Positions 1 to 64,000 of a stretch of DNA of 64,000 nucleotides are shown piece after piece; within the stretch, counting starts at the first letter, position 1; each line of letters opens with the position of its first letter. This DNA is from Halobacteriaceae archaeon. GTDB taxonomy: Archaea; Halobacteriota; Halobacteria; Halobacteriales; Halobacteriaceae. The notes beneath the pieces are model-generated. The model made no database searches. It saw only the letters and a program-made list of their open reading frames with translations, and was not told the origin of the DNA. Location of the stretch: the NCBI GenBank assembly GCA_042216675.1, contig JBDGTS010000016.1:18829-82828 (forward strand), in the 5' to 3' direction. Position numbers and translations under genes: made by a program.

Positions 1-1
1 C

Positions 2-3000
2 AGCGGCGATCAGGTCACGGTCTACGTCGACGCCGACGAGGCACTCGCCTCCGACACCATCGAGGTGAACCTCACCCTCACCGAGAAGCAGACCGTCGTT
101 GCGACTGTGAGCGGCTTCACGGCGGTCAGCGGTGACTCGTCGAACTACACCGCGACTGCGACCGTCGCGGACGGCTACTACACGGCGAAACTCGTGGCCG
201 CCGAGGACGCGAACGGCAACGCAGTCCCCGACACGCCGACCGCGTCCGCGCTGGTCGACACGTCCGCGCCGACGTTCTCGCTCGCACAGCCGAGCGCGGA
301 CCTCGTCGCGAGCGTCACGAAAGACAAGATCAAAGTCGACATCGCCGACGCGACCGGCGTCGACGCGTCGACTGTCTACGCGACCGTCTCCGACTCCGAG
401 GGGACGGCGATCGAACGGACGCGCGCAGCGGCCGTGGACACCGACGCGGTGTCCTTCGCCGAGGGGACGCTCACCATCGACGTCAGTGGCGTCGACCTTG
501 CGGACGGCACGGTCGACGTCGCCGTGGAAGCGGCGGACGCGGCCGGCCGGTCCAACAGCACGACGCTGTCCTTCGAACTGGACTCCAGCGCGGCGTCCGG
601 GCTGACGATCAAGGCGCCGACGGAGTCGCTGAACCTCACGTCCAGCGACACCCTCGACGTCGCCTACAACTACAGCGACACGAACCCGCAGGACGTGACC
701 GTCAAACTCGTTGACGGCGGGACGACCTACACCTACGCCGTCAACGACAGCCAGTACGCTGACGACGGCGCTCGCAAGTCCCTGACGATCGACCTCGACG
801 CGTTATCCGACGGTGAACTCATCGGCCCCAACCTCGCCGACGGCACCTACAAGGTCGTTGTCGAGGTCACGGACTCCGCCGACAACCTCGTCACCGCCGA
901 GACGGCCGCACTCGTCACGGTCGACGACACCGCTCCCGCAGTCGAGAACTGGAACGTCGTCGACACGAGCGACGCGCAGACCAACGTCTCGGTCGACGTC
1001 TCGGACGCGACGTCCGGCGTCGACGCGAGTAGCATCGCGCTGACTGTCGACGACGCCGACAGCACGACGACCTACACGCTCTCCGATGCGGGCCTCCAGT
1101 ACGAGGACGGAACCCTCACCTTCGTGCCCGCGGAGGCCGGCGTGTCCTTCGCTGATGGTGACGTCACGTTCGACGTCGCCGTCGAGGACAACTCCGGCAA
1201 TCACAACAGCGCTGAAACGACCGTGACGATCAACGACGCCGCCCCGACCATCGACCGCGTCGAGGCCGAGGCCGGCGAGAACGTCGTCACGGTCCACTTC
1301 AGCGAGGACGTGACGGCCGCCGACGGCACGATTTCGGCGGACGACTTCGCGTACACCGACGTGAGCGGCGACGGCGCCGTGGAAATCACGTCGGTCACGC
1401 CGGTCGACCTCGGTGCCGACAGCTACACCAATAAGGTCGAACTGACTCTCGACGCGCCCGTCGCGACGAGCGACCTCGGCGCGGACGAGGTCAACGCCCG
1501 TCAGGCCGCACTCGTCGACCGCGAGAAGAAAAACGTCAAGTCCACGGACGCCGCCACGGTGGCGCTCACGGACACCTCCGATCCGGCAGCGCCCGCCGTG
1601 TCGGCTGGCACGATCACCGCTGACGCGGCCGGGAGCTACACCGTCGAACTCACGTTCGAGAACCCGGCGAGCGTCTCCACGGTCGACGTGGCCGTCACGG
1701 ACGGCTCCACCACGGTTTCCGAAGCGGGCGTCACCGTCGACCAGTCCACCGAGACGGTCACGCTCGACGTGACGAGCCTGTCCGACGGACAGGTCGACGT
1801 CACGGTGACCGCTCACGACGCGGGCGTCGAGCGATCGACGCAGACCACGGTCGAAGACGTCACGAAGGACACGCAGCGTCCGACGCTGACGGTCACCGGC
1901 AACGCTGGCTCCAGCTGGCTCGAACTCCAGTTCAGCGAGCCCGTCTCCGGTGCTGGCGACCTCGGCAACTACGTCTTCGAGAACCTCTCCGCGTCGGAGA
2001 TCTACGTCGATGACGACACCTACTATGTCGAACTGAACGAGCCGGTGCCGGTCGGCGGCATCGCCTCCGAGACGGTTACGGTGAGCGCGACGAGCGCGAT
2101 CACCGACGCAAACGGCACGGCGGCCAGCACGTCCGAGGTGCAGATCTCCGACGTGATGGCCCCGAGTGCCGCCGGCGCGACGTCCGAGAACGGCTCGACG
2201 ACCGTCACGCTCCACTTCAGCGAGGCTGTGTTCAACAGCTCTGGCGGTGCGCTCACTGCTGACGACGTCGCCTACGTGAACAACAGCGGCACCGACAAAG
2301 TGGTCGAGTCCGTCGACCACGCCGCTGGCGACCGCGTGGCGACGGTCACGCTGAACGAGTCGCTCGCACCGTCCGATCTCAGCAGCGACGCGCTATCGCT
2401 GACGATCGAGGACAGCGTCGGAACCGAATCCGAGGTTTCGGCGACCATCCGGGACGTTCCGCGAGTCTCCGAGTTCGGCGTGTCGAGCGCGACCGGCCAG
2501 AACGTCACGGTCAGCTTCCTCTCGGACACGGAACTCTCGACGATCACCGTCGACCTCAGCTCGGAGGGCGACCTCTCCGAACTGGACGCGCCGCTCGACG
2601 ACGGCGTGGTGACGCTGACCGAATCCGACTTCAGCGTCACCGCGGTCGAAGGCGGCTACGAGTACACCGCGACCGTATCCGTCCCGCGAGACGGGCGGTA
2701 CGCGGCGGATCTCAAGTCCGTCCAGAGCATCGGCGGCACGATGCAGACGTACGACGACTACGAGCGCGACTCGCTCGACACCACGGTCGTCGACACGGGC
2801 GCGCCCGAACCGGTCGATGCGGAAATCGTCGACGCCGGATACGACGCGACGGAAATCGCGGTGCAGTTCGACGAACCGGTGTTCGATGAGGGCGCACGTC
2901 TCATCGTTGACGGCGAGATCATGACCGCCGACTCGGAACGTAGTGGCGCCGGTGAGGTCACGTTCACCGTCGAGGGCCACGTCGAGACCGCGGACCTGCC

Positions 3001-3649
3001 GCCGATCTCGACGGCCGGCGTCTACGAGATGGCGAGTGCGGACGACACGTACGAGGTCGACACCTCGGCGACGACCGCACTCGACACGCTCGAACTTCAC
3101 CTCTCGAAGGGATCGAACTTCGTCTCGGTGCCCGTGGAGTACGGGAAACTCGAGATTGCCGGTTCGGCCTTCGACACGAGCGAACTCCGCAGCATCATGA
3201 CGTACGACGCCGGTAGTTGGCACAGCTACAACCCTGCCAAGCCCACCAGTGAGCAGGACCTCACTGCGCTCCGTGGCGGACAGGGGTACATCGTCAACGT
3301 CAGCGCGGACGTCACGCTCGACGTGACGGTTCGGAACGCCGAGCCCGGCTCTACTGCGGGCGAGGCGACGCCGGGTCAGCGCCAGCTCGAGGAAGGCTGG
3401 AACCTCGTCGGCCACTGGCAGGAAGGCGCCCAGCCGATCGGGATTGCGCTCGGTACCATCCGCGGTAGCGTCGACCCCGAACTGACCGACATCTACGGCC
3501 AGAAGATGCCCGGTCAGTTCGCCTACGAGTCGGTCGAGACCTTCCAGCCCGGCGAGGCCTACTGGGTCTTCGTCGAGGACGACGAAGTGTACGCCGCGGC
3601 CAACTTCGAGGCGCCGATCTGGTGGGACGAGGAGCCGCGACTCGCCTGA
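2..3649 (+). CDS. Large extracellular Ig-like/beta-sandwich repeat surface protein (5' truncated by window edge)
   Basis: Frame is open from position 2, upstream of the called GTG at 65. Asp/Thr/Val/Ser-rich, with repeated 'D..AP' module ends and 'V.l.FSE.V' Ig-like motifs. C-terminal 'LSKGSNFVSVP...GQGYIV' and 'LEEGWNLVG...PGEAYWV' duplicated domain. No C-terminal TM anchor. Confidence 0.8.
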   Translation, partial: SGDQVTVYVDADEALASDTIEVNLTLTEKQTVVATVSGFTAVSGDSSNYTATATVADGYYTAKLVAAEDANGNAVPDTPTASALVDTSAPTFSLAQPSADLVASVTKDKIKVDIADATGVDASTVYATVSDSEGTAIERTRAAAVDTDAVSFAEGTLTIDVSGVDLADGTVDVAVEAADAAGRSNSTTLSFELDSSAASGLTIKAPTESLNLTSSDTLDVAYNYSDTNPQDVTVKLVDGGTTYTYAVNDSQYADDGARKSLTIDLDALSDGELIGPNLADGTYKVVVEVTDSADNLVTAETAALVTVDDTAPAVENWNVVDTSDAQTNVSVDVSDATSGVDASSIALTVDDADSTTTYTLSDAGLQYEDGTLTFVPAEAGVSFADGDVTFDVAVEDNSGNHNSAETTVTINDAAPTIDRVEAEAGENVVTVHFSEDVTAADGTISADDFAYTDVSGDGAVEITSVTPVDLGADSYTNKVELTLDAPVATSDLGADEVNARQAALVDREKKNVKSTDAATVALTDTSDPAAPAVSAGTITADAAGSYTVELTFENPASVSTVDVAVTDGSTTVSEAGVTVDQSTETVTLDVTSLSDGQVDVTVTAHDAGVERSTQTTVEDVTKDTQRPTLTVTGNAGSSWLELQFSEPVSGAGDLGNYVFENLSASEIYVDDDTYYVELNEPVPVGGIASETVTVSATSAITDANGTAASTSEVQISDVMAPSAAGATSENGSTTVTLHFSEAVFNSSGGALTADDVAYVNNSGTDKVVESVDHAAGDRVATVTLNESLAPSDLSSDALSLTIEDSVGTESEVSATIRDVPRVSEFGVSSATGQNVTVSFLSDTELSTITVDLSSEGDLSELDAPLDDGVVTLTESDFSVTAVEGGYEYTATVSVPRDGRYAADLKSVQSIGGTMQTYDDYERDSLDTTVVDTGAPEPVDAEIVDAGYDATEIAVQFDEPVFDEGARLIVDGEIMTADSERSGAGEVTFTVEGHVETADLPPISTAGVYEMASADDTYEVDTSATTALDTLELHLSKGSNFVSVPVEYGKLEIAGSAFDTSELRSIMTYDAGSWHSYNPAKPTSEQDLTALRGGQGYIVNVSADVTLDVTVRNAEPGSTAGEATPGQRQLEEGWNLVGHWQEGAQPIGIALGTIRGSVDPELTDIYGQKMPGQFAYESVETFQPGEAYWVFVEDDEVYAAANFEAPIWWDEEPRLA

Positions 3650-3682
3650 CGGCCGACCGCACCCATCCGACTCCAATTTATC

Positions 3683-3688
3683 GGAGGT
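3683..3688 (+). promoter_or_regulatory. Shine-Dalgarno motif GGAGGT before the PGF-CTERM gene
   Basis: GGAGGT ends 11 nt before the ATG at 3700, in a 50-nt gap; suggests a co-transcribed downstream gene. Confidence 0.55.
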
Positions 3689-3699
3689 AATCCAACACG

Positions 3700-4563
3700 A
3701 TGACAACTAACTCGATACGAAACACGGATGCGCTGCGGGTGCTGGCGGTCGTCGCCGTCGTGGCGATGACTGTCACCAGCTTCGCGGCCGTCGGAATAGC
3801 CGTCCCAGCGCCGCCACACGAGGTCTTCGGGACGGTCAGCGACCAGAACGGCGACCCCGTCTCGGGCCTCACGGTGTCCATCACCGACGGCGACGGAAAC
3901 ACGGTCTCGACGACGACCGACTCGAACGGGTACTACGAGCTGAAGTTCCCGGCTGAGCACGGCGAGACGGGCGAGACCCTCACCGTCTCCGTCAAGGACC
4001 AGACTTGGACGACGACGTTCTCCTCGGACTCGTCCGAGAGACACGACTTCCAAGTCGAGTCCGAGCCCACGCCGACCCCCACCCCGACCGCCACCACGAC
4101 GAGCAGCGGTGGCGGCGGTGACACCGGCGGTGGCGGCGATACCGGCGGCGACACCGGTGGCGATGGAGACACCGGTGGCGGTGGAGACACCGGTGGCGGT
4201 GGAGACACCGGCGGTGGCGGCGACACCGGTGGCGGCACGGGCGGGAGCGACACCGTCACGGCGACGCAGACTGCCACCGCGACGCAGACGGCGACCGCCA
4301 CGGTGACGGCCACGCAGACTGCGACGGCCACGGCCACCGAGACGGCCACCGCCACTGCAACGCAGACGGCCACCGAGACGGCCACCGCCACTGCAACGCA
4401 GACCGCCGCGACGCCGACCGAAGACGCACAGACCGACGAACGCACCCCGTCCGCTACCACGACGAGTGACGGTGGCGGCTCCGGCGGCGTGCCCGGGTTC
4501 ACTGCGGTGACCGCGCTGGTCGCCGCCATCGCGGCCGCCCTGCTCGCGTTCCGCAGGGAGTAA
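3700..4563 (+). CDS. PGF-CTERM-anchored surface protein with carboxypeptidase-regulatory-like domain and Gly/Thr-rich stalk
   Basis: N-terminal signal peptide; 'FGTVSDQNGDPVSG...TTTDSNGYY' domain; C-terminal VPGF + hydrophobic helix + RRE (archaeosortase A substrate). Confidence 0.88.
   Translation: MTTNSIRNTDALRVLAVVAVVAMTVTSFAAVGIAVPAPPHEVFGTVSDQNGDPVSGLTVSITDGDGNTVSTTTDSNGYYELKFPAEHGETGETLTVSVKDQTWTTTFSSDSSERHDFQVESEPTPTPTPTATTTSSGGGGDTGGGGDTGGDTGGDGDTGGGGDTGGGGDTGGGGDTGGGTGGSDTVTATQTATATQTATATVTATQTATATATETATATATQTATETATATATQTAATPTEDAQTDERTPSATTTSDGGGSGGVPGFTAVTALVAAIAAALLAFRRE
4108..4415 (+). repeat. Coding tandem repeats: (GGGGDT)n, then (TATQ/ETATA)n including a perfect 36-bp direct repeat at 4330-4365/4366-4401
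   Basis: Read directly: about 18-bp units like ggtggcggtggagacacc; acggccaccgagacggccaccgccactgcaacgcag occurs twice. Confidence 0.85.
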
Positions 4564-4579
4564 CCCGACGCGCCCCGGA

Positions 4580-4597
4580 TTCCATTCTCTTTTTTCC
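4580..4597 (+). terminator. Putative archaeal oligo-T terminator
   Basis: Pyrimidine run 'ttccattctcttttttcc' just after the stop at 4563. Confidence 0.45.
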
Positions 4598-4667
4598 GCG
4601 CCCGGAGCCACGCGTCTCCCCTGCCGCGGGGCGAACGTTCAAGCCCACCACCGGCCACGGGACGGGT

Positions 4668-7214
4668 ATGCCCGACGCCGTTGCCCTCGATTGGCTCGAC
4701 GACCCGCCGCCCGCGGAGACGGGCGTCCGCTGGGGCGTCCCGTGGCCCCGCGGCGCCTGTGACCGCGACCAATCGTTCGCGCTCGTCGCCGACGACGCGG
4801 AGATTTCCGTCCAGACGTGGCCGACCGCGTTCTGGCCCGACGGGAGCGTGAAGTGGACCGGCCACGCGGCCGTCCTCGGCCCGGACGCGCCGACGGACCC
4901 GGACCTCGTCCCGGTCGCAGACGACCCGGAGGCCGGGCTGAGCGTCGACACCGACGACGCCGGCGCCGTCACGGTCGAGACGGGAACGCTGACGGCGACG
5001 CTCGGTGGCGACGCCGTCGTGGACCACATCGCGACGGACGAGGGGACAGTCGCCCGGAACGGGCGCCTCGTCTGCCGGCGCGAGGAGCGAACTGAGGACG
5101 ACGGCGCGACCGTCCGCCGCGAGGAGCCTTTCGAGAGCGTCGTCGACGACGTGACCGTGGAGCGCTCCGGTCCGATTCGCGCCGTCGTCGCCGTCGAGGG
5201 GCGCCACGCGGCGGTTGCCGGCGACCGGTCGTGGCTCCCGTTCACGGTCCGCTTCGCGTTCTACGCGGGGTCGCCGGCCGTCCGGGTGACGCACACCGTC
5301 ACGTACGACGGCGACCCCGAGACGGACTTCGTGGGCGGCCTCGGCCTCGCGTTCGACGTGCCCCTCTCCGGACCGGCCCACCACCGGCACGTCCGCTTCG
5401 CGGGCGACGAGGGCCTGTTCCGCGAACCCGCGCGCCTGCTCCCGCCGAAGACCGACGACGAGGTGTACGAGCGACACCTCGCCGGTGACCCGGTCCACGC
5501 CCCCGAATCCATCTCGGGGATGACGCCGTGGGACGACTTCGAACTCGTGCAGGACTCGGCCGACCACTACCGGATTCGGAAGCGCGTGAGCGAGGACCAC
5601 GCGTGGGTCGACGCCGCACACGGCCGGCGCGCGGCGGGACTGGGCTTCGCGGGCGACGCCGACGGCGGCCTCTCGGTGGCGATGCGCAACTGCTGGGAGA
5701 CGTATCCCTCCTCGCTCGCCGTCTCGGGGCTCACCGACGACGCGGCGACGCTGACGGCGTGGTTCTGGTCGCCCGCCGCCGAGGCGATGGACCTCCGCCT
5801 CTACGACGACGAACGCGAGGATGCGAGCGGTCCGGCCTACGGCGGCGTCAGTGAGGGGACGAGCACCGCCGTCGGCATCGCGAAGACGAGCGAGTGCACG
5901 CTCTCCGTCGCGGACGGGGTGCCCGGGGCCGACGCGCTCTGGGACCGCGCGGCGGACGCCCGCGACCCAGCGATGCTCGTGCCGACGCCCGAGTATCTCC
6001 ACGACGTGAACGCCTTCGGTCGGTGGAGTCTCCCCGACCGCTCGGACCCGGACCGGGCGTGGCTGGAGGACCAACTGACCGCCGCCGTCGAGTTCTACCG
6101 CGACGAAGTCGAGCAACGCCGCTGGTACGGCTTCTGGGACTACGGGGACGTGATGCACTCCTACGACGAGTCCCGCCACCAGTGGCGCTACGACACCGGC
6201 GGCTACGCGTGGCAGAACACCGAGCAGGTGCCGACGATGTGGCTCTGGTACACGTTCCTCCGGACCGGGCGCGCCGACGTGTTTCGGCTGGCCGAGGCGA
6301 TGACCCGCCACACGAGCGAGGTGGACGTGTACCACGAGGGGCCGATGCAGGGCCTCGGAACGCGACACAACGTCCAGCACTGGGGCGGTGGCTGCGTCGA
6401 ACCGCGCACCGCGACGACGGCCCACCACCGCGTCTACTACTACCTCACCGGCGGCGACGAGCGACTGGGCGCGGTGTTCGAGGAGGTGCGCGACGCCGAT
6501 TACGCCACCCTCGACGTGGACCCGATGCGGAACCACACCGACCCGGACGACCACCCCACTCACGCCCGGGCGGCGCCGGACTGGCTCTCCTACTCGGCGA
6601 ACTGGTTCACCCGCTGGGAGCGCTTCGAGGACGAGTCCTACCGCGACAAACTGCTGACCGGCATCGAGGACCTCGCCGACATGCCGTATCGCCTGCTCTC
6701 GGGGTCGAACTTCGGCTACGACCCGGCGACGGGCGAACTTCATCACATCGGCGAGAACACCTACGGCTTCGCGTTCCTGCACTGCATGGGCGGCCCGCAG
6801 TTCTGGCCGGAACTGCTCGACTCGCTTCCGGAGGGGACACGGGAGACGTTCGCGGAGATGCTGGCGGACGTGGGGCGGGCGTATCTCGACCCCGAGGCCC
6901 GCGCGGAAATCGCGCCGGAGGTGGCCGAGCGCAACTTCGAGAAACTGCCGATGTACGCGACGAACCTCGCGGCGTTCGCGGCCGAGCGACGCGACGACCC
7001 GGCCCTCGCGGCGCGCGCGTGGGACCTGCTGCTCCACGACGAGGACGAGCGGAAAGTGCCCCTGCCGATGGCCCGCGAGACGGCCGACGAGTACGTCCGC
7101 CCCGTCGAGGAACTGCCGGGCGTGAAGACGAACACCGTCTGCATCTGGAGTCTCAACGTCGTCGCGGCCCTCGACTACGTCGGCGACCACCTGCCGGAGA
7201 CGCCCCGCGAGTGA
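4668..7214 (+). CDS. YetA/PcRGLX-like exo-rhamnogalacturonan lyase family protein (PL26-like)
   Basis: Motifs 'GVRWGVPWPRG', 'WPDGSVKWTGHA', 'WYGFWDYGDVMHSYD...RHQWRYD.GGYAW.NTE', 'MTRHTSEVDVYH', 'GLGTRHNVQHWG'. No signal peptide. Confidence 0.8.
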   Translation: MPDAVALDWLDDPPPAETGVRWGVPWPRGACDRDQSFALVADDAEISVQTWPTAFWPDGSVKWTGHAAVLGPDAPTDPDLVPVADDPEAGLSVDTDDAGAVTVETGTLTATLGGDAVVDHIATDEGTVARNGRLVCRREERTEDDGATVRREEPFESVVDDVTVERSGPIRAVVAVEGRHAAVAGDRSWLPFTVRFAFYAGSPAVRVTHTVTYDGDPETDFVGGLGLAFDVPLSGPAHHRHVRFAGDEGLFREPARLLPPKTDDEVYERHLAGDPVHAPESISGMTPWDDFELVQDSADHYRIRKRVSEDHAWVDAAHGRRAAGLGFAGDADGGLSVAMRNCWETYPSSLAVSGLTDDAATLTAWFWSPAAEAMDLRLYDDEREDASGPAYGGVSEGTSTAVGIAKTSECTLSVADGVPGADALWDRAADARDPAMLVPTPEYLHDVNAFGRWSLPDRSDPDRAWLEDQLTAAVEFYRDEVEQRRWYGFWDYGDVMHSYDESRHQWRYDTGGYAWQNTEQVPTMWLWYTFLRTGRADVFRLAEAMTRHTSEVDVYHEGPMQGLGTRHNVQHWGGGCVEPRTATTAHHRVYYYLTGGDERLGAVFEEVRDADYATLDVDPMRNHTDPDDHPTHARAAPDWLSYSANWFTRWERFEDESYRDKLLTGIEDLADMPYRLLSGSNFGYDPATGELHHIGENTYGFAFLHCMGGPQFWPELLDSLPEGTRETFAEMLADVGRAYLDPEARAEIAPEVAERNFEKLPMYATNLAAFAAERRDDPALAARAWDLLLHDEDERKVPLPMARETADEYVRPVEELPGVKTNTVCIWSLNVVAALDYVGDHLPETPRE

Positions 7215-7248
7215 CAGTCTCAAGAGCGTGGAGCGCCTACGCCCGGCC

Positions 7249-7617
7249 ATGACAGAGGACGTGCGCGACGCCGTCGCGGACCTGTTCGCGGCCCACGAGG
7301 AGAGCGGCTTCGTCGAGTCTGCGTGGGTCGCCGACGACGTGAACTTCTGTGTCGGCCCCGCCGGCGGGTCGGACGTGGCCGTCGACGTGGAGGTGGCGCA
7401 CACCCGCGACGACGTGGACCTGCAGGCTATCGCCGACGACGAACCGGCGCTGGAATCGCTCGACGGCGACGTGGGCGCCGTCGGGCGCGCCATCCTCGCG
7501 GCCGTGGACAAGCGGGCGACTCACCCCGTAGACTCGCTCCCGTTCGCCATCGTCGTGGACAACGAGGTGGGCGTGCGCTGTGCCTCCTTCCGGACGACGG
7601 CGACGCTGACGGAGTGA
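7249..7617 (+). CDS. Hypothetical acidic protein
   Basis: Acidic ORF in the same run; alternative GTG start at 7228; stop overlaps the next start (GTGA). Confidence 0.65.
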   Translation: MTEDVRDAVADLFAAHEESGFVESAWVADDVNFCVGPAGGSDVAVDVEVAHTRDDVDLQAIADDEPALESLDGDVGAVGRAILAAVDKRATHPVDSLPFAIVVDNEVGVRCASFRTTATLTE

Positions 7618-7925
7618 CTCGCCGCTGGGTGGCCGTGGGGGCCGTCCTCGTCGCGATTCTGCTGGCCTCCCTCGTCCCGACTGGGGGCGGGGGTGGAGGC
7701 CTGCCGCTCGCGACGCTCGGGCACCTGCTCGGCTACGCGGCGCTGACGGCCGCGCTCGCGGCGGCGCTCGACCGACCGCTCGTCGTCGCGGTCGCCGCCG
7801 CCGTCCTCGCCGGCGCGGGCGTCGAGGTGATTCAGCCGACGGTGGGACGCGACGCGTCGCTGGCCGACGCGCTGACGAACGCCGTCGGGGCCGCGGCGGC
7901 GTGGCTGGCCCTGCGCGCCCGGTAG
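7614..7925 (+). CDS. VanZ-family small membrane protein
   Basis: GTG start overlaps the upstream stop; 'GHLLGYAAL', 'GVEVIQP.VGRDAS.ADALTNAVG' VanZ-like motifs. Confidence 0.7.
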   Translation: MTRRWVAVGAVLVAILLASLVPTGGGGGGLPLATLGHLLGYAALTAALAAALDRPLVVAVAAAVLAGAGVEVIQPTVGRDASLADALTNAVGAAAAWLALRAR

Positions 7926-7962
7926 CGGCACCGTTTTCCCCGTCGAACCGCTCTCTCCGGTA

Positions 7963-9063
7963 ATGAGTCAGGGAGAGCCGAGCCCCGACGTGTACGAGAG
8001 CGGGCGCGGCATGGACGCACACAATCAGGTGATGCGCCGGGCCCGGTCCCGCAACGACGCGAGCTACGACCCCGAGGAGCCGACGCGGGTGTGGGTCGAC
8101 GAGGACAACACGCCCGACGGCGTGCGGGAGTCGCTCACCATCATCCTCAACACCGGCGGCTGTCGCTGGGCGCGCGCCGGTGGCTGCACGATGTGTGGCT
8201 ACGTCGCCGAGTCCGTCGAGGGCGGCTCCGTCGCCCACGAGGACCTCGTGGCGCAGGTGGACGCCGCCCTCGACCACGAGGCAGAACACGCCGAGCGACC
8301 CGCGCCGCTCATCAAAATCTACACCTCCGGCTCGTTCCTCGACGAGCGAGAGGTGGGCGCCGAGACGCGCGACTACGTCGCCGAGACGTTCGCGGACCGG
8401 GAGCGCGTCGTCGTCGAGAGTCTGCCGGACTTCGTCTCTCGCGAGAAACTGGCGGACTTCACCGACCGGGGCGTCGCCGCCGACGTGGCCGTGGGCCTCG
8501 AAACGGCCACCGACCGGGTGCGCCACGACTGCGTCAACAAGTACTTCGACTTCGCCGACTTCGAGGCGGCTTGCGAGGAAGTCGCCGCCCTCGACGCCGA
8601 CGCGGACGCCGACGCCGGCGTGAAAGCGTATCTCCTCATGAAACCCCCGTTCCTCTCGGAGGGCGAGGCCGTCGAAGACATGAAACGCTCCGTGCGGCGC
8701 TGTGCCGACGTCGAGGCCTGTCACACAGTCTCGATGAACCCCTGCAACGTGCAGGCGTACACGATGGTCGAGGACCTCCACCGCGCCGGGGGCTACCGCC
8801 CGCCGTGGCTCTGGAGCGTGGCCGAGGTGCTGGCCGAGACGGCCGACGCGGACGCCCTCGTCGTCTCCGACCCCGTCGGCCACGGCTCCGACCGCGGCCC
8901 GCACAACTGCGGGGACTGCGACGACGCCGTGCAGAACGCCATCAAGGACTTCGACCTGCGACAGGACCCCTCGGTGTTCGACGAGGTCACCTGCGACTGC
9001 GAGGCGACGTGGGGCGCCGTCGTCGACCGGGAACGCGCGTACAACCTGCCGCTCGCCCGGTGA
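7963..9063 (+). CDS. Archaeosine biosynthesis radical SAM protein RaSEA
   Basis: 'LNTGGCRWARAGGCTMCGY' (CX6CX2C), 'KIYTSGSFLD', 'KAYLLMKPPFL', 'GYRPPWLWS', 'RGPHNCG.CD'. Confidence 0.88.
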   Translation: MSQGEPSPDVYESGRGMDAHNQVMRRARSRNDASYDPEEPTRVWVDEDNTPDGVRESLTIILNTGGCRWARAGGCTMCGYVAESVEGGSVAHEDLVAQVDAALDHEAEHAERPAPLIKIYTSGSFLDEREVGAETRDYVAETFADRERVVVESLPDFVSREKLADFTDRGVAADVAVGLETATDRVRHDCVNKYFDFADFEAACEEVAALDADADADAGVKAYLLMKPPFLSEGEAVEDMKRSVRRCADVEACHTVSMNPCNVQAYTMVEDLHRAGGYRPPWLWSVAEVLAETADADALVVSDPVGHGSDRGPHNCGDCDDAVQNAIKDFDLRQDPSVFDEVTCDCEATWGAVVDRERAYNLPLAR

Positions 9064-9110
9064 GCCGGTGGGCTTTTTGCATCTCCAATAAAAAATCGTG
9101 ATGAATACCC

Positions 9111-10706
9111 GTGACGCTCTCTCGACGGGATAGGCTGTCGCCGGCGGCGCTCACCGCTGTGTACGTAGTCGGTGGGCTGGCGTGGATTCTCGCCACGGAC
9201 TGGCTCGTGACCGCCCTGGGCGACGGGCGCACGCTCCAGTCGCTGAAGGGCACCCTGTTCGTCGCCGGGACGGGAGCGCTCCTGTACGCCGTCCTCCGGC
9301 GCCGCGAGCGCACCATCGACGCGACACACGAGACGCTGGACGACGCGCGGCGGCGCTTCGAGAGCATCGTCCGCGCCTCGCCGGTGCCGATCGTCGCCCT
9401 CGACGTGGACGGGCGCGTGGAGACGTGGAACCCCGCCGCCGAGGAGACGTTCGGCTGGTCGGCCGAGGAGGTCCGGGGCGAGCAGATACCCATCGTGCCC
9501 GCGGACCGGCGCGAGGAGTTCCGGACGCTGTTCGGCCGGGTCACCGACGGCGAGTCCATCGCCGGTCGCGAGATTCAGCGCGAGACGGCGAGCGGTGCCG
9601 AACGCACCCTCTCGCTCTCCGCGGCCCCTGTCTTCGACGCCGAGGGCGACGTGGATGGCGTGATGGCCGTCTTCCGCGACGTGACCGAGCGCCGCGCCCG
9701 CGAGCAGTCGCTGGCGGCGTACCGGGACCTCGTCGACCACCTCCCCGTCGGCGTCTTCCGCACGGCGCCCCGCGACCGCGACGAGTTCGTCGAGGTCAAC
9801 CCCGCGCTGGTGGAGATGTTCGACGCTGACTCCGCGGCCGACCTGCTCGCGACGCCGCTCTCGGAGTTGTTCGCCGACCCGGAGGAGCGCCCTCGGTTCC
9901 ACGACGCCCTCGCTGAACAGGGGACCGCGACCGCGGAACTCCGCTTCGAGACGCTGTCGGGCGAGGTGTTCTGGGCCCGCACCACCGCCATTCGGCGCGT
10001 GGACGACGAGGGGAACGTCTACGTCGAGGGCACCATTCAGGACGTCTCCGAGCGGAAGGAGCGCGACCGGCAGTTGGCGGTCCTCGACCGGATGCTGCGG
10101 CACAACCTCCGCAACAAGATGTGCGTCATCCTCGGGCGCGCGGCGGACGTCGAGCGCTGGGCGACGGGTGACACCGCCGCGGCCGCCCGGGAGATACAGG
10201 CGCAGGGGGACGCGCTCCTGAATCTGGCGAGCGACCAGCGGGAAATCGTGGAACTCGTCGCCGACCCGCCGGACGTCGTCGACTGTGACCTGGCCGCCGT
10301 CGTGCGCCGGCAAGCCGGGCGCGCGCGGAAGCGCCACCCCGAGGCCACGGTCGACGTGACCTGTCCGGACGCGGTTCGGGTCCGCGCCATCGACGCAATC
10401 GGGCGCGCCGTGGGGGAACTCCTCGACAACGCCATCGTCCACGCCGACGACGCGGCGCCCCGCGTGGAGATTCGCGTCGAGGTGGGCGAGCGTGTCCGCT
10501 GTGCGGTCGTCGACGAGGGGCCGGGCATCCCCGACCCCGAGGTGGCCGTCCTCGCCGGCGAACACGATGTGGGGCCGCTGTACCACGGGAGCGGGATGGG
10601 CCTGTGGCTGGTCAGATGGATCGTGCGCGCCTCCGACGGCACGCTCAGATTCACGGACAACGAGCCCCGGGGGAGCGTCGTGACGATGACCTTCGACCGG
10701 GCCTGA
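9111..10706 (+). CDS. Membrane PAS-PAS sensor histidine kinase
   Basis: Two N-terminal TM helices, two PAS/PAC domains, H-box RHNLRN, N-box ELLDNAIVH, DEGPGI, GSGMGLW. Confidence 0.88.
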   Translation: MTLSRRDRLSPAALTAVYVVGGLAWILATDWLVTALGDGRTLQSLKGTLFVAGTGALLYAVLRRRERTIDATHETLDDARRRFESIVRASPVPIVALDVDGRVETWNPAAEETFGWSAEEVRGEQIPIVPADRREEFRTLFGRVTDGESIAGREIQRETASGAERTLSLSAAPVFDAEGDVDGVMAVFRDVTERRAREQSLAAYRDLVDHLPVGVFRTAPRDRDEFVEVNPALVEMFDADSAADLLATPLSELFADPEERPRFHDALAEQGTATAELRFETLSGEVFWARTTAIRRVDDEGNVYVEGTIQDVSERKERDRQLAVLDRMLRHNLRNKMCVILGRAADVERWATGDTAAAAREIQAQGDALLNLASDQREIVELVADPPDVVDCDLAAVVRRQAGRARKRHPEATVDVTCPDAVRVRAIDAIGRAVGELLDNAIVHADDAAPRVEIRVEVGERVRCAVVDEGPGIPDPEVAVLAGEHDVGPLYHGSGMGLWLVRWIVRASDGTLRFTDNEPRGSVVTMTFDRA

Positions 10707-11381
10707 TCAGGCGAAGCCGTCCAGCACTCCCTGTCCGTCCGTCGGGCCGATGTCGGGGAGCGACGCCCGCTCGGGGTGGGGCATCATCACCGCGACGTGC
10801 TCGTCCTCGCCGAGGACGCCCGCGACGTTGCCTTTCGACCCGTTGACGTTCGCGGCGTCGGTGACCGAGCCGTCGGCCTCGCAGTACCGGAACAGGATGC
10901 GGTCCTCGTCGTCGAGGCGGGCCAGTTCGTCGTCGGCGATTTCGAAGCGGCCCTCGCCGTGTGCGATTGGCAGGTCGATGACTTCGCCCTCCTCGTAGGC
11001 CGCAGTCCAGCGGGTGTCGGCGTTCTCGACGCGGAGGTGGGCGTGTTCGCACTGGAACTTCGCGCTCCGGTTCGTGGTGAACGCACCCGGCGCGAGGCCG
11101 CCCTCGGCACCGATTTGCGCGCCGTTGCAGACGCCCAGCACGGGGACGCCCTCGGCCGCGGCCTCGCGCACGTCCTCCATGATGGGGGTGCGGGCCGCCA
11201 TCGCGCCGGCGCGGAGGTAGTCGCCGTAGGAGAACCCACCGGGCAGGAGGACGCCCGACGCGTCGTCGGGGAGGCCGTCCTCGTGCCAGACGATGTCGGC
11301 GTCGACGCCGAGTTCCGAGAGCGCGCGCACCGCATCCCGGTCGCAGTTGCTCCCGCCGAAGCGGACGACTGCCACCGTCAT
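10707..11381 (-). CDS. purQ: Phosphoribosylformylglycinamidine synthase subunit PurQ
   Basis: 'FGGSNCDRD', 'PGGFSYGDYLRAG', 'GVCNGAQ', 'AHGEG', 'MMPHPER'. Confidence 0.95.
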   Translation of the reverse strand: MTVAVVRFGGSNCDRDAVRALSELGVDADIVWHEDGLPDDASGVLLPGGFSYGDYLRAGAMAARTPIMEDVREAAAEGVPVLGVCNGAQIGAEGGLAPGAFTTNRSAKFQCEHAHLRVENADTRWTAAYEEGEVIDLPIAHGEGRFEIADDELARLDDEDRILFRYCEADGSVTDAANVNGSKGNVAGVLGEDEHVAVMMPHPERASLPDIGPTDGQGVLDGFA

Positions 11382-11629
11382 CGGTCCGTCACGTCCACCG
11401 TGTAGTCGTGGATGGTCGGGTTGGCGAGCAGTCGCTCCGCCATCTCGTCGGCCTCCGCGCGCGCCGCGGCCTCGCTCTCGGCGTCGAGGTCGATTTCGAA
11501 GCGGTCGGCCATCCGCAACTCCTCCACGTCGAAACCGAGGCGTTCGAGCGAGTGGCGCGTCGTCTCGGCTTCGGGGTCGAGGACGCCCCGCTTCAGCCGG
11601 ACCGTCACCGTCGCCGTGTAGGCCGTCAT
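11378..11629 (-). CDS. purS: Phosphoribosylformylglycinamidine synthase subunit PurS
   Basis: 'V.LKRGVLDPEA...ERLLANPTIHDY'; 83 aa; ATGA overlap with purQ. Confidence 0.95.
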   Translation of the reverse strand: MTAYTATVTVRLKRGVLDPEAETTRHSLERLGFDVEELRMADRFEIDLDAESEAAARAEADEMAERLLANPTIHDYTVDVTDR

Positions 11630-11743
11630 TATGAGAAGCGGGGGCGTGCGTCGGCAAAGGGATTGCGGAACGTCGCTCCTCGCACCTCTCGCGTTGGTGG
11701 CGGAGCGGACACGAGCGGAGACGGCGGCCGCAGAATGCGGTTT

Positions 11744-11785
11744 TTTGGTCCAGCTTTTTGCCGCGCATCGCGGCAAAAAGGTGGT
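11744..11785. repeat. Intergenic palindrome (perfect 12-bp inverted repeat CTTTTTGCCGCG-cat-CGCGGCAAAAAG), REP/MITE-like
   Basis: Perfect arms at 11754-11765 and 11769-11780, flanked by TTTGGTCCAG and GTGGT, between divergent purS and purU. Confidence 0.6.
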
Positions 11786-11856
11786 GCGGAACGCTTTTCC
11801 GCGGACGCGGACTCAACACGCCCAACCATGTCCGCGTTCGTCCACGAGGTGTCGCC

Positions 11857-12813
11857 ATGACGGAGGAGTACACGGAAATCACCGTCGTCGGCGAGGACTC
11901 CACGGGACTCATCGCCCGCGTCACGACCCTCCTGTTCGAGCGCTCGATAAACATCGAGGACCTCGATCAGGACGTCCGCGAGGACGTGTTCCGGATGCGG
12001 ATGCACGTCGACGCCTCCGAGATGGTGACGACCCAAGAGAAACTCAGAGAGGACCTCCACGCACTCGGCGAGGACCTCGACGTCGACGTGCAGGTCCGCT
12101 TCCCCGAAGACAAGGAGGCGCGCCACGTCGCCGTCCTCGCGACCAAGGAGTCGCACTGTCTGGAGCGGTTGCTCGCGGCCCGCGAGGACGGCGACCTCGA
12201 CGCGGAGATCTCCTGCGTCGTCGCGAATCACGACGACCTCGCGCACCTCGTCCCCGAGGACATCCCCTTCTACGACATCGGCGACGAGTCCGGCGTCCCC
12301 GACGAGGACTGGCTGTTGGACATCCTCGCCGACCACGACGTCGACCTCGTGGTGCTGGCGCGCTACATGCGCATCCTCAGCCCCGACGTGGTGTTCCGCT
12401 ACGAGAACCGCATCATCAACGTCCATCCCTCCCTGCTCCCCTCGTTCCCGGGCGCGTCGGCCTACCTGCAGGCCGTCGAGGAGGGGGCCCGCATCGCCGG
12501 CGTCACGGCCCACTACGTCACGACGGACCTCGACCAAGGCCCCATCATCGCCCAGCGAGCGTTCAACGTCCGCCCGGACGACGACGAGGACTCCCTGCGT
12601 GAACGCGGCCAACCCCTCGAAGCCGAGGTGCTCCTCGAAGCGGTCCAGATGCACCTCAACGGCGACGTCCTCGTGCGCCGCGGCAAGACGGAACTCCGTG
12701 AGGGCGTCGACCCCGAGACGTACCAGTTCGGCCTGCCAAACGACTTCGAGGACGACCTCCCCGAGGAACCCGTGGACACGGTGAAGCGCGCCGAGTCGAG
12801 CGCCGACGACTGA
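11857..12813 (+). CDS. purU: Formyltetrahydrofolate deformylase
   Basis: N-terminal ACT domain; 'TKESHCL', 'LARYMRIL', 'INVHPSLLPSFPGA', 'GVTAHYVT.DLDQGPII'. Confidence 0.93.
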   Translation: MTEEYTEITVVGEDSTGLIARVTTLLFERSINIEDLDQDVREDVFRMRMHVDASEMVTTQEKLREDLHALGEDLDVDVQVRFPEDKEARHVAVLATKESHCLERLLAAREDGDLDAEISCVVANHDDLAHLVPEDIPFYDIGDESGVPDEDWLLDILADHDVDLVVLARYMRILSPDVVFRYENRIINVHPSLLPSFPGASAYLQAVEEGARIAGVTAHYVTTDLDQGPIIAQRAFNVRPDDDEDSLRERGQPLEAEVLLEAVQMHLNGDVLVRRGKTELREGVDPETYQFGLPNDFEDDLPEEPVDTVKRAESSADD

Positions 12814-13830
12814 TTACAGGTCCTCGACGGCCGCCACCGCCTCGTCCATCGGCGGCGCGTCGAACCAGTCGGTGCCGGTGTAGCGGTTCGTGCCCGCGGC
12901 GTACAGGTCGCTGACGGCCGTCAGCACGTCGTCGGGGAGCGGTCCGGGCGCCTCGTCGCACAGCGACTTCCAGTCGGCCACGTCCCTCTCCGTGGCCTCC
13001 TCCTTGGCCGCCGAGACGGCGTCGACCCAGTCGGGGTCCGTCGCGCGGTAGTGCTGGCGGATGACCTCCTTCGAGACTTGGGTGCCGTCGTAGGCGAAGC
13101 GGTTCTCGTCGAAGGTGCCCACCACGTCGGCGACGCGAATCTCGCCGTCGACGAACAGCACCTCGATTTTCCCGTCCTGATGGACGAAGCCCCGTTCGGC
13201 CGCGCGGTCGGTGAGCAGGCGGTTCACCTCGCGGGCGACGCGGGCGATGTCGTCCACGTCGGCGGGGCCCGCGACGCGTTCGGCCTCGCCCGCGTCGAGG
13301 TAGCGGTCGCCGTCCTCGAACTTCGTGGAGAACTCCACGATGGGGTCGTCGAGGTCGACCGCCTCGTCGGGCCACTCGTCGTAGTCGAGGCCGTGGTCCG
13401 CGGGGTCGCTCCGCCGGCGCAGACTCGACCCGACGGGGACCGTGTTGCGGAAGACGACTTCCATCGGCACCACGACGGCGTCGCCGGCGGCCTCGTGGAA
13501 CGCCTCGTAGTCGTAGTCGCGGCCGTCGTGGGGCAACTCGGGGACGTCCACGAGGTCGATGGCCATCTCGCGGGGCGCCGCGTCGGCCTCCGCGAGGGGG
13601 ACCGTCTCGCCGTCGTCGACGACGCCGCGGTAGTGCGTCGGCACGCCCTCGGCCTCCAGCATCTCGAAGTTGAACGCGCCCATCGTGCAGAGGGTGGCGC
13701 CTTTCCGTGGAATCTGGTCGGGCATCTTCCCCCAGTCGAAGACGGAGTAGTCGTCGGTGAAGTAAAAGCGCCCACGTCCGAGGCCGCCGTCCGGGGCCTC
13801 GTCGACGTGGATGTCCTTGACGCTCGTCAT
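12814..13830 (-). CDS. purC: SAICAR synthetase
   Basis: 'MTSVKD', '[11 protein letters not shown]', 'PMEVVFRN...GS', 'EFSTK', 'DGKIE', '[12 protein letters not shown]'. Confidence 0.93.
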
Positions 13831-13914
13831 GGTCGTCCTCTCTCGGGGCCCGAGTAAGTGCGTTCCGACTCCGCGAGGCGCAACTATCTTGTGAGTCGGC
13901 CAACATCTTGGCCC

Positions 13915-14313
13915 ATGAGACGCTCCCGCCCTGACCCCTCCAACAGCCCCGGCACCGCCCGCGACGAGATGTGGGAGAGCGACGGCGACGGGCCGACGGC
14001 GCCGCTCGGCATCAAACTCATCTGCGTCCTCTCGGTGTTCCTCGACCTGTTCGCCCTCCTCGTCGGCCTCGCGGCCGTCGGGGGCGGGGGCCCGGAGTCA
14101 GTGATTGGCCTCGTCCTCCTCGTGATCGTCGCCGTCGACCTCACGGCGGTGTACGGCCTCTGGACGGTGAAATCGTGGGGCTGGGTCCTCGCCGTCGCGA
14201 TGCGCACGCTGTCGCTCCTCGCGGCGCTGGTGCAGGGCGAGCTCGTGGGCTTCCTCGTCGGCCTGCTCATCCTCGGCTACGTCGTCAGCAAGTACGACCT
14301 CTACCTCGGGTAG
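13915..14313 (+). CDS. Small multi-pass membrane protein
   Basis: About 4 hydrophobic helices; '[10 protein letters not shown]', 'YGLW..KSWGW'. Confidence 0.7.
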
Positions 14314-14363
14314 CCGCGCCGCGACCCGCGCACTTTTGAGGTTGTAGCGGGTGCTCTCGCGTA

Positions 14364-15719
14364 ATGGCCGATACGTTCGACGTCACCCCCAACGTCCCGC
14401 GCGGGGAGTTCGGGTTCGACCACCGCCCGGAGACGGGCCAGTCCTTCGAGAACGCCCTCGCGAAGGCGCGCAACGGCGAGCGACTCACCGTCGACGACGG
14501 CGTGGAACTGCTCACCACCGGCACCGACCACCCCGGCATCGACCGGGAGCGGAAGGAACTCGTCCTCGAAGCCGCCGACCGGCGGCGCGCCGAGGTGGTC
14601 GGCGACGAGGTGACCTTCGTCGCGAACATCAACAACAACGTCACCACCGCCTGCGACACGGGCTGTCTGTTCTGTAACTTCAAGGACGCCGCACAGCGAT
14701 TCGAGAGCGACCACGACGGCCACAACGCCGGCTTCACGAAGACGCCCGCCGAGTCCCGCGACATCGTGCAGGACGCCGTCGAACGGGGCGTCTACGAGGT
14801 GACGTCCGTCTCGGGCCTTCACCCCGGCTTCGCCCTCGACGACGAGCATCTCGCGATTCTCGACGCCCACGAGTCGCCCGCCGAGGTCAACTACAAGCCA
14901 CCGGAGCGATACGACACCGACACCGGCACCTACTGCGAGCAGATCGAGGCGATGGCGACCGACGGCGTCCACGTCCACTCGATGACGCCCGAGGAGGCGT
15001 ACCACGCCAAGCGCGGCACCGACTGGGACTTCGAGGAGGTGTACGGCCGCCTCGCGGACGCGGGCCTCGACAGCGCACCGGGCACGGCCGCCGAAATCCT
15101 CGTCGAGGAGGTCCGGGAGGTCATCTGTCCGAACAAGGTCAGCACGGCGGGGTGGCTCGACGCGATGGAGGCCGCCGCGAACGTCGGCCTCGACGTGACG
15201 GCGACCATCATGTACGGCCACGTCGAGAACGAGAAACATCGGGTCCTCCACCTCGACCGGGTCCGCGAGTTGCAGGACCGCATCGGCGCCATCACGGAGT
15301 TCGTCCCCCTCTCCTTCGTTCACCCGGACACGCCCCTCCACGACCGGGGGATGGTCGAGGACGGCGCGACGACCGACGAGGACGAACTGCTCATCGCCGT
15401 CTCGCGCCTCTACCTCGACAACGTCGACCACATCCAGTCCTCGTGGGTGAAGTACGGCGACGAACAGGGCCTGAAGATGCTGAACTGCGGCGCCGACGAC
15501 TTCATGGGCACCATCCTCTCGGAGGAGATCACCAAGCGCGCGGGCGGGGAGTACGGCGAGTTCCGCTCCTTCGAGGAGTACGTCGAGATGATTTCGGCCA
15601 TCGGGCGCGTCCCCGTCGAGCGCTCGACGGACTACGAGCAGCGCCGGGTCATCGACCCCGACGACCCGCCCTTCGGCCCCGAACTCGGCCCGAGGGCCGA
15701 CGGTACGCCCCTGCTGTAG
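14364..15719 (+). CDS. cofH: FO synthase subunit CofH
   Basis: Radical SAM 'CDTGCLFC', 'PGTAAEIL', 'ATIMYGHVE', 'EFVPLSF', 'HIQSSWVK.G', 'GADDFMGT'; cofG and cofC nearby. Confidence 0.92.
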   Translation: MADTFDVTPNVPRGEFGFDHRPETGQSFENALAKARNGERLTVDDGVELLTTGTDHPGIDRERKELVLEAADRRRAEVVGDEVTFVANINNNVTTACDTGCLFCNFKDAAQRFESDHDGHNAGFTKTPAESRDIVQDAVERGVYEVTSVSGLHPGFALDDEHLAILDAHESPAEVNYKPPERYDTDTGTYCEQIEAMATDGVHVHSMTPEEAYHAKRGTDWDFEEVYGRLADAGLDSAPGTAAEILVEEVREVICPNKVSTAGWLDAMEAAANVGLDVTATIMYGHVENEKHRVLHLDRVRELQDRIGAITEFVPLSFVHPDTPLHDRGMVEDGATTDEDELLIAVSRLYLDNVDHIQSSWVKYGDEQGLKMLNCGADDFMGTILSEEITKRAGGEYGEFRSFEEYVEMISAIGRVPVERSTDYEQRRVIDPDDPPFGPELGPRADGTPLL

Positions 15720-15760
15720 CGGCGAAAGACCGAACTGCCGTCGCGGCCTTGTCTCGGCCG

Positions 15761-16318
15761 ATGATGAGCACCACCCACGCCGCGATGGGGGCGGCGCTGG
15801 CCACGCCGCTCTGGGCCGTCGCGCCCGAGTTCGCCCCCGCGGCGACGCTCGCGGCGTTCCTCGGTGGTCTGTTCCCCGACGCCGACGCCGTGGCGGGCGC
15901 GCACCGCCGGACGCTCCACCACCCCGAACTGTATCCGGCGCTGACGGCGGCGGCCGTCGGCGCGGCCGCGGTGCGTCCGGCCACCGCCACCGTCGCCACG
16001 GCGGCGTTTCTCGGGAGCGCGGCGCTCCACTCGCTCGTCGACGTGTTCGGCGGCGGCCTCGCGCTGCGCCCGTGGGTGGCCGACGACGGCCGCGGCATCT
16101 ACCTCCACACCCAGCAACGGTGGGTCCCGCCCCGCCGATGGGTGCGCTACGACGGCGCGCCCGAGGACCTCGCGCTTGTCGGCGCGCTCACGGTGCCGGT
16201 GGCGCTCGCCGGCGGCCCGACGCGGTGGCTGGCGCTGGCGGGGTTGGTGGTGTCGGCGGCGTACACGGCGTTCCGGAAGCCGCTGGTCGAGCAGTATCCG
16301 GGGCTGTTCGAGAACTAG
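15761..16318 (+). CDS. Membrane metal-dependent hydrolase (YdjM/LexA-binding family-like)
   Basis: 'TTH..MG', 'FPDAD', 'HRRTLH', 'LHSLVD'. Confidence 0.75.
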   Translation: MMSTTHAAMGAALATPLWAVAPEFAPAATLAAFLGGLFPDADAVAGAHRRTLHHPELYPALTAAAVGAAAVRPATATVATAAFLGSAALHSLVDVFGGGLALRPWVADDGRGIYLHTQQRWVPPRRWVRYDGAPEDLALVGALTVPVALAGGPTRWLALAGLVVSAAYTAFRKPLVEQYPGLFEN

Positions 16319-16320
16319 GC

Positions 16321-17802
16321 TCAGTGCGCGGCGTCGTGGGGGTTGCGCTCCGTGCCGTAGTTCTCGGCGTGGTCGGTGTAGTCGATGAAGCGCGGCGCGT
16401 CCGGGTCGAAGGGGCGCTCCAGCGAGTCGAAGGCCTTCTGCTTGTCCCACGACTGCAGACCGCCGATTGCCGAGCGGTCCTCGAGGTCGTGGTAGTCGAG
16501 GTCGTCCTTCGTGGCGTTCCACGCGTCCATGCCCGTCTCCGTGCGGACGATGACGCTGGAGTACTCGTCCGAGGAGCCGACGGAGCCGACGCTCACGTCG
16601 GCACAGTAGCCCGTGAAGTCCGCGCACTCGTCACAGCCCTTCAGCGCGGCGCCGTGGAACTCCTCGATGTCCTCGTCGAGGATGAGGTCGAGGTCCTCGT
16701 CGAACACCTTCATCTTCCCGTCGATGACGTCGAGTTTGCCGATGTCCTCGGGGTGGATGCCGCGCTGTTCGGTGAGTTGCTCGCCGATGAGCTTCTCGTA
16801 GTTGAAGCTCTTCGTGCACATCAGCGCGATGGTGTAGTCCACCGCGCGGGCACCGGTCTCTTGGCTGGCGTAGTCCCAGTCGAAGTCCTGCAGGGCCTTG
16901 ATGCCCTCTATCTCACAGGGGGTGCCGACGAGGGCCAGCGAGAGGTCCTCGGGGTCCTTGTCGGGGAGTTTGTGCTCCCACTGTTCGAGGCCGAGGTTGC
17001 CCAGCGCCATCGTCTGGTTGTAGAAGGAGCCGGCGTTCTCGATGAGTTCCTCGGGGGTCGTGGCGAGGAACGACTCGGCCTTCCACTCCTCGTCGTCGGA
17101 TTCGGTGGCGACGAGTGCGCCGTCGATTTCGCCCTGTTCGAGCAGGTGGATGAGCATCGACGTGACGACGCCGCCGTCCTGTGCGTTCTCGCGCCAGTCG
17201 TCCTCGACGGTGGCGGAGAACTCCGTGATGGGGTCGCCGGCGCCGGACACGTTGTCGTCGCCGCCGGTGATCTTCCACTGGCGCTCGTAGCGCAGGCCGC
17301 CGCGGGGACAGAAGTCCCAGCAGAGCGAACAGCCGGTACACATCTTCACCAGTTCCGGCAGGCCGTCGTCGCCGATGCCGATGGAGTCGGAGGGACAGGA
17401 GGCCACGCAGGTGCCACACTGGATACACCGCCCCTCGTCGATGACGGCGTCGTCGAGTTCCATGAACCACGTCTTGTCGTCGGGCGTGTCGATGTCGTTC
17501 ATCTCCTGCCGGATGGAGTACTCCGGCGTGTCGAGGTCGACGCCCTCGGGGATGCCGACTCGCTCGGCGGGGTTGCCGCCGTCTTCGACGTCTTGGCTCT
17601 TGTCGGTCGCGGGTTCGGTGAACTCGACGTCGCCGAGGTTCCCCTGCTCGTCCACGTTCGCGACGCCGCCGTCGGCGGCCACGTCGGCGGGCGCGTCGTG
17701 CCCGCTCTCGGCGGCCGGCGTGGAGCCACAGGTGCAGGCGTCGTCCGCACAGCCGTCGTCGCCCTCGCTCGTCTCGGGGACGCTCGGGTCGAAGTCACCC
17801 AT
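16321..17802 (-). CDS. Coenzyme F420 hydrogenase/dehydrogenase beta-subunit (FrhB/FdhB) family protein with 2x[4Fe-4S] domain
   Basis: 'CIQCGTCVASC', 'CTGCSLCWDFCP', 'AQDGGVVT', 'LVGTPC', 'ALMC', 'CDECADF...ADVSVG'; start overlaps the reductase stop. Confidence 0.85.
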   Translation of the reverse strand: MGDFDPSVPETSEGDDGCADDACTCGSTPAAESGHDAPADVAADGGVANVDEQGNLGDVEFTEPATDKSQDVEDGGNPAERVGIPEGVDLDTPEYSIRQEMNDIDTPDDKTWFMELDDAVIDEGRCIQCGTCVASCPSDSIGIGDDGLPELVKMCTGCSLCWDFCPRGGLRYERQWKITGGDDNVSGAGDPITEFSATVEDDWRENAQDGGVVTSMLIHLLEQGEIDGALVATESDDEEWKAESFLATTPEELIENAGSFYNQTMALGNLGLEQWEHKLPDKDPEDLSLALVGTPCEIEGIKALQDFDWDYASQETGARAVDYTIALMCTKSFNYEKLIGEQLTEQRGIHPEDIGKLDVIDGKMKVFDEDLDLILDEDIEEFHGAALKGCDECADFTGYCADVSVGSVGSSDEYSSVIVRTETGMDAWNATKDDLDYHDLEDRSAIGGLQSWDKQKAFDSLERPFDPDAPRFIDYTDHAENYGTERNPHDAAH

Positions 17803-19522
17803 GGGCGACACTCCCGGAGACGTTGGCGTCGGCACGTTGCATGATCGACCGGAGTCGGTCGTTACCGACCTCGCGACACCACTCGTAGAAGCGCTCGCTC
17901 TCGGAGCGCTCGTCGGCGTACACGTCGAACAGTTCCTCGAGGGCCGGAATCACGCTCTCGGCGGGGACGGCGTTCTCGACCCAGTCGATGAACTCGTTGT
18001 CGGCGCCCAGCGCGCCGCCGAGGCCGAAGTCCATGCCCTCGACGAGGCGCTGGTGGTCCTCGCGGTCCGCGTCGCCGGGGACCGATTCCTCGCCGACTTG
18101 CACCGTCTCGCCGCGGAAGCCGATGTCCGCGATCTGGGGCTGTGCGCAGGAGGCCGAACAGCCCGACATGTGCATCCGAACCACGTCGAGGTCCTCCGGC
18201 GTGTCGATGGCGTCGTCGAGTTGCCGCGCCCACCGCTTCACGCGGTTCTTCGTCTCGATGATGCCGTAGTTGCAGAACTCGGAGCCGGTACAGCCCACGG
18301 CGCCCCGCGAGAACGGGCCGGGGTCGGGCTGATACGCGTCGGCGAAGTCCGATTCGAGGAGGGCGTCGAGGTTCTCCTCGGGGACGTGCGTGATGAGGAA
18401 GTTCTGGTCGGTCGCGAGGCGCACGCTGGCGTCCTCGGTGCCGTAGCGCTCGGCCGCCGCGGCCGCCGCGGCGAACTCGTCGCCGCCCATCCGGCCGGCG
18501 ATGACGTTGAAGCCGACGTAGTAGAGGCCCTCCTGTTTCTGCTCGTGGACGCCGACGTGGTCGCCGGTGTAGCCCTCGGTGAGGTCCGTGCCGCGTTCGC
18601 GGAGGTCGACCTCACAGCGGTCCCGGACCGCTTCCTCGAAGTTGTCCACGCCCATCTGCTGGACGAGGTAGCGCATGCGGCAGACGCCGCGGTTGTGTCG
18701 GTCGCCGAGTTCCTTGAACACCTGCGCGACGGCGCGGCAGAACTCCACGGCGTCCTCGGGGCGGACGAACACGTCGAGGTCAGAGGCCATCCGCGGGCCG
18801 TCGGAGAGGCCGCCGCCGACCTTGGCGTGGAAGCCGTAGTGCTGTTCGCCGTCGAGTTCCTTTCGCGCCGGCGTGAGGCCCACGTCGTTGATCTGGGACT
18901 GCGCGCAGTCGTCGCGACAGCCCGTGATGGTCATCTTGTACTTCCGGGGGAGATTGCCGTACTCGCGGTTCTCCGTGAAGAAGTCCGAGACGGCGTCGAT
19001 GACTGGCTGTGCGTTGAAGCACTCGTGGTCGTCGAGACCCGCGGCGGGACAGCCAAGCACGTTCCGGGCGGAGTCGCCACAGCCCTGAATCGTGGTGAGG
19101 CCGACCTCGTCGTACTTCGCCCAGATGTCCGGAATGTCCTCCACCTCGATCCAGTGCATCTGGATGTCCTGTCTGGTCGTGATGTCCATGTACGCGTCGC
19201 CCCACAGGTCGTTTTGCTCCTCGCCGCCGTACTTCTCGGGGGCGACGGCGTACTCGTCAGCGACTTCGCCGATGACTTCGGCCTGCTCGGGGGTGAGGTA
19301 GCCGCCGGGCACCTTGGTCCGGAGCATGAAGTAGTCGCCCTTGCGGCCGTGGGAGTAGAGGCCGGCCCACTTCAGGCGCTCCCACTCGCCGTCGCCGGCG
19401 CGCTCCTCGATTTCCTCGAACGTGAGGTTCTCGTCGGCGTACTCCTTGACGTCCTCGATGACGTCGAGTGGATGCTTCTCCTGCTTCCACTGCTCGACGG
19501 TGTTGAGACTCACGGGGTCCAC
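17795..19522 (-). CDS. Siroheme nitrite/sulfite reductase (NirA/SirA type)
   Basis: 'FMLRTKVPGG', 'ITTRQDIQ', 'NLPRKYK', siroheme/FeS ligands 'GCTGSEFC' and 'SGCSASC'. GTG start at 19522 or 19513. Confidence 0.9.
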   Translation of the reverse strand: MDPVSLNTVEQWKQEKHPLDVIEDVKEYADENLTFEEIEERAGDGEWERLKWAGLYSHGRKGDYFMLRTKVPGGYLTPEQAEVIGEVADEYAVAPEKYGGEEQNDLWGDAYMDITTRQDIQMHWIEVEDIPDIWAKYDEVGLTTIQGCGDSARNVLGCPAAGLDDHECFNAQPVIDAVSDFFTENREYGNLPRKYKMTITGCRDDCAQSQINDVGLTPARKELDGEQHYGFHAKVGGGLSDGPRMASDLDVFVRPEDAVEFCRAVAQVFKELGDRHNRGVCRMRYLVQQMGVDNFEEAVRDRCEVDLRERGTDLTEGYTGDHVGVHEQKQEGLYYVGFNVIAGRMGGDEFAAAAAAAERYGTEDASVRLATDQNFLITHVPEENLDALLESDFADAYQPDPGPFSRGAVGCTGSEFCNYGIIETKNRVKRWARQLDDAIDTPEDLDVVRMHMSGCSASCAQPQIADIGFRGETVQVGEESVPGDADREDHQRLVEGMDFGLGGALGADNEFIDWVENAVPAESVIPALEELFDVYADERSESERFYEWCREVGNDRLRSIMQRADANVSGSVAHG

Positions 19523-19763
19523 CTCCGCGTGGTCGGTGTTGTCGAATGCATAATAGAGTACCCGTTGATCCGGGCGCTATCAGTTGCACGTCCCTCCACG
19601 CACGTATAACGCTCGCATTCCCGCACGCCCTGCCTTTGCTCCCGGTTCTCCACAGAAGATGCCGGCGTCGATGACGCCACTCTGAGTGAATACTCTCTGC
19701 TGATGACTCAACGGTGGACAAATCACCGCTCGCTCCGAAAACCCTGTCTCGTCGATGGCGGCG

Positions 19764-20876
19764 CTACTTGCCGCCATCTGCGACGCGACGGAAGCGCTCG
19801 CCGGCGTCGTCGTCGGCCCGAATCGCGTCCCAGACCCGGTCGGAAATCCACTCGTTGCCGGAGTCGGCGCCCGCGTCGGGCAGGTAGCGGTCGTGGACCG
19901 GCAGTCGCTCGCGGAGGGGGACCCCCGCCTCCTCGGCGATGGTCTCTAACTCCCGGACTGCGGGCCACTTGTGGTCGGGGTTGATGTGGTCGTCGGTCAC
20001 CGGCGAGACGCCGCCGAGGTCGTCGACGCCGCAGTCGAGGACGTTCCTCACCGGCGCGAGGTTCGGGGGCACCTGCACGGACACGTCGTCCGGCAGGGCC
20101 GCCCGCGACATCGCCGTCGCGCGGCGCAGGTCCTCGACGTCCGGCGTGGGGCCGCCCCAGCGTTCGTTCTCGACGACGGGTTGGACGATGACCTCCTGCA
20201 CGTGACCGTAGCGCTCGTGCATCTCGCGGATGGCCAGTAGACTCTCGGCCCTGTCGCGCCAGTCCTCGCCGATGCCGACGAGGATGCCCGTCGTGAACGG
20301 CATTCCGAGTTCGCCCGCGGTGCGGATGGTGTTCAGGCGCTGGCCGGGGTTCTTGGCTCGCGGGCCGCCGTGGGCCTGCACCTCGGCCGTCGTCTCCAGC
20401 ATGACGCCCATGCTGGGGTTCAGGTCGGCGATTTTCGCCATCTCCGCGCGGGTCTGGTCGCCGGGGTTCGAGTGCGGGAGCAGCCCCTCTTCGAGTGCCA
20501 CTTCGCTCGCGGCCCGGAGGTAGTCGTGGATAGAGTCGTAGCCCCACTCCGCCAGTTGGGCGTGAATCTCCGTGTACCGGTCGTCGGGGTCGTCGCCGAA
20601 CGTGAACAGCGCCTCCGTACAGCCGCGCTCGGCGCCGGTGCGGCAGATGTCGCGCACCTCCTCCAAGGAGAGGAGGCTGGCCTGCCCCGGCGGGTCGTAG
20701 TAGGTACAGTAGGTGCAGGTGTAGCGACACGCCGTCGTCAGGGGGACGAAGACGTTGCGGGCGAACGTGAGTTCGTCCGCCGCCTCGACGTCGGCCGGCG
20801 TCACGTCGAGCAGACGCTCCACCTCGTGCGACGGCAGTTCGACGTCGACGCCGTACTCGTCGGCCCCCGGAATCAT
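19764..20876 (-). CDS. cofG: FO synthase subunit CofG
   Basis: 'NVFVPLTTACRYTCTYC', 'EALFTFG', 'LLPHSNPG', 'SMGVMLE', 'PFTTGILVGIGE', 'QVPPNL', 'DLGGVSPVT.DHINP'. Confidence 0.93.
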   Translation of the reverse strand: MIPGADEYGVDVELPSHEVERLLDVTPADVEAADELTFARNVFVPLTTACRYTCTYCTYYDPPGQASLLSLEEVRDICRTGAERGCTEALFTFGDDPDDRYTEIHAQLAEWGYDSIHDYLRAASEVALEEGLLPHSNPGDQTRAEMAKIADLNPSMGVMLETTAEVQAHGGPRAKNPGQRLNTIRTAGELGMPFTTGILVGIGEDWRDRAESLLAIREMHERYGHVQEVIVQPVVENERWGGPTPDVEDLRRATAMSRAALPDDVSVQVPPNLAPVRNVLDCGVDDLGGVSPVTDDHINPDHKWPAVRELETIAEEAGVPLRERLPVHDRYLPDAGADSGNEWISDRVWDAIRADDDAGERFRRVADGGK

Positions 20877-20983
20877 CGTCAGTCTCTCACCGTTCCACCC
20901 TCAAAAGCGTTCAGTTCGAGGGTTCAGTCGCTGTCTCAGTCTCCGGCACCTATTCCGTCGCGCCCGCCGACCGTCCACTTGCT

Positions 20984-21727
20984 ATGCGCCCCAGCAGCCC
21001 CGCACTCGTCGCTATCGTTCTCGTGACGCTCGTCGCCGGTGCCGGCGTCACCGTCGCTCTCACCGACGCCGGCGGGTCGCCCGCCGCGGCGGCCCAATCG
21101 GACGGCGGTCGAACCGTGTCGGTGACTGCCACCGGCACGGCGACGGCCCAGCCAAACGAGGTGGTGGTCCGTCTCACCGCCGTCGGCACCGGTCCCGACG
21201 CCGCGACGGCGCGCGACCGACTGGCACGGAACGCCTCGTCGCTCCGAGCGGCGCTCATCGACGCGGGCGTGTCCGAGGACCGGATTCGGACCGTCCGCTA
21301 CGACGTCGGCCCGGAGCGGGAGAAACGCCCCCGAACCGACGACTCGGTCGCTCACTACCGCGCCGTCCACACGTTCGCGGTGACGGTCACTGACCGCGAC
21401 GCGGTGGGTGCCGTCATCGACGCCGCCGTCGCGAACGGCGCGGACGGAGTCGACGACGTGCGGTTCCGCCTCTCCGAGGAGCGACGCCGCTCGCTTCGGA
21501 AACAGGCGCTCGCCGACGCGATGGGCATCGCCCGTGGACAGGCCGCGACGCTCGCCGAGGCGGGCAATCTCACTATCGTCGGCGTGCACGCCGTGCGCAC
21601 GACCAGTACCGACTCCATCGTCGACCGCGGCGGCGCCGCGGCCGGCGACACGGCCACGAACGTCGACGTGGGACCGGTCAGCGTCTCCGCGCGAGTCCAC
21701 GTCACCTACAACGCGACGCGGGCCTGA
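20984..21727 (+). CDS. SIMPL (DUF541) domain secreted protein
   Basis: Signal/TM segment, 'TVSVTATGTATAQPN', 'IDAAVANGA', 'RKQALADAM..AR.QA'. Confidence 0.85.
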   Translation: MRPSSPALVAIVLVTLVAGAGVTVALTDAGGSPAAAAQSDGGRTVSVTATGTATAQPNEVVVRLTAVGTGPDAATARDRLARNASSLRAALIDAGVSEDRIRTVRYDVGPEREKRPRTDDSVAHYRAVHTFAVTVTDRDAVGAVIDAAVANGADGVDDVRFRLSEERRRSLRKQALADAMGIARGQAATLAEAGNLTIVGVHAVRTTSTDSIVDRGGAAAGDTATNVDVGPVSVSARVHVTYNATRA

Positions 21728-22336
21728 CTACCGCTCGACGCCGACCCGCCCTTCCTCGACGGCGAGAGAGACGCCCCGGGATTCGAGCCACTCCGTCGCG
21801 GCGCCTTCGCCGTGGATGAGCAGTTCCGCGAGGTCCCCGCGCTCGTCCACGTCCGTCGCGAGGCGGTGGGAGTCGAACTCGAAGACGCTCGCGCCGACGC
21901 GACGGGCCGCCCGCAGGTGGTCACGGTAGGAGATGCCGTGGTAGTCCACCCGGAAGTCGGGGTGGCGGGCGACGAGTGCGTTCGTCCCGCCGCCCCGCCC
22001 CGCCGCCAACACGACGTCGCCGGGCGCGTCGAACAGGCGCCGGCACGTCTCCCCCGTCGCAAGCGCGAGGTCCGCCATCACGACGGCCACCGGGCCGTCG
22101 TCAGCTTCGAGAACGTCGTTCACGGCGTCGGTCAGCGGTCGCCGGTTCACCTCGACGGGCGCGTCCGCGGCGATCGGTGCCGTCGCGAGAACCGTCGGGT
22201 CGGCGCCGGCACTTTGCACCGCGTCGAGGACGTCGGCGAGCATCGCGTCGGCGAACGACCGGCGCTCCGCGGGCGAAAACACGTCCGCGAGTCGGGTTTT
22301 CGGGTCCGCCGCGTCGAACGGCACCACGGCGCGCAT
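21728..22336 (-). CDS. cofC: 2-phospho-L-lactate/PEP guanylyltransferase CofC
   Basis: 'VVPF...PKTRL', 'AMLADVL', 'VMADLAL', 'GRGGGTN', 'DVDE..DL'. Confidence 0.92.
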   Translation of the reverse strand: MRAVVPFDAADPKTRLADVFSPAERRSFADAMLADVLDAVQSAGADPTVLATAPIAADAPVEVNRRPLTDAVNDVLEADDGPVAVVMADLALATGETCRRLFDAPGDVVLAAGRGGGTNALVARHPDFRVDYHGISYRDHLRAARRVGASVFEFDSHRLATDVDERGDLAELLIHGEGAATEWLESRGVSLAVEEGRVGVER

Positions 22337-22343
22337 CGACGAC

Positions 22344-23123
22344 TCAGCCGAGTTCGTCGTACTCTTCGCCGCGGTTCAGGTACCAGTAGACGCCGCCCGC
22401 CAACAGCAGCAACACGACGATGCCCGCCCCGACGAGGAGCAGGGTGTTTTGCTGTTCGGTGGACTGCTTGGCGTTCTGGGCCTTGGTCTCGGCTTCTTCG
22501 GCCAGCGTCGCGGCGTTGTCGAAGTTCTCGCCGTTGTAGGCGTCGATGGCGCTCTGGAGGGTCTCCTTCGCGCCGGAGACGCCCGCACCGGCGTCGCTCG
22601 CGTTCTCGATGGCGTCGCTCGCGTTCTCGATGGCGTTGCGCGCCTGCCGGCTGTCGGTCGTCTCGGGCCGCGCGGTGTCCGTCTTGATGTCGGTGACGGC
22701 GTTGCCCTGTACCCGGTCGAACGTGGCGAGCGTGACGTTCTGTGCCGGCTGGTACGTGAAGTTCGCCGGCCGCTCGACGGTGCCCTGAAGCCGGATGACG
22801 ACTTTCGTCGTGCTTCCGCCGATGGCCTGCGTGAAGTTCGACTCGGTCACCGTCCGGTTGTCGCCGATCTGGTTCCCCTGATTGTCGTACGTGGCGATGG
22901 TCCACGTCGGCTGTGCGAGTTCGGTCGATACGCGAAGCGTCCAGTTGTCGGAGGTAGCAGAGTAGAGGTCAGTGAGCGTGTAGGTCACGTCGACCTCGCT
23001 GCCGACGTCGACGGTGTCGGCCGCCGGCGACTCGGTGACCGTCGTCGCGACTGCCGGCGTCGCGACGACCGCGAGAAGGACCACTACCGCCAGTCCGAGT
23101 TTAGAATAGTGACTCCAGCTCAT
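22344..23123 (-). CDS. Secreted, C-terminally membrane-anchored protein co-transcribed with cetZ
   Basis: Signal peptide, N-x-S/T sequons, helical domain, C-terminal TM; start overlaps the cetZ stop. Confidence 0.75.
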   Translation of the reverse strand: MSWSHYSKLGLAVVVLLAVVATPAVATTVTESPAADTVDVGSEVDVTYTLTDLYSATSDNWTLRVSTELAQPTWTIATYDNQGNQIGDNRTVTESNFTQAIGGSTTKVVIRLQGTVERPANFTYQPAQNVTLATFDRVQGNAVTDIKTDTARPETTDSRQARNAIENASDAIENASDAGAGVSGAKETLQSAIDAYNGENFDNAATLAEEAETKAQNAKQSTEQQNTLLLVGAGIVVLLLLAGGVYWYLNRGEEYDELG

Positions 23124-24282
23124 CTTCGTCGTCTTCAACAAGGTCCTTCAAGTTCTCTTCGCTTTCCGCCTTGATCTCGTCGATGTTGTCCTGCGCCTCG
23201 ATTGCGACCTGCTGTAGCTCCTTGATGCGCGGGACGTTCGTCACGCCCGAGAGCAGGACGACGGACGCGACCTGATTGGAGTTCCGGACGGGGTAGTCGC
23301 CGCCACGGACCTCCATCGACCCGGTCTGCTCTTCGAGCCACTTCCGGCCGCGTTCGATGCCTTTCCGATTGAGGTAGGCCGACGGTCCCGCGGTGACCAA
23401 CAGCGCGCGCTCCGCGCCGTCGATTTCACAGGGCAGGGTGAGGCGGCCCAGCGCCGCCTTCCGGACGAGGCTGGTGATGCGGTTCGTGGTCGCCGCGGCG
23501 TCTTCGGGTTTGGCGTCGTCGTCGCCCGTGAACCGGGAGAGGAGACCGCCGGAGGATTCCTCCGCCTCGATGCCCTCGGAGGCGTAGCCGATGGTCGAGA
23601 CGCCGCCGCCCGAGAGCGTGTTGATGATCTCGCTGGAGTCGACGACGGACTCGGCCACTTCGCTCCCCTCGTCGATTTCGCCGGCGCCGAAGAGGACGCC
23701 GAACCGGGTAACGATCTCCTGATTGATCTCTTCGTAGCCGCCCTCCATCGACTCGCCGGACTGCCGCCACGCGTCGTTGTCGAACACGAGGAGGTTGTCC
23801 ACCTCGCGGACGAACGTCTGGAACGACCGGGCCGCGTTCAGCGTGTAGATGCCGCCCTCGTCGCCGCCGGGAAGGACGCCGAGTCCGTACACCGGCTCCG
23901 TGTAGATGCGCTTGAGATACTTCGCGAGCACCGGTGCGCCGCCGCTTCCGGTGCCGCCACCGAGACCCGCGATGATGAGGAACGCGTCGATTTCGTGAAC
24001 GGGGATGCCGTCGATTGCCCCCATCACTTCGTCGCGGTCCTCCTCGGCGATTTCCGCGCCGAGTTCGTTGTCAGCCCCGACGCCGTGCCCCTTGACTCTG
24101 GACTGCCCGATGAGCACCCGGTTCTCCTCGGGTACGTGGTCGAGTCCCATCAGGTCGGCCCGGGCCGTGTTCACCGCGACGGCTGCCTGTACGATGCCGG
24201 CGTCGTGTCGCCGGTCGTACTCGAGGAACTTGTCGAGGATCTTTCCCCCCGCCTGTCCGAACCCGATCATCGCGAGTTTCAT
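23101..24282 (-). CDS. cetZ1: Tubulin/FtsZ superfamily cell-shape protein CetZ (probably CetZ1)
   Basis: 'MKLAMIGFGQAGGKI', 'GHGVGADN', 'GLGGGTGSGG', 'FDNDAW'. Location beside cofC/cofG/cofH matches the known cetZ1 neighbourhood. Confidence 0.88.
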   Translation of the reverse strand: MKLAMIGFGQAGGKILDKFLEYDRRHDAGIVQAAVAVNTARADLMGLDHVPEENRVLIGQSRVKGHGVGADNELGAEIAEEDRDEVMGAIDGIPVHEIDAFLIIAGLGGGTGSGGAPVLAKYLKRIYTEPVYGLGVLPGGDEGGIYTLNAARSFQTFVREVDNLLVFDNDAWRQSGESMEGGYEEINQEIVTRFGVLFGAGEIDEGSEVAESVVDSSEIINTLSGGGVSTIGYASEGIEAEESSGGLLSRFTGDDDAKPEDAAATTNRITSLVRKAALGRLTLPCEIDGAERALLVTAGPSAYLNRKGIERGRKWLEEQTGSMEVRGGDYPVRNSNQVASVVLLSGVTNVPRIKELQQVAIEAQDNIDEIKAESEENLKDLVEDDEDELESLF

Positions 24283-24317
24283 TATAGGTCCCGTTGAAAC
24301 GAATTGAGTGCAATCAG

Positions 24318-24333
24318 GCTGTTAAAGGTTTTG
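24318..24333 (-). promoter_or_regulatory. Putative BRE/TATA of cetZ
   Basis: Minus strand reads CAAAACCTTTAACAG about 37-51 nt upstream of the ATG. Confidence 0.5.
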
Positions 24334-24439
24334 ATGCCGCACGTCAGACATCGGACGGAACAGCCGTATTCGGACGGGTGTGTGGCTAAACGCCGAAATA
24401 CGCTATTGGTATAAGATATCGGAGTAATTCGTTTATGAA

Positions 24440-25318
24440 CTAATCTTTTCCGAGATACGAACGAAGCGTCCGCAGGTCGCCGGGGGCGACCCCGAACGCG
24501 TCCACGTCGTTGTCGTCAGTGGTGTTGTCGAAGCGGAGGCCCTCGAACTGGTTCGGCCCGAAGGGGAACAGCGGAAGCGATCCGCCGATTTTGAAGCCGA
24601 CTTTCGTCAGCGACATCGGCACCGATACGATGCGCACGCCGTTGCGGACCAGTTTCGCCACCTCCGCGAGGGTGAGTTTCTCCGGGCCGCCGAGTTCGTA
24701 CACCTCGCCGACGTGTTCGTCTGCCTCCACCGCGTCGGCCAACATCGGTGTGAGGTCACCGACCCAGATCGGCTGGAAGCGGGCCTTCTTCCCGCCGCCC
24801 GGCAGGGGCGCGAGGACCGGCGGCGTCACCGTCTTCGTGAACGAGAGGAACTCCCCGCCCTCCCCGAAGATGACGGAGGGGCGGACGATGACCCAGTCCA
24901 GCGACGAGTCCCGGACGATCTCCTCGGCGCGCCCCTTCGCCCGGACGTACGCCGTGTCGCCGTCGGGGTCGGCACCGAGGGCGCTCATCTGCACGATGCG
25001 GTCGAGGCCGTGTTCCTCGGCGGCGCGCACGACGTTCTCGGTGCCGTGCCGGTGGACCTCGTCGTGCATCTTCGCGCCGCCCGAGGGCTGAAACAGCGGT
25101 GACAGAGCCACGAGGTTCACCACGGCGTCCTGGCCCTCGAAGGCGTCCGCGATTGACTCGTAGGCCGTCACGTCTCCCATCGCCGTCTCGACGCCGGACG
25201 GGAAGTCGGCGTCGTCCGGGTCCCGCGACAGGGCCGTCACCTCGTGCCCCCGGTCGGCGAGTTCGCGGCAGAGGTGCGTCCCGACGAATCCGGTCCCGCC
25301 CGTGACGAGTATCTGCAT
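24440..25318 (-). CDS. NAD(P)-binding epimerase / NDUFA9-like protein
   Basis: 'ILVTGGTGFVG', 'MSALGAD', 'YVRAKGRAE', 'RPSVIFG', 'FQPIWVGD'. Confidence 0.88.
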   Translation of the reverse strand: MQILVTGGTGFVGTHLCRELADRGHEVTALSRDPDDADFPSGVETAMGDVTAYESIADAFEGQDAVVNLVALSPLFQPSGGAKMHDEVHRHGTENVVRAAEEHGLDRIVQMSALGADPDGDTAYVRAKGRAEEIVRDSSLDWVIVRPSVIFGEGGEFLSFTKTVTPPVLAPLPGGGKKARFQPIWVGDLTPMLADAVEADEHVGEVYELGGPEKLTLAEVAKLVRNGVRIVSVPMSLTKVGFKIGGSLPLFPFGPNQFEGLRFDNTTDDNDVDAFGVAPGDLRTLRSYLGKD

Positions 25319-25392
25319 GAGTCCACGAACGCTCGCACGGCCCCTAAAACTACCGCGACACTGTAATGTGTCCCCCGGAGCCACAGAACGGT

Positions 25393-25974
25393 ATGCTCGT
25401 CACGCTCGAAGGCATCGACGGGAGCGGAAAGACGACGGCGTGGGACCATCTCCGCGAGACGCGTGTCGACGCCGCCACGTTCACCCGCGAGCCCACGGAG
25501 TCGTGGTACGGCGACGCGGTGCGGCGCTCCATCGACGCCGACGACGCGGACCCGCTGGCGGAACTGTTTCTCTACACCGCCGACCACGCCGACCACCTCT
25601 CGCGGCGGATTCGCCCCGCCCTCGAACGGGGGGAGACGGTCGTTTCGGACCGCTACTCGGACTCCCGCTACGCGTATCAGGCCGTCGCGCTCGACGGCGT
25701 CGTCGAGGACCCGATGGCGTACGTCAAGCGGGTCCACGAGCCGTGGACGCGGCCGCCGGACCGCACGCTCTACTTCGACGTGGACGCGGAGACGGGCGCG
25801 GAGCGCGCGGGCGTCACGAACAAGTTCGAGACGGCCGAGTTCCTCCGTGAGGTCCGTGAGCGCTACGAGGACCTCCGCGCCGCGGAACCGGAGCGATTCG
25901 TCCGCATCGACGGCCACCAGCCGCTCCCGGACGTCCTCGACGACGTGGAGGACGCCCTCGCGGACGTCCTCTGA
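25393..25974 (+). CDS. tmk: Thymidylate kinase
   Basis: '[11 protein letters not shown]', 'TREP', '[13 protein letters not shown]'. Confidence 0.93.
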
Positions 25975-25975
25975 G

Positions 25976-26314
25976 TCACTGGGCGGGAACCTCGACGTCC
26001 TCGGGCGGCGGGAGCCAGAACACGTCCAACGAGACGCCCAGCGACAGCGGGACGCCCCAGAAGAAGACGAGCAGGGTCCCTTGGTCCAAGTCGAGGCCGC
26101 TCCCGACTCCCAGCGCGCCGAAGACGATGAGTGCCGTCACCACGTAGACGAGCGGAACGAGCAGGGCCGTGTACACCACCGGACCCCAGCGAGTCGCGAG
26201 CTGGAGGCGGAAGAAGCGCACCGACACGCCGGCGATGACCGTGTTCAGCGCCACCAAGCCGAGGAGCGCGACGGCCGTCACCGCCTGTCCGATGGTGGAG
26301 AGCGGGATGGGCAT
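25976..26314 (-). CDS. Small membrane protein
   Basis: Three hydrophobic helices; 'RFFR..L.TRWG'. Confidence 0.7.
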   Translation of the reverse strand: MPIPLSTIGQAVTAVALLGLVALNTVIAGVSVRFFRLQLATRWGPVVYTALLVPLVYVVTALIVFGALGVGSGLDLDQGTLLVFFWGVPLSLGVSLDVFWLPPPEDVEVPAQ

Positions 26315-26469
26315 GGCCGTCCCTTGGGACTCGTGTGGTTTTGCCGTGTCGGTCCGCGCCGCGGATGACGTCGTCGGCGGAGACGCTCGGTGCGACTAAA
26401 CCACACCTCTGTTTCTGAACCGCTAACTTTTTCTTGGCGGATGGCAACTAAAAATCGAAGTGACTCCTA

Positions 26470-28700
<2,231 letters not shown>

Positions 28701-28707
28701 CCGCGTC

Positions 28708-28938
28708 TCAGTTCAGCGAGACGTACGTTCGGGTCTCCTCGACGCCGTCGAGGTGCCCGATTTCCGACGCCGCCGCGTCCAGCACGTCGTACACTTCGTC
28801 GCCGTCGACTTCCGCGATGAGGTCGTACGTGCCCGCGACGACGTGCGCCTCCCGCACCGCGTCGAGGGCAGTCACGACGCTGAAGACGGCCTCTGCCTCA
28901 CCGGCGGCGGTGGTGACCATGACGAATGCGCGGACCAT
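28708..28938 (-). CDS. Lrp/AsnC ligand-binding (RAM) domain protein
   Basis: 'MVRAFVMV...EAHVVAGTYDLIAEV...GVEETRTY', 76 aa. Confidence 0.85.
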   Translation of the reverse strand: MVRAFVMVTTAAGEAEAVFSVVTALDAVREAHVVAGTYDLIAEVDGDEVYDVLDAAASEIGHLDGVEETRTYVSLN

Positions 28939-28982
28939 CGTCCGTGGCTTCAGGCGGTGCCGAGATAAGCCTTGGTGCGCCG

Positions 28983-30320
28983 TCAGGACACCACGCCGAC
29001 GTCGTCGTCTGCCGTCAGTTTGTCCCCGTTCGCGTCGCGGACGAACTGCACGTCGTTCGCGCCGCCCACGTCGTCCAGATATTTGAGATAGCCGTTCGTG
29101 CCGACGTAGACGAGTTCGGGCGCGCCGTCGCAGTCCACGTCCGCGGCGGTGGCCGGCGCCTTCGCCGCGTCCGTGGCGTCGACGTTCGTCGAGTCGGCGG
29201 CTTCGGCCAGTTTTGCGTCGTTGCTCCCGTCCACGCCCACCGCTCGCTCGGTGCCGTCGCCGTCGAAGTCCGCGAACTGTCCGCCGCCGAGGCCGTCGTT
29301 CGACCCGAGTTGCCCCTCGTCGAACTTCTCGATGGCGCCGGAGGGTTCGACGAACCGGAGCCACTGGCTCCCGTCCACGAAGACGAGTTCGTCGGTGCCG
29401 TCGCCGTCGACGTCACCCGGACCGAGGACGGCGCTGACACCGTCACTGGGATCCGCGACGGCCGTCGGCGACCCGCCCGGCGCGACCCGGAACAGTTTGT
29501 CCGTGCTGTCGCCGGCGTAGAACACCCCACGATTGCCGTTCCACGTCCCCGCCGCGACGAGCGTCTTCGACTCCACGGGCGCGGCGGCGGCCGTGTCCTC
29601 GACGAGGACGCGCGTCGTGCCCTTGCTCTCGGTCAGGGCGAGGTCGCCGTCCAGCGTCACGATCGGCAGTTCCGCGTTCCCGTCGCCGTCGGCGTCGCCG
29701 AGACGCCCGAGGGCGGAAACGTCGGGATAGCCGGTCGTGACGGTGCCGTCGCACGCGATGGCCCGCACCCCGTTCGGCCCGTCGGCGACGATGGTGCCCG
29801 ACTGGTCGAACAGCGGTGGTTCGGGCGGGACGACCCTCGTCATCACGTGACGGCCGATGAACGTCCCCGTCGGCTGGTTCGGCGCGTACCAGAGAATCCG
29901 AACCACGTCGCCCTGCGTGAAGTTGAACGGTACCGAGGCGTCGCCGGTGCGGTTCCCCCGCGCGTCGTCGATGACGAACCGGTCCCCGTGGGTTATCGCG
30001 CCCCCCGCGGCCGCGGTCCCGGTCTCGGTCATCCACCGCCGCGTCGCCGCCCCGTTCTCGCCGTCGATGACGACCAGCAGGCGGCCCGTGTTCTCCGGCG
30101 TAATATCCTCCCCGCCGAGGTGGACGATGGTGAGCGTCCCTCTGTTCGAGTTGTACTCGTAGCCGAGGACTGGATCGGGGGCGACCGGCTCGAGGGCCGC
30201 CAGTTCCATCACCATCGTCCCGACGGTGGCCACGAGCATCGCCACGATGACGATGAGGAGCGCCACCCCCACGACTGGCGAGACGGCGCGCTCGCTCCCG
30301 TCCCGCCACCGTGGCACCAT
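28983..30320 (-). CDS. Archaeal type IV pilin-like protein with C-terminal DxDxDG (FG-GAP/VCBS-like) repeats
   Basis: Class III signal 'ERA/VSPVVGVALLIVIVAML', pilin motif 'LTIVHLGGEDI'; repeats DADGDG, DVDGDGTDELV, DFDGDG, DVDCDGAPELV. Confidence 0.8.
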   Translation of the reverse strand: MVPRWRDGSERAVSPVVGVALLIVIVAMLVATVGTMVMELAALEPVAPDPVLGYEYNSNRGTLTIVHLGGEDITPENTGRLLVVIDGENGAATRRWMTETGTAAAGGAITHGDRFVIDDARGNRTGDASVPFNFTQGDVVRILWYAPNQPTGTFIGRHVMTRVVPPEPPLFDQSGTIVADGPNGVRAIACDGTVTTGYPDVSALGRLGDADGDGNAELPIVTLDGDLALTESKGTTRVLVEDTAAAAPVESKTLVAAGTWNGNRGVFYAGDSTDKLFRVAPGGSPTAVADPSDGVSAVLGPGDVDGDGTDELVFVDGSQWLRFVEPSGAIEKFDEGQLGSNDGLGGGQFADFDGDGTERAVGVDGSNDAKLAEAADSTNVDATDAAKAPATAADVDCDGAPELVYVGTNGYLKYLDDVGGANDVQFVRDANGDKLTADDDVGVVS

Positions 30321-30447
30321 GTGACGCCGATATGGCGGCTACACGGGTCCATCTCCGCCCAAATATTGTTGGCGGCGATTAGGCTCCGGGCGTCTCCGCC
30401 GCGCCGTCGCAAACTTATATGCCGCGGGGCGGCGAACAGGGACGTAC

Positions 30448-31116
30448 ATGCAACTTGTTATCATCGGTGCAGGTCGGGTCGGGATGCGCACGGCCCGCGT
30501 TCTCAAGAACGAGGGGCACGACGTAATCGTCGTCGACAACGACCCCGCGAAGGTCGAACGCGCCGAGGAGGACGGCTTCGAGGCCATCGAGGGCGACGGC
30601 TCCAGCGAGGACGTCCTCGAACAGGCCGGCCTCGACGAGGCGGACGCGGTGGGCGCACTCACGGGCGACCTGAACGTGAACTTCGTCGTCTGCATGGTCG
30701 CCAAACACCACGGCTGTCGCACCGTCCTCCGCATCGACGAGGACTACCGCGAGGAAATCTACCGCCAGTACGCCGACGAGGTGGACGAAATCGTCTACCC
30801 CGAGCGACTGGGCGCCATCGGCGCGAAGAATGCGCTTCTGGGTGGGAACGTCACCGCCATCGCGGACCTCGCCGAACATCTGCAGGTGGTCCAGTTCACC
30901 GTCACCGAGGAGGCACCCATGCACGGCTACACCATCAGCGAACTCGAACTCCCCTCCGACGCGCGCATCCTCGCCATCGGGAAGCGAAGCGAGTCCTTGA
31001 GTCTGCCGCTCCCTGACGACACGCTCGAAGTCGGTGACCGCATCGCCGTTCTCTCGAACTTCGAGGCGCTGGACTCGGTGCGCCAGATTCTCGTCGGCGA
31101 CGGTGGGGGTGCGTGA
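30448..31116 (+). CDS. trkA: TrkA-family potassium uptake protein (RCK N and C domains)
   Basis: 'VIIGAGRVG', 'GDGSSEDVLEQAG', 'LTGDLNVN', TrkA-C 'LEVGDRI'. Confidence 0.88.
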   Translation: MQLVIIGAGRVGMRTARVLKNEGHDVIVVDNDPAKVERAEEDGFEAIEGDGSSEDVLEQAGLDEADAVGALTGDLNVNFVVCMVAKHHGCRTVLRIDEDYREEIYRQYADEVDEIVYPERLGAIGAKNALLGGNVTAIADLAEHLQVVQFTVTEEAPMHGYTISELELPSDARILAIGKRSESLSLPLPDDTLEVGDRIAVLSNFEALDSVRQILVGDGGGA

Positions 31117-31349
31117 CGATGGTCGTCGCCTACATCCTCGTGAAGGCCAGCACCGGCGAGGCCGAACGCGTTCGGGACGAACTCGCCGCCGTCGAGGGCG
31201 TCGAGGACGTCCACATCGTCGCCGGCGACGTGGACTTTATCGCCCGCGTCAGCGTGGAGAATCCGGCCGCAGTCCGTCAGATTGCCGCCACCGGGTTCCA
31301 GGGCATCGCGGGCGTCGCGGACACCGAGACCTACATCGCGATGGAGTAG
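31113..31349 (+). CDS. Lrp/AsnC ligand-binding (RAM) domain protein
   Basis: 'VVAYILVK..TGEA', 'HIVAGDVDFIA', 'TETYIAM'; GTGA overlap with trkA. Confidence 0.85.
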   Translation: MTMVVAYILVKASTGEAERVRDELAAVEGVEDVHIVAGDVDFIARVSVENPAAVRQIAATGFQGIAGVADTETYIAME

Positions 31350-31799
31350 TCAGGCGTCGCCGCCGTGGCGGCGCGCCCGTTGGCGCATCGCCGCCACCGC
31401 TTCGACGTAGTCGTAGCCCGGGATGAGTCCCTGAAACCACGTCCCCTCGACGTAGTTCACCACGGCCAGCGCTTCCTCTGCCGGGTCGTTCCCCGGCGCG
31501 AAGGACGTTTCCACGACGACGGTCTCTCCCTCCCGGCGCACGTCGGGTGTCGCCACCTCGTCGGTGCGGGTGACGCCGGTCACACCGTCGAGGCGTCGCT
31601 CCAGCGTCTCGAACCACCCCTCCGCGACGGCGTCGCCCACCTCGCCCTCGACGGCCGCCTCGATGGCCGGGACCTCGCACACGACGGTCCAGCGGTCCGA
31701 CTCGGGGTCGACGCGCGCCTCGAACTCCGCCGTGGTCACGCGGTACGTGCCGTCCGCGGCCTCGAACTCGTCGGCTGTCGCCAGTGCGGGATGGGTCAT
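31350..31799 (-). CDS. Conserved haloarchaeal hypothetical protein (DUF5813-like)
   Basis: 'V.EGWFETLERRL', 'YVEGTW.QG.IPGYDY'. Confidence 0.7.
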   Translation of the reverse strand: MTHPALATADEFEAADGTYRVTTAEFEARVDPESDRWTVVCEVPAIEAAVEGEVGDAVAEGWFETLERRLDGVTGVTRTDEVATPDVRREGETVVVETSFAPGNDPAEEALAVVNYVEGTWFQGLIPGYDYVEAVAAMRQRARRHGGDA

Positions 31800-31821
31800 C
31801 GCGTCCGGGTAGGCGACCCGG

Positions 31822-32205
31822 TCAGTTGGGCGTTGTGCCTCCGGCGACGGTGACGAGAGCGACGTTGCCGAGGTCCGCAACGATGAAGGCCACGATGGCG
31901 GCGACGGTTCCGCCGGCGAGGGGTTCGAGGAGGACAAAGAGCGCCGTCATCTCCGCGGCCACCACGGCGCAGGCGCCGAGCGTCCACGCCACTGCCAGCG
32001 GGCGGTCGTAGGTCCGGGGCCACTCGTCGTAGACGCGGGGCACGCCGACCCCGAGCGCCAACAGCGAGAGGAAGCCAAAGGAGTACGTCGCGCCCACGGC
32101 GCTCTGCAGAAGGTAGGCGCCCGGAATCGCGACGACGACGGCCGTGAGGACGACGGGGAACTCGGGGCCGGTCACCCAGTCGCGGAGTCGTTGGAGTACG
32201 TCCAT
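31822..32205 (-). CDS. Hypothetical membrane protein
   Basis: Four hydrophobic segments. Confidence 0.65.
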   Translation of the reverse strand: MDVLQRLRDWVTGPEFPVVLTAVVVAIPGAYLLQSAVGATYSFGFLSLLALGVGVPRVYDEWPRTYDRPLAVAWTLGACAVVAAEMTALFVLLEPLAGGTVAAIVAFIVADLGNVALVTVAGGTTPN

Positions 32206-32264
32206 CGCCGGACACGCGCCCGGTAGTCACGTAAAATGCGGGGGATGTGGACGCGCCGCGAGAC

Positions 32265-32347
32265 TGAGGGGACGGGGATTCGAACCCCGGTACTCCTAAG
32301 AGACGGGGTCTTAAGCCCCGCGCCTTTGGCCGCTCGGCCACCCCCTC
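32265..32347 (-). tRNA. tRNA-Leu (anticodon UAA)
   Basis: Folded by eye: acceptor GAGGGGG/TCCCCTC + A73; D arm GCC..GGC; anticodon stem CGGGG-CTTAAGA-CCCCG; long variable arm CTC-TTAG-GAG; T arm CGGGG-TTCGAAT-CCCCG. CCA not encoded. Confidence 0.92.
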
Positions 32348-32405
32348 ACAGTCGCGCCGGTAATAGGTAATCGGCGGCGAAGTTTACTGCCTTTCGGTTA
32401 CCCAC

Positions 32406-33395
32406 CTACACCGGCGTCATCAGCGTCCACTGTTCGCGCGAAATCTCGTGTGCCAGCGACTCGCCCGCCTGCCAGCGCTCCACGTCGTCGAGCACTGACT
32501 CCGTCAGCGGCGCGCGGATGCGCGACCCGCCGGTGTGGGGCGTCAGCAAGACGTTGTCGAGGGTCCGCAACTCGTGGTCCTCGGGGAGCGGTTCCTCGTG
32601 GAACACGTCCAGCACCGCGTCGAGGCGGCCCGAGCGGAGTTCCGCGAGCATCGCGTCCGCCTCGACCAGTCCCGCCCGCGCCGTGTTGACGAAGAGAGCG
32701 CCGTCGGGGAGGTGCGCAAGTTCGTCCTCGCCGACCATCCCCTCCGTTTCCGGTGTGAGCGAGGCGTGCAGGGACACCACGTCGCTGCTGAGGGCGTCGT
32801 CGAGGGGCGCGAGGGACGCGAACGGCCAGTCCGCGAGAGCCTCGTCGTCGATGTAAGGGTCGTAGACGGCCACGGACACGTCCCACGACGCGAGGTGGTC
32901 GAGGACGTGACGGCCGATGGTGCCCAGTCCGACGAGGCCCACCGAGGACCCGTGGAGCGATTCGATGGTCACGTCGGCGTCCCACGCGCCGTCGCGCATC
33001 GCGCGGTCGAGTGCGGGGAGGCGGCGGCGGTGGGCGACGACGGCCGCGACCGTCTGCTCTGCGACGAAGCGCGCCATCTCGTCGTTGGCGCTCACGACCC
33101 GCACGCCGGCGTCGTACGCCGCTTCGGAAGCGATGTCCGCGACGCTCCCGCCGGTGTGCGCGACGAGCGACAGGTCGTCCGCCGCCTCGACGACGGACGC
33201 AGTGACCTGTGGGCTTCCCCACCCGGTCACCAACACGTCGACCCCCGGGATTCGCTCGCGGAGGTCGCTCTCGGTGAACTGGTCGCCCGTCTCGTTCCAC
33301 TCGACGGTCCCGAGCGATTCGAGTCGCTCGCGCGTCTCCGCCGGGAAGAAGCCGCCGCGTGACCCGGTCCCCGGGACCGTGACGAGGATGTCCAT
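32406..33395 (-). CDS. D-isomer-specific 2-hydroxyacid dehydrogenase
   Basis: 'VGLVGLGTIG', 'VSLHA', 'FVNTARAG', 'LDVFHEEP', 'LTPH.GG'. Confidence 0.9.
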   Translation of the reverse strand: MDILVTVPGTGSRGGFFPAETRERLESLGTVEWNETGDQFTESDLRERIPGVDVLVTGWGSPQVTASVVEAADDLSLVAHTGGSVADIASEAAYDAGVRVVSANDEMARFVAEQTVAAVVAHRRRLPALDRAMRDGAWDADVTIESLHGSSVGLVGLGTIGRHVLDHLASWDVSVAVYDPYIDDEALADWPFASLAPLDDALSSDVVSLHASLTPETEGMVGEDELAHLPDGALFVNTARAGLVEADAMLAELRSGRLDAVLDVFHEEPLPEDHELRTLDNVLLTPHTGGSRIRAPLTESVLDDVERWQAGESLAHEISREQWTLMTPV

Positions 33396-33425
33396 GCTGG
33401 CCGGTGGAGGGACCGGTACAAAAAG

Positions 33426-33764
33426 TTACCAGTCCACGGAGAGGGTGCCGTCGCCCTCGGGGTCCGGGGCGATCTCCTCGCCGGTGCGTCGGTCCACGAC
33501 GTGAATCACGCCGTCGCCCTTCTTCGCAGGGCACACCTCGGCGGCGCGGACGTTGTGGTCGAGGGCCGACTCGTCGAAGAAGAACGCGTTCGGCGACGCG
33601 ATGCCCGTCGCGAGTGACACTTCCCAGTTGTCGGAGACGGCCGCGCACTCGCCGGTGCCGATACAGCGGTTCGCCTCGAAGACGACCTTGTAGGGGGCTT
33701 CGTCGACGGGCGGGGCGTCCGCCTCGCCCACCTCGGCTGGGTCCACGGGTTCGTCGGCGTCCAT
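33426..33764 (-). CDS. Small ferredoxin (single cluster, 3Fe-4S-like)
   Basis: 'CIGTGEC....' and 'AAEVCP'. Confidence 0.8.
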   Translation of the reverse strand: MDADEPVDPAEVGEADAPPVDEAPYKVVFEANRCIGTGECAAVSDNWEVSLATGIASPNAFFFDESALDHNVRAAEVCPAKKGDGVIHVVDRRTGEEIAPDPEGDGTLSVDW

Positions 33765-33810
33765 ACCGACGCGTGGCGCTCCGTGGCCTTTCCGGTGTCG
33801 GTCGCCGCGA

Positions 33811-34587
33811 TTACAGCGCCGTGTACCCGCCGTCGGCGTACAGCAGTTCGCCGGTGACGAACGACGCCTCGTCGCTCGCCAGCGTCAGGTAGAGGCCCGC
33901 GATTTCCGCTGGCGCGGCCCGGCCCGGCATCGGCACCTGCTTGCCCACGTCGGGTCGCTCCCTGTCGCTCCGGCTGCGCGTCCCGCCGCCGATTTCCGTC
34001 TCGATGGCGCCCGGCGCGACGGCGTTCACGCGGATGTCCTCCTGTGCGAGTTCGATGGCCGCGTTCTGCGTGAGCATCTTCACCCCCGCCTTCGTCGCGT
34101 TGTACATCGACTGGCCCACCTGCGCGATGGTCGAACTGATGGAGGCGGTGTTGACGACGGCGCCCGCCTCGCCGCGCTCTATCATGTCGAGGGCCGCCAC
34201 CTGTGTGCCGTGGAACACACCCTTCACGTTCACGTCGAACAGCATCTCGAAGTCCTCTTCCACCGAGTCGAGGAACAGGCCGCCCCGATGGATGCCGGCG
34301 TTGTTGACCATCACGTCGACGCCGCCGAACTCGCGGGCCGCCTCGACGGCCGTCTCGACGTCCTCGCGGTCGGAGACGTCCGACTCGACGAAGACGGCTT
34401 CGCCGCCGTCGTCTGCGATGACCTCGTGGGTCGGGTCGCCCTCGCCCTTCGGGGCCTCGCGCACGTCGGCGACGACGACGGTCGCGCCCGCCTCGCCGAA
34501 GCGCCGCGCCACCGCGCGGCCGATACCGGAACTGCCGCCGGTCACGATTGCCGTCTCACCGGTGAAATCGAATGTAGCCGTACCCAT
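33811..34587 (-). CDS. SDR family oxidoreductase
   Basis: 'TGGSSGIG', 'NNAG', 'YNATK', 'IRVNAVAPG', 'DGG'. Confidence 0.92.
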   Translation of the reverse strand: MGTATFDFTGETAIVTGGSSGIGRAVARRFGEAGATVVVADVREAPKGEGDPTHEVIADDGGEAVFVESDVSDREDVETAVEAAREFGGVDVMVNNAGIHRGGLFLDSVEEDFEMLFDVNVKGVFHGTQVAALDMIERGEAGAVVNTASISSTIAQVGQSMYNATKAGVKMLTQNAAIELAQEDIRVNAVAPGAIETEIGGGTRSRSDRERPDVGKQVPMPGRAAPAEIAGLYLTLASDEASFVTGELLYADGGYTAL

Positions 34588-34672
34588 ATCGACCGTTGGG
34601 TGACGCGCCGTATTAGCCTACGGACAGCGGCAGACCGCAACGGCTTTGCGCGCGGCTCCGAATCGCACGGCC

Positions 34673-35035
34673 ATGGCAGACGTGCTTCACACGGCGGTCT
34701 GGGTGTCCGACCTCGACGCGACGGCGGCGTTCTACGAGGACGGTCTCGGCCTCGCCTTCTCCCGCGAGTTCGAGGGCGACGACGGCGTGACCAACTACTT
34801 CGTCACCGGCGAGAGCGACGCCGAGATTCAGTTCAAGTACGCGGCCGACGAGTCGCCGGACGACCCCGCGGGCATCGACCACCTCGCCGTCGAGGTGCCC
34901 GACACCGACGCGAAGGCCGAGGAACTGGGCGCCGAGTACGACAGCGAGATTCTCGCCGGCCCGATGGACCACGGCGACGCCCGCATCGCCTTCGTCACCG
35001 ACCCCGACGGCTACGGCGTGGAACTCATCAGCTAG
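34673..35035 (+). CDS. VOC/glyoxalase family protein
   Basis: 'HTAVWVSDL...FY', 'DHLAVEV', 'DPDGYGVEL'. Confidence 0.88.
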   Translation: MADVLHTAVWVSDLDATAAFYEDGLGLAFSREFEGDDGVTNYFVTGESDAEIQFKYAADESPDDPAGIDHLAVEVPDTDAKAEELGAEYDSEILAGPMDHGDARIAFVTDPDGYGVELIS

Positions 35036-35096
35036 CGGCAGTCCGGCGCGGGAGTCGGCGGCTTTTAGCCCCCGCGGGTGGTCGTGGTGTCCATAG

Positions 35097-37790
35097 ATGG
35101 CGCCGAGGCCCCACGGACTCCGAACCGCGTACGCCACCGCTCCCCTCGGACTCGGGGAGCGCGAACCGACACTCCGCTGGCAGGCGGCCGCCGACGACCG
35201 CGGCGCCGGGCAGACGGCGTTCCGCGTCTGCGTCGCAACCGACCCCGAGCGCTGTCGCCCCGGCGAGGCCGACGTGTGGGACACGGGCCGCCGCGAGTCC
35301 GCTCGCCCCGCCGTCGAGTACGACGGCCCCGCACTCGCTTCCCGCGAGCGATACCACTGGGCCGTGCGCATCTGGGACGAGGACGGCGAGCGCTCGGCGT
35401 GGAGCGACACCGGGACCTTCGAGATGGGACTCCTCGACGCCGCCGACTGGTCGGCGTCGTGGATTCGCCGCGACGAGGACCAGTACGAGCGCGGGCACTT
35501 CTCTCACTTCCGCCGCGAGTTCGACCTCGACGGCGAGGTGGCGCGAGCGCGGGCCTACGTCTCCGCGGGCCAGCAGTACGCGCTCTCGGCCAACGGCGTG
35601 GAACTCGACCGCGGCCCCTCGTTCTCCTACCCCGACTCGCAGTACTACAAGACGGTCGACCTCAGCGACGCCCTGACGGAGGGTGCGAACGCCGTCGGTG
35701 CTCTCCAGACGTGGAACGCGGGCGGACAGGGCCGCCCCGAGGGCGAGCCGGGCTTCATCTGCCAAATCGAGGTCGAACTCGCCGACGGCACGGAGCGACG
35801 CATCGCCACCGACGACGATTGGGCGGTGCGCGAGGCGGCGTGGCAGGACACCGACATCCGCAACGGCGAAATCGCGGAACCCATCGAGGTCATCGACGCG
35901 CGCGAGGTGCCCCGCGGCTGGACGGCCCCCGGCTTCGACGATAGCGACTGGGAGCGACCCGCCGTCGTTGGCGACCACCCCACCGAACCGTGGACGAGTC
36001 TCGTCGCACAGGAGCGTGAAGTCGTGCGCCGCCGCGTCGAACCCGAATCCGTCGACATTCTCGACGACGGCACCTACGTGTACGACTTCGGTCGCGTCTA
36101 CTCCGCCGTCCCCGTCGTGGAGTTCGAGGACGGCGAGGCGGGCCGCCGCGTCGACATGCTCGCGGGCTACCGCCGCGACGACGGCCACGTCTCCACCGAC
36201 GAGGGCACGCAGACGACGGACATGTCCTACGGCCTGATTCAGCGGGACGGCGGCCAGACGTTCCGCCCGTTCAACTATCTGGGCATCCGCTACTTCGAAG
36301 TCGAGGACCCGGGCGAACAGCCGGACGTGACGCTCTTCGCCTCGCACACCGACGTGCCCGACCGACGCGCTGCCACCTTCGAGTCCGACGACGAGACGGT
36401 GGACGACGTGTTCGAGATGGCGCGCCACTCCGCGCTGTACGGCTCCCAAGAGCAGTTCATCGACACGCCGACCCGGGAGAAGGGACAGTTCCTGATGGAC
36501 GGCTTCAACATCTCGCGGGTGACGACCCACGCCTTCGGCGAACGCCGCCTCAGCCGGCAGGCCATTCGGGAGTTCGTCGAGTCCCACTACCGCTACTGGT
36601 GCGCGGAGGGCCGCCTCAACGCGGTGTATCCGAACGACGACGGGAAGCGCGACATCCCCGACTTCACCGCCAACTTCGGCGAGTGGGTGTGGCGCTACTA
36701 CCGCGTCACCGACGACGAGCGGATTCTGGAGGAGGCCTACCCCATCGTGAAGGCCGTCGCCGACTACGTCCTCCGGAACGTCGACGACGAGACGGGTCTC
36801 GTGATGAACCTCGCTGGCGGCATCGGCGGCCCATACCACCAGGGCATCGTCGACTGGCCCCCGGAGATGCGCTACGGCTTCGACCGGGACTGGCCCGCGC
36901 GGACGCCGGTGAACGTCCTCTGTGCGAACGCGCTCCTGCGAACCGCCCGCATCGCCGACGAACTCGACCGGCCGGACTACGAGCGGCGCCACTACCGCGA
37001 CGAGGGCGCGGCGCTCGCGTCGGCCATCAACGACTACTGCCTCGTCGACGGCCGCTACGTCGACGGCGCCGACGCCGAGGCCCACAGCGACAACGCCTCC
37101 CAACACGCGAACGCGCTCCCCCTCGCCTTCGGCATCGCACCCGCCGAAATCGCGCCTGACCTCGCTGACCGCATCGCCGACCAAGGGATGTCGATGGGGC
37201 CGATGATGGTCCAGTGGCTCTGCGAGGCGTTCGAGGCCACCGGCCGCACCGACGCTCTCGTCGACCTCATCACCGACGAGGAACAGGACGGCTGGGCCGA
37301 CATCCTCTCGCGCGACCAGACCTCCTTCTTCACGTGGGAGACGTGGCACGCACGCTCCGACGACGTGACGAAGGGCGGCGGTCGACGGAACCGAAGCGAG
37401 TCCCACGCGATGGGCGCGACGGTCCTCGTGAGCATCCAGCGAGCCCTGCTCGGCGTGCGCCTCGTCGGCCCCGGCGGGTCGCACCTCGACGTGGCCCCGC
37501 CCGCCGCCGGCATCGACAGCGCCGCGGGCACCGTCCCCACCGAACGCGGCCCCGTCGCGGTGTCGTGGGACCGTGCGGGTGGCCTCTCGCTCGACGTGAC
37601 GGTGCCGTGGAACGCGACGGCGACGGTGACGCTCCCCGTCGGGGACGCGGCCGTCTCCGAGGGCGGTGACCCCCTCTGGGACGACGGCGCGGCGGACGAC
37701 CTCCCGGCCGGCGTGACAGCAGTCCGTCACGAGGGCGATGCAGTCGTCGCCGAGGTTCGGGCGGGCGACTACCACTTCGCCGCGGAGTAG
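35097..37790 (+). CDS. Alpha-L-rhamnosidase (GH78)
   Basis: N-terminal 'P.LRW...QTA...WDTGR', 'FEMGLL...W', 'YDFG', 'DTPTREKGQ', 'WETW', 'SESH.M'. No signal peptide. Confidence 0.88.
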   Translation: MAPRPHGLRTAYATAPLGLGEREPTLRWQAAADDRGAGQTAFRVCVATDPERCRPGEADVWDTGRRESARPAVEYDGPALASRERYHWAVRIWDEDGERSAWSDTGTFEMGLLDAADWSASWIRRDEDQYERGHFSHFRREFDLDGEVARARAYVSAGQQYALSANGVELDRGPSFSYPDSQYYKTVDLSDALTEGANAVGALQTWNAGGQGRPEGEPGFICQIEVELADGTERRIATDDDWAVREAAWQDTDIRNGEIAEPIEVIDAREVPRGWTAPGFDDSDWERPAVVGDHPTEPWTSLVAQEREVVRRRVEPESVDILDDGTYVYDFGRVYSAVPVVEFEDGEAGRRVDMLAGYRRDDGHVSTDEGTQTTDMSYGLIQRDGGQTFRPFNYLGIRYFEVEDPGEQPDVTLFASHTDVPDRRAATFESDDETVDDVFEMARHSALYGSQEQFIDTPTREKGQFLMDGFNISRVTTHAFGERRLSRQAIREFVESHYRYWCAEGRLNAVYPNDDGKRDIPDFTANFGEWVWRYYRVTDDERILEEAYPIVKAVADYVLRNVDDETGLVMNLAGGIGGPYHQGIVDWPPEMRYGFDRDWPARTPVNVLCANALLRTARIADELDRPDYERRHYRDEGAALASAINDYCLVDGRYVDGADAEAHSDNASQHANALPLAFGIAPAEIAPDLADRIADQGMSMGPMMVQWLCEAFEATGRTDALVDLITDEEQDGWADILSRDQTSFFTWETWHARSDDVTKGGGRRNRSESHAMGATVLVSIQRALLGVRLVGPGGSHLDVAPPAAGIDSAAGTVPTERGPVAVSWDRAGGLSLDVTVPWNATATVTLPVGDAAVSEGGDPLWDDGAADDLPAGVTAVRHEGDAVVAEVRAGDYHFAAE

Positions 37791-37841
37791 CCGAAACCGG
37801 GCGGGGGATTTTTGTCATCGAACCGCGAATAGGGCGACATA

Positions 37842-39950
37842 ATGGGCGCTCCGCCGACCACCGAGGGTGGGACTATCGCCTTCAGCGCCCGGGACGACCC
37901 CCCGGGGCTGGTGGTGAGAGACCGCATCGAGCAACACAAGTACACCCTCAACGCGTCCGACTCCGTCTCGCCGCGCGCCGTCGACACCGAGCGGTTCGTC
38001 TTCCCCGTCGACGCCGCCACGGCGATCTCCACCGCCGAGATTCGACTGCCGACTGTCGTCATCACCTGCATTCGCGACGCCGTGGGGGACACCGTCGCCC
38101 GCACGGAACACAGCGCCGAGGTGTCGCTCCCCCCCGACGCGTACGAACTCGAACTCCACGCGCCGATTCGGATGTACCTCCGCGTCGAGAGCGGCGTCGA
38201 CGTCGTCGCCGACGGCGAACACACCCGCATCGACTTCGGTGACGAGACGACCGTCGAGGTGGGCGTGCGCTCGGACCACGAGCGACCCGCCGCGACGGTC
38301 CAGACCACGTCGGACCCGCGGGACCTGATGCGTGCCGTCTCGACGTTCGGGTCCGCGCTCAAGACCACCTCGCCGGAGCGCGCGTTCCCGACGTTCCGCG
38401 GGCACCCGCCGGCGGTCGAACTCGCCGACGAGTTCTCGGTGCCGGCCGAAGTCGAGCCACCTGATACCGGGGTGACAATCGAGGTGCCCCCGGAGCGCCG
38501 CTACGTCTACGTCGTGGCGCCACTTGCGTACTACCTCGGTGCGACCGTCGAACCGGGCGAGACGCCCCGCCTCGTCACTGACGCGGGCTTCGAGTACGAG
38601 TTGGGCGCCGACCGCGCGTTCGAGCAGTCCGTCGAGCGAGTGCTCAAGCAGGTGTTCGTCCTCGACTGCGTGACCCGCACCGAGGGCCTCTACGAGGTGT
38701 CGTTCAAGACGCGGCAGGCCCTCGCCGACGACATCGACTTCGACCCCGCCGTGGCCTACGACCGACCGCTCGCGGAGCGACTCGAAACGTACCTCGCCGA
38801 GGAGTACGACGCGATAGAGCCGGCGATTCCGGACTGGAAGCTCACCTCCCACGTCTCGCTGGATCCGACCTCCGCCGAGACGCTCCCGTATCTCGTCAAC
38901 GACCTCGCCATCGTCCGGACGCCCGGTTCGACGTCCGCGGCGTCCTCTCCCTCCGCGAAGGCGGCCATCGACGAGTTCCTCCGCGACGGCGACTCGTTCG
39001 TCCGCTCCACCACCGACGGCGGCACGGCGGTGGACCGCGACTTCGTGCAGGCCGACGAGGAGGACGCCCTCGAACACGCGTGGGTCGGCGAGGAGACGCC
39101 CGTCGGCATGAGCAAGGTCACGGAGACGGCCTATCAGCACCAGTTCGACCGGGAGCCGACGGACGGCGACATCGAGATTACGGTCGTCTGCAACGACCCG
39201 GAGATGGCGGCCGAACAGGACCTGCTCCAGACCGTCTACGGCACCCGCGAGCGTCTGCCGTTCGACATCGAGTTCGAGGAGGGCCTGCCCACCGACGCAC
39301 TCCGCGAGACGCTCGCGGCGGACGTGGACTTCCTCCACTACGTCGGGCACATCGACGACGGCGGCTTCCGGTGCCCCGACGGCGTCCTCGACGCCACCAC
39401 CCTCGACGAGGTGGGCGTCGACGCCTTCCTGCTGAACGCCTGCCAGTCCTACGACCAAGGGCTCGGACTCATCAACGCGGGCGCCATCGCCGGCATCACG
39501 ACGCTCAGCGACGTGCCGAACGAGGCGGCCGTCGAGATGGGCTACACGATTTCGCGCCTGCTGAACTCCGGGTTCCCGATTCGGGGCGCACTGGAAGTCG
39601 CGAAGGAGGAACACATCATCGGGAGCCAGTACGTCGTCGTCGGCGACGGCGGGATGACGATTACGCAGGCGGAGAGCGGAACCGCGCAACTGTACGAACT
39701 AGAGCGGACGGACGACGGATTCGCCCTCGACATCATCGGCTACGCGTCGTCGAACTTCGGAATGGGGGCACTGTTCACGCCGTTCATCAGCGACGACGCG
39801 CCGTACTATCTCAACTCCGGGCACCTCGACCGGTTCGAACTGACCGCCGAGGAACTATCCGAGTTCCTGATGATGGAGAACGTGCCGGTCCGTTTCGACG
39901 GCGAACTGCACTGGAGTTACGACCTCTCTGTTAGCGCACTCGACGACTGA
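37842..39950 (+). CDS. 702-aa protein with C-terminal caspase/CHAT-like (clan CD) His-Cys motifs
   Basis: 'DFLHYVGH' (His codon 39348) and 'FLLNACQS' (Cys codon 39441), followed by 'GLINAGA..GI.TL..V....A'; spacing and pattern resemble CHAT 'HF.GHG...VLSAC.S'. Confidence 0.65.
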   Translation: MGAPPTTEGGTIAFSARDDPPGLVVRDRIEQHKYTLNASDSVSPRAVDTERFVFPVDAATAISTAEIRLPTVVITCIRDAVGDTVARTEHSAEVSLPPDAYELELHAPIRMYLRVESGVDVVADGEHTRIDFGDETTVEVGVRSDHERPAATVQTTSDPRDLMRAVSTFGSALKTTSPERAFPTFRGHPPAVELADEFSVPAEVEPPDTGVTIEVPPERRYVYVVAPLAYYLGATVEPGETPRLVTDAGFEYELGADRAFEQSVERVLKQVFVLDCVTRTEGLYEVSFKTRQALADDIDFDPAVAYDRPLAERLETYLAEEYDAIEPAIPDWKLTSHVSLDPTSAETLPYLVNDLAIVRTPGSTSAASSPSAKAAIDEFLRDGDSFVRSTTDGGTAVDRDFVQADEEDALEHAWVGEETPVGMSKVTETAYQHQFDREPTDGDIEITVVCNDPEMAAEQDLLQTVYGTRERLPFDIEFEEGLPTDALRETLAADVDFLHYVGHIDDGGFRCPDGVLDATTLDEVGVDAFLLNACQSYDQGLGLINAGAIAGITTLSDVPNEAAVEMGYTISRLLNSGFPIRGALEVAKEEHIIGSQYVVVGDGGMTITQAESGTAQLYELERTDDGFALDIIGYASSNFGMGALFTPFISDDAPYYLNSGHLDRFELTAEELSEFLMMENVPVRFDGELHWSYDLSVSALDD

Positions 39951-39962
39951 CTGGCCGGCCGG

Positions 39963-40088
39963 TCACCGAATCGTCCCGCCACTCGCCGCGACGGCGCTCC
40001 CTGCCTGCGACAGGAGCATCATGACCATGAACAGCTTCGCGAGCAGTTTGGGGTGATTCTTGAGTCGGGCTGCGATGGTATCGGACAT
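39963..40088 (-). CDS. 41-aa signal-peptide-like small protein MSDTIAARLKNHPKLLAKLFMVMMLLSQAGSAVAASGGTIR (recalled as DUF7503-like)
   Basis: Not in the ORF track. ATG at 40088, TGA at 39963; basic N-region, hydrophobic core, AVA site, short tail; TATA at the expected distance. Confidence 0.75.
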   Translation of the reverse strand: MSDTIAARLKNHPKLLAKLFMVMMLLSQAGSAVAASGGTIR

Positions 40089-40096
40089 TGCAACCC

Positions 40097-40140
40097 TTTA
40101 TTTTTCCGTGACTGTATTATAATTATTTAAAGGTTTACTA
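40097..40140 (-). promoter_or_regulatory. AT-rich promoter of the 41-aa ORF (TTATAATA about -27 to -34; TTTAAATA preceded by AAACC further up)
   Basis: Minus strand reads TAGTAAACCTTTAAATAATTATAATACAG; among the most AT-rich stretches in the window; consistent with a leaderless mRNA. Confidence 0.65.
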
Positions 40141-40441
40141 TGATTCCGTCGTGGGATAAAGTACCAGTAAAGATGCAGGTCCGGCGCCACCGGCGTGTTC
40201 CGGTCAGCGAGTCGACGGAAGTGGAGCCGACGTGGCCGACAGACATTACTTCCGCGGGAGCGTCTATAGAGAAAATCCGACGGACCCGGCTCGGGTCCGC
40301 CGACCTCATCGATGCTCTCCACCGTGTTCGCGGCGGCCCATCGGACTGGGGTCGTCACTGACCGAACACTGGCGCCCGCGCGTATCGATCGCCAGCCACG
40401 CCCTCCCGACCCCGGAGCCACAGTTCCCACCGAGGCGAACG

Positions 40442-42285
40442 ATGGGTGACGCCGTCGACGTCCTCCACGTCGGCGACTCCTTCGTGGCCCCCCTCGACGC
40501 GGCGGCCAGCGGGGCGGTCCGACGGACTGTGTACGGGGCCGACGAGACGGTGGCCGTACTGGACGAACTCGGGGACCCGGGCGCTCGGGTCGACTGCGTC
40601 GTCTGCGAACACCCACTCGACGACGTGGACGTGGTCGACTTTCTCGACTCCCTCGTCGAGTGGGGGGCCGGCGTGCCCGTCGTCCTCCTCACCGACGCGG
40701 GGAGCGAGTCGCTCGCGAGTGAGGCCATCTCCGCGGGCGTCACGGAGTACGTCAGCGTCGCCGACGCGGACTGGGCCGCCGCCGCGGCCGCCATCGAGCG
40801 CTGTGCCCGCGAGGGACGGACCGGCCCGCAGTTCCACCTCGAAACCTCGTTTCGCCACCTCGTGGAGCAGAACATCGCCGGCGTCTTCGAGGTGCAGGGC
40901 GAGGAGTTCACGTACGTCAATCCGACGTTCGCGGACGTCTTCGGCTACTCGCAGGCGGAGTTGATCGGTCGCTCGCCGCTGGACCTCGTGGTCGAAGCCG
41001 ACAGAGCGACCCTGCGCGAGAACATGGCGGCGCTCGCCCGCGGGGACGCCGAGAGCGCCGTCTGGAGGAGCAGAACCAGCGCCTCGACAGGCTGAACCGC
41101 ATCAACGAGACGATTCGGACAATCGACCGGGCGCTGGTACAGGCGTCCTCCCGGAGCGAAATCGAGCAGTCGGTCTGTTCGGAACTCGTGCGCGTCGGCT
41201 CCTACGCGTTCGCGTGGGTCGGCGAGTACGAACCCCGCTCCGACCGCGTCGAACCGCGCGAGTGGGCCGGCGCGGAGAAGGGCTATCTGGAGACGGCGAC
41301 GTTCACCACCGACGGCAGTCCGAGCGGACAGAGGCCCACCGGCCGGGCGGTCCGCACCGGGGAGCCACAGGTCACCGCCGACGTGCTCTCGGACCCGCCC
41401 CACGAGCCGTGGCGCGAGGCCGCCCTGAAGTGGGGCTATCGGTCGAGCATCGCCATCCCCCTCACCTACCGGGACAGTCTCTACGGCGTCCTCAACATCT
41501 ATGCGGAACGCCCGAACGTCTTCGACGAACTGGAGCGGCGGACCCTCTCGGAACTCGGCGAGACCATCGCGTACGCCATCAACGCCGTCGAGAGCAAGAA
41601 AGCCCTCGTCAGCGACGAGGTGACGGAACTGGACGTTCGCGTCGGCGTGGAGGGCTACCCGCTGTTCGAATTCGTCGGAGCGGACCCCGACCGCTCGTTC
41701 GAACTCGACGGCATCGTGCCCGCCGACGACGCCTTCCGCGTCTTCTACACCGTTCACGGCGCCACGGCCACCGAAATCGAGGCGCTCGCGGGCGAGTCGA
41801 TGGCGGTTCGGGAGAACCGCCTCGTCGCCGAACGCGACGGCGACTGCTCGTTCGAGTGCGTCGTCACCGAGGAAGGCCTGACGTTCTGGCTCCTCGATAG
41901 GGGCGCCGTGCCGCAGTCCATCTCCGTCTCCGAGGACGGCGCCCGCGTCACACTCGAACTCGCGCGGGACGCCGACGCCCGCGACTTCGTCGAACACCTC
42001 GACGCGGCGTATCCCGAGGTGGAACTGCTGGCTACGCGGCGCCGCGAGCGCTCGGTCCGCGCGCGGGCGGCGTTCGAGGCGGCCCTCGACGCGGAACTCA
42101 CGCCCCGCCAGCGCGAAGTTCTCCACACGGCGTATCTCAGCGGCTACTTCGACACGCCACGCGAGCGAACCGCCACCGACGTGGCGGCCTCGCTCGACAT
42201 CTCACAGCCGACGTTCAGCGGCCACCTCCGCGCTGGCCTGCGCAACGTTCTGGACCTGCTGTTCACCGACGACCTAGATAGATAG
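40442..42285 (+). pseudogene. Bacterio-opsin activator (Bat)-like REC-PAS-GAF-HTH_10 regulator, frameshifted by an internal deletion near 41050-41059
   Basis: First frame: receiver-like domain + first half of PAS, ending 'ARGDAES', stop at 41095. Second frame from 41050: 'RERRLEEQNQRLDRLNRIN...' then GAF and 'LTPRQREVLHTAYLSGYFDTPR...HLR'. The PAC half is missing. Confidence 0.8.
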
Positions 42286-42357
42286 CCCCGCTCGGCGCCC
42301 CCCTGCTTTCGATAGAGGCATTAGCCCCATCCTTTAACTGCCCCTACGTAGGCTCGA

Positions 42358-42909
42358 ATGCGAATCAAACTCGCTGCGGTGGCGATGGTCGTCATCGCGA
42401 TTACGGCAACGCTCGGTGCTAGTGCGTTCACGACGGGAACTGTCGACCGGTCCTCCAGCGTCAACGTGGTCAACGACGACACTGGTCTCCTCGCTCTCTC
42501 CGACGGGACGTCCGGCGGCCTCGTGTTCCAGAACAGCAGCGGTGCCCTCGAAATCGACTTCACGAAGGGCGGCGCGAGCGGCGTCAACACGGAGGCGACG
42601 TTCACGCTCGGCAACACGGCCGACCCGACGAATCAGTCCGCGTTCAACATCTCGAACCTCGACGCCGAGTCCCACGACCTGACCGTCGAGTACACGGGTG
42701 CCGGCGGCACGAGTGACGCCGACGCCAATCTGCAGTTCCAGGTCTACGACAGCACCGGCACCAACGTCGCCACGGTCAGCGAGGAGACCACCTCGGACTC
42801 CATCACTGGCGCCGCCTCCGGTGACACGTACTACGTCGTCATCGTCGTGGACACCCACGGTCTCGACAGCACGGCGGACCTCTCCGGGACGCTGACGGTG
42901 TCGGCCTAA
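42358..42909 (+). CDS. Secreted Thr/Ser/Asp-rich filament-subunit-like protein (DUF1102-like)
   Basis: Signal peptide then 'SAFTTGTVDRSSSVNVVNDDTGLLAL', 'GVN..A.F..G', 'AFNISN'; adjacent to a signal peptidase. Confidence 0.7.
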   Translation: MRIKLAAVAMVVIAITATLGASAFTTGTVDRSSSVNVVNDDTGLLALSDGTSGGLVFQNSSGALEIDFTKGGASGVNTEATFTLGNTADPTNQSAFNISNLDAESHDLTVEYTGAGGTSDADANLQFQVYDSTGTNVATVSEETTSDSITGAASGDTYYVVIVVDTHGLDSTADLSGTLTVSA

Positions 42910-42925
42910 CGCCACACCGCCTCTC

Positions 42926-43909
42926 GTGTTTCGGTTCGCCGGCGCAGCCCTCGTGCTCGGGTTCGTCCTGCTGACGGTCGCCCCCGCTGGAGCGCCGGTG
43001 CAGGTGTCGTACGTGTTTTCGGACAGCATGTCGCCGACCATCGAGACGAACGACGCGTTCCTCGTGGTCGACTCCGACGGCGTGGAGACGGGCGACGTCA
43101 TCACATTCTGGGACGCTCAGCGGGAGACGTACGTCACCCACCGCGTCGTCGGGACGTCCGAGGCGGGGTTCATCACGAAGGGCGACAACAACCCGACCAC
43201 CGACCAAGCCGCCGGCCGGGCGCCGGTCCGGCAGAGCGACGTGGTCGGCGAAGTCGTCACCTACGGCGGCGCGCCGCTGACCGTCCCCGGCTACGGCGCC
43301 GCCGTAATCGCGATTCAGGAGCATCGCCTCCTCACGCTCCTCGTGGCGGGCGGAGCGATGCTCCTCACGTCGCTCCGACCCGGGGACCGCGATGCGCGGC
43401 CGTCGCGGTCGGTCCAGCGGGTGCGCCACGTCGTGCGACCGCTGTTCGCCGCCAGCGCTGCCTCCGTCGTCGCCGTCGTTCTCCTCACCGCCATCAGCCA
43501 GCAGTTCGTCTTCGTCGCCGTCGCGACGCCGTCTGCCGCGCCGAACACGCTCACTGTCGGTGAACCGCAGGAGACGACGCTCACCGTCGAGCGGTCGGCG
43601 TCGCCGTTCACGCGGAGCGTCGTCGGTGCCCACGGGATGACGGTGACGAACCAGTCCCGCAACGCCTCGGCGGTGTCCGTCACCGCCCGAATTCCGCCCC
43701 CGGAGTCGACGGGCCGCCACGCCACGCGGCTCACGGTCCATCAGTATCCGGCGGTGGCGCCGACGTGGCTCCTCCGGACGCTGCACGGCGTCCACCCGGC
43801 CGTACCCGCGGTGCTCACGACGCTCCTCGTGTTGGCGCCGCTGTATCTCGCCGTGGAACTCCTCATCGACGTGCGCGCCACCGACCGCTCGGCGCCCATC
43901 GAGGGCTGA
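42926..43909 (+). CDS. Signal peptidase I (S26, SipW/Sec11-like) with extra C-terminal membrane domain
   Basis: 'SYVFSDSMSPTI', 'GDVITF', 'VTHRVV', 'FITKGDNN'; GTG start. Confidence 0.85.
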   Translation: MFRFAGAALVLGFVLLTVAPAGAPVQVSYVFSDSMSPTIETNDAFLVVDSDGVETGDVITFWDAQRETYVTHRVVGTSEAGFITKGDNNPTTDQAAGRAPVRQSDVVGEVVTYGGAPLTVPGYGAAVIAIQEHRLLTLLVAGGAMLLTSLRPGDRDARPSRSVQRVRHVVRPLFAASAASVVAVVLLTAISQQFVFVAVATPSAAPNTLTVGEPQETTLTVERSASPFTRSVVGAHGMTVTNQSRNASAVSVTARIPPPESTGRHATRLTVHQYPAVAPTWLLRTLHGVHPAVPAVLTTLLVLAPLYLAVELLIDVRATDRSAPIEG

Positions 43910-43958
43910 CCGCCGGCGCCGCTGTGCACTCGTTCGACCCGAAAAGGCAGTTCCGCGC

Positions 43959-44504
43959 TCAGTTCTCGACGGTGACGCTCTCCAGCACCACGTCGCGTTT
44001 CGGCTGGTCGTTCGCGTCCGTCTCGACGTCGCCGATTTCCCGCACCACGTCCATCCCGTCGGTGACCTCGCCGAAGACAGCGTGCTTGCCGTCGAGGTGC
44101 GGCTGGGCGTCGAGGGTGATGAAGAACTGCGAGCCGTTGGTGTCGGGCCCGCGGTTCGCCATCGACAGGACGCCCGGGCCGTCGTGGGACAGGTCGTCGT
44201 CGAACTCGTCGTCGAAGGTGTAGCCGGGGCCGCCGCGGCCGGTGCCGGTGGGGTCGCCGGTCTGAATCATGAAGCCGTCGATGACGCGGTGGATGGCCAC
44301 GTCGTCGTAGAGGGGGTCGACGCGCTTCTCGCCCGTCTCGGGGTCCTCCCACGCGCCCTCACCGGGACCGACGTCGGCCTCGTCGTAGTCGTCGGCGCGC
44401 GTCGCGTGGTCCACGAAGGCCTCGACCGTGCGGGGCTTCTTTTCGTCGTACAGTTCGACCTCGACGTCGCCCTCGCTGGTGTGGAGGGTTGCGGTAATCG
44501 TCAT
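43959..44504 (-). CDS. ppiA: Cyclophilin-type peptidyl-prolyl isomerase
   Basis: '[20 protein letters not shown]', '[18 protein letters not shown]', '[10 protein letters not shown]'. Confidence 0.92.
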
Positions 44505-44589
44505 GGCCCGACAGAGGCGCCGGTACCGGAAAACCGTGCCGGTGCAGTCCCGGAAGATTTTGGTAGGAGGGCCGTGGCGGGTGAGACAC

Positions 44590-45549
44590 ATGAGCGTCAG
44601 AATTGCATTTATCGGCGCCGGCAACATCGCCGGTCGACACTTCAACACACTCGAGACGATGGACGACGCGAACGTCGTCGCCATCTGTGACATCGACGAG
44701 GACGCCGCCGAGGAAGCGGGCGAACGCTTCGACGCGGAGACGTTCACCGATTGGGAGGCGCTCTACGAGGAGGCCGACTTCGAGGCCGTCTTCGTCTGTC
44801 TGCCGCCCTTCGCCCACGAGGGCCAAGAGCAGGCCGCCGCGGAACGCGGCATCGACCTGTTCGTGGAGAAGCCCCTCGCCCTCGAACAGTCCTACGCCGA
44901 GGAGGTCCGTGACCTCGTGGCGGAGAACGACGTCATCGCGCAGGTCGGCTACAACTGGCGCTACTCCCCCGGCGTCGAGTACGTGCAGGAGGTCCTCGCG
45001 GGCCGCGACGTGGGCTACGTCGACGGCTACTGGTGGGGCGGCGTCCCCGGCGGCGAGGACCACTGGTGGCGCCACAAGGAGCGCTCGGGCGGTCAGACCG
45101 TCGAGCAGGCGACCCACATCTTCGACACCGTGCGCGCCGTCGCGGGCGACGTGACGGAAGTGATGGCCGCCGGGTCGAACCGCCTCGAAGAACTCGTGGA
45201 CTTCTCGGACGTGACCAGCGCCACGATGACCCACGAGAACGACGCCGTCAGCCACGTCTCCACGTCCTGTGCCGCCGAGAGCGGCAAGCACGGCCTCGAA
45301 GTCGTCGCCGAGGACGCGACCCTCACGTTCAGTCAGGACCACGTCTCGGGCCGCGTCGACGGCGAGGAAGTCGAGGAGTCCTTCGACGCCGACCCCTACG
45401 CGAACGAAGTCGAGGCGTTCATCGACGCCGTCCAGACCCGCGACACGTCCGACGTGCGCGCCCCCTACAGCGACGCCGTCGAGAGCCTCGACGTCACCCT
45501 CGCGGTGAACGAGTCCATCGAGTCCGGCGAACCGGTCAGCCTCGATTAG
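44590..45549 (+). CDS. Gfo/Idh/MocA family oxidoreductase
   Basis: 'IGAGNIA', 'FVEKPLA', 'VGYNWRY', 'SGG..VEQATH..D'. Confidence 0.9.
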
Positions 45550-45592
45550 AGCGGCCCAAACGGTTTTCGGCCGCGAGCCGTGACCCCCGGAC

Positions 45593-45856
45593 ATGGTCGA
45601 CTCCCGTGCTGTCGCGGCCCTCGTCGTCGGCGTGCTTCTCGTCCTGTTCGGCGGCATCGGCTCGCTCGTCGTTCTGCTCGGCGCCCTCTTCGGCGTCGTC
45701 GACCTCACCATCGCCAGCGCCCTGTTTCCGCTGGCGTTCGTCGCTGGGGCGGCGGCGCTGGGCTACGGCGTCGCGGCCCTCCTCGAAGAGGGCGGGGACC
45801 TGCGCGAGCGATTCGAGAACGCCGACCTCCGCCGGCTGAAGCGCTACGTCGACTAG
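45593..45856 (+). CDS. Small membrane protein
   Basis: Two hydrophobic helices plus a charged tail; stop overlaps the convergent gene (CTAG). Confidence 0.65.
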   Translation: MVDSRAVAALVVGVLLVLFGGIGSLVVLLGALFGVVDLTIASALFPLAFVAGAAALGYGVAALLEEGGDLRERFENADLRRLKRYVD

Positions 45857-46902
45857 AACGACTGGAGGTCGCTCAGCACCGCCGCCGCGGACCCGTCGTC
45901 GATGGCCGCCCGCGCGTCGTCGAGGCCGGCCCGGAGCGACCCCACGTCCCCGCGGGCGTAGATGCGGAACGCGGCGTTCAGCGCCACCGCGTTGGCGAAC
46001 TGGTCGGTCCGGTCGCCCGCGAGGACGCTCTCGGTGATGGCCGCCGAGTCCGCCGCCACGTCGTCGACTTCGAGGTCCGCGCGCTCGAAGTCCATCCCGT
46101 ACTCCTCGGTGGCGATCTCGAAGTCGTCGAACTCCTCCTCGTACTCGGCGACGGCCGTCGCGCCCGGCCGGATGTCGTCGTAGCCCTCCAGCCCCTGAAA
46201 CATGACCACGCGGTCGAAGGCGCTCGTCTCGCTCTCCTGTACGGTGTCCACGACGCGCTTCGCGAAGGAGAGGTGGTAGAACGACCCCAGATGGGCGCTC
46301 GCGCCGGCGGGGTTCGCCAGCGTCTCGACGGTGTTGAGGAACGTCCGCACGCCCATCTCGTCGCGGCGCGCCAGTAGGCCGTGGACGCCGGGGTTGAATC
46401 GGGGCTGGTAGTAGAAGCCAACGCCCACGTCGTCCACCATGTCGGCGCTCTCGCCGGGCCCCACGTCGGTCCGGACGCCGAGTTCGTCGAGGACGTGCTT
46501 GTACGCCGGGTTCCTGCCCGTCGGCACGCGGTCACCGCTGTGGACGACGACGGGCGTGCCCGCGGCGGCGGCGACGACGCCCGCGGCGACGCCCAACAGC
46601 GCCGTCGAGTGCTTCCCGTCGTAGTTCGCGCCACAGTCGAGGGGGTCCGCGCTCGGTTCCTCGCGGAGGACGGAGCGCTCCTCTAACACGTCGACGTACG
46701 CCGCGAGTTCCGTCGGCGTGTTGCGCTTCCACCGGTTCGCGAGCCAGAACGCCCCCAGCGTCGTCGGCGCGGGGTCGCCGGCGAGGATGCGCTCCATCGC
46801 GGCCCGGGCCTGCGTCCGCGTCATGTCCTCGGCGGACTTCGGGCCGGACCCGACGACGTCGCTCATCAGTCGCTTCAGGGTCCACTCGGCTTCGTCGGAC
46901 AT
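45853..46902 (-). CDS. Anthranilate phosphoribosyltransferase-like protein (TrpD2/YbiB-like)
   Basis: 'GAFWLANRWK', 'DCGANYDGK' in place of the canonical GTGGD, 'R.EMGVRTFLNTVE', 'VALNAA'. Confidence 0.75.
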   Translation of the reverse strand: MSDEAEWTLKRLMSDVVGSGPKSAEDMTRTQARAAMERILAGDPAPTTLGAFWLANRWKRNTPTELAAYVDVLEERSVLREEPSADPLDCGANYDGKHSTALLGVAAGVVAAAAGTPVVVHSGDRVPTGRNPAYKHVLDELGVRTDVGPGESADMVDDVGVGFYYQPRFNPGVHGLLARRDEMGVRTFLNTVETLANPAGASAHLGSFYHLSFAKRVVDTVQESETSAFDRVVMFQGLEGYDDIRPGATAVAEYEEEFDDFEIATEEYGMDFERADLEVDDVAADSAAITESVLAGDRTDQFANAVALNAAFRIYARGDVGSLRAGLDDARAAIDDGSAAAVLSDLQSF

Positions 46903-46941
46903 GTGCGGTCGTTCGGCCGCGGGGGAGAAAGGGCTACGGAC

Positions 46942-47823
46942 TCACGCAACGGGGAGGTCGGGGGCTACGTCCACCGCCTCCGCGCTCCACGCCCAGAGGC
47001 GCGCCCGCAGGTCCGAGTCGAGGGCTCCCGGTGACGGTTGGGCGGGGTCGGTCCCCTCGAAGTACTGCCCGGTCACGTCCGCCACGTCGGGGGAGGCGCC
47101 GAGGACCGCCACCCGGCGGCCCGCCTCCGCGGCGCTGATGCCCACGAACGGGAGCAGGTCGGCCGCTCTGACCGCGAGGCGGACGCGAAGGGAGGCGTGC
47201 CGCCAGATGCGACTGCCGGGGACGAAGCCGGGATGGACCGCCGTCGAGGTGACGCCGGTGTCGCCGAGGCGGTCCGCGAGTTCGTACGCGAACAGCACGT
47301 TCGCCAACTTCGAGCGAGCGTACGCGTCGAGGGCGTCGTAGTCGGGATTCTCCTCGGCCGTGACGGCGTCGAGGTCGAGGTCGCCGCGCGTGTGGACCGC
47401 CGAGGCGACGGTGACGACGCGCGCCGGGACGCTCTCGACGAGTCGGTCCGCGAGGCGGTGGGTCAACAGGAAGTGCGCGAGGTGGTTCACCGCGAACGTC
47501 TGCTCGTAGCCGTCGGCGGTCAGGCGTCGTTCGGCGTGGGTCGTCCCGGCGTTGTTCACCAGCACGTCGAGGCGGTCGGTCCGGTCGCGCACCGCCTCGG
47601 CCACCCCGCGCACGGCGCCGAAGTCGGCGAAGTCGGCGCGGAGGAACGTCGCGTCGCCCGCGAGTTCGGTCGCGACGGCCTCGCCGCGCGTCGGGTCGCG
47701 GCCGGTGACGAAGACGGTGGCGCCGAGTTCGGCGAGACGGCGGGCCGTCGCGCGGCCGACGCCGCTGGTCCCGCCGGTCACGAGTGCGACGCGGCCGTCG
47801 AGGTCGGCGGGTGCGAGTGCCAT
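46942..47823 (-). CDS. SDR oxidoreductase (retinol-DH/WWOX-like)
   Basis: 'TGGTSGVG', 'NNAG', 'FAVNHLAHFLL', 'YARSKLAN', 'VHPG'. Confidence 0.9.
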   Translation of the reverse strand: MALAPADLDGRVALVTGGTSGVGRATARRLAELGATVFVTGRDPTRGEAVATELAGDATFLRADFADFGAVRGVAEAVRDRTDRLDVLVNNAGTTHAERRLTADGYEQTFAVNHLAHFLLTHRLADRLVESVPARVVTVASAVHTRGDLDLDAVTAEENPDYDALDAYARSKLANVLFAYELADRLGDTGVTSTAVHPGFVPGSRIWRHASLRVRLAVRAADLLPFVGISAAEAGRRVAVLGASPDVADVTGQYFEGTDPAQPSPGALDSDLRARLWAWSAEAVDVAPDLPVA

Positions 47824-47854
47824 GGCGGGCGTTCGCGCGCCGAACACAAAGGCG

Positions 47855-48115
47855 CTACCGCCGACCGGTGACGTAGAGGATGGGGCCCAGAACGATCAGC
47901 CCGATGCCCAGAAGCGAGTAGTGGAAGGGGGCCATGCTCTGGGGGAGAAGGAGGAACAGAACGCCGAACAGGAGGATGTTCAGCGAGAGGACCTTCCGTG
48001 ACCGGAGGGGCAGAACGCCCACGATGACGAGCAGGAACAACAGGAGTACCGCCTGCCCCACGTTGTACGGCCGCAGGAGGTCGTCGATCAACTGCAGCGG
48101 AACGAACGGCGCCAT
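47855..48115 (-). CDS. Small conserved membrane protein
   Basis: 86 aa, three hydrophobic helices. Confidence 0.7.
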   Translation of the reverse strand: MAPFVPLQLIDDLLRPYNVGQAVLLLFLLVIVGVLPLRSRKVLSLNILLFGVLFLLLPQSMAPFHYSLLGIGLIVLGPILYVTGRR

Positions 48116-48168
48116 TAGCCGACAGTCGCCCCGATACAGCCTTTAATCTTTCGAGGTCCGTCGGGCGG

Positions 48169-48306
48169 TCAGGTGACGGCCTCTATCTCCGCGGACCCGC
48201 AGGCGGGACAGTTGCGCCGCTCCCGCTCGAAGCGGTTCGCGCAGAGGACACACTCGTACACCTCCTCTCTCCCGAGCTGTCGCGTGAGCGCTTTGACGAG
48301 CCCCAT
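48169..48306 (-). CDS. Small CPxCG-type zinc-finger protein (45 aa)
   Basis: MGLVKALTRQLGREEVYECVLC...NCPACGS; TATA-like AATTATAAG about 30 nt upstream. Confidence 0.75.
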   Translation of the reverse strand: MGLVKALTRQLGREEVYECVLCANRFERERRNCPACGSAEIEAVT

Positions 48307-48419
48307 CCTCGGTCCTTGGTACGCTCTCACACGACTTATAATTTGCCCATCGTTGTCTAGTTTCCGAGTTCTATAGATGAACGTCGAACGATATGGCGGT
48401 TTATATTGCTCTTCATGCG

Positions 48420-49745
48420 TTATGGGCCGAGATAACCCCACGCCTGCAGTCGGTCGCCGTCGCCGTCTATCCACCGCTCCCCGACGTCGTCGCGGTAGTA
48501 GAGGTTCGGGATGATGACGCTCCGCACCCGGTCGTAGGCCTGTTCTCGCGCGGCGGCCATCGTCTCGCCCTTGCCGCAGACGACGAGGGGCATCCCGTTC
48601 TCGCCGGCGGCGCGCCACTGGCCGTCGACTCGCTTCGCGTCCTCGATGTGGACGCCGTCGGGGCCGCTCCCGTCGCCGGGGCCGTCCTCGAAGACGATGG
48701 CGGCGTTCCGTGAGTTCTCGGCGTACGTCTTCTCGTCGTCGAACGGGAACGGCGGTAGGACGATTCGGACGCCGATTTGATAGCCCTCGTGGACCTGCAG
48801 TTTGGGGTCGCGGCCGTGGGCGAGTTCGTGGAAGAACGCTCCCGTCGGTGACTCGAAGGACTCCTCTTGCACGGTGATTGTCGGGTAGCCGAATCGGGGC
48901 GTGAACTCCAGCGGGAACGCCCCACGCTCGTTCACGATGCAGTTGACGTCGATGGAGCCGACGTATCCTTCGTCGGCGAGCCACCCCTCCAGTTTGCCGA
49001 GCGTCTCCTCGAACAGGCGCGTGCGGCCCGTCCAGAACATCGAGGTGCCCATCTCGCCCGTCTGCGGGCCGATGTTCCCCGGAAACAGTTTCTTGTGCTC
49101 GAAGTTGATGTTGATGGGTTCGACGAACTCTTCGCCGTTGAAGAAGCCACACACCGCCACCTCGACGCCCTCGACGCGGCGCTGGAGCTGGAACCCCTTC
49201 ATGCGGTGCCCCCACGCCGTCTCGTAGGCCCGCAGGACGTCCACCACGTCGCTCCCGTCGTCCTCGCGTCCGACGTAGAGGAGGCGCTTGACGTTCTGCA
49301 CCTCGCCGAGTGGCTTGATGACGTAGGGCGCGGGGTTCGCCTCCACGAACTCGACGGCGGCGTCGAAGTCCGAGAACTCCCGGTGGTCGAGGACGTTCAC
49401 GCCGTGGTCGCCCAACACCTCCATCGCGTAGCCGCGGTCCTCTTCGAGGCTGTCGGTGGCGGGCGTGCCGCCGACGACGGCGTGCCCGTCGGCCCGCAAC
49501 TCCTGTGCGATTTCGCCGGTGCCGACGTCGTCGCCGACCCAGATGTCGTCGAAGATGACCACGTCGGCCCAGTCGAGGTCGGCGCGCCAGTCCTCCGTCT
49601 TGGCGACGAACCCCTCCGCGATGTCCCGGTCCGTCTCGGACTCGACGTAGTAGCGCACGTCGTGGCCCTCGCGCGCCACCTGCCACGCCACGTCGCCGAT
49701 GAGGGCGGCGTCGAGCGAGCAGAACAGGAAGTTCTCGGATTCCAT
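48420..49745 (-). CDS. PurD/GARS-like ATP-grasp ligase (divergent paralog)
   Basis: 'PYVIKP.G', 'EHKKLFPGNIGPQTGEMG', 'LEFTPRFGYP', 'YYRDDVG'; lacks the PurD N-terminal GxGGREH. Confidence 0.75.
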   Translation of the reverse strand: MESENFLFCSLDAALIGDVAWQVAREGHDVRYYVESETDRDIAEGFVAKTEDWRADLDWADVVIFDDIWVGDDVGTGEIAQELRADGHAVVGGTPATDSLEEDRGYAMEVLGDHGVNVLDHREFSDFDAAVEFVEANPAPYVIKPLGEVQNVKRLLYVGREDDGSDVVDVLRAYETAWGHRMKGFQLQRRVEGVEVAVCGFFNGEEFVEPININFEHKKLFPGNIGPQTGEMGTSMFWTGRTRLFEETLGKLEGWLADEGYVGSIDVNCIVNERGAFPLEFTPRFGYPTITVQEESFESPTGAFFHELAHGRDPKLQVHEGYQIGVRIVLPPFPFDDEKTYAENSRNAAIVFEDGPGDGSGPDGVHIEDAKRVDGQWRAAGENGMPLVVCGKGETMAAAREQAYDRVRSVIIPNLYYRDDVGERWIDGDGDRLQAWGYLGP

Positions 49746-49970
49746 CACCGAGGGGTCGCGCGGCGCGGGCAAAACAGTTCGCCCCGCCTCGGCCGCGCGT
49801 CTGAGGGTGACGTGGATGCGTTCGGGAGGGGCCACCGCGTCGCCGTCACTGCGGTGGGCTATCTCGTTGCGTTCGACGCCGCGCTCGTCCTCGCGTCGGG
49901 CATCGCCACGGCCGAGTGAGGGGATTGCCGGTCCACAAACCCCTTTCCCTGCCCGACGCGTGCAGTGGGT

Positions 49971-50819
49971 ATGGTCATCGAGAACCAGAGCGACACGTTC
50001 GACGTCGGCGGCGAGACGGTCCATCGACTCGGCTTCGGTGCGATGCGGCTCACGGGCGACCACATCATCGGCGACCCCGACGACAGGGAGGCGGCCAAGG
50101 CCGTCCTCCGGCGGGCCGTCGAACTCGGCGTCGACCTCATCGACACCGCCGACTCCTACGGTCCCGGCGTGAGCGAGACGCTCATCGGGCAGACGCTCGG
50201 CGACACCGACGACGCGATGGTCGCAACGAAGGGCGGCCTGCTCCGCTCTCGCGACGGCGACTGGATCAAGCACGGCGACCCCGACTATCTGGAGGACGCG
50301 GTCCTCTCCAGTCTGGACCGCCTGCGCACCGACGAAATCGACCTCTACCAGTACCACCGGCCCGACCCCGACGTGCCGTTCGAGGACTCCGTCTCGAAAC
50401 TCGCGGAACTGCAGGACGCCGGTCTCATCAACCACGTCGGTCTGAGCAACGTCAGCGTCGAGCAACTCAGCACGGCGCGCGACATCGTGGACGTGGTGAC
50501 AGTCCAGAACCGCTTCAACCTCGACGACCGCTCCTCGGCGGACGTGCTCGCGGCGTGTGAGGACGCCGGCGTCGGCTTCATCCCGTGGGGACCGATTCAC
50601 ATGGGCGACGGCGAGGCGGCCGAGGTCGCCCACGAGGTGGCCGACAGCCACGACGCCACGCCCCAGCAAGTCGCCATCGCGTGGCAACTCGAACGCTCGC
50701 CCGTGATGCTCCCCATTCCCGGCACCTCCTCCATCGAGCACCTCGAAGAGAACGTGGCCGCGACGGGCCTCGAACTCACCGACGACGAGGTCCGCCGGCT
50801 CACGGCCGCCGGCGAGTAG
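49971..50819 (+). CDS. Aldo/keto reductase
   Basis: 'LGFGAM', 'IDTADSYG', 'ATKGG', 'DLYQYHRPD', 'PIPGT...HLEEN'. Confidence 0.92.
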   Translation: MVIENQSDTFDVGGETVHRLGFGAMRLTGDHIIGDPDDREAAKAVLRRAVELGVDLIDTADSYGPGVSETLIGQTLGDTDDAMVATKGGLLRSRDGDWIKHGDPDYLEDAVLSSLDRLRTDEIDLYQYHRPDPDVPFEDSVSKLAELQDAGLINHVGLSNVSVEQLSTARDIVDVVTVQNRFNLDDRSSADVLAACEDAGVGFIPWGPIHMGDGEAAEVAHEVADSHDATPQQVAIAWQLERSPVMLPIPGTSSIEHLEENVAATGLELTDDEVRRLTAAGE

Positions 50820-52175
50820 ATGCCCCCGACCCGGCGTCGACTGCTCGGCGCGCTCGCGGGCGCGGCCGGTCTCGCCGGCTGTGGCACGCCGCTCGGCGGT
50901 GAGTCGGCCACGGCGAGCGACGCTCCGATAAGCGACGCCGGGACGACCACTGCACCCCCGCGCGACGGCTTCCCGGCCCGCGTCGGGGTCGACCCCCTCG
51001 CCACGGGCTTCGCCGCCCCCATCGCCTACGAGACGGTGCCGGGGGAACCCGGCGGTTTCGTCGCGGACCAAATCGGCCTCGTTCACCGCGTCGTGGAGGG
51101 GACGGTGGCCGACGCACCGTTTCTGGACCTCCGCGACCACATCGTTTCGCTCCGCGACGCCTACGACGAACGTGGCCACCTCGGCCTCGCCTTTCACCCC
51201 GACTTCGGCTCGAACCGCCGGCTCTACGTCCGCTACAGCGCGCCCCGCCGCGAGGGGACCCCAGCGGACTACAGCCACACGTTCGTCCTCTCGGAGTTCA
51301 GGGCCCGGGAAGACGGCGCGGGCGTCGTCGAGGGCTCCGAGCGCACCCTGCTCGAACTGCCGGAGCCACAGGGCAACCACAACGCCGGCGGCCTCGCCTT
51401 CGGCCCGAGGGGTCACCTCTACGTCGGCACCGGCGACGGCGGCGGGGGCGGCGACAGCGGCCGCGGCCACGCCGAGGACTGGTACGACGCGCTCCCCGGC
51501 GGCAACGGGCAGGACGTGACGGAAAATCGCCTCGGGAGCGTCCTGCGCATCGACGTGGACGACCGGACGGGCGACCTGCCGTACGGCATCCCGTCCGACA
51601 ATCCCCTCGTCGGCCGCGACGGCTACGACGAGCAGTACGCGTGGGGGTTCCGGAACCCGTGGCGCATCAGCGTCGACGGCGCGGACGTGTACGTCGCCGA
51701 CGTGGGCCAGACCCGCTTCGAGGAGGTGAACACGCTCGTCGCCGGCGGCAACTACGGCTGGAACGTCCGCGAGGGACGGGCGTGCTACGGCGCCTCGTCC
51801 TGCCCCAGCGAGACGCCCGCGGGCGACCCGTTTCGGGACCCGAACGTCGCCTACGCGCACGACGCCGACTCGGGACCCAGCGGCCAAGCCGTCATCGGCG
51901 GCCACGTCGCGCGCGGCGACGCGGCACCGGCGCTCCGCGAGCTGTACGTCTTCGCGGACTGGAACGCCGAGGGCCGCCTGTTCCTCGCGGACCCGAGCGG
52001 CGGCGGGCAGTGGCCCGTCCGTGTGGCCGAGATGGTCTCCGGCGACGTCCGGGCGCCCGGCAGTCGCGTCCTCGGGTTCGGTCGCGACGCGGCCGGCGAC
52101 CTGTACGTCTGCTCGACGGACCGCAGCGGTCCCAGCGGGTCGAGCGGCGCGGTCCACCGCCTCGTCGCGCCCTGA
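50820..52175 (+). CDS. PQQ-dependent sugar dehydrogenase family (GSDH) Tat lipoprotein
   Basis: 'TRRRLL...LAGC' Tat + lipobox; 'ERG.LGLAFHPDF', 'NHNAG.L.FGP', 'GFRNPWR', 'GGNYGW'. Confidence 0.9.
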   Translation: MPPTRRRLLGALAGAAGLAGCGTPLGGESATASDAPISDAGTTTAPPRDGFPARVGVDPLATGFAAPIAYETVPGEPGGFVADQIGLVHRVVEGTVADAPFLDLRDHIVSLRDAYDERGHLGLAFHPDFGSNRRLYVRYSAPRREGTPADYSHTFVLSEFRAREDGAGVVEGSERTLLELPEPQGNHNAGGLAFGPRGHLYVGTGDGGGGGDSGRGHAEDWYDALPGGNGQDVTENRLGSVLRIDVDDRTGDLPYGIPSDNPLVGRDGYDEQYAWGFRNPWRISVDGADVYVADVGQTRFEEVNTLVAGGNYGWNVREGRACYGASSCPSETPAGDPFRDPNVAYAHDADSGPSGQAVIGGHVARGDAAPALRELYVFADWNAEGRLFLADPSGGGQWPVRVAEMVSGDVRAPGSRVLGFGRDAAGDLYVCSTDRSGPSGSSGAVHRLVAP

Positions 52176-52586
52176 CTATTCGAGGTCCTCGAGGTAGTCG
52201 AACTGTGCCTTTATCTCCCTCGTGCGCTGGCGGGTGATGACCGTCGCGTCCAGCGCCGACCCGAGGACGGCGGTGCCGAGTTCGAACTCCGTCGTCGCCG
52301 TCACCTCGCTCCCGCCGTCCGCGGGCGCCACCCCGTAGCGGGTGACCATCGAGTCGAAGATGCCCTCCCGTTGCTCGTAGACGAGGGCGTCGTCGGCCTC
52401 AGTGTCGACGTCGAGGGTCAACTCGATGCGCACCAGCCCCATCCCCTGCGCGATTTCGAGGGTGTCGCCGTCGGAGCGCACTTCGTCGAACCCGGCGGCG
52501 CGCATGAACGGTTCCACGTTGCGGATGGCCGCGCGCACGTCTTCCGGCGGCGCGTCCACGTGTCGGGTGAGGGTGACGGTTGCCAT
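52176..52586 (-). CDS. SRPBCC family protein
   Basis: 'VTLTRHVDAPPEDV', START-like pattern. Confidence 0.75.
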   Translation of the reverse strand: MATVTLTRHVDAPPEDVRAAIRNVEPFMRAAGFDEVRSDGDTLEIAQGMGLVRIELTLDVDTEADDALVYEQREGIFDSMVTRYGVAPADGGSEVTATTEFELGTAVLGSALDATVITRQRTREIKAQFDYLEDLE

Positions 52587-52629
52587 ACCCCGACTTCGGT
52601 CAGCGCCACAAAGAAGCCTTTGCGGAACG

Positions 52630-53166
52630 CTACCCCTGGACCGGGATTTTTCCGAGGGTGACGACTGTCGCCCGGGTTCGCGTCTCCGTGCCGTGCGTCG
52701 TGGTGACGACGGTCAGACGCGTCGGCGTCGCGTTCGGCGGGAGCGCCCACGTCTCGGTGACCGTCGCCGACTCGCCCGGCGGGATTTTTCCGGTGGTGGC
52801 CCCGCCGCTAGCGCTCGCGCCGTCTGTCGTCGTCACCGTCTCCAGCCCCAGTTCGTAGGGCACGTCGCCCTCGTTCCTCACCGAGACGGTGAGTTCGAGG
52901 GTCCACGTCTTCGCGCCCTGCCGGAGGGCGCCGTCGCTGAGGCGGGCCACGACGTCACCCTCGACGGAGAGCGTGTCGCCGATGCCGACGCCGGTTCGCG
53001 TCGTCGGCTGGTCGTTCTCCGCGTCGTCGCTCCCGCCGCCGCCAAACTGGCTCCCGAGCAGGCCCGCGAACGTGAGCCCCTCCACCAGCACCGGGATGCC
53101 GACGGCGAGCGCAATCACGATGCGGAGGAGCGTCCGCCGGGACGTGCCGTCCCCGCCGTCGCTCAT
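52630..53166 (-). CDS. Membrane-anchored exported protein, last gene of the ba3 operon
   Basis: 'SRRTLLRIVIAL.VGIP..VEG.TF', Ig-like C-terminal part; ATGA overlap with cbaA. Confidence 0.7.
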   Translation of the reverse strand: MSDGGDGTSRRTLLRIVIALAVGIPVLVEGLTFAGLLGSQFGGGGSDDAENDQPTTRTGVGIGDTLSVEGDVVARLSDGALRQGAKTWTLELTVSVRNEGDVPYELGLETVTTTDGASASGGATTGKIPPGESATVTETWALPPNATPTRLTVVTTTHGTETRTRATVVTLGKIPVQG

Positions 53167-54848
53167 ACCGGGAACGGCGCGCTCCCCGGCCCGAGCGGGC
53201 CGCCGGACATGACCATGCCGGCAAGCGGGACGCCGTAGGCGATGACGACCAACACCACGGCGATGACGGCCCAGAGTCGGAGGTTGTCGAGCACTTTCGG
53301 TCCGTCCGCCGCCCCCGAAATCGGGGCCGGAATCGTCCCGTTCACGTCGATGGTGGGGGTCCGCTGGGAGAGCCACGTCGAGACGAGGACGTAGAGGAAC
53401 AGCACCAACGAGGTGAACAGCAAGATGCCGCCGATCGCGATTTGGGCGCGCATCTCGCCGATGCCGCCGACGACGCCCTCGAAGGTGATGCCCGCGTCGG
53501 GGTACTGTGGCTCCGCGGTGCGCCGCGGCACGCCCGCCAGCCCCGCCCGGTGCATCGCGTTCGACATGAGCGTCATGCCGAGGAACCACAGGTAGGGCTG
53601 GACCAGCGCGACGGACTTGTGCCGCAGGCGCTTCCCTGAAATCTGTGGGAACAGCCAGTACGTGACGGCCATGAACGTCAGCGCCGCCGCGGTGCCGACG
53701 GTGAGGTGGAAGTGCCCCGGCACCCAGATGGTGTTGTGGACGAGGTAGTTGATGTTCATGCCGGCGTTTATCATTCCGGAGAAGCCGCCGGCCGCGAACA
53801 TCAGGCCCGCGAGCGCGCCGCCGACGAACGCCGGCGAGTCCCACGGGAGCGCCCGGAGCCAGCCGAGATAGCCTTCACCGCCCTGCTGGCGCGCGCCGTG
53901 TTCGAGGCTCGCGACGACGGTGAACGCGGTCAGCAGACTCGGGAGCAAGAGGAACATCGTGTTCGTCATCGCGAGGAACTTGTAGCCCTCCGGCACGCCG
54001 GGGTCGACGTACTGGTGGTGGAAGCCCACCGGCGTCGAGAGGAGGAGGAAGAGCAGGAACACCACCCGCGCGAGCGGGTCGCTGAACAGCCGTCCGCCCG
54101 CGAGTTTCGGCAGGATGGTGTACCAGACGAAGTACGCCGGCAGGAGCCAGAAGTAGACGACTGCGTGGCCGAAGTACCAGAACAGCGTCCGGGTGAGAAG
54201 CGGGTCCACCTTCGGGATGAGCCCCAGCGACCACGGCAGGAGGAAGACGAGGACTTCGACTGCGACGCCGGCGCTGGAGAGATACCACATCAGCATCGTC
54301 GTCAGCACCATGAACGTCTGCAGGGGGATGCGCTCGTCGGGGTTCTCGGCCCGCCACGCGCGGTACGTGCGGAACCAGTCCAGTCCCGCGAGCCACGAGC
54401 CCACGACGAACACGGCGAGACCGACGTAGAACAGCGGATGGGCCTCGAGTGGTGCGTAGAACGTGTAGAGCACGTCCGCGCTCGTCGGGATTCCGGCCAC
54501 GACGCCGCCGAGGATGGCCACTGCGGCCATCACCGCGCCGGCCAGCATCGTCCAGAACCACGCCTGCGTGAAGCGGTGGTCGACGGCGCTCCGGTCGAGG
54601 CTCCGGGTGACGCCCCACGTGAACAGCCCGGCGAGGAAGAACGTCGTGAACACCAGCGCCAACAGCACGCCGTGGCCGGTGAGGATGGTGTAGTAGTCAG
54701 CCGAGGAGACGAACCCCCGGAAGACGCCGGTCCGGTGGAGCGCCTGTATCAGGCCGAAGAAGCCGCCGATTGCGAGCGCTCCGAACGCGACTGCGAAGTT
54801 CCACCGCACGATGCGCGCTTCCTCTGGGTAGTCGTCGACGAACGTCAT
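53163..54848 (-). CDS. cbaA: ba3-type heme-copper oxidase subunit I
   Basis: 'LTGHG', 'LFWYFGHAVVY', 'GFHHQY', 'HNT.WVPGHFH', 'G.PRR'. Confidence 0.93.
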   Translation of the reverse strand: MTFVDDYPEEARIVRWNFAVAFGALAIGGFFGLIQALHRTGVFRGFVSSADYYTILTGHGVLLALVFTTFFLAGLFTWGVTRSLDRSAVDHRFTQAWFWTMLAGAVMAAVAILGGVVAGIPTSADVLYTFYAPLEAHPLFYVGLAVFVVGSWLAGLDWFRTYRAWRAENPDERIPLQTFMVLTTMLMWYLSSAGVAVEVLVFLLPWSLGLIPKVDPLLTRTLFWYFGHAVVYFWLLPAYFVWYTILPKLAGGRLFSDPLARVVFLLFLLLSTPVGFHHQYVDPGVPEGYKFLAMTNTMFLLLPSLLTAFTVVASLEHGARQQGGEGYLGWLRALPWDSPAFVGGALAGLMFAAGGFSGMINAGMNINYLVHNTIWVPGHFHLTVGTAAALTFMAVTYWLFPQISGKRLRHKSVALVQPYLWFLGMTLMSNAMHRAGLAGVPRRTAEPQYPDAGITFEGVVGGIGEMRAQIAIGGILLFTSLVLFLYVLVSTWLSQRTPTIDVNGTIPAPISGAADGPKVLDNLRLWAVIAVVLVVIAYGVPLAGMVMSGGPLGPGSAPFPV

Positions 54849-55376
54849 CTATGTCGTCACCTCGGTATCGTTGAAGAACTGCGAGCGCGGAACCACCTGT
54901 ATCGTCCCGGCCATGTCGTGGTGGCCGGAGCCACAGTACTCGTGACAGACGAGGCCGTACTCGCCCGTCTCGGAGAACTTCACGGTGATTTCGGCCACCT
55001 GCCCGGGGATGACCATCGTGTTCACGTTCGTCCCGACGACGGAGAAGCCGTGAACCACGTCGGCGCTCGTGACGTGGAACGTCACGCGCGTGTCCGCGGG
55101 CACCCGAATCGGCGACGCGGTCCCCGGTTGGAACAGGAACTGGCGGGCGACGACGTAGGCGTCGGCGGTCAGTTCGCCGTCCTCCGTGGTGGCCCGCACG
55201 CCGGGGTCACCGAACTGCGGATGGTCACCGAGCGAGTCCGCGTCGATGGTGCCTCCGCTGTCGTCGACCATCTCGACGCCGACGACGACGGTGCCGTACG
55301 TCACCGTCGAGATGAAGAGGACGATGAGCAACAGCGATGCACCGGTCCAGAGTTTCTCGAAGCGATGTATCTCCAC
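54849..55376 (-). CDS. cbaB: ba3-type oxidase subunit II (CuA)
   Basis: 'MEIHRFEKLW', 'DVVHG', 'CHEYCGSGHHDM'. Confidence 0.93.
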   Translation of the reverse strand: MEIHRFEKLWTGASLLLIVLFISTVTYGTVVVGVEMVDDSGGTIDADSLGDHPQFGDPGVRATTEDGELTADAYVVARQFLFQPGTASPIRVPADTRVTFHVTSADVVHGFSVVGTNVNTMVIPGQVAEITVKFSETGEYGLVCHEYCGSGHHDMAGTIQVVPRSQFFNDTEVTT

Positions 55377-55382
55377 GTCTGA

Positions 55383-56240
55383 TCACCCCACCACCGTCGG
55401 ACCGTTGCCGAGGAACTCGACGAAGTACATGAACACCCAGAGCGCTATCAGGAGGAGGAAGTACACGACGATGAGCGACGCCGTGCCGACCGGGTCGTAG
55501 TCGTCGTGCCCGAGTTCGCGGTCGGCCTCCCGTTCGGGCGCCTCCTCGGTGTGGTCGACGCCCCCCTCCGGAATCTCGGCCGCGCGGGCCTGTTTGGCCT
55601 CGCGACGGGAGCGGAGCGTCTCCGCGCCGAGGACCGCGAGGACGCTCGTCACGAGGATCGTGCCGACTGCGGCCAGAAACGTCTCCTCGAAGCCGTTGCC
55701 CGGGGGCTCCCACGACCAGCCGCCCCCGCCGGAAGCGGTCGACACCTCCACGTCACCGACGATGATGGCGCCTTTCATCCCGAGGCTCCGGTGCGGGCGA
55801 CAGAAGTACGTGTAGACGCCCGTCGTCTCGAACGTGTGGCTGGCGCTGAAGCCCGTGTTGTGAATGTCGGTGATGCCCTCCCAGTCGGTGGGCGACTGCT
55901 CGATGACGACGTTGTGCGTGTTCGACACCCACTCGAAGGTGATGGTCGTTCCGGGGTCGACGCGGACGGCCGGCGGCCCGAAGCCGTACGGGCCGGCGCT
56001 CGTCGAGACGCCGACTTCGACGGTCACTTCGTCCTGCCCGCGCCGGTCCGCGACGCTCTCGAAGTTCGGCACGTCACTGAGCCAGTCCCCGATCGAGGCG
56101 CTTTGGGCGCTCGCGACGCCCGTGGCGCCCGCCGTCACCGCGCCAGCGGTGGCCGCGGCCCGCAGCGTCCCTCGACGGGTCAGTCGCCGGTCGGTTCCAC
56201 TCGCAGTCTCCGGTCCATCGCCTGTCCTGCCCCCGTTCAT
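55383..56240 (-). CDS. Halocyanin (Tat) fused to a small ba3 oxidase subunit (CbaD-like)
   Basis: 'LTRRGTL' Tat; type-1 Cu ligands 'HNV' and 'YFCRPHRSLGM'; C-terminal 'DYDPVGT..LIVVYFLLL..LWVFMYFVEFL'. Confidence 0.82.
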   Translation of the reverse strand: MNGGRTGDGPETASGTDRRLTRRGTLRAAATAGAVTAGATGVASAQSASIGDWLSDVPNFESVADRRGQDEVTVEVGVSTSAGPYGFGPPAVRVDPGTTITFEWVSNTHNVVIEQSPTDWEGITDIHNTGFSASHTFETTGVYTYFCRPHRSLGMKGAIIVGDVEVSTASGGGGWSWEPPGNGFEETFLAAVGTILVTSVLAVLGAETLRSRREAKQARAAEIPEGGVDHTEEAPEREADRELGHDDYDPVGTASLIVVYFLLLIALWVFMYFVEFLGNGPTVVG

Positions 56241-56348
56241 CACACGTACGCCGATCAGGGCTTGCCGGGGTGACAAAAGGCAGTGTGCGTTCCCAACGAC
56301 TCGGAATTCACCCCACAATTTTACGTATACGTTCGCGACTGTCCGAAC

Positions 56349-56534
56349 ATGATCGCACTCTCGCCGCGTCAGGTCGCGCTGGTGGGGCTGTTGGCGCTCG
56401 CGCCGGTGGCGGCCTACGTCGCGTACAGCAAGACGGCGTTCGTGACGCTCACAGTGGCGTGTGTCCTGCTCATCGTCGGGAGTCTCTGGACGATGTTCCG
56501 ACCGGAAGCGGAGGCCAGCGGCGCGCACGCCTGA
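56349..56534 (+). CDS. Small membrane protein, ba3-oxidase associated
   Basis: 'LSPR..ALVGLLALAPV', two TM helices; divergent from the halocyanin gene. Confidence 0.65.
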   Translation: MIALSPRQVALVGLLALAPVAAYVAYSKTAFVTLTVACVLLIVGSLWTMFRPEAEASGAHA

Positions 56535-56544
56535 CGTGCTGGGA

Positions 56545-57279
56545 ATGGGAACGGGGGCTCCGCCGGACGGGGCGAGCGTCGGCCTGTTCGCGGTGCTCGG
56601 TCTCGTCGGGAGCGTCCACTGCCTCGGGATGTGCGGTCCGCTCGTGGGCCTCTACGCCGACCGGATGTCGACGGACGACGCGCGGGGGCCGACGGCGACG
56701 GCCATCCGACAGCACGCGCTGTTCAACGCCGGCCGGACCGTCTCCTACACCGCCATCGGTGCGCTGATGGGGGCACTGGGCGCACTCCTGTACGGCGCGG
56801 CGTCGCTCGCGGCCGTCGGCACCGCCGTCCGCGGCGGCACGGGCGTCGTCGTCGGCGTCCTCGTCGTCGCGGCCGGCGTGGGCTACGTCACGCGCGGCAC
56901 GGCGACGGACCTCGTCTCCGGCGTACCGTGGCTGGGCGGCCTGTTCGGCCGCGCGCAGACCGCGCTCCGCACTCGGGTCGACCGCTGGGTCGACGGGCCG
57001 GGCGTCGTCGCTCTCGGGATGCTCCACGGCCTGCTCCCCTGTCCCCTGCTGTATCCGGCCTTCGTCTACGCGTTCGGCACCGGGTCGCCCGCGACGGGGG
57101 GGATCTCGCTCGCGGCGCTGGGGCTGGGAACCTTCCCGACGCTGTTCGTCCTCGGCACCGTCGCCGACGCCGCCGCGGTGCCCCGGCGCTCGCTCCTCCA
57201 CCGGGCGCTCGGGGCGGTTCTCGTCGCGTTGGGCGCGCTCCCGCTCATCCGTGGTCTCACACTCCTCGCCGACCTATGA
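56545..57279 (+). CDS. DsbD_2/TauE-like membrane protein (oxidase/copper biogenesis)
   Basis: 'GSVHCLGMCGP', 'FNAGR..SY', 'HGLLPCPLLY', 'LGLGTFP'. Confidence 0.85.
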   Translation: MGTGAPPDGASVGLFAVLGLVGSVHCLGMCGPLVGLYADRMSTDDARGPTATAIRQHALFNAGRTVSYTAIGALMGALGALLYGAASLAAVGTAVRGGTGVVVGVLVVAAGVGYVTRGTATDLVSGVPWLGGLFGRAQTALRTRVDRWVDGPGVVALGMLHGLLPCPLLYPAFVYAFGTGSPATGGISLAALGLGTFPTLFVLGTVADAAAVPRRSLLHRALGAVLVALGALPLIRGLTLLADL

Positions 57280-59597
57280 CCGACTGCACGCTCTGTGGCC
57301 TGCCGACGCCCGCCGACCCGGTGACGGCCGACGACGTGGCCGGGTCGTTTTGCTGTCAGGGCTGTCTGGCGGTGGCGCGAACCCTCGACGACCCCGCGGC
57401 GGCGGACGCGCAGGACGCTCTCGACACGGCCGACACGGACCCCGAGGACGCCGACGGCGAGACGGCGTTTCTCTCGGTGGAGGGGATGCACTGTGCCACC
57501 TGCGAGGCGTTCCTCGAAGCGCGGGCGACGGACCACTCGGCCGTCACGGCCGCCGCGGCGTCGTACCCGACGGCGACGATGAAAGTCACCTACGACCCGG
57601 ACCGCCTGTCGGCCGACGAGGTGCCCGAACTCGTCGAGGGAACTGGCTACCGCGCCCACGCCGCCGGCGAGGACCAGCCGGACGCGTCGGACGACCACGC
57701 GCGCCTCCTCGTCGGCGGCTTCTTCGGCATGATGGTGATGCTGTGGTACGTCCTCTTTCTCTACCCGCTGTATCTCGGCGTCCCCGCCGAGGACCTGTTG
57801 ATGGACGTGACCAGTTCTGTCGGCACCTATCTCCTCGCCAACGTCGCCGTCCTCGCGGCCGTCGTCCTCGGCTACACCGGCGGGCCGATTCTCCGGGGCG
57901 CCTACGTCAGCGCGCGCGCCGGCCGGCCGAACATGGACCTCCTCGTCGGCCTCGCGGCGGCGACGGCGTATCTCTACAGCGTCGTGGCGATGCTCTCGGG
58001 CCGCGTCGAGGTGTACTTCGACGTGGCGGTGGTCGTCGTCCTCGCCGTCTCCATCGGCGACTACTACGAGTCCCGCATCAGGGCGGGCGCGACGGCCCGC
58101 CTCGCGGACCTCGCGCGGGGCCGGGCCGACGAGGCGCGCCGCCGCACCGACGACGGCACGGAGACAGTCGCTCTCGACGCGCTCCGCCCGGGCGACGAGG
58201 TGGTCGTTCGGACCGGGGAGCGCGTGCCGGTGGACGGCACCGTCGTCGAGGGGACGGCGGCCGTCGACGAGTCGCTGATGACCGGCGAGTCGACGCCGGT
58301 CCGGGTCGACCCCGGCGACGACGCGGTGGGTGGCACCGTCGTCACTGACGGTGCGGTGGTCCTCGAAGTCGGCCCCGACGCCGAGAGCACGGCCGACCGA
58401 CTCCTGCGTCTCCTCTGGGACGTGCAGGCGGCGCGCCCGGGCGTCCAGCGACTCGTGGACCGGGTCGCCGCGGCGTTCGTTCCGCTCGTCGTCGTCCTCG
58501 CCGGCGGGACGACGGCGTGGTATCTCCTCGGCGGGACCCCGCTCGGAGCCGCCCTGCTGACCGGCCTCGCGGTTCTCGTCGTCTCCTGCCCCTGCGCGCT
58601 GGGGCTGGCGACGCCGCTGGCCGTCTCGGCGGGCATCCGGTCGGCCCTCGACCGAGGGGTCGTCGTCACCGACGCGGCGACGTTCGAGCGAGCGACGGAC
58701 GCCGACGTGGTGGTCCTCGACAAGACGGGGACGCTCACGACGGGTGCGATGCGCGTCGCCGACGTCGTCGGCGCCGACGACGCACTCGGGCGCGCCGCGG
58801 CCGTCGAGCGCCGGTCCGAACACCCCGTCGCGGAAGCCATCGTCGACGTGGCCGACCCGCCCGACGCGACGGTGTCCGACTTCGAGCGGTTCCCCGGGCG
58901 CGGGGTGGCGGGGACCGTGGACGGGACCCGCGTCCTCGTCGGCAGTCCGACGCTGTTCGACGCCGAGGGGTGGACGGTTCCGGACCGTTTCACAGACGCC
59001 GTCGCGGCGGCCCGCGACGAGGGCCGGGTCGGGACGCTCGTCGGCTGGGACGGCACGGCACGTGCGGCGGTGACGCTCGCGGACGAGCCACGGCCGGGGT
59101 GGGAGGACGCAGTGACCGCACTCGGCGACGGGCGCGAGGTGGTGGTCCTCACCGGCGACAGCGACGGCGCGGCCGAGCGCTTCCGCGAGCACGACGCCGT
59201 GGACCGCGTGTTCGCCGGCGTCCCCCCGGACGGCAAAGTCGAGACGGTCCAGCGTCTCCGCGCGGAGGGCGTGACGGTGATGGTTGGCGACGGGAGCAAC
59301 GACGCCGGCGCCCTCGCCGCCGCGGACCTCGGGGTGGCGATGGCCGAAGGCACCGCGCTGGCGGCCGACGCCGCCGACGCCGTCGTGACGACCGACGACC
59401 TCGGCGCGGTCACGGCGCTGTTCGACGTGACGGCCGCGACGAAGCGCCGGGTCCGACAGAACCTCGCGTGGGCCTTCTGCTACAACGCCGTCGCCGTGCC
59501 GCTGGCGGTGGCGGGCGTCCTCACGCCCCTGTTCGCCGCGGGCGCGATGGCGACGAGCAGTCTCCTCGTCGTCGCCAACTCCACGCGCTCGCTGTAG
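57276..59597 (+). CDS. P1B heavy-metal (Cu) translocating ATPase, FixI/CcoI-like
   Basis: N-terminal CTLC...FCCQGC, HMA 'GMHCATC', TGES, CPC, DKTGTLT, GDGSND, YN and 'MATSS'. Confidence 0.92.
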   Translation: MTDCTLCGLPTPADPVTADDVAGSFCCQGCLAVARTLDDPAAADAQDALDTADTDPEDADGETAFLSVEGMHCATCEAFLEARATDHSAVTAAAASYPTATMKVTYDPDRLSADEVPELVEGTGYRAHAAGEDQPDASDDHARLLVGGFFGMMVMLWYVLFLYPLYLGVPAEDLLMDVTSSVGTYLLANVAVLAAVVLGYTGGPILRGAYVSARAGRPNMDLLVGLAAATAYLYSVVAMLSGRVEVYFDVAVVVVLAVSIGDYYESRIRAGATARLADLARGRADEARRRTDDGTETVALDALRPGDEVVVRTGERVPVDGTVVEGTAAVDESLMTGESTPVRVDPGDDAVGGTVVTDGAVVLEVGPDAESTADRLLRLLWDVQAARPGVQRLVDRVAAAFVPLVVVLAGGTTAWYLLGGTPLGAALLTGLAVLVVSCPCALGLATPLAVSAGIRSALDRGVVVTDAATFERATDADVVVLDKTGTLTTGAMRVADVVGADDALGRAAAVERRSEHPVAEAIVDVADPPDATVSDFERFPGRGVAGTVDGTRVLVGSPTLFDAEGWTVPDRFTDAVAAARDEGRVGTLVGWDGTARAAVTLADEPRPGWEDAVTALGDGREVVVLTGDSDGAAERFREHDAVDRVFAGVPPDGKVETVQRLRAEGVTVMVGDGSNDAGALAAADLGVAMAEGTALAADAADAVVTTDDLGAVTALFDVTAATKRRVRQNLAWAFCYNAVAVPLAVAGVLTPLFAAGAMATSSLLVVANSTRSL

Positions 59598-59828
59598 TCA
59601 CTTCTTCGGCAGGGTGGCGACGAACTCGTTCGGCCCGATCTGGTCGACGGTGTAGTTCTCGGCGTCGAACGCGTCGACCTCGGCCTGCATCTCGTAGAAC
59701 AGCGGTTTCGGCTCGTGGTCGTTGACCAGAATCAGTTCCTCGCCGCTCTCCAATCCCTCGAACGTCTCGTGAATCTTCGGGTGACGCTGTGGCGGTGGCA
59801 CGTCGCGGAGGTCGAGTTCCTCGGTCAT
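59598..59828 (-). CDS. DUF2249 domain protein
   Basis: 'LDLRDVPPPQRHPKI...LVNDHEPKPL'. Confidence 0.85.
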   Translation of the reverse strand: MTEELDLRDVPPPQRHPKIHETFEGLESGEELILVNDHEPKPLFYEMQAEVDAFDAENYTVDQIGPNEFVATLPKK

Positions 59829-59920
59829 GCACCTCGCACTACCCGACCGGCCCGCGAGGGGCTTGTGCCGAACACGTTCGCGCCGCGGGTGTTTTGTGCC
59901 GTCGTCGCCTACGCTCGTCT

Positions 59921-60262
59921 ATGGGAGCGACAGACCCGGACGTCGGCGGCACGCCGGCAGAGCGGGTGGTTCTCTCCGTGCCCAGTGACCTCTCGGACCG
60001 CGGCCACCGCGAAATCGGGCGCGACCACTACCGGACGTACCTCCGGCGCGTCCACGACGCCGTCGCCGTCGGCGACGAGTTCGAGGAGTTCACCGACGTG
60101 GGCTGCTGTGGGTCGACGATGCGGTTCACGTTCCGCGTCGAGGCCGTCGAGGGCGGCACCGCTATCGGCCCGGAGACGGCCATCGAGTACGCCGAGCGCT
60201 CGGCGGGCGGTGCCGAGGGCGGCTGGGAGGTGCAAAACGAACTCACCCCCGACGACGGGTAG
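59921..60262 (+). CDS. Hypothetical protein with GCCG motif
   Basis: Acidic ORF containing 'VGDEFEEFTDVGCCG...FRVEAV.GG..IG.ET.I'. Confidence 0.7.
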   Translation: MGATDPDVGGTPAERVVLSVPSDLSDRGHREIGRDHYRTYLRRVHDAVAVGDEFEEFTDVGCCGSTMRFTFRVEAVEGGTAIGPETAIEYAERSAGGAEGGWEVQNELTPDDG

Positions 60263-60297
60263 TCAGGTTCACGGCGCTCGGGCACGTAGCCTCGCGC

Positions 60298-60486
60298 GTG
60301 CCAGACATTCGCCTCCTCGCGCTCGTCCTCGTCGCGGGCATCGTCATTCCCGGCGTGGCTGACTACACGCTCACGCAAGCCAACCGCCCCACCCTCGCCG
60401 CCGCCGTCTGGGTCGGCGGCTACGGGACCGCAATCGCCGCCGTCTGGTTCGGGTGGCTCCGCCACATCGACTTCGCCGGCGAGTAG
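60298..60486 (+). CDS. Small two-helix membrane protein
   Basis: 'GIVIPG.ADY.L', 'VWVGGYG....VWFGWLR.ID'; GTG start. Confidence 0.65.
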   Translation: MPDIRLLALVLVAGIVIPGVADYTLTQANRPTLAAAVWVGGYGTAIAAVWFGWLRHIDFAGE

Positions 60487-60544
60487 GCCCGGCGACGACT
60501 GCCGGTGCGAACAGGTATTTTCCGTCGGCTCCCCTCCGCTCGGT

Positions 60545-61162
60545 ATGGCCGACGAGTCGATTCCCGTCTCCGACGACCTGCCCGACAGCCCGTTCCACAC
60601 CACCGGCACCGACCACATCACCGTCTGGGGGTCGAACGCAGAGGACACCATCGCGTTCTACCGCGACCTGCTGGGGATGCCGCTGGTCCTCCGCCAGCCG
60701 AATCTGGACGACCCCTCGCAGACGCACCTCTTCTTCGACACCGGCGACGGCCGCATCCTCACGTTCTTCGTGAGCGACGACCGGCAGTCCGACCAGCGCC
60801 CCCTCCGCGGGAGCGTCGGCGGCGTCCACCACCTCTCGTTCTCCATCGACCCCGCGGACTTCGAGGACGTGCAGGCCGCCCTCGACGACGCCGGCCACGG
60901 CTACAACGTGTTCGACCGGGGTATCTTCTTCTCGCTCTACACCCGCGACAACAACGGCCTCGTCATCGAACTCGCCACCGACAAGTACGACATCCCCGAC
61001 GACAGGCGCGGCGAGGTGCTGGCGACGGCCCAGCGCATCCGCGAGGAGGACGGCGCCGACTACGCCGAGGACCGCCACCTGAAGGCCGCGTTGGAGGAAC
61101 TCGGCATCGACGCGACGGCCGCGGACCTTCCCGACGCCGACACCGGCGTCGGCGTCGAGTAG
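60545..61162 (+). CDS. VOC/glyoxalase family protein
   Basis: 'GTDHIT', 'FYRDLLGM', 'HLFFD.GDG', 'VHHLSF', 'SLYTRD.NGLVIEL'. Confidence 0.88.
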   Translation: MADESIPVSDDLPDSPFHTTGTDHITVWGSNAEDTIAFYRDLLGMPLVLRQPNLDDPSQTHLFFDTGDGRILTFFVSDDRQSDQRPLRGSVGGVHHLSFSIDPADFEDVQAALDDAGHGYNVFDRGIFFSLYTRDNNGLVIELATDKYDIPDDRRGEVLATAQRIREEDGADYAEDRHLKAALEELGIDATAADLPDADTGVGVE

Positions 61163-61167
61163 CCCGG

Positions 61168-62238
61168 TCACGCTGACGGCAGGGTCACCGTGAACGCCGC
61201 ACCCCCCATCTCGCTCTCGCCCACCTCGACGTCGCCGTCGAACTGCTCCACCAGCGACCCGACGATGTAGAGACCGACGCCGTGGGCTCCGCCGTCGTCG
61301 TCCGCCTCGAACAGCGTCTCGCGCTCGGCCTCGGGGATTCCGGGGCCGTCGTCGGCCACCGTCACCACCACGGGGTCCGCCGTCGAGTCCACGGTGACCC
61401 GGACCCGCGCCGTCTCGCCGGTGTTGTGTTCGATGGCGTTGACGACGAGGTTCTCGAAGACGTGTGACACCGCGTCCGTCGCCCGCACCGTCACGCCGTC
61501 TGGTATCTCCGCCGCTATCTCCGCGTCGGGGAACGTCTTTCGGGCACTTTCGACGCGTTCGCGGAGTACCGCCGAGAGGTCGACGGCCTCCAGCGATTCG
61601 TCGCCGCCGAACGTCCGGGCGACGGGCCGCAGGTCTCGGACCAACTCCGCCATCTCCTCGCTCCGGTCCTCGATGACCGCACACCGGTCCGCGGCCGCCT
61701 CCGCGTCCGGCGGCAGGTCCCCCTCCAGTCGCGAGGCGTTCCCGGCGACGATGGTGAGGCCGTTCAGCAGTTCGTGCCGGAGGAGGCTGTTCAGGAAGCG
61801 CAGCGACTCGCGGGACCGCTCGGCGGACCGCTTCGCCTCCGCGTGTTGCGCGTGGAGGATGCCCAGTAGCGCGCCCGCCAGCGCCCCGGTGCCGCCGCCG
61901 ACGAGGACGCCCAGTTGTGGTTCCCCCGGCGGCCGCCCCTCGGCGACCCGAATCAGCACCGTCAGCGCGTTCGCCGTCGTGGCGAGCAGAAACCCGCCGC
62001 CGGTCCACCCCACGACGAGCCACGTGTCGCGGACGCTCATCTCCGACCGGAGGACGACGAGGCCCGCACCGGCGACGCCGGCGGCCAGTCCGAGACCGAG
62101 CAACAGCGCCAACAGCGGCGGCCCGACGACGTCCAGCGTCCGTATCTCGTGCAGGAAGTTCGCGAGGAACGCGCCAGCGAGGAGGGCGCCGAGGGCCACG
62201 ATGGCCCACCCGCCGTCTCGGGCGACGCGCCGACTCAT
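61168..62238 (-). CDS. Membrane sensor histidine kinase
   Basis: Four TM helices, 'LRHELLN', 'FENLVVNAIEH', 'DDGPGI', 'HGVGLYI'; ATGA overlap with the upstream gene. Confidence 0.88.
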   Translation of the reverse strand: MSRRVARDGGWAIVALGALLAGAFLANFLHEIRTLDVVGPPLLALLLGLGLAAGVAGAGLVVLRSEMSVRDTWLVVGWTGGGFLLATTANALTVLIRVAEGRPPGEPQLGVLVGGGTGALAGALLGILHAQHAEAKRSAERSRESLRFLNSLLRHELLNGLTIVAGNASRLEGDLPPDAEAAADRCAVIEDRSEEMAELVRDLRPVARTFGGDESLEAVDLSAVLRERVESARKTFPDAEIAAEIPDGVTVRATDAVSHVFENLVVNAIEHNTGETARVRVTVDSTADPVVVTVADDGPGIPEAERETLFEADDDGGAHGVGLYIVGSLVEQFDGDVEVGESEMGGAAFTVTLPSA

Positions 62239-62909
62239 CGCGCCCGCTCCGAAAGCGAGAACTCGGTCCACTCCCGTGGCTGGTCGTCGAGGCCGCGGAC
62301 CCGGAGCTCCCCGTCGGCGCCCGCCGCGTCCGTCTCTTGGACTTCCACGCGCCCGTCGCAGACCTGATTGAGCGTGTTCACCGTCTGCTCGTCGTGGGTG
62401 TCCGGGTCGATGACGAAGACGCCGACGCCGTCCGTCGTCGAGATGCGGCTGGACAGCGTGTGCATGAACCGGAACACGGCCCGCAGGTCGGCGTACATCA
62501 GGAGCGTGGAGACTGTCAGCACCCCCGCTCTGACGTGTTCGACGCCCTCGGCGTGCAGCGTCTCGTAGAGCATCGAGAACTCGATGCCGATGCCCGTCAG
62601 GTCACCCGGAGTGGAGACGGTTTCCACCCGGGCCCGCGTCTCGTCCGCCGACTCCTGTCCGGTGCAGTCGACGACGCCCGTCCGCGCCGGGTCGAACCCC
62701 GGCACGAGACGCTCACACTCGTCGAGCAGTTTCCCCGCTGGCTGATTCGTCGAGACGAACAGGCTCCCTTCCTCCCCGTCCCCCGCCAGCACGAGGGCGC
62801 GGGCGAGGTCGTCGGCTCTGCTGAGCGACGGGCCCGCGACGAACAGCGTCGTCCCCGGGTCGATTGGCGCCAGCGGAAGCGCCTCCCCCACGGAGTTGCC
62901 GGCGCTCAT
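62235..62909 (-). CDS. Degenerate KaiC/RAD55-like protein (DUF7504/DUF835-like)
   Basis: 'PGTTLFVAGP' with degenerate Walker A, 'VVDC', 'PGDLTGIG', 'STLLMY...VFRF.H', 'DG.VEV'. Confidence 0.78.
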   Translation of the reverse strand: MSAGNSVGEALPLAPIDPGTTLFVAGPSLSRADDLARALVLAGDGEEGSLFVSTNQPAGKLLDECERLVPGFDPARTGVVDCTGQESADETRARVETVSTPGDLTGIGIEFSMLYETLHAEGVEHVRAGVLTVSTLLMYADLRAVFRFMHTLSSRISTTDGVGVFVIDPDTHDEQTVNTLNQVCDGRVEVQETDAAGADGELRVRGLDDQPREWTEFSLSERAR

Positions 62910-63820
62910 GGGTCACCCTCCGTCGCGGTCGGCCCGTCGCCGTTGTACGCCTCGATGAGGTCCATCGCCACCGCCGCCAGCGTGCGGAGATACGACTTCT
63001 CGTCCTCGGTGAACGTCCGGGGCGCCTCGCCGTAGACGCACAGCGTCCCGATGGGGAGGCCCGCGGCCGTCCGGAGCGTCGCGCCCATGTACGACCGGAA
63101 GCCGTAGTCGTGCAGGTCGTCCACGTTCTCGAAGCGCGGGTCCGCCTGCACGTCCTCGACGGCCATCACGCCCGACTCCTCGACGATGGTGAACGTGCAG
63201 ATGCTTTCCTCGCGGTCGACTGTCTCCCACGGCTCCTCGAGGCCGTGACAGACCAGATACTCCTGCTCGTGGTCCTCGATGACGTTGACCGACGCCAACG
63301 ACACGTCGAAGTGTTCGGCCGCGAGGCCCGTCACGCGCTCTAACGCCTCTCGCAGCGGCGCCACGTCGAGGTCGTACGCCCGGAGCGCCCTGCGCCGGGC
63401 GTCCTCGTCCTGTGGCACGGGGTAGGAGGCCTGTGCCCGTCGCGTCACCGTGGCGTAGACCAACTGCCCGAGGCGGTCCAGCGCGTGCGGCGTGCCTCTG
63501 TCGAGATACTCCGTCACCGACTCCCGAACGGCGGCGGTGTCGACGTCGTCCGGCGGCGCCTCGGTGAAGAGGATGCAGCCGGCGTCTGGCTCCACCGTGC
63601 GGACGTGTTCGAGGAGGTCCAGTCCTGTCCCGTCGGGCAGGTCGTACTCCGTGACCACGCAGTCCACCGTCTCGTCCGCGACGACCGATTTCGCCGCGTC
63701 GAGCGCACCGACGGCCTCGATTCGGTGCTCGCCGTCCTCCAGCGCCGCCGCGAGTTCGTCGCGGGCGCGCCTTCGCGCCTCGGTGTCGGGGTCGACGAGG
63801 AGGACGACTGGCGCAGTCAT
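62906..63820 (-). CDS. Receiver-like + GAF domain protein
   Basis: 'VLLVD', 'DCVVTEYDLPDGTG', 'SYPVP.DE..R..AL', 'RE.SICTFTI', 'DPRF', 'YMGA.L', 'IGTLCV'. Confidence 0.85.
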   Translation of the reverse strand: MTAPVVLLVDPDTEARRRARDELAAALEDGEHRIEAVGALDAAKSVVADETVDCVVTEYDLPDGTGLDLLEHVRTVEPDAGCILFTEAPPDDVDTAAVRESVTEYLDRGTPHALDRLGQLVYATVTRRAQASYPVPQDEDARRRALRAYDLDVAPLREALERVTGLAAEHFDVSLASVNVIEDHEQEYLVCHGLEEPWETVDREESICTFTIVEESGVMAVEDVQADPRFENVDDLHDYGFRSYMGATLRTAAGLPIGTLCVYGEAPRTFTEDEKSYLRTLAAVAMDLIEAYNGDGPTATEGDP

Positions 63821-64000
63821 CTATGCATGAACGGCGGGGCGGCCCGTATGTAGTTTTCCCCCACGGTTCGGCGTCTGCCACGAGCGACCGCTGCTCGTGA
63901 TCGGGAGTCGTCGCTCCGCCGAGACGCGGTCACGTCCCGGCATCCTTACGGTCCGTCCGAGAAACAGATGGGTCGGGGCGGAATAAGTCTGCGACGCACA

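Follow-up and report, generated by a model that had tools for sequence, protein, structure and literature searches.

Rap-Phr, the RRNPP systems and the arbitrium pair AimR-AimP share a layout in which a pre-peptide of about 40 residues is encoded adjacent to its cytoplasmic partner and in which the few residues at the C-terminus of the pre-peptide are the active part. In the periplasm, C-terminal peptides switch DegS and tail-specific proteases by acting through a PDZ accessory domain. Separase is kept under control by securin, a polypeptide that binds it, and the ligand-gated CHAT proteases carry a sensor part fused to the protease itself. Caspase-like activity has also been reported in Haloferax volcanii, in a paper whose authors state that Archaea lack homologues of caspase genes (PMC3615174).

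The locus described here lies in a window of 64 000 nucleotides, the whole stretch of DNA that was analyzed (positions 18 829–82 828 of contig JBDGTS010000016.1 of a Halobacteriaceae archaeon). The sequence-only reading of this window had singled out a 41-residue pre-peptide convergent with a 702-residue protein and had likened the two to Rap-Phr and arbitrium. Our preferred interpretation, with a probability of about 0.45, is a two-gene module in which a cytoplasmic cysteine protease of about 700 residues and caspase/CHAT fold is controlled by a cognate micro-peptide ligand of the DUF7503 family. Full-text literature searches for DUF7503 and for the CHAT domain in haloarchaea returned no papers, and the papers listed by broader searches do not deal with the system.

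The gene pair and its distribution

The large gene (37842–39950, plus strand; ORF call, AlphaFold model and Foldseek matches) encodes a 702-residue cytoplasmic multidomain protein with a predicted caspase/CHAT fold (clan CD). It converges on the small gene (39963–40088, minus strand; assigned by its match to Pfam PF24335 and an alignment of relatives), which encodes a microprotein of 41 residues. Both ORFs were found where they had been placed from the sequence alone. Their stop codons are separated by a spacer of only 12 nt (39951–39962), which leaves no room for separate terminators between the two genes. Convergent stops that overlap, abut or lie at most 12 nt apart occur at 33 of 56 related loci (median gap 4 nt), and stop-to-stop gaps of 40–220 nt occur at 17 of the 56.

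Upstream of the small gene, an A/T-only box (40115–40131, minus strand; positions −27 to −43 from the ATG) is a putative archaeal TATA/BRE promoter element. The AT-rich character that had been claimed for this region is confirmed by a dip in GC content to 0.42 across 40100–40199, compared with 0.62–0.78 in the surroundings. Upstream of the small genes of 56 relatives, the mean A+T content is 0.89–0.96 at most positions between −38 and −29, dropping to 0.18–0.34 at −22 to −18, and a box resembling that of the window is also present upstream of the small gene in the closest relative (L070). A conserved AT-rich box thus appears to belong to each small gene itself, with a putative role as its promoter.

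The 41-residue ORF matches DUF7503 with an E value of 3.6e-14 and 52.5 bits, compared with a gathering cut-off of 27, and is therefore assigned to this family; in a genome-level DUF7503 search it scores 51 bits. On this sequence evidence it stands far beyond a chance ORF. It had been called unannotated, which is correct insofar as it is absent from the ORF track, but its relatives at NCBI are already named 'DUF7503 family protein'. The Pfam entry so far describes neither a function nor a partner for the family, which is present in 253 of the 301 Halobacteria genomes sampled and comprises 1955 clusters in a public protein collection. The Haloferax volcanii control genome also scores above the family cut-off.

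The small protein consists of a polar N-terminal region with H-P-K, a hydrophobic stretch, S-Q-A-G, A-V-A-A and a short tail. In its DUF7503 relatives the P-R/K motif, the hydrophobic stretch and the A-x-A site of the head are all conserved. An alignment of 47 relatives, with the layout read by eye, places the basic residue before an apolar core of 12 residues, followed by S-Q-A-G and then by A/V-x-A. Pro13, Phe20 and Ala34 are invariant in this alignment, and Gln28 and Gly30 are found in at least 90% of its members; at the position where at least 90% of DUF7503 members have Gly17, the window copy and its closest relative have Lys. Judged from the aligned relatives, conservation of the DUF7503 head is much above that of ordinary signal peptides. 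Across 161 small-protein sequences, P-R/K lies 29 residues from the C-terminus in 144, the basic residue of the motif is replaced by Gln in two, and the N-terminal flank contains more Lys and Arg than the tail in 160. The fixed spacing of 29 residues is unexplained by a mere export signal and would fit a protein that a single partner grips at its two ends.

The DUF7503 tail spans 7–9 residues, with the consensus A-G-N-x-x-T-I-S-G-P, and is semi-variable. Its Gly-Pro end is present in 53 of 56 relatives in one set and in all 120 of another. The codons for these two residues vary synonymously (pS 0.69, pN 0.00), and selection acts at the amino-acid level on the last two residues of the small protein. 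The window copy lacks the Gly-Pro end and finishes in GGTIR, and this hallmark is consequently invisible from the window alone. The closest relative finishes in GGTIW, and one paralogue in another genome (G145) also has a GGTI-x ending. An assembly error was considered as the cause of the odd C-terminus of the window copy and was rejected, since the ending type is shared by this paralogue and by the closest relative, whose large protein is 71% identical. Within a single genome, the tails of paralogous small proteins differ from one another (five in G145 and six in a second genome, G189). The expectation of a conserved signal region with varying tails is thus upheld by the DUF7503 alignments, although the tail is only semi-variable. 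The tail pN/pS is about 0.7–0.8 in crude, saturated Nei–Gojobori proportions, which show no sign of diversifying selection but do not argue against it. Charged residues are rare in the tails (eight among about 1100). An N-glycosylation sequon was dropped as a defining feature of the tail, as it occurs in 36 of 158 sequences compared with 24.3 ± 4.0 in shuffles; the excess is modest and concerns a minority of the sequences.

The counts of loci support two points that had been put forward for checking, namely that the small ORF is conserved and that it is tightly linked to a family of 700-residue proteins. In Halobacteria, each of the 30 best DUF7503 loci encodes a convergent, adjacent 700-residue homologue, as does each of the eight DUF7503 loci from relatives of the same family, and in five well-assembled genomes 15 of the 16 DUF7503 genes are paired with a large gene. 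Counted from the large gene, the small gene is present at 23 of the 29 best loci, and 12 of 26 full-length large genes in the five genomes are without an adjacent small gene. The large family was found in 277 of the 301 Halobacteria genomes sampled, with up to nine full-length copies and up to five pairs of large and small gene per genome, and none of the 20 listed genomes that lack it is among the 253 that bear DUF7503. In one genus (g47), no small ORF was found within 800 nt downstream of the large gene at any of five loci. A conserved third gene was not found near the pair, the best neighbor family being present at six of 21 loci. A scan of genome contigs returned no close relatives and a metagenome scan returned one.

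In a low-GC sister family of the phylum, belonging to a sister class, a convergent small ORF accompanies the large gene at three of four loci. It is missed by Pfam and contains D-P-R, a hydrophobic stretch and a C-terminal Gly-Pro. The pair is therefore likely to be ancient, with a diverged version outside Halobacteria. In another set of homologues, from one sister family of the phylum, the match stops at about position 620 of the model and no small partner was found.

Fold of the large protein and its predicted complex

The AlphaFold model of the 702-residue protein has a pLDDT of 92.2 and a pTM of 0.92. The sequence matches no Pfam family at E ≤ 1 (CHAT, PF12770, and Peptidase C14 included) and none in NCBIfam or PADLOC. 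When the family profile was compared with PDB sequences, the CHAT protein 8tl0 was reached only at a non-significant E value of 1.4, in an alignment that pairs the His and Cys motifs; a few public records of the family are named 'CHAT domain-containing' or 'caspase family'. Foldseek searches with the model gave 48 PDB matches at E ≤ 1e-3, led by SAVED-CHAT (8tl0; 2.8e-7), separase (5fby; 3.0e-7), the gingipains (gingipain R, 1cvr; 2.4e-6) and Craspase, all with a probability of 1.00; the identity to the separase and gingipain matches is only 10–14%. The modeled catalytic domain shares the clan CD (caspase–hemoglobinase) fold, and peptidase activity is predicted. The protein is composed of β-sandwich, α/β, caspase-like and β domains. 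It contains no TPR-type domain, and TPR appears among the fold matches only via the CHAT part of TPR-CHAT.

The N-terminal β-sandwich domain (residues about 10–155; 37869–38306, plus strand), delimited by predicted secondary structure, has only weak Foldseek matches, to the N-terminal β-sandwiches of GH31 glycosidases (about 1e-4, TM about 0.2), which offer no functional lead. A separate model of the N-terminal half has a pLDDT of 94.1. The most conserved motif in the family alignment, AFPTFRGHPP (residues 181–190; 38382–38411, plus strand; consensus SFPTLRGHPP), contains Arg186 and Pro190, which are present in all 103 family representatives, as well as Pro189 (102) and Pro183 (99).

The caspase/CHAT-like catalytic domain (residues about 440–605; 39159–39656, plus strand) was assigned from fold matches and conserved residues. 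Its candidate dyad, chosen by family conservation, is His503 (39348–39350) and Cys534 (39441–39443), each of which is conserved in 101 of the 103 representatives; His499 is present in all 103. The two residues belong to the motifs LHYVGH (residues 498–503) and LLNACQS (residues 530–536), and in the AlphaFold model they follow hydrophobic strands (495–501 for His and 526–532 for Cys), the candidate assignment being based on conservation. Both the caspase/CHAT-like fold and the conserved His and Cys anticipated by the sequence-only reading are thus supported. Position 452, which closes the first strand of this domain, is Asp or Glu in 96 of 103 representatives.

The C-terminal β-rich domain (residues 606–702; 39657–39947, plus strand), in which Gly642 is invariant (103 of 103), is the predicted docking site of the tail of the small protein. 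A look-up in the ESM Atlas with residues 600–702 gave no usable match. Complex prediction was carried out for the atypical pair of the window, which lacks Gly-Pro, and gave ipSAE scores of 0.76, 0.74 and 0.72, compared with 0.33 for the best control and 0.00 for the other two. Co-folding of the tail with the large protein had been suggested as a check, and its outcome (0.74 versus 0.33 for the best control) favors the association at the level of prediction. The ipSAE mark is reached by 58 of 80 solved complexes and two of 110 mismatched pairs, a calibration that holds only roughly, the alignments being self-made. The predicted complexes have at least 66% of their contacts in common.

The confident interface on the small protein is restricted to residues 33–41 (VAASGGTIR; 39966–39992, minus strand). 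On the large protein it involves residues 611–616, 638–649, 655, 658, 675–681 and 692, and residues 182–184 of the conserved motif are predicted to contact residue 40 of the small protein. The tail is thereby predicted to sit in the C-terminal β domain, close to the best-conserved motif of the family and remote from the catalytic site. The pLDDT of the small protein in the complex is 45–49, which leaves its own fold and the placement of its helix uncertain. On balance, binding of the tail to the C-terminal domain is probably real and functional. Tail distances, however, correlate no more strongly with those of the predicted contact residues (r = 0.33) than with those of non-contact residues in the same domain (r = 0.37); the caspase domain gives r = 0.28, and a partial Mantel test gives a p of about 0.001, ignoring relatedness.

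Proposed mechanism and alternatives

In the proposed module, the small protein would be expressed from its own strong promoter and inserted into the membrane with its N-terminus inside. A cut after the conserved A-x-A site would release a nonapeptide, which would re-enter the cell and report cell density or kin. The last 8–9 residues of the small protein would present a free C-terminus, which is Gly-Pro in most lineages but GGTI-R/W in that of the window. This tail would dock as an added β-strand in a groove of the C-terminal domain, with its end beside the invariant R-G-H-P-P motif, and ligand occupancy would toggle the His503/Cys534 protease on or off. Such control logic would resemble that of other ligand-gated CHAT proteases and of proteases that C-terminal peptides switch on. 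Within this scheme we infer the steps of export, cleavage and re-uptake, as well as the targets of the protease and the direction in which it is controlled, and export followed by re-import is put forward tentatively as the route that would bring tail and receptor together. It is doubtful, though conceivable, that the pair is the first archaeal system for communication by gene-encoded peptides, in which exported Gly-Pro nonapeptide pheromones would act on an intracellular caspase-like receptor protease that turns density or kin information into proteolysis.

The small protein could instead be a substrate or pro-peptide that the protease engages in the cytoplasm, either ahead of export or in its place, which we consider unlikely. 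The C-terminal domain would then be an exosite handle for the free C-terminus, and the caspase-like site would cut a set number of residues upstream, with the position after P-R/K as the most plausible site and A-x-A as the other, so that a membrane-active fragment is released or inactivated. Halobacteria and the diverged sister-family version have two features in common, P-R/K and the C-terminal Gly-Pro, and the near-fixed spacing between P-R/K and the end (29 residues in 144 of 161) would suit a cut of this kind. The predominantly acidic position 452 presumably corresponds to the acid of the Arg/Lys-specific S1 pocket in metacaspases and paracaspases, at the end of the first strand, and Arg-specific gingipain R and separase are among the best fold matches. 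A protein of 44 residues would also be off the ribosome before membrane targeting, which makes a cytoplasmic encounter possible. However, the confident predicted contacts exclude both the catalytic residues and the P-R/K region, Gln replaces the basic residue in two sequences and no product of such a cut is known; nor is there an obvious purpose for a dedicated 700-residue protease for each 44-residue substrate, with up to five such pairs in one genome.

It is distinctly improbable that the small protein stays uncleaved and acts as a stoichiometric partner, either a membrane anchor or a securin-like inhibitor, with its helix in the membrane or buried and its tail in the C-terminal domain. The strong sequence conservation of the hydrophobic head would be expected of a helix with specific contacts, binding is predicted and the fold resembles that of separase, which is itself controlled by a bound inhibitor. 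By the positive-inside rule, however, 160 of the 161 sequences would be oriented with the N-terminus inside, which places the tail outside and apart from a cytoplasmic protein without an export signal, and the placement of the helix in the predicted complex is not confident. The nearly chargeless tails are atypical of exposed haloarchaeal segments, yet would suit a buried strand. Lastly, it is very improbable that the two proteins are unrelated, with linkage at the RNA level (overlapping 3′ ends, antisense control or a shared terminator) or with a type-I-toxin-like peptide whose binding is a modeling artifact: transcripts would indeed overlap or end together at the 33 loci with close stops and the complex score is the model's own confidence rather than a measurement, but the linkage holds across families and into another class while other neighbors change, selection acts on the last two amino acids, the complex score beat three controls and the longer gaps at 17 loci indicate that overlap is not required.

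If the two-gene module proposed here holds, an archaeal class would possess a near-universal protease family of caspase/CHAT fold with a dedicated gene-encoded peptide partner, and the orphan family DUF7503 would gain a partner and a testable role. The module would also provide a concrete gene candidate for the old question of haloarchaeal caspase-like activity and regulated proteolysis; if the peptide-pheromone reading is true, the protease family would likewise be a candidate source of the activity described from Haloferax volcanii. This organism is genetically tractable and its genome contains a DUF7503 match, so the question can be put to a direct test.

Comparison with known systems

The analogy with Rap-Phr and arbitrium drawn from the sequence alone holds in part. 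The likeness to RRNPP and arbitrium systems lies in a pre-peptide of about 40 residues, an adjacent gene for a cytoplasmic partner and several paralogous pairs with different tails per genome. However, the large protein has a protease fold and is not a phosphatase or transcription factor, the TPR fold is absent and the genes are convergent, whereas those of Rap-Phr and arbitrium are co-directional. The head is also over-conserved here, with an invariant Pro and fixed spacing, and the semi-conserved tail ends invariably in Gly-Pro in most lineages.

As in DegS and the tail-specific proteases, a free C-terminal tail is predicted to add a β-strand to an accessory domain, off the catalytic site. 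The catalytic class and fold differ from theirs, and the compartment here is cytoplasmic. Separase (C50) and gingipains R and K (C25) share the clan CD fold over long alignments (1cvr, TM 0.43 on the target) and, like the window protein, have a catalytic domain with flanking accessory domains. The polypeptide considered here differs in being a hydrophobic microprotein of 41–47 residues that is predicted to dock on the C-terminal domain rather than along the active site. In contrast to the patchy occurrence of defense genes, the large family is near-universal in its class and has no PADLOC match.

The ligand-gated CHAT proteases (SAVED-CHAT, 8tl0; Craspase TPR-CHAT/Csx29, e.g. 7y84 and 8d9f) have the same catalytic fold, with Csx29 matched at about 1e-4, and the general logic is alike. 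The window protein differs from them in having no sequence-level CHAT match and in its N- and C-terminal domains, which are unrelated to SAVED or TPR. Their ligands are a nucleotide or an RNA complex, whereas the ligand proposed here is a gene-encoded peptide, which, if the proposal is true, would join nucleotides and RNA complexes among the known triggers of CHAT proteases.

The convergent gene pair and the DUF7503 family

The large gene (positions 37842–39950, plus strand) encodes a protein of 702 residues and the small gene (39963–40088, minus strand) a protein of 41 residues; the two ORFs are convergent, with 12 nt between their stop codons in the window sequence. Both ORFs and an AT-rich box upstream of the small one had been picked out in the sequence-only reading, and all three were confirmed: an A/T-only run is present at 40115–40131 (−27 to −43 from the ATG) and the GC content is 0.42 in 40100–40199 versus 0.62–0.78 in the surroundings. 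The window's own assembly (∼80% complete) contains one copy of each gene. An 897-residue family-78 α-L-rhamnosidase with five Pfam rhamnosidase domains (35097–37790, plus strand) immediately precedes the large gene. An ORF with a weak receiver domain and a PAS domain (40232–41095, plus strand) starts ∼140 nt from the start of the small gene on the opposite strand and is followed by one with GAF, BAT and HTH_10 domains (41188–42285, plus strand); judged by sequence, the two adjacent ORFs resemble a single Bat-type regulator divided in two. The segment 42358–43909 (plus strand) encodes a 183-residue protein that belongs to no Pfam family and begins with a hydrophobic, signal-like stretch, and then a 327-residue protein that matches signal peptidase S26 at a sub-threshold level only (E = 2.5e-4, 21.5 bits, cutoff 22.9). 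The sole tRNA of the window is tRNA-Leu (anticodon TAA; 32264–32348, minus strand).

The small protein matches the Pfam family DUF7503 (PF24335) with an E value of 3.6e-14 (52.5 bits, cutoff 27) and has no match in NCBIfam or PADLOC. The small ORF is a genuine gene whose family is catalogued in Pfam yet undescribed. The family model has hits in 253 of the 301 Halobacteria genomes sampled (68 of 81 genera), and a profile search of a public protein collection gave 1955 clusters at E ≤ 1e-3, usually 42–47 residues long and named 'DUF7503 family protein' by NCBI. As read from an alignment of 47 members and a wider set, the protein consists of a polar N-region of ∼15 residues that closes with (H/N)-P-(R/K), an apolar core of 12 residues with the consensus M-x-G-V-L-F-T-x-x-L-L-L, the sequence S-Q-A-G followed by (A/V)-x-A, and a tail (residues 33–41 in the window) with the consensus G-N-x-x-T-(I/V)-(S/A)-G-P. 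A conserved head and a varying tail had been anticipated; the former holds (Pro13, Phe20 and Ala34 are invariant in the 47 members), whereas the tail is only moderately variable, with the terminal Gly-Pro, like Gln28 and Gly30, kept in at least 90% of them. Among the distinct ORFs of the fetched loci, 53 of 56 terminate in Gly-Pro, as do all of the 120 best database matches. The Gly-Pro codons vary synonymously between sequences and never non-synonymously (pS 0.69, pN 0.00); translation therefore runs through the whole frame, and selection acts on the two final residues as amino acids. The distance from P-R/K to the C-terminus is 29 residues in 144 of 161 sequences (range 27–30), the tail is nearly uncharged (eight charged among ∼1100 tail residues) and the charge bias predicts an N-in orientation in 160 of 161 sequences. 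Paralogous pairs of one genome carry different tails. One related locus (L062; G015:C1:486534–486796) has two tandem DUF7503 genes with identical products facing one large gene, the second copy without an AT-rich box of its own.

The window copy is atypical, ending in GGTIR and carrying a lysine in place of Gly17, which at least 90% of members share. Its closest relative, on a metagenome contig (large protein 71% identical), has a 41-residue small ORF with the same lysine and the ending GGTIW, and GGTIR also ends one of five paralogues of one sampled genome (G145); an assembly error at the odd C-terminus was thus ruled out. Two further small proteins end in TID.

Fold of the large protein and its predicted contact with the tail

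No Pfam, NCBIfam or PADLOC family was matched by the large protein at E ≤ 1, and public records of its family mostly read 'hypothetical protein', with a few 'CHAT domain-containing' or 'caspase family'. The family comprises 822 representatives at 50% clustering (E ≤ 1e-3), nearly all of the best 150 of which are ∼700 residues long, and is present in 277 of the 301 sampled Halobacteria genomes (73 of 81 genera). The AlphaFold model, based on an alignment of 103 members, has a pLDDT of 92.2 and a pTM of 0.92, with only residues 1–8 and the linker at ∼361–400 uncertain. Foldseek gave 48 PDB matches at E ≤ 1e-3, including the SAVED-CHAT filament (8tl0; 2.8e-7), several separases (protease domain 5fby; 3.0e-7), gingipain R (1cvr; 2.4e-6, TM 0.43 on target), the CHAT anti-sigma factor DdvA (8rw5) and the Craspase TPR-CHAT (about 1e-4). 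The family profile scores E = 1.4 only against the 8tl0 sequence; the His and Cys motifs are nonetheless aligned with those of the CHAT protein. The two motifs that had suggested a caspase/CHAT-like protein correspond to residues 498–503 and 530–536, and the suggestion stands, with His503 and Cys534 each kept in 101 of 103 members. His499 is kept in all 103, and an acidic residue occupies position 452, where the first strand ends, in 96. In fold and dyad the protein agrees with clan CD; its sequence places it in neither Pfam CHAT nor C14. We conclude from the model that it is a caspase/CHAT-fold protein missed by sequence models. The most conserved motif of the family, S-F-P-T-L-R-G-H-P-P, is located in the middle domain and holds Arg186 and Pro190 (both 103 of 103). 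The N-terminal half modeled alone (pLDDT 94.1) weakly resembles the β-sandwiches of GH31 glycosidases. The large protein has no export signal.

Co-folding of the tail with the large protein, proposed earlier as a check, gave a predicted contact. In a single complex prediction with the small protein as partner and the two alignments, the scores were 0.76, 0.74 and 0.72 (median 0.74) versus 0.33 for the best control and 0.00 for both others, and at least 66% of contacts are common to the runs. Of solved complexes, 58 of 80 attain this score mark, as do two of 110 mismatched pairs, counts that are only rough here because the input alignments were our own; the prediction was rated 'supports binding; does not show it'. 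The partner pLDDT is 45–49, so the fold of the small protein itself is uncertain. The confident interface comprises only residues 33–41 of the small protein, from the A-x-A site to the end, and residues 611–616, 638–649, 655, 658, 675–681 and 692 of the C-terminal domain and 182–184, 284 and 286 of the middle domain of the large protein, mixing near-invariant Pro183, Thr184 and Gly642 with variable positions; the catalytic residues lie outside it. The tightest predicted pairs (643–648 with 37–40 and 612–614 with 38–39) may be read as an added β-strand. In the prediction, the last peptide residues adjoin the F-P-T that leads into the invariant R-G-H-P-P, where Arg186 and His188 may receive the free C-terminus.

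Conservation and age of the pair

The small ORF had been expected to be conserved and linked to the 700-residue family, and this proved correct from either side. From the large gene, 23 of the best 29 homologue loci have a convergent DUF7503 ORF just past the stop codon and one has it ∼1.4 kb away; the five without one are all from one genus. From the small gene, all of the best 30 DUF7503 loci face the 3′ end of a large-family gene, as do eight of eight loci from relatives of the same family as the window, and a convergent ORF of at least 250 residues ends near each of the 56 distinct small ORFs. In five well-assembled genomes, a partner gene accompanies 15 of 16 DUF7503 genes (including one tandem pair of identical copies) but only 14 of the 26 full-length large genes. 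DUF7503 was found in none of the 20 listed genomes without the large family, and no third gene is conserved around the pair (best neighbor family in six of 21 loci). The two genes are a conserved pair. One large-protein subfamily, whose match starts near model position 40, occurs once in each of the five genomes, never with a DUF7503 neighbor (e.g. G015:C1:412571–414472 and G008:C1:559597–561624). Two large-family fragments with an in-frame stop (G189:C1:1468730–1469626 and G189:C1:2391669–2392430) adjoin full-length paralogues, which suggests decaying tandem duplicates.

The stop codons overlap, abut or lie at most 12 nt apart in 33 of 56 loci (median gap 4 nt). The stops abut in ten; in 12 the computed gap is −4, with shared bases, from which we infer a palindromic TTAA with TAA read on both strands. 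An AT-rich box lies at a fixed distance upstream of each small gene, the mean A+T over the 56 loci being 0.89–0.96 at most positions from −38 to −29 and 0.18–0.34 at −22 to −18. The AT-rich tract reaches ∼−70, well past the extent of a TATA box.

Beyond Halobacteria, a sample of the phylum showed the large family in two further families, across which the Pfam DUF7503 model scores over its cutoff in none of ten genomes. In the first, a low-GC sister family (0.39–0.43 in the fetched loci), all four genomes have a full-length match, and three of four loci carry a convergent ORF of 42–43 residues in which D-P-R, a hydrophobic stretch and a Gly-Pro end can be recognized (L119, 878–1006; L122, 935–1066; L121, about 880–1010). 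These ORFs escape the Pfam model, which is thus narrower than the family itself; both diverged versions of the small protein share P-R, the hydrophobic stretch and Gly-Pro. In the second, with the large family in 11 of 15 genomes, the match breaks off around model position 620, indicating that the C-terminal domain is missing, and no small convergent ORF was found in four examined loci. The pair predates the class Halobacteria.

Possible function and comparison with known systems

The earlier observation is confirmed and its interpretation partly supported. Gene linkage, the fold and selection at the tail end are shown by the analysis, and the binding is predicted. Our main reading, with a probability of roughly 0.45, is a CHAT-type protease whose C-terminal domain would receive the free C-terminal tail of the cognate micro-peptide. 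In its layout the small protein resembles a signal peptide followed by about nine residues, running from a basic residue through a short stretch of apolar residues and a Gly to A-x-A. This layout, the N-in bias and a large protein without an export signal make export, cleavage and re-uptake the simplest meeting route: the small protein would be inserted N-in and exported, cleavage would free a nonapeptide, and this would be taken up again to meet the receptor domain. The different tails of paralogues in one genome and the separate conserved putative promoter fit this route, a physiology that we infer. Against it count the unusually conserved head, the fixed spacing from P-R/K to the C-terminus, the only moderate tail variability and the absence of signs of diversifying selection on the tail or of contact-specific co-variation between tail and groove. 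These features fit at least as well a small protein that is a substrate, held at both ends by the protease and cleaved behind P-R/K. Acidic residue 452 and the presence of Arg-specific relatives in the Foldseek list hint the same way, and we regard this as a possible if somewhat unlikely alternative. The same features also fit an uncleaved subunit, which we consider improbable. Set beside the linkage and the predicted contact, two genes unrelated at the protein level seem very improbable indeed.

Full-text searches of main article texts returned no literature on DUF7503 or on 'CHAT domain' with 'haloarchaea', and broader ones returned nothing treating this gene pair. The available text of PMC4158269 does not contain 'caspase', 'CHAT' or 'Halobacteria', nor that of PMC5756287 'archaea'. 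According to the available text of PMC3615174, archaeal genomes have no clear caspase homologues although Haloferax volcanii displays caspase-like activity. Widespread as it is, the pair is unexplored, and a model haloarchaeon would allow it to be tested directly.

The analogy to Rap-Phr and arbitrium drawn in the sequence-only reading holds for the layout, which is somewhat alike; the module is not a member of the RRNPP family, since the receptor has no TPR. In its working, the module would resemble ligand-gated CHAT proteases and proteases switched by C-terminal peptides.
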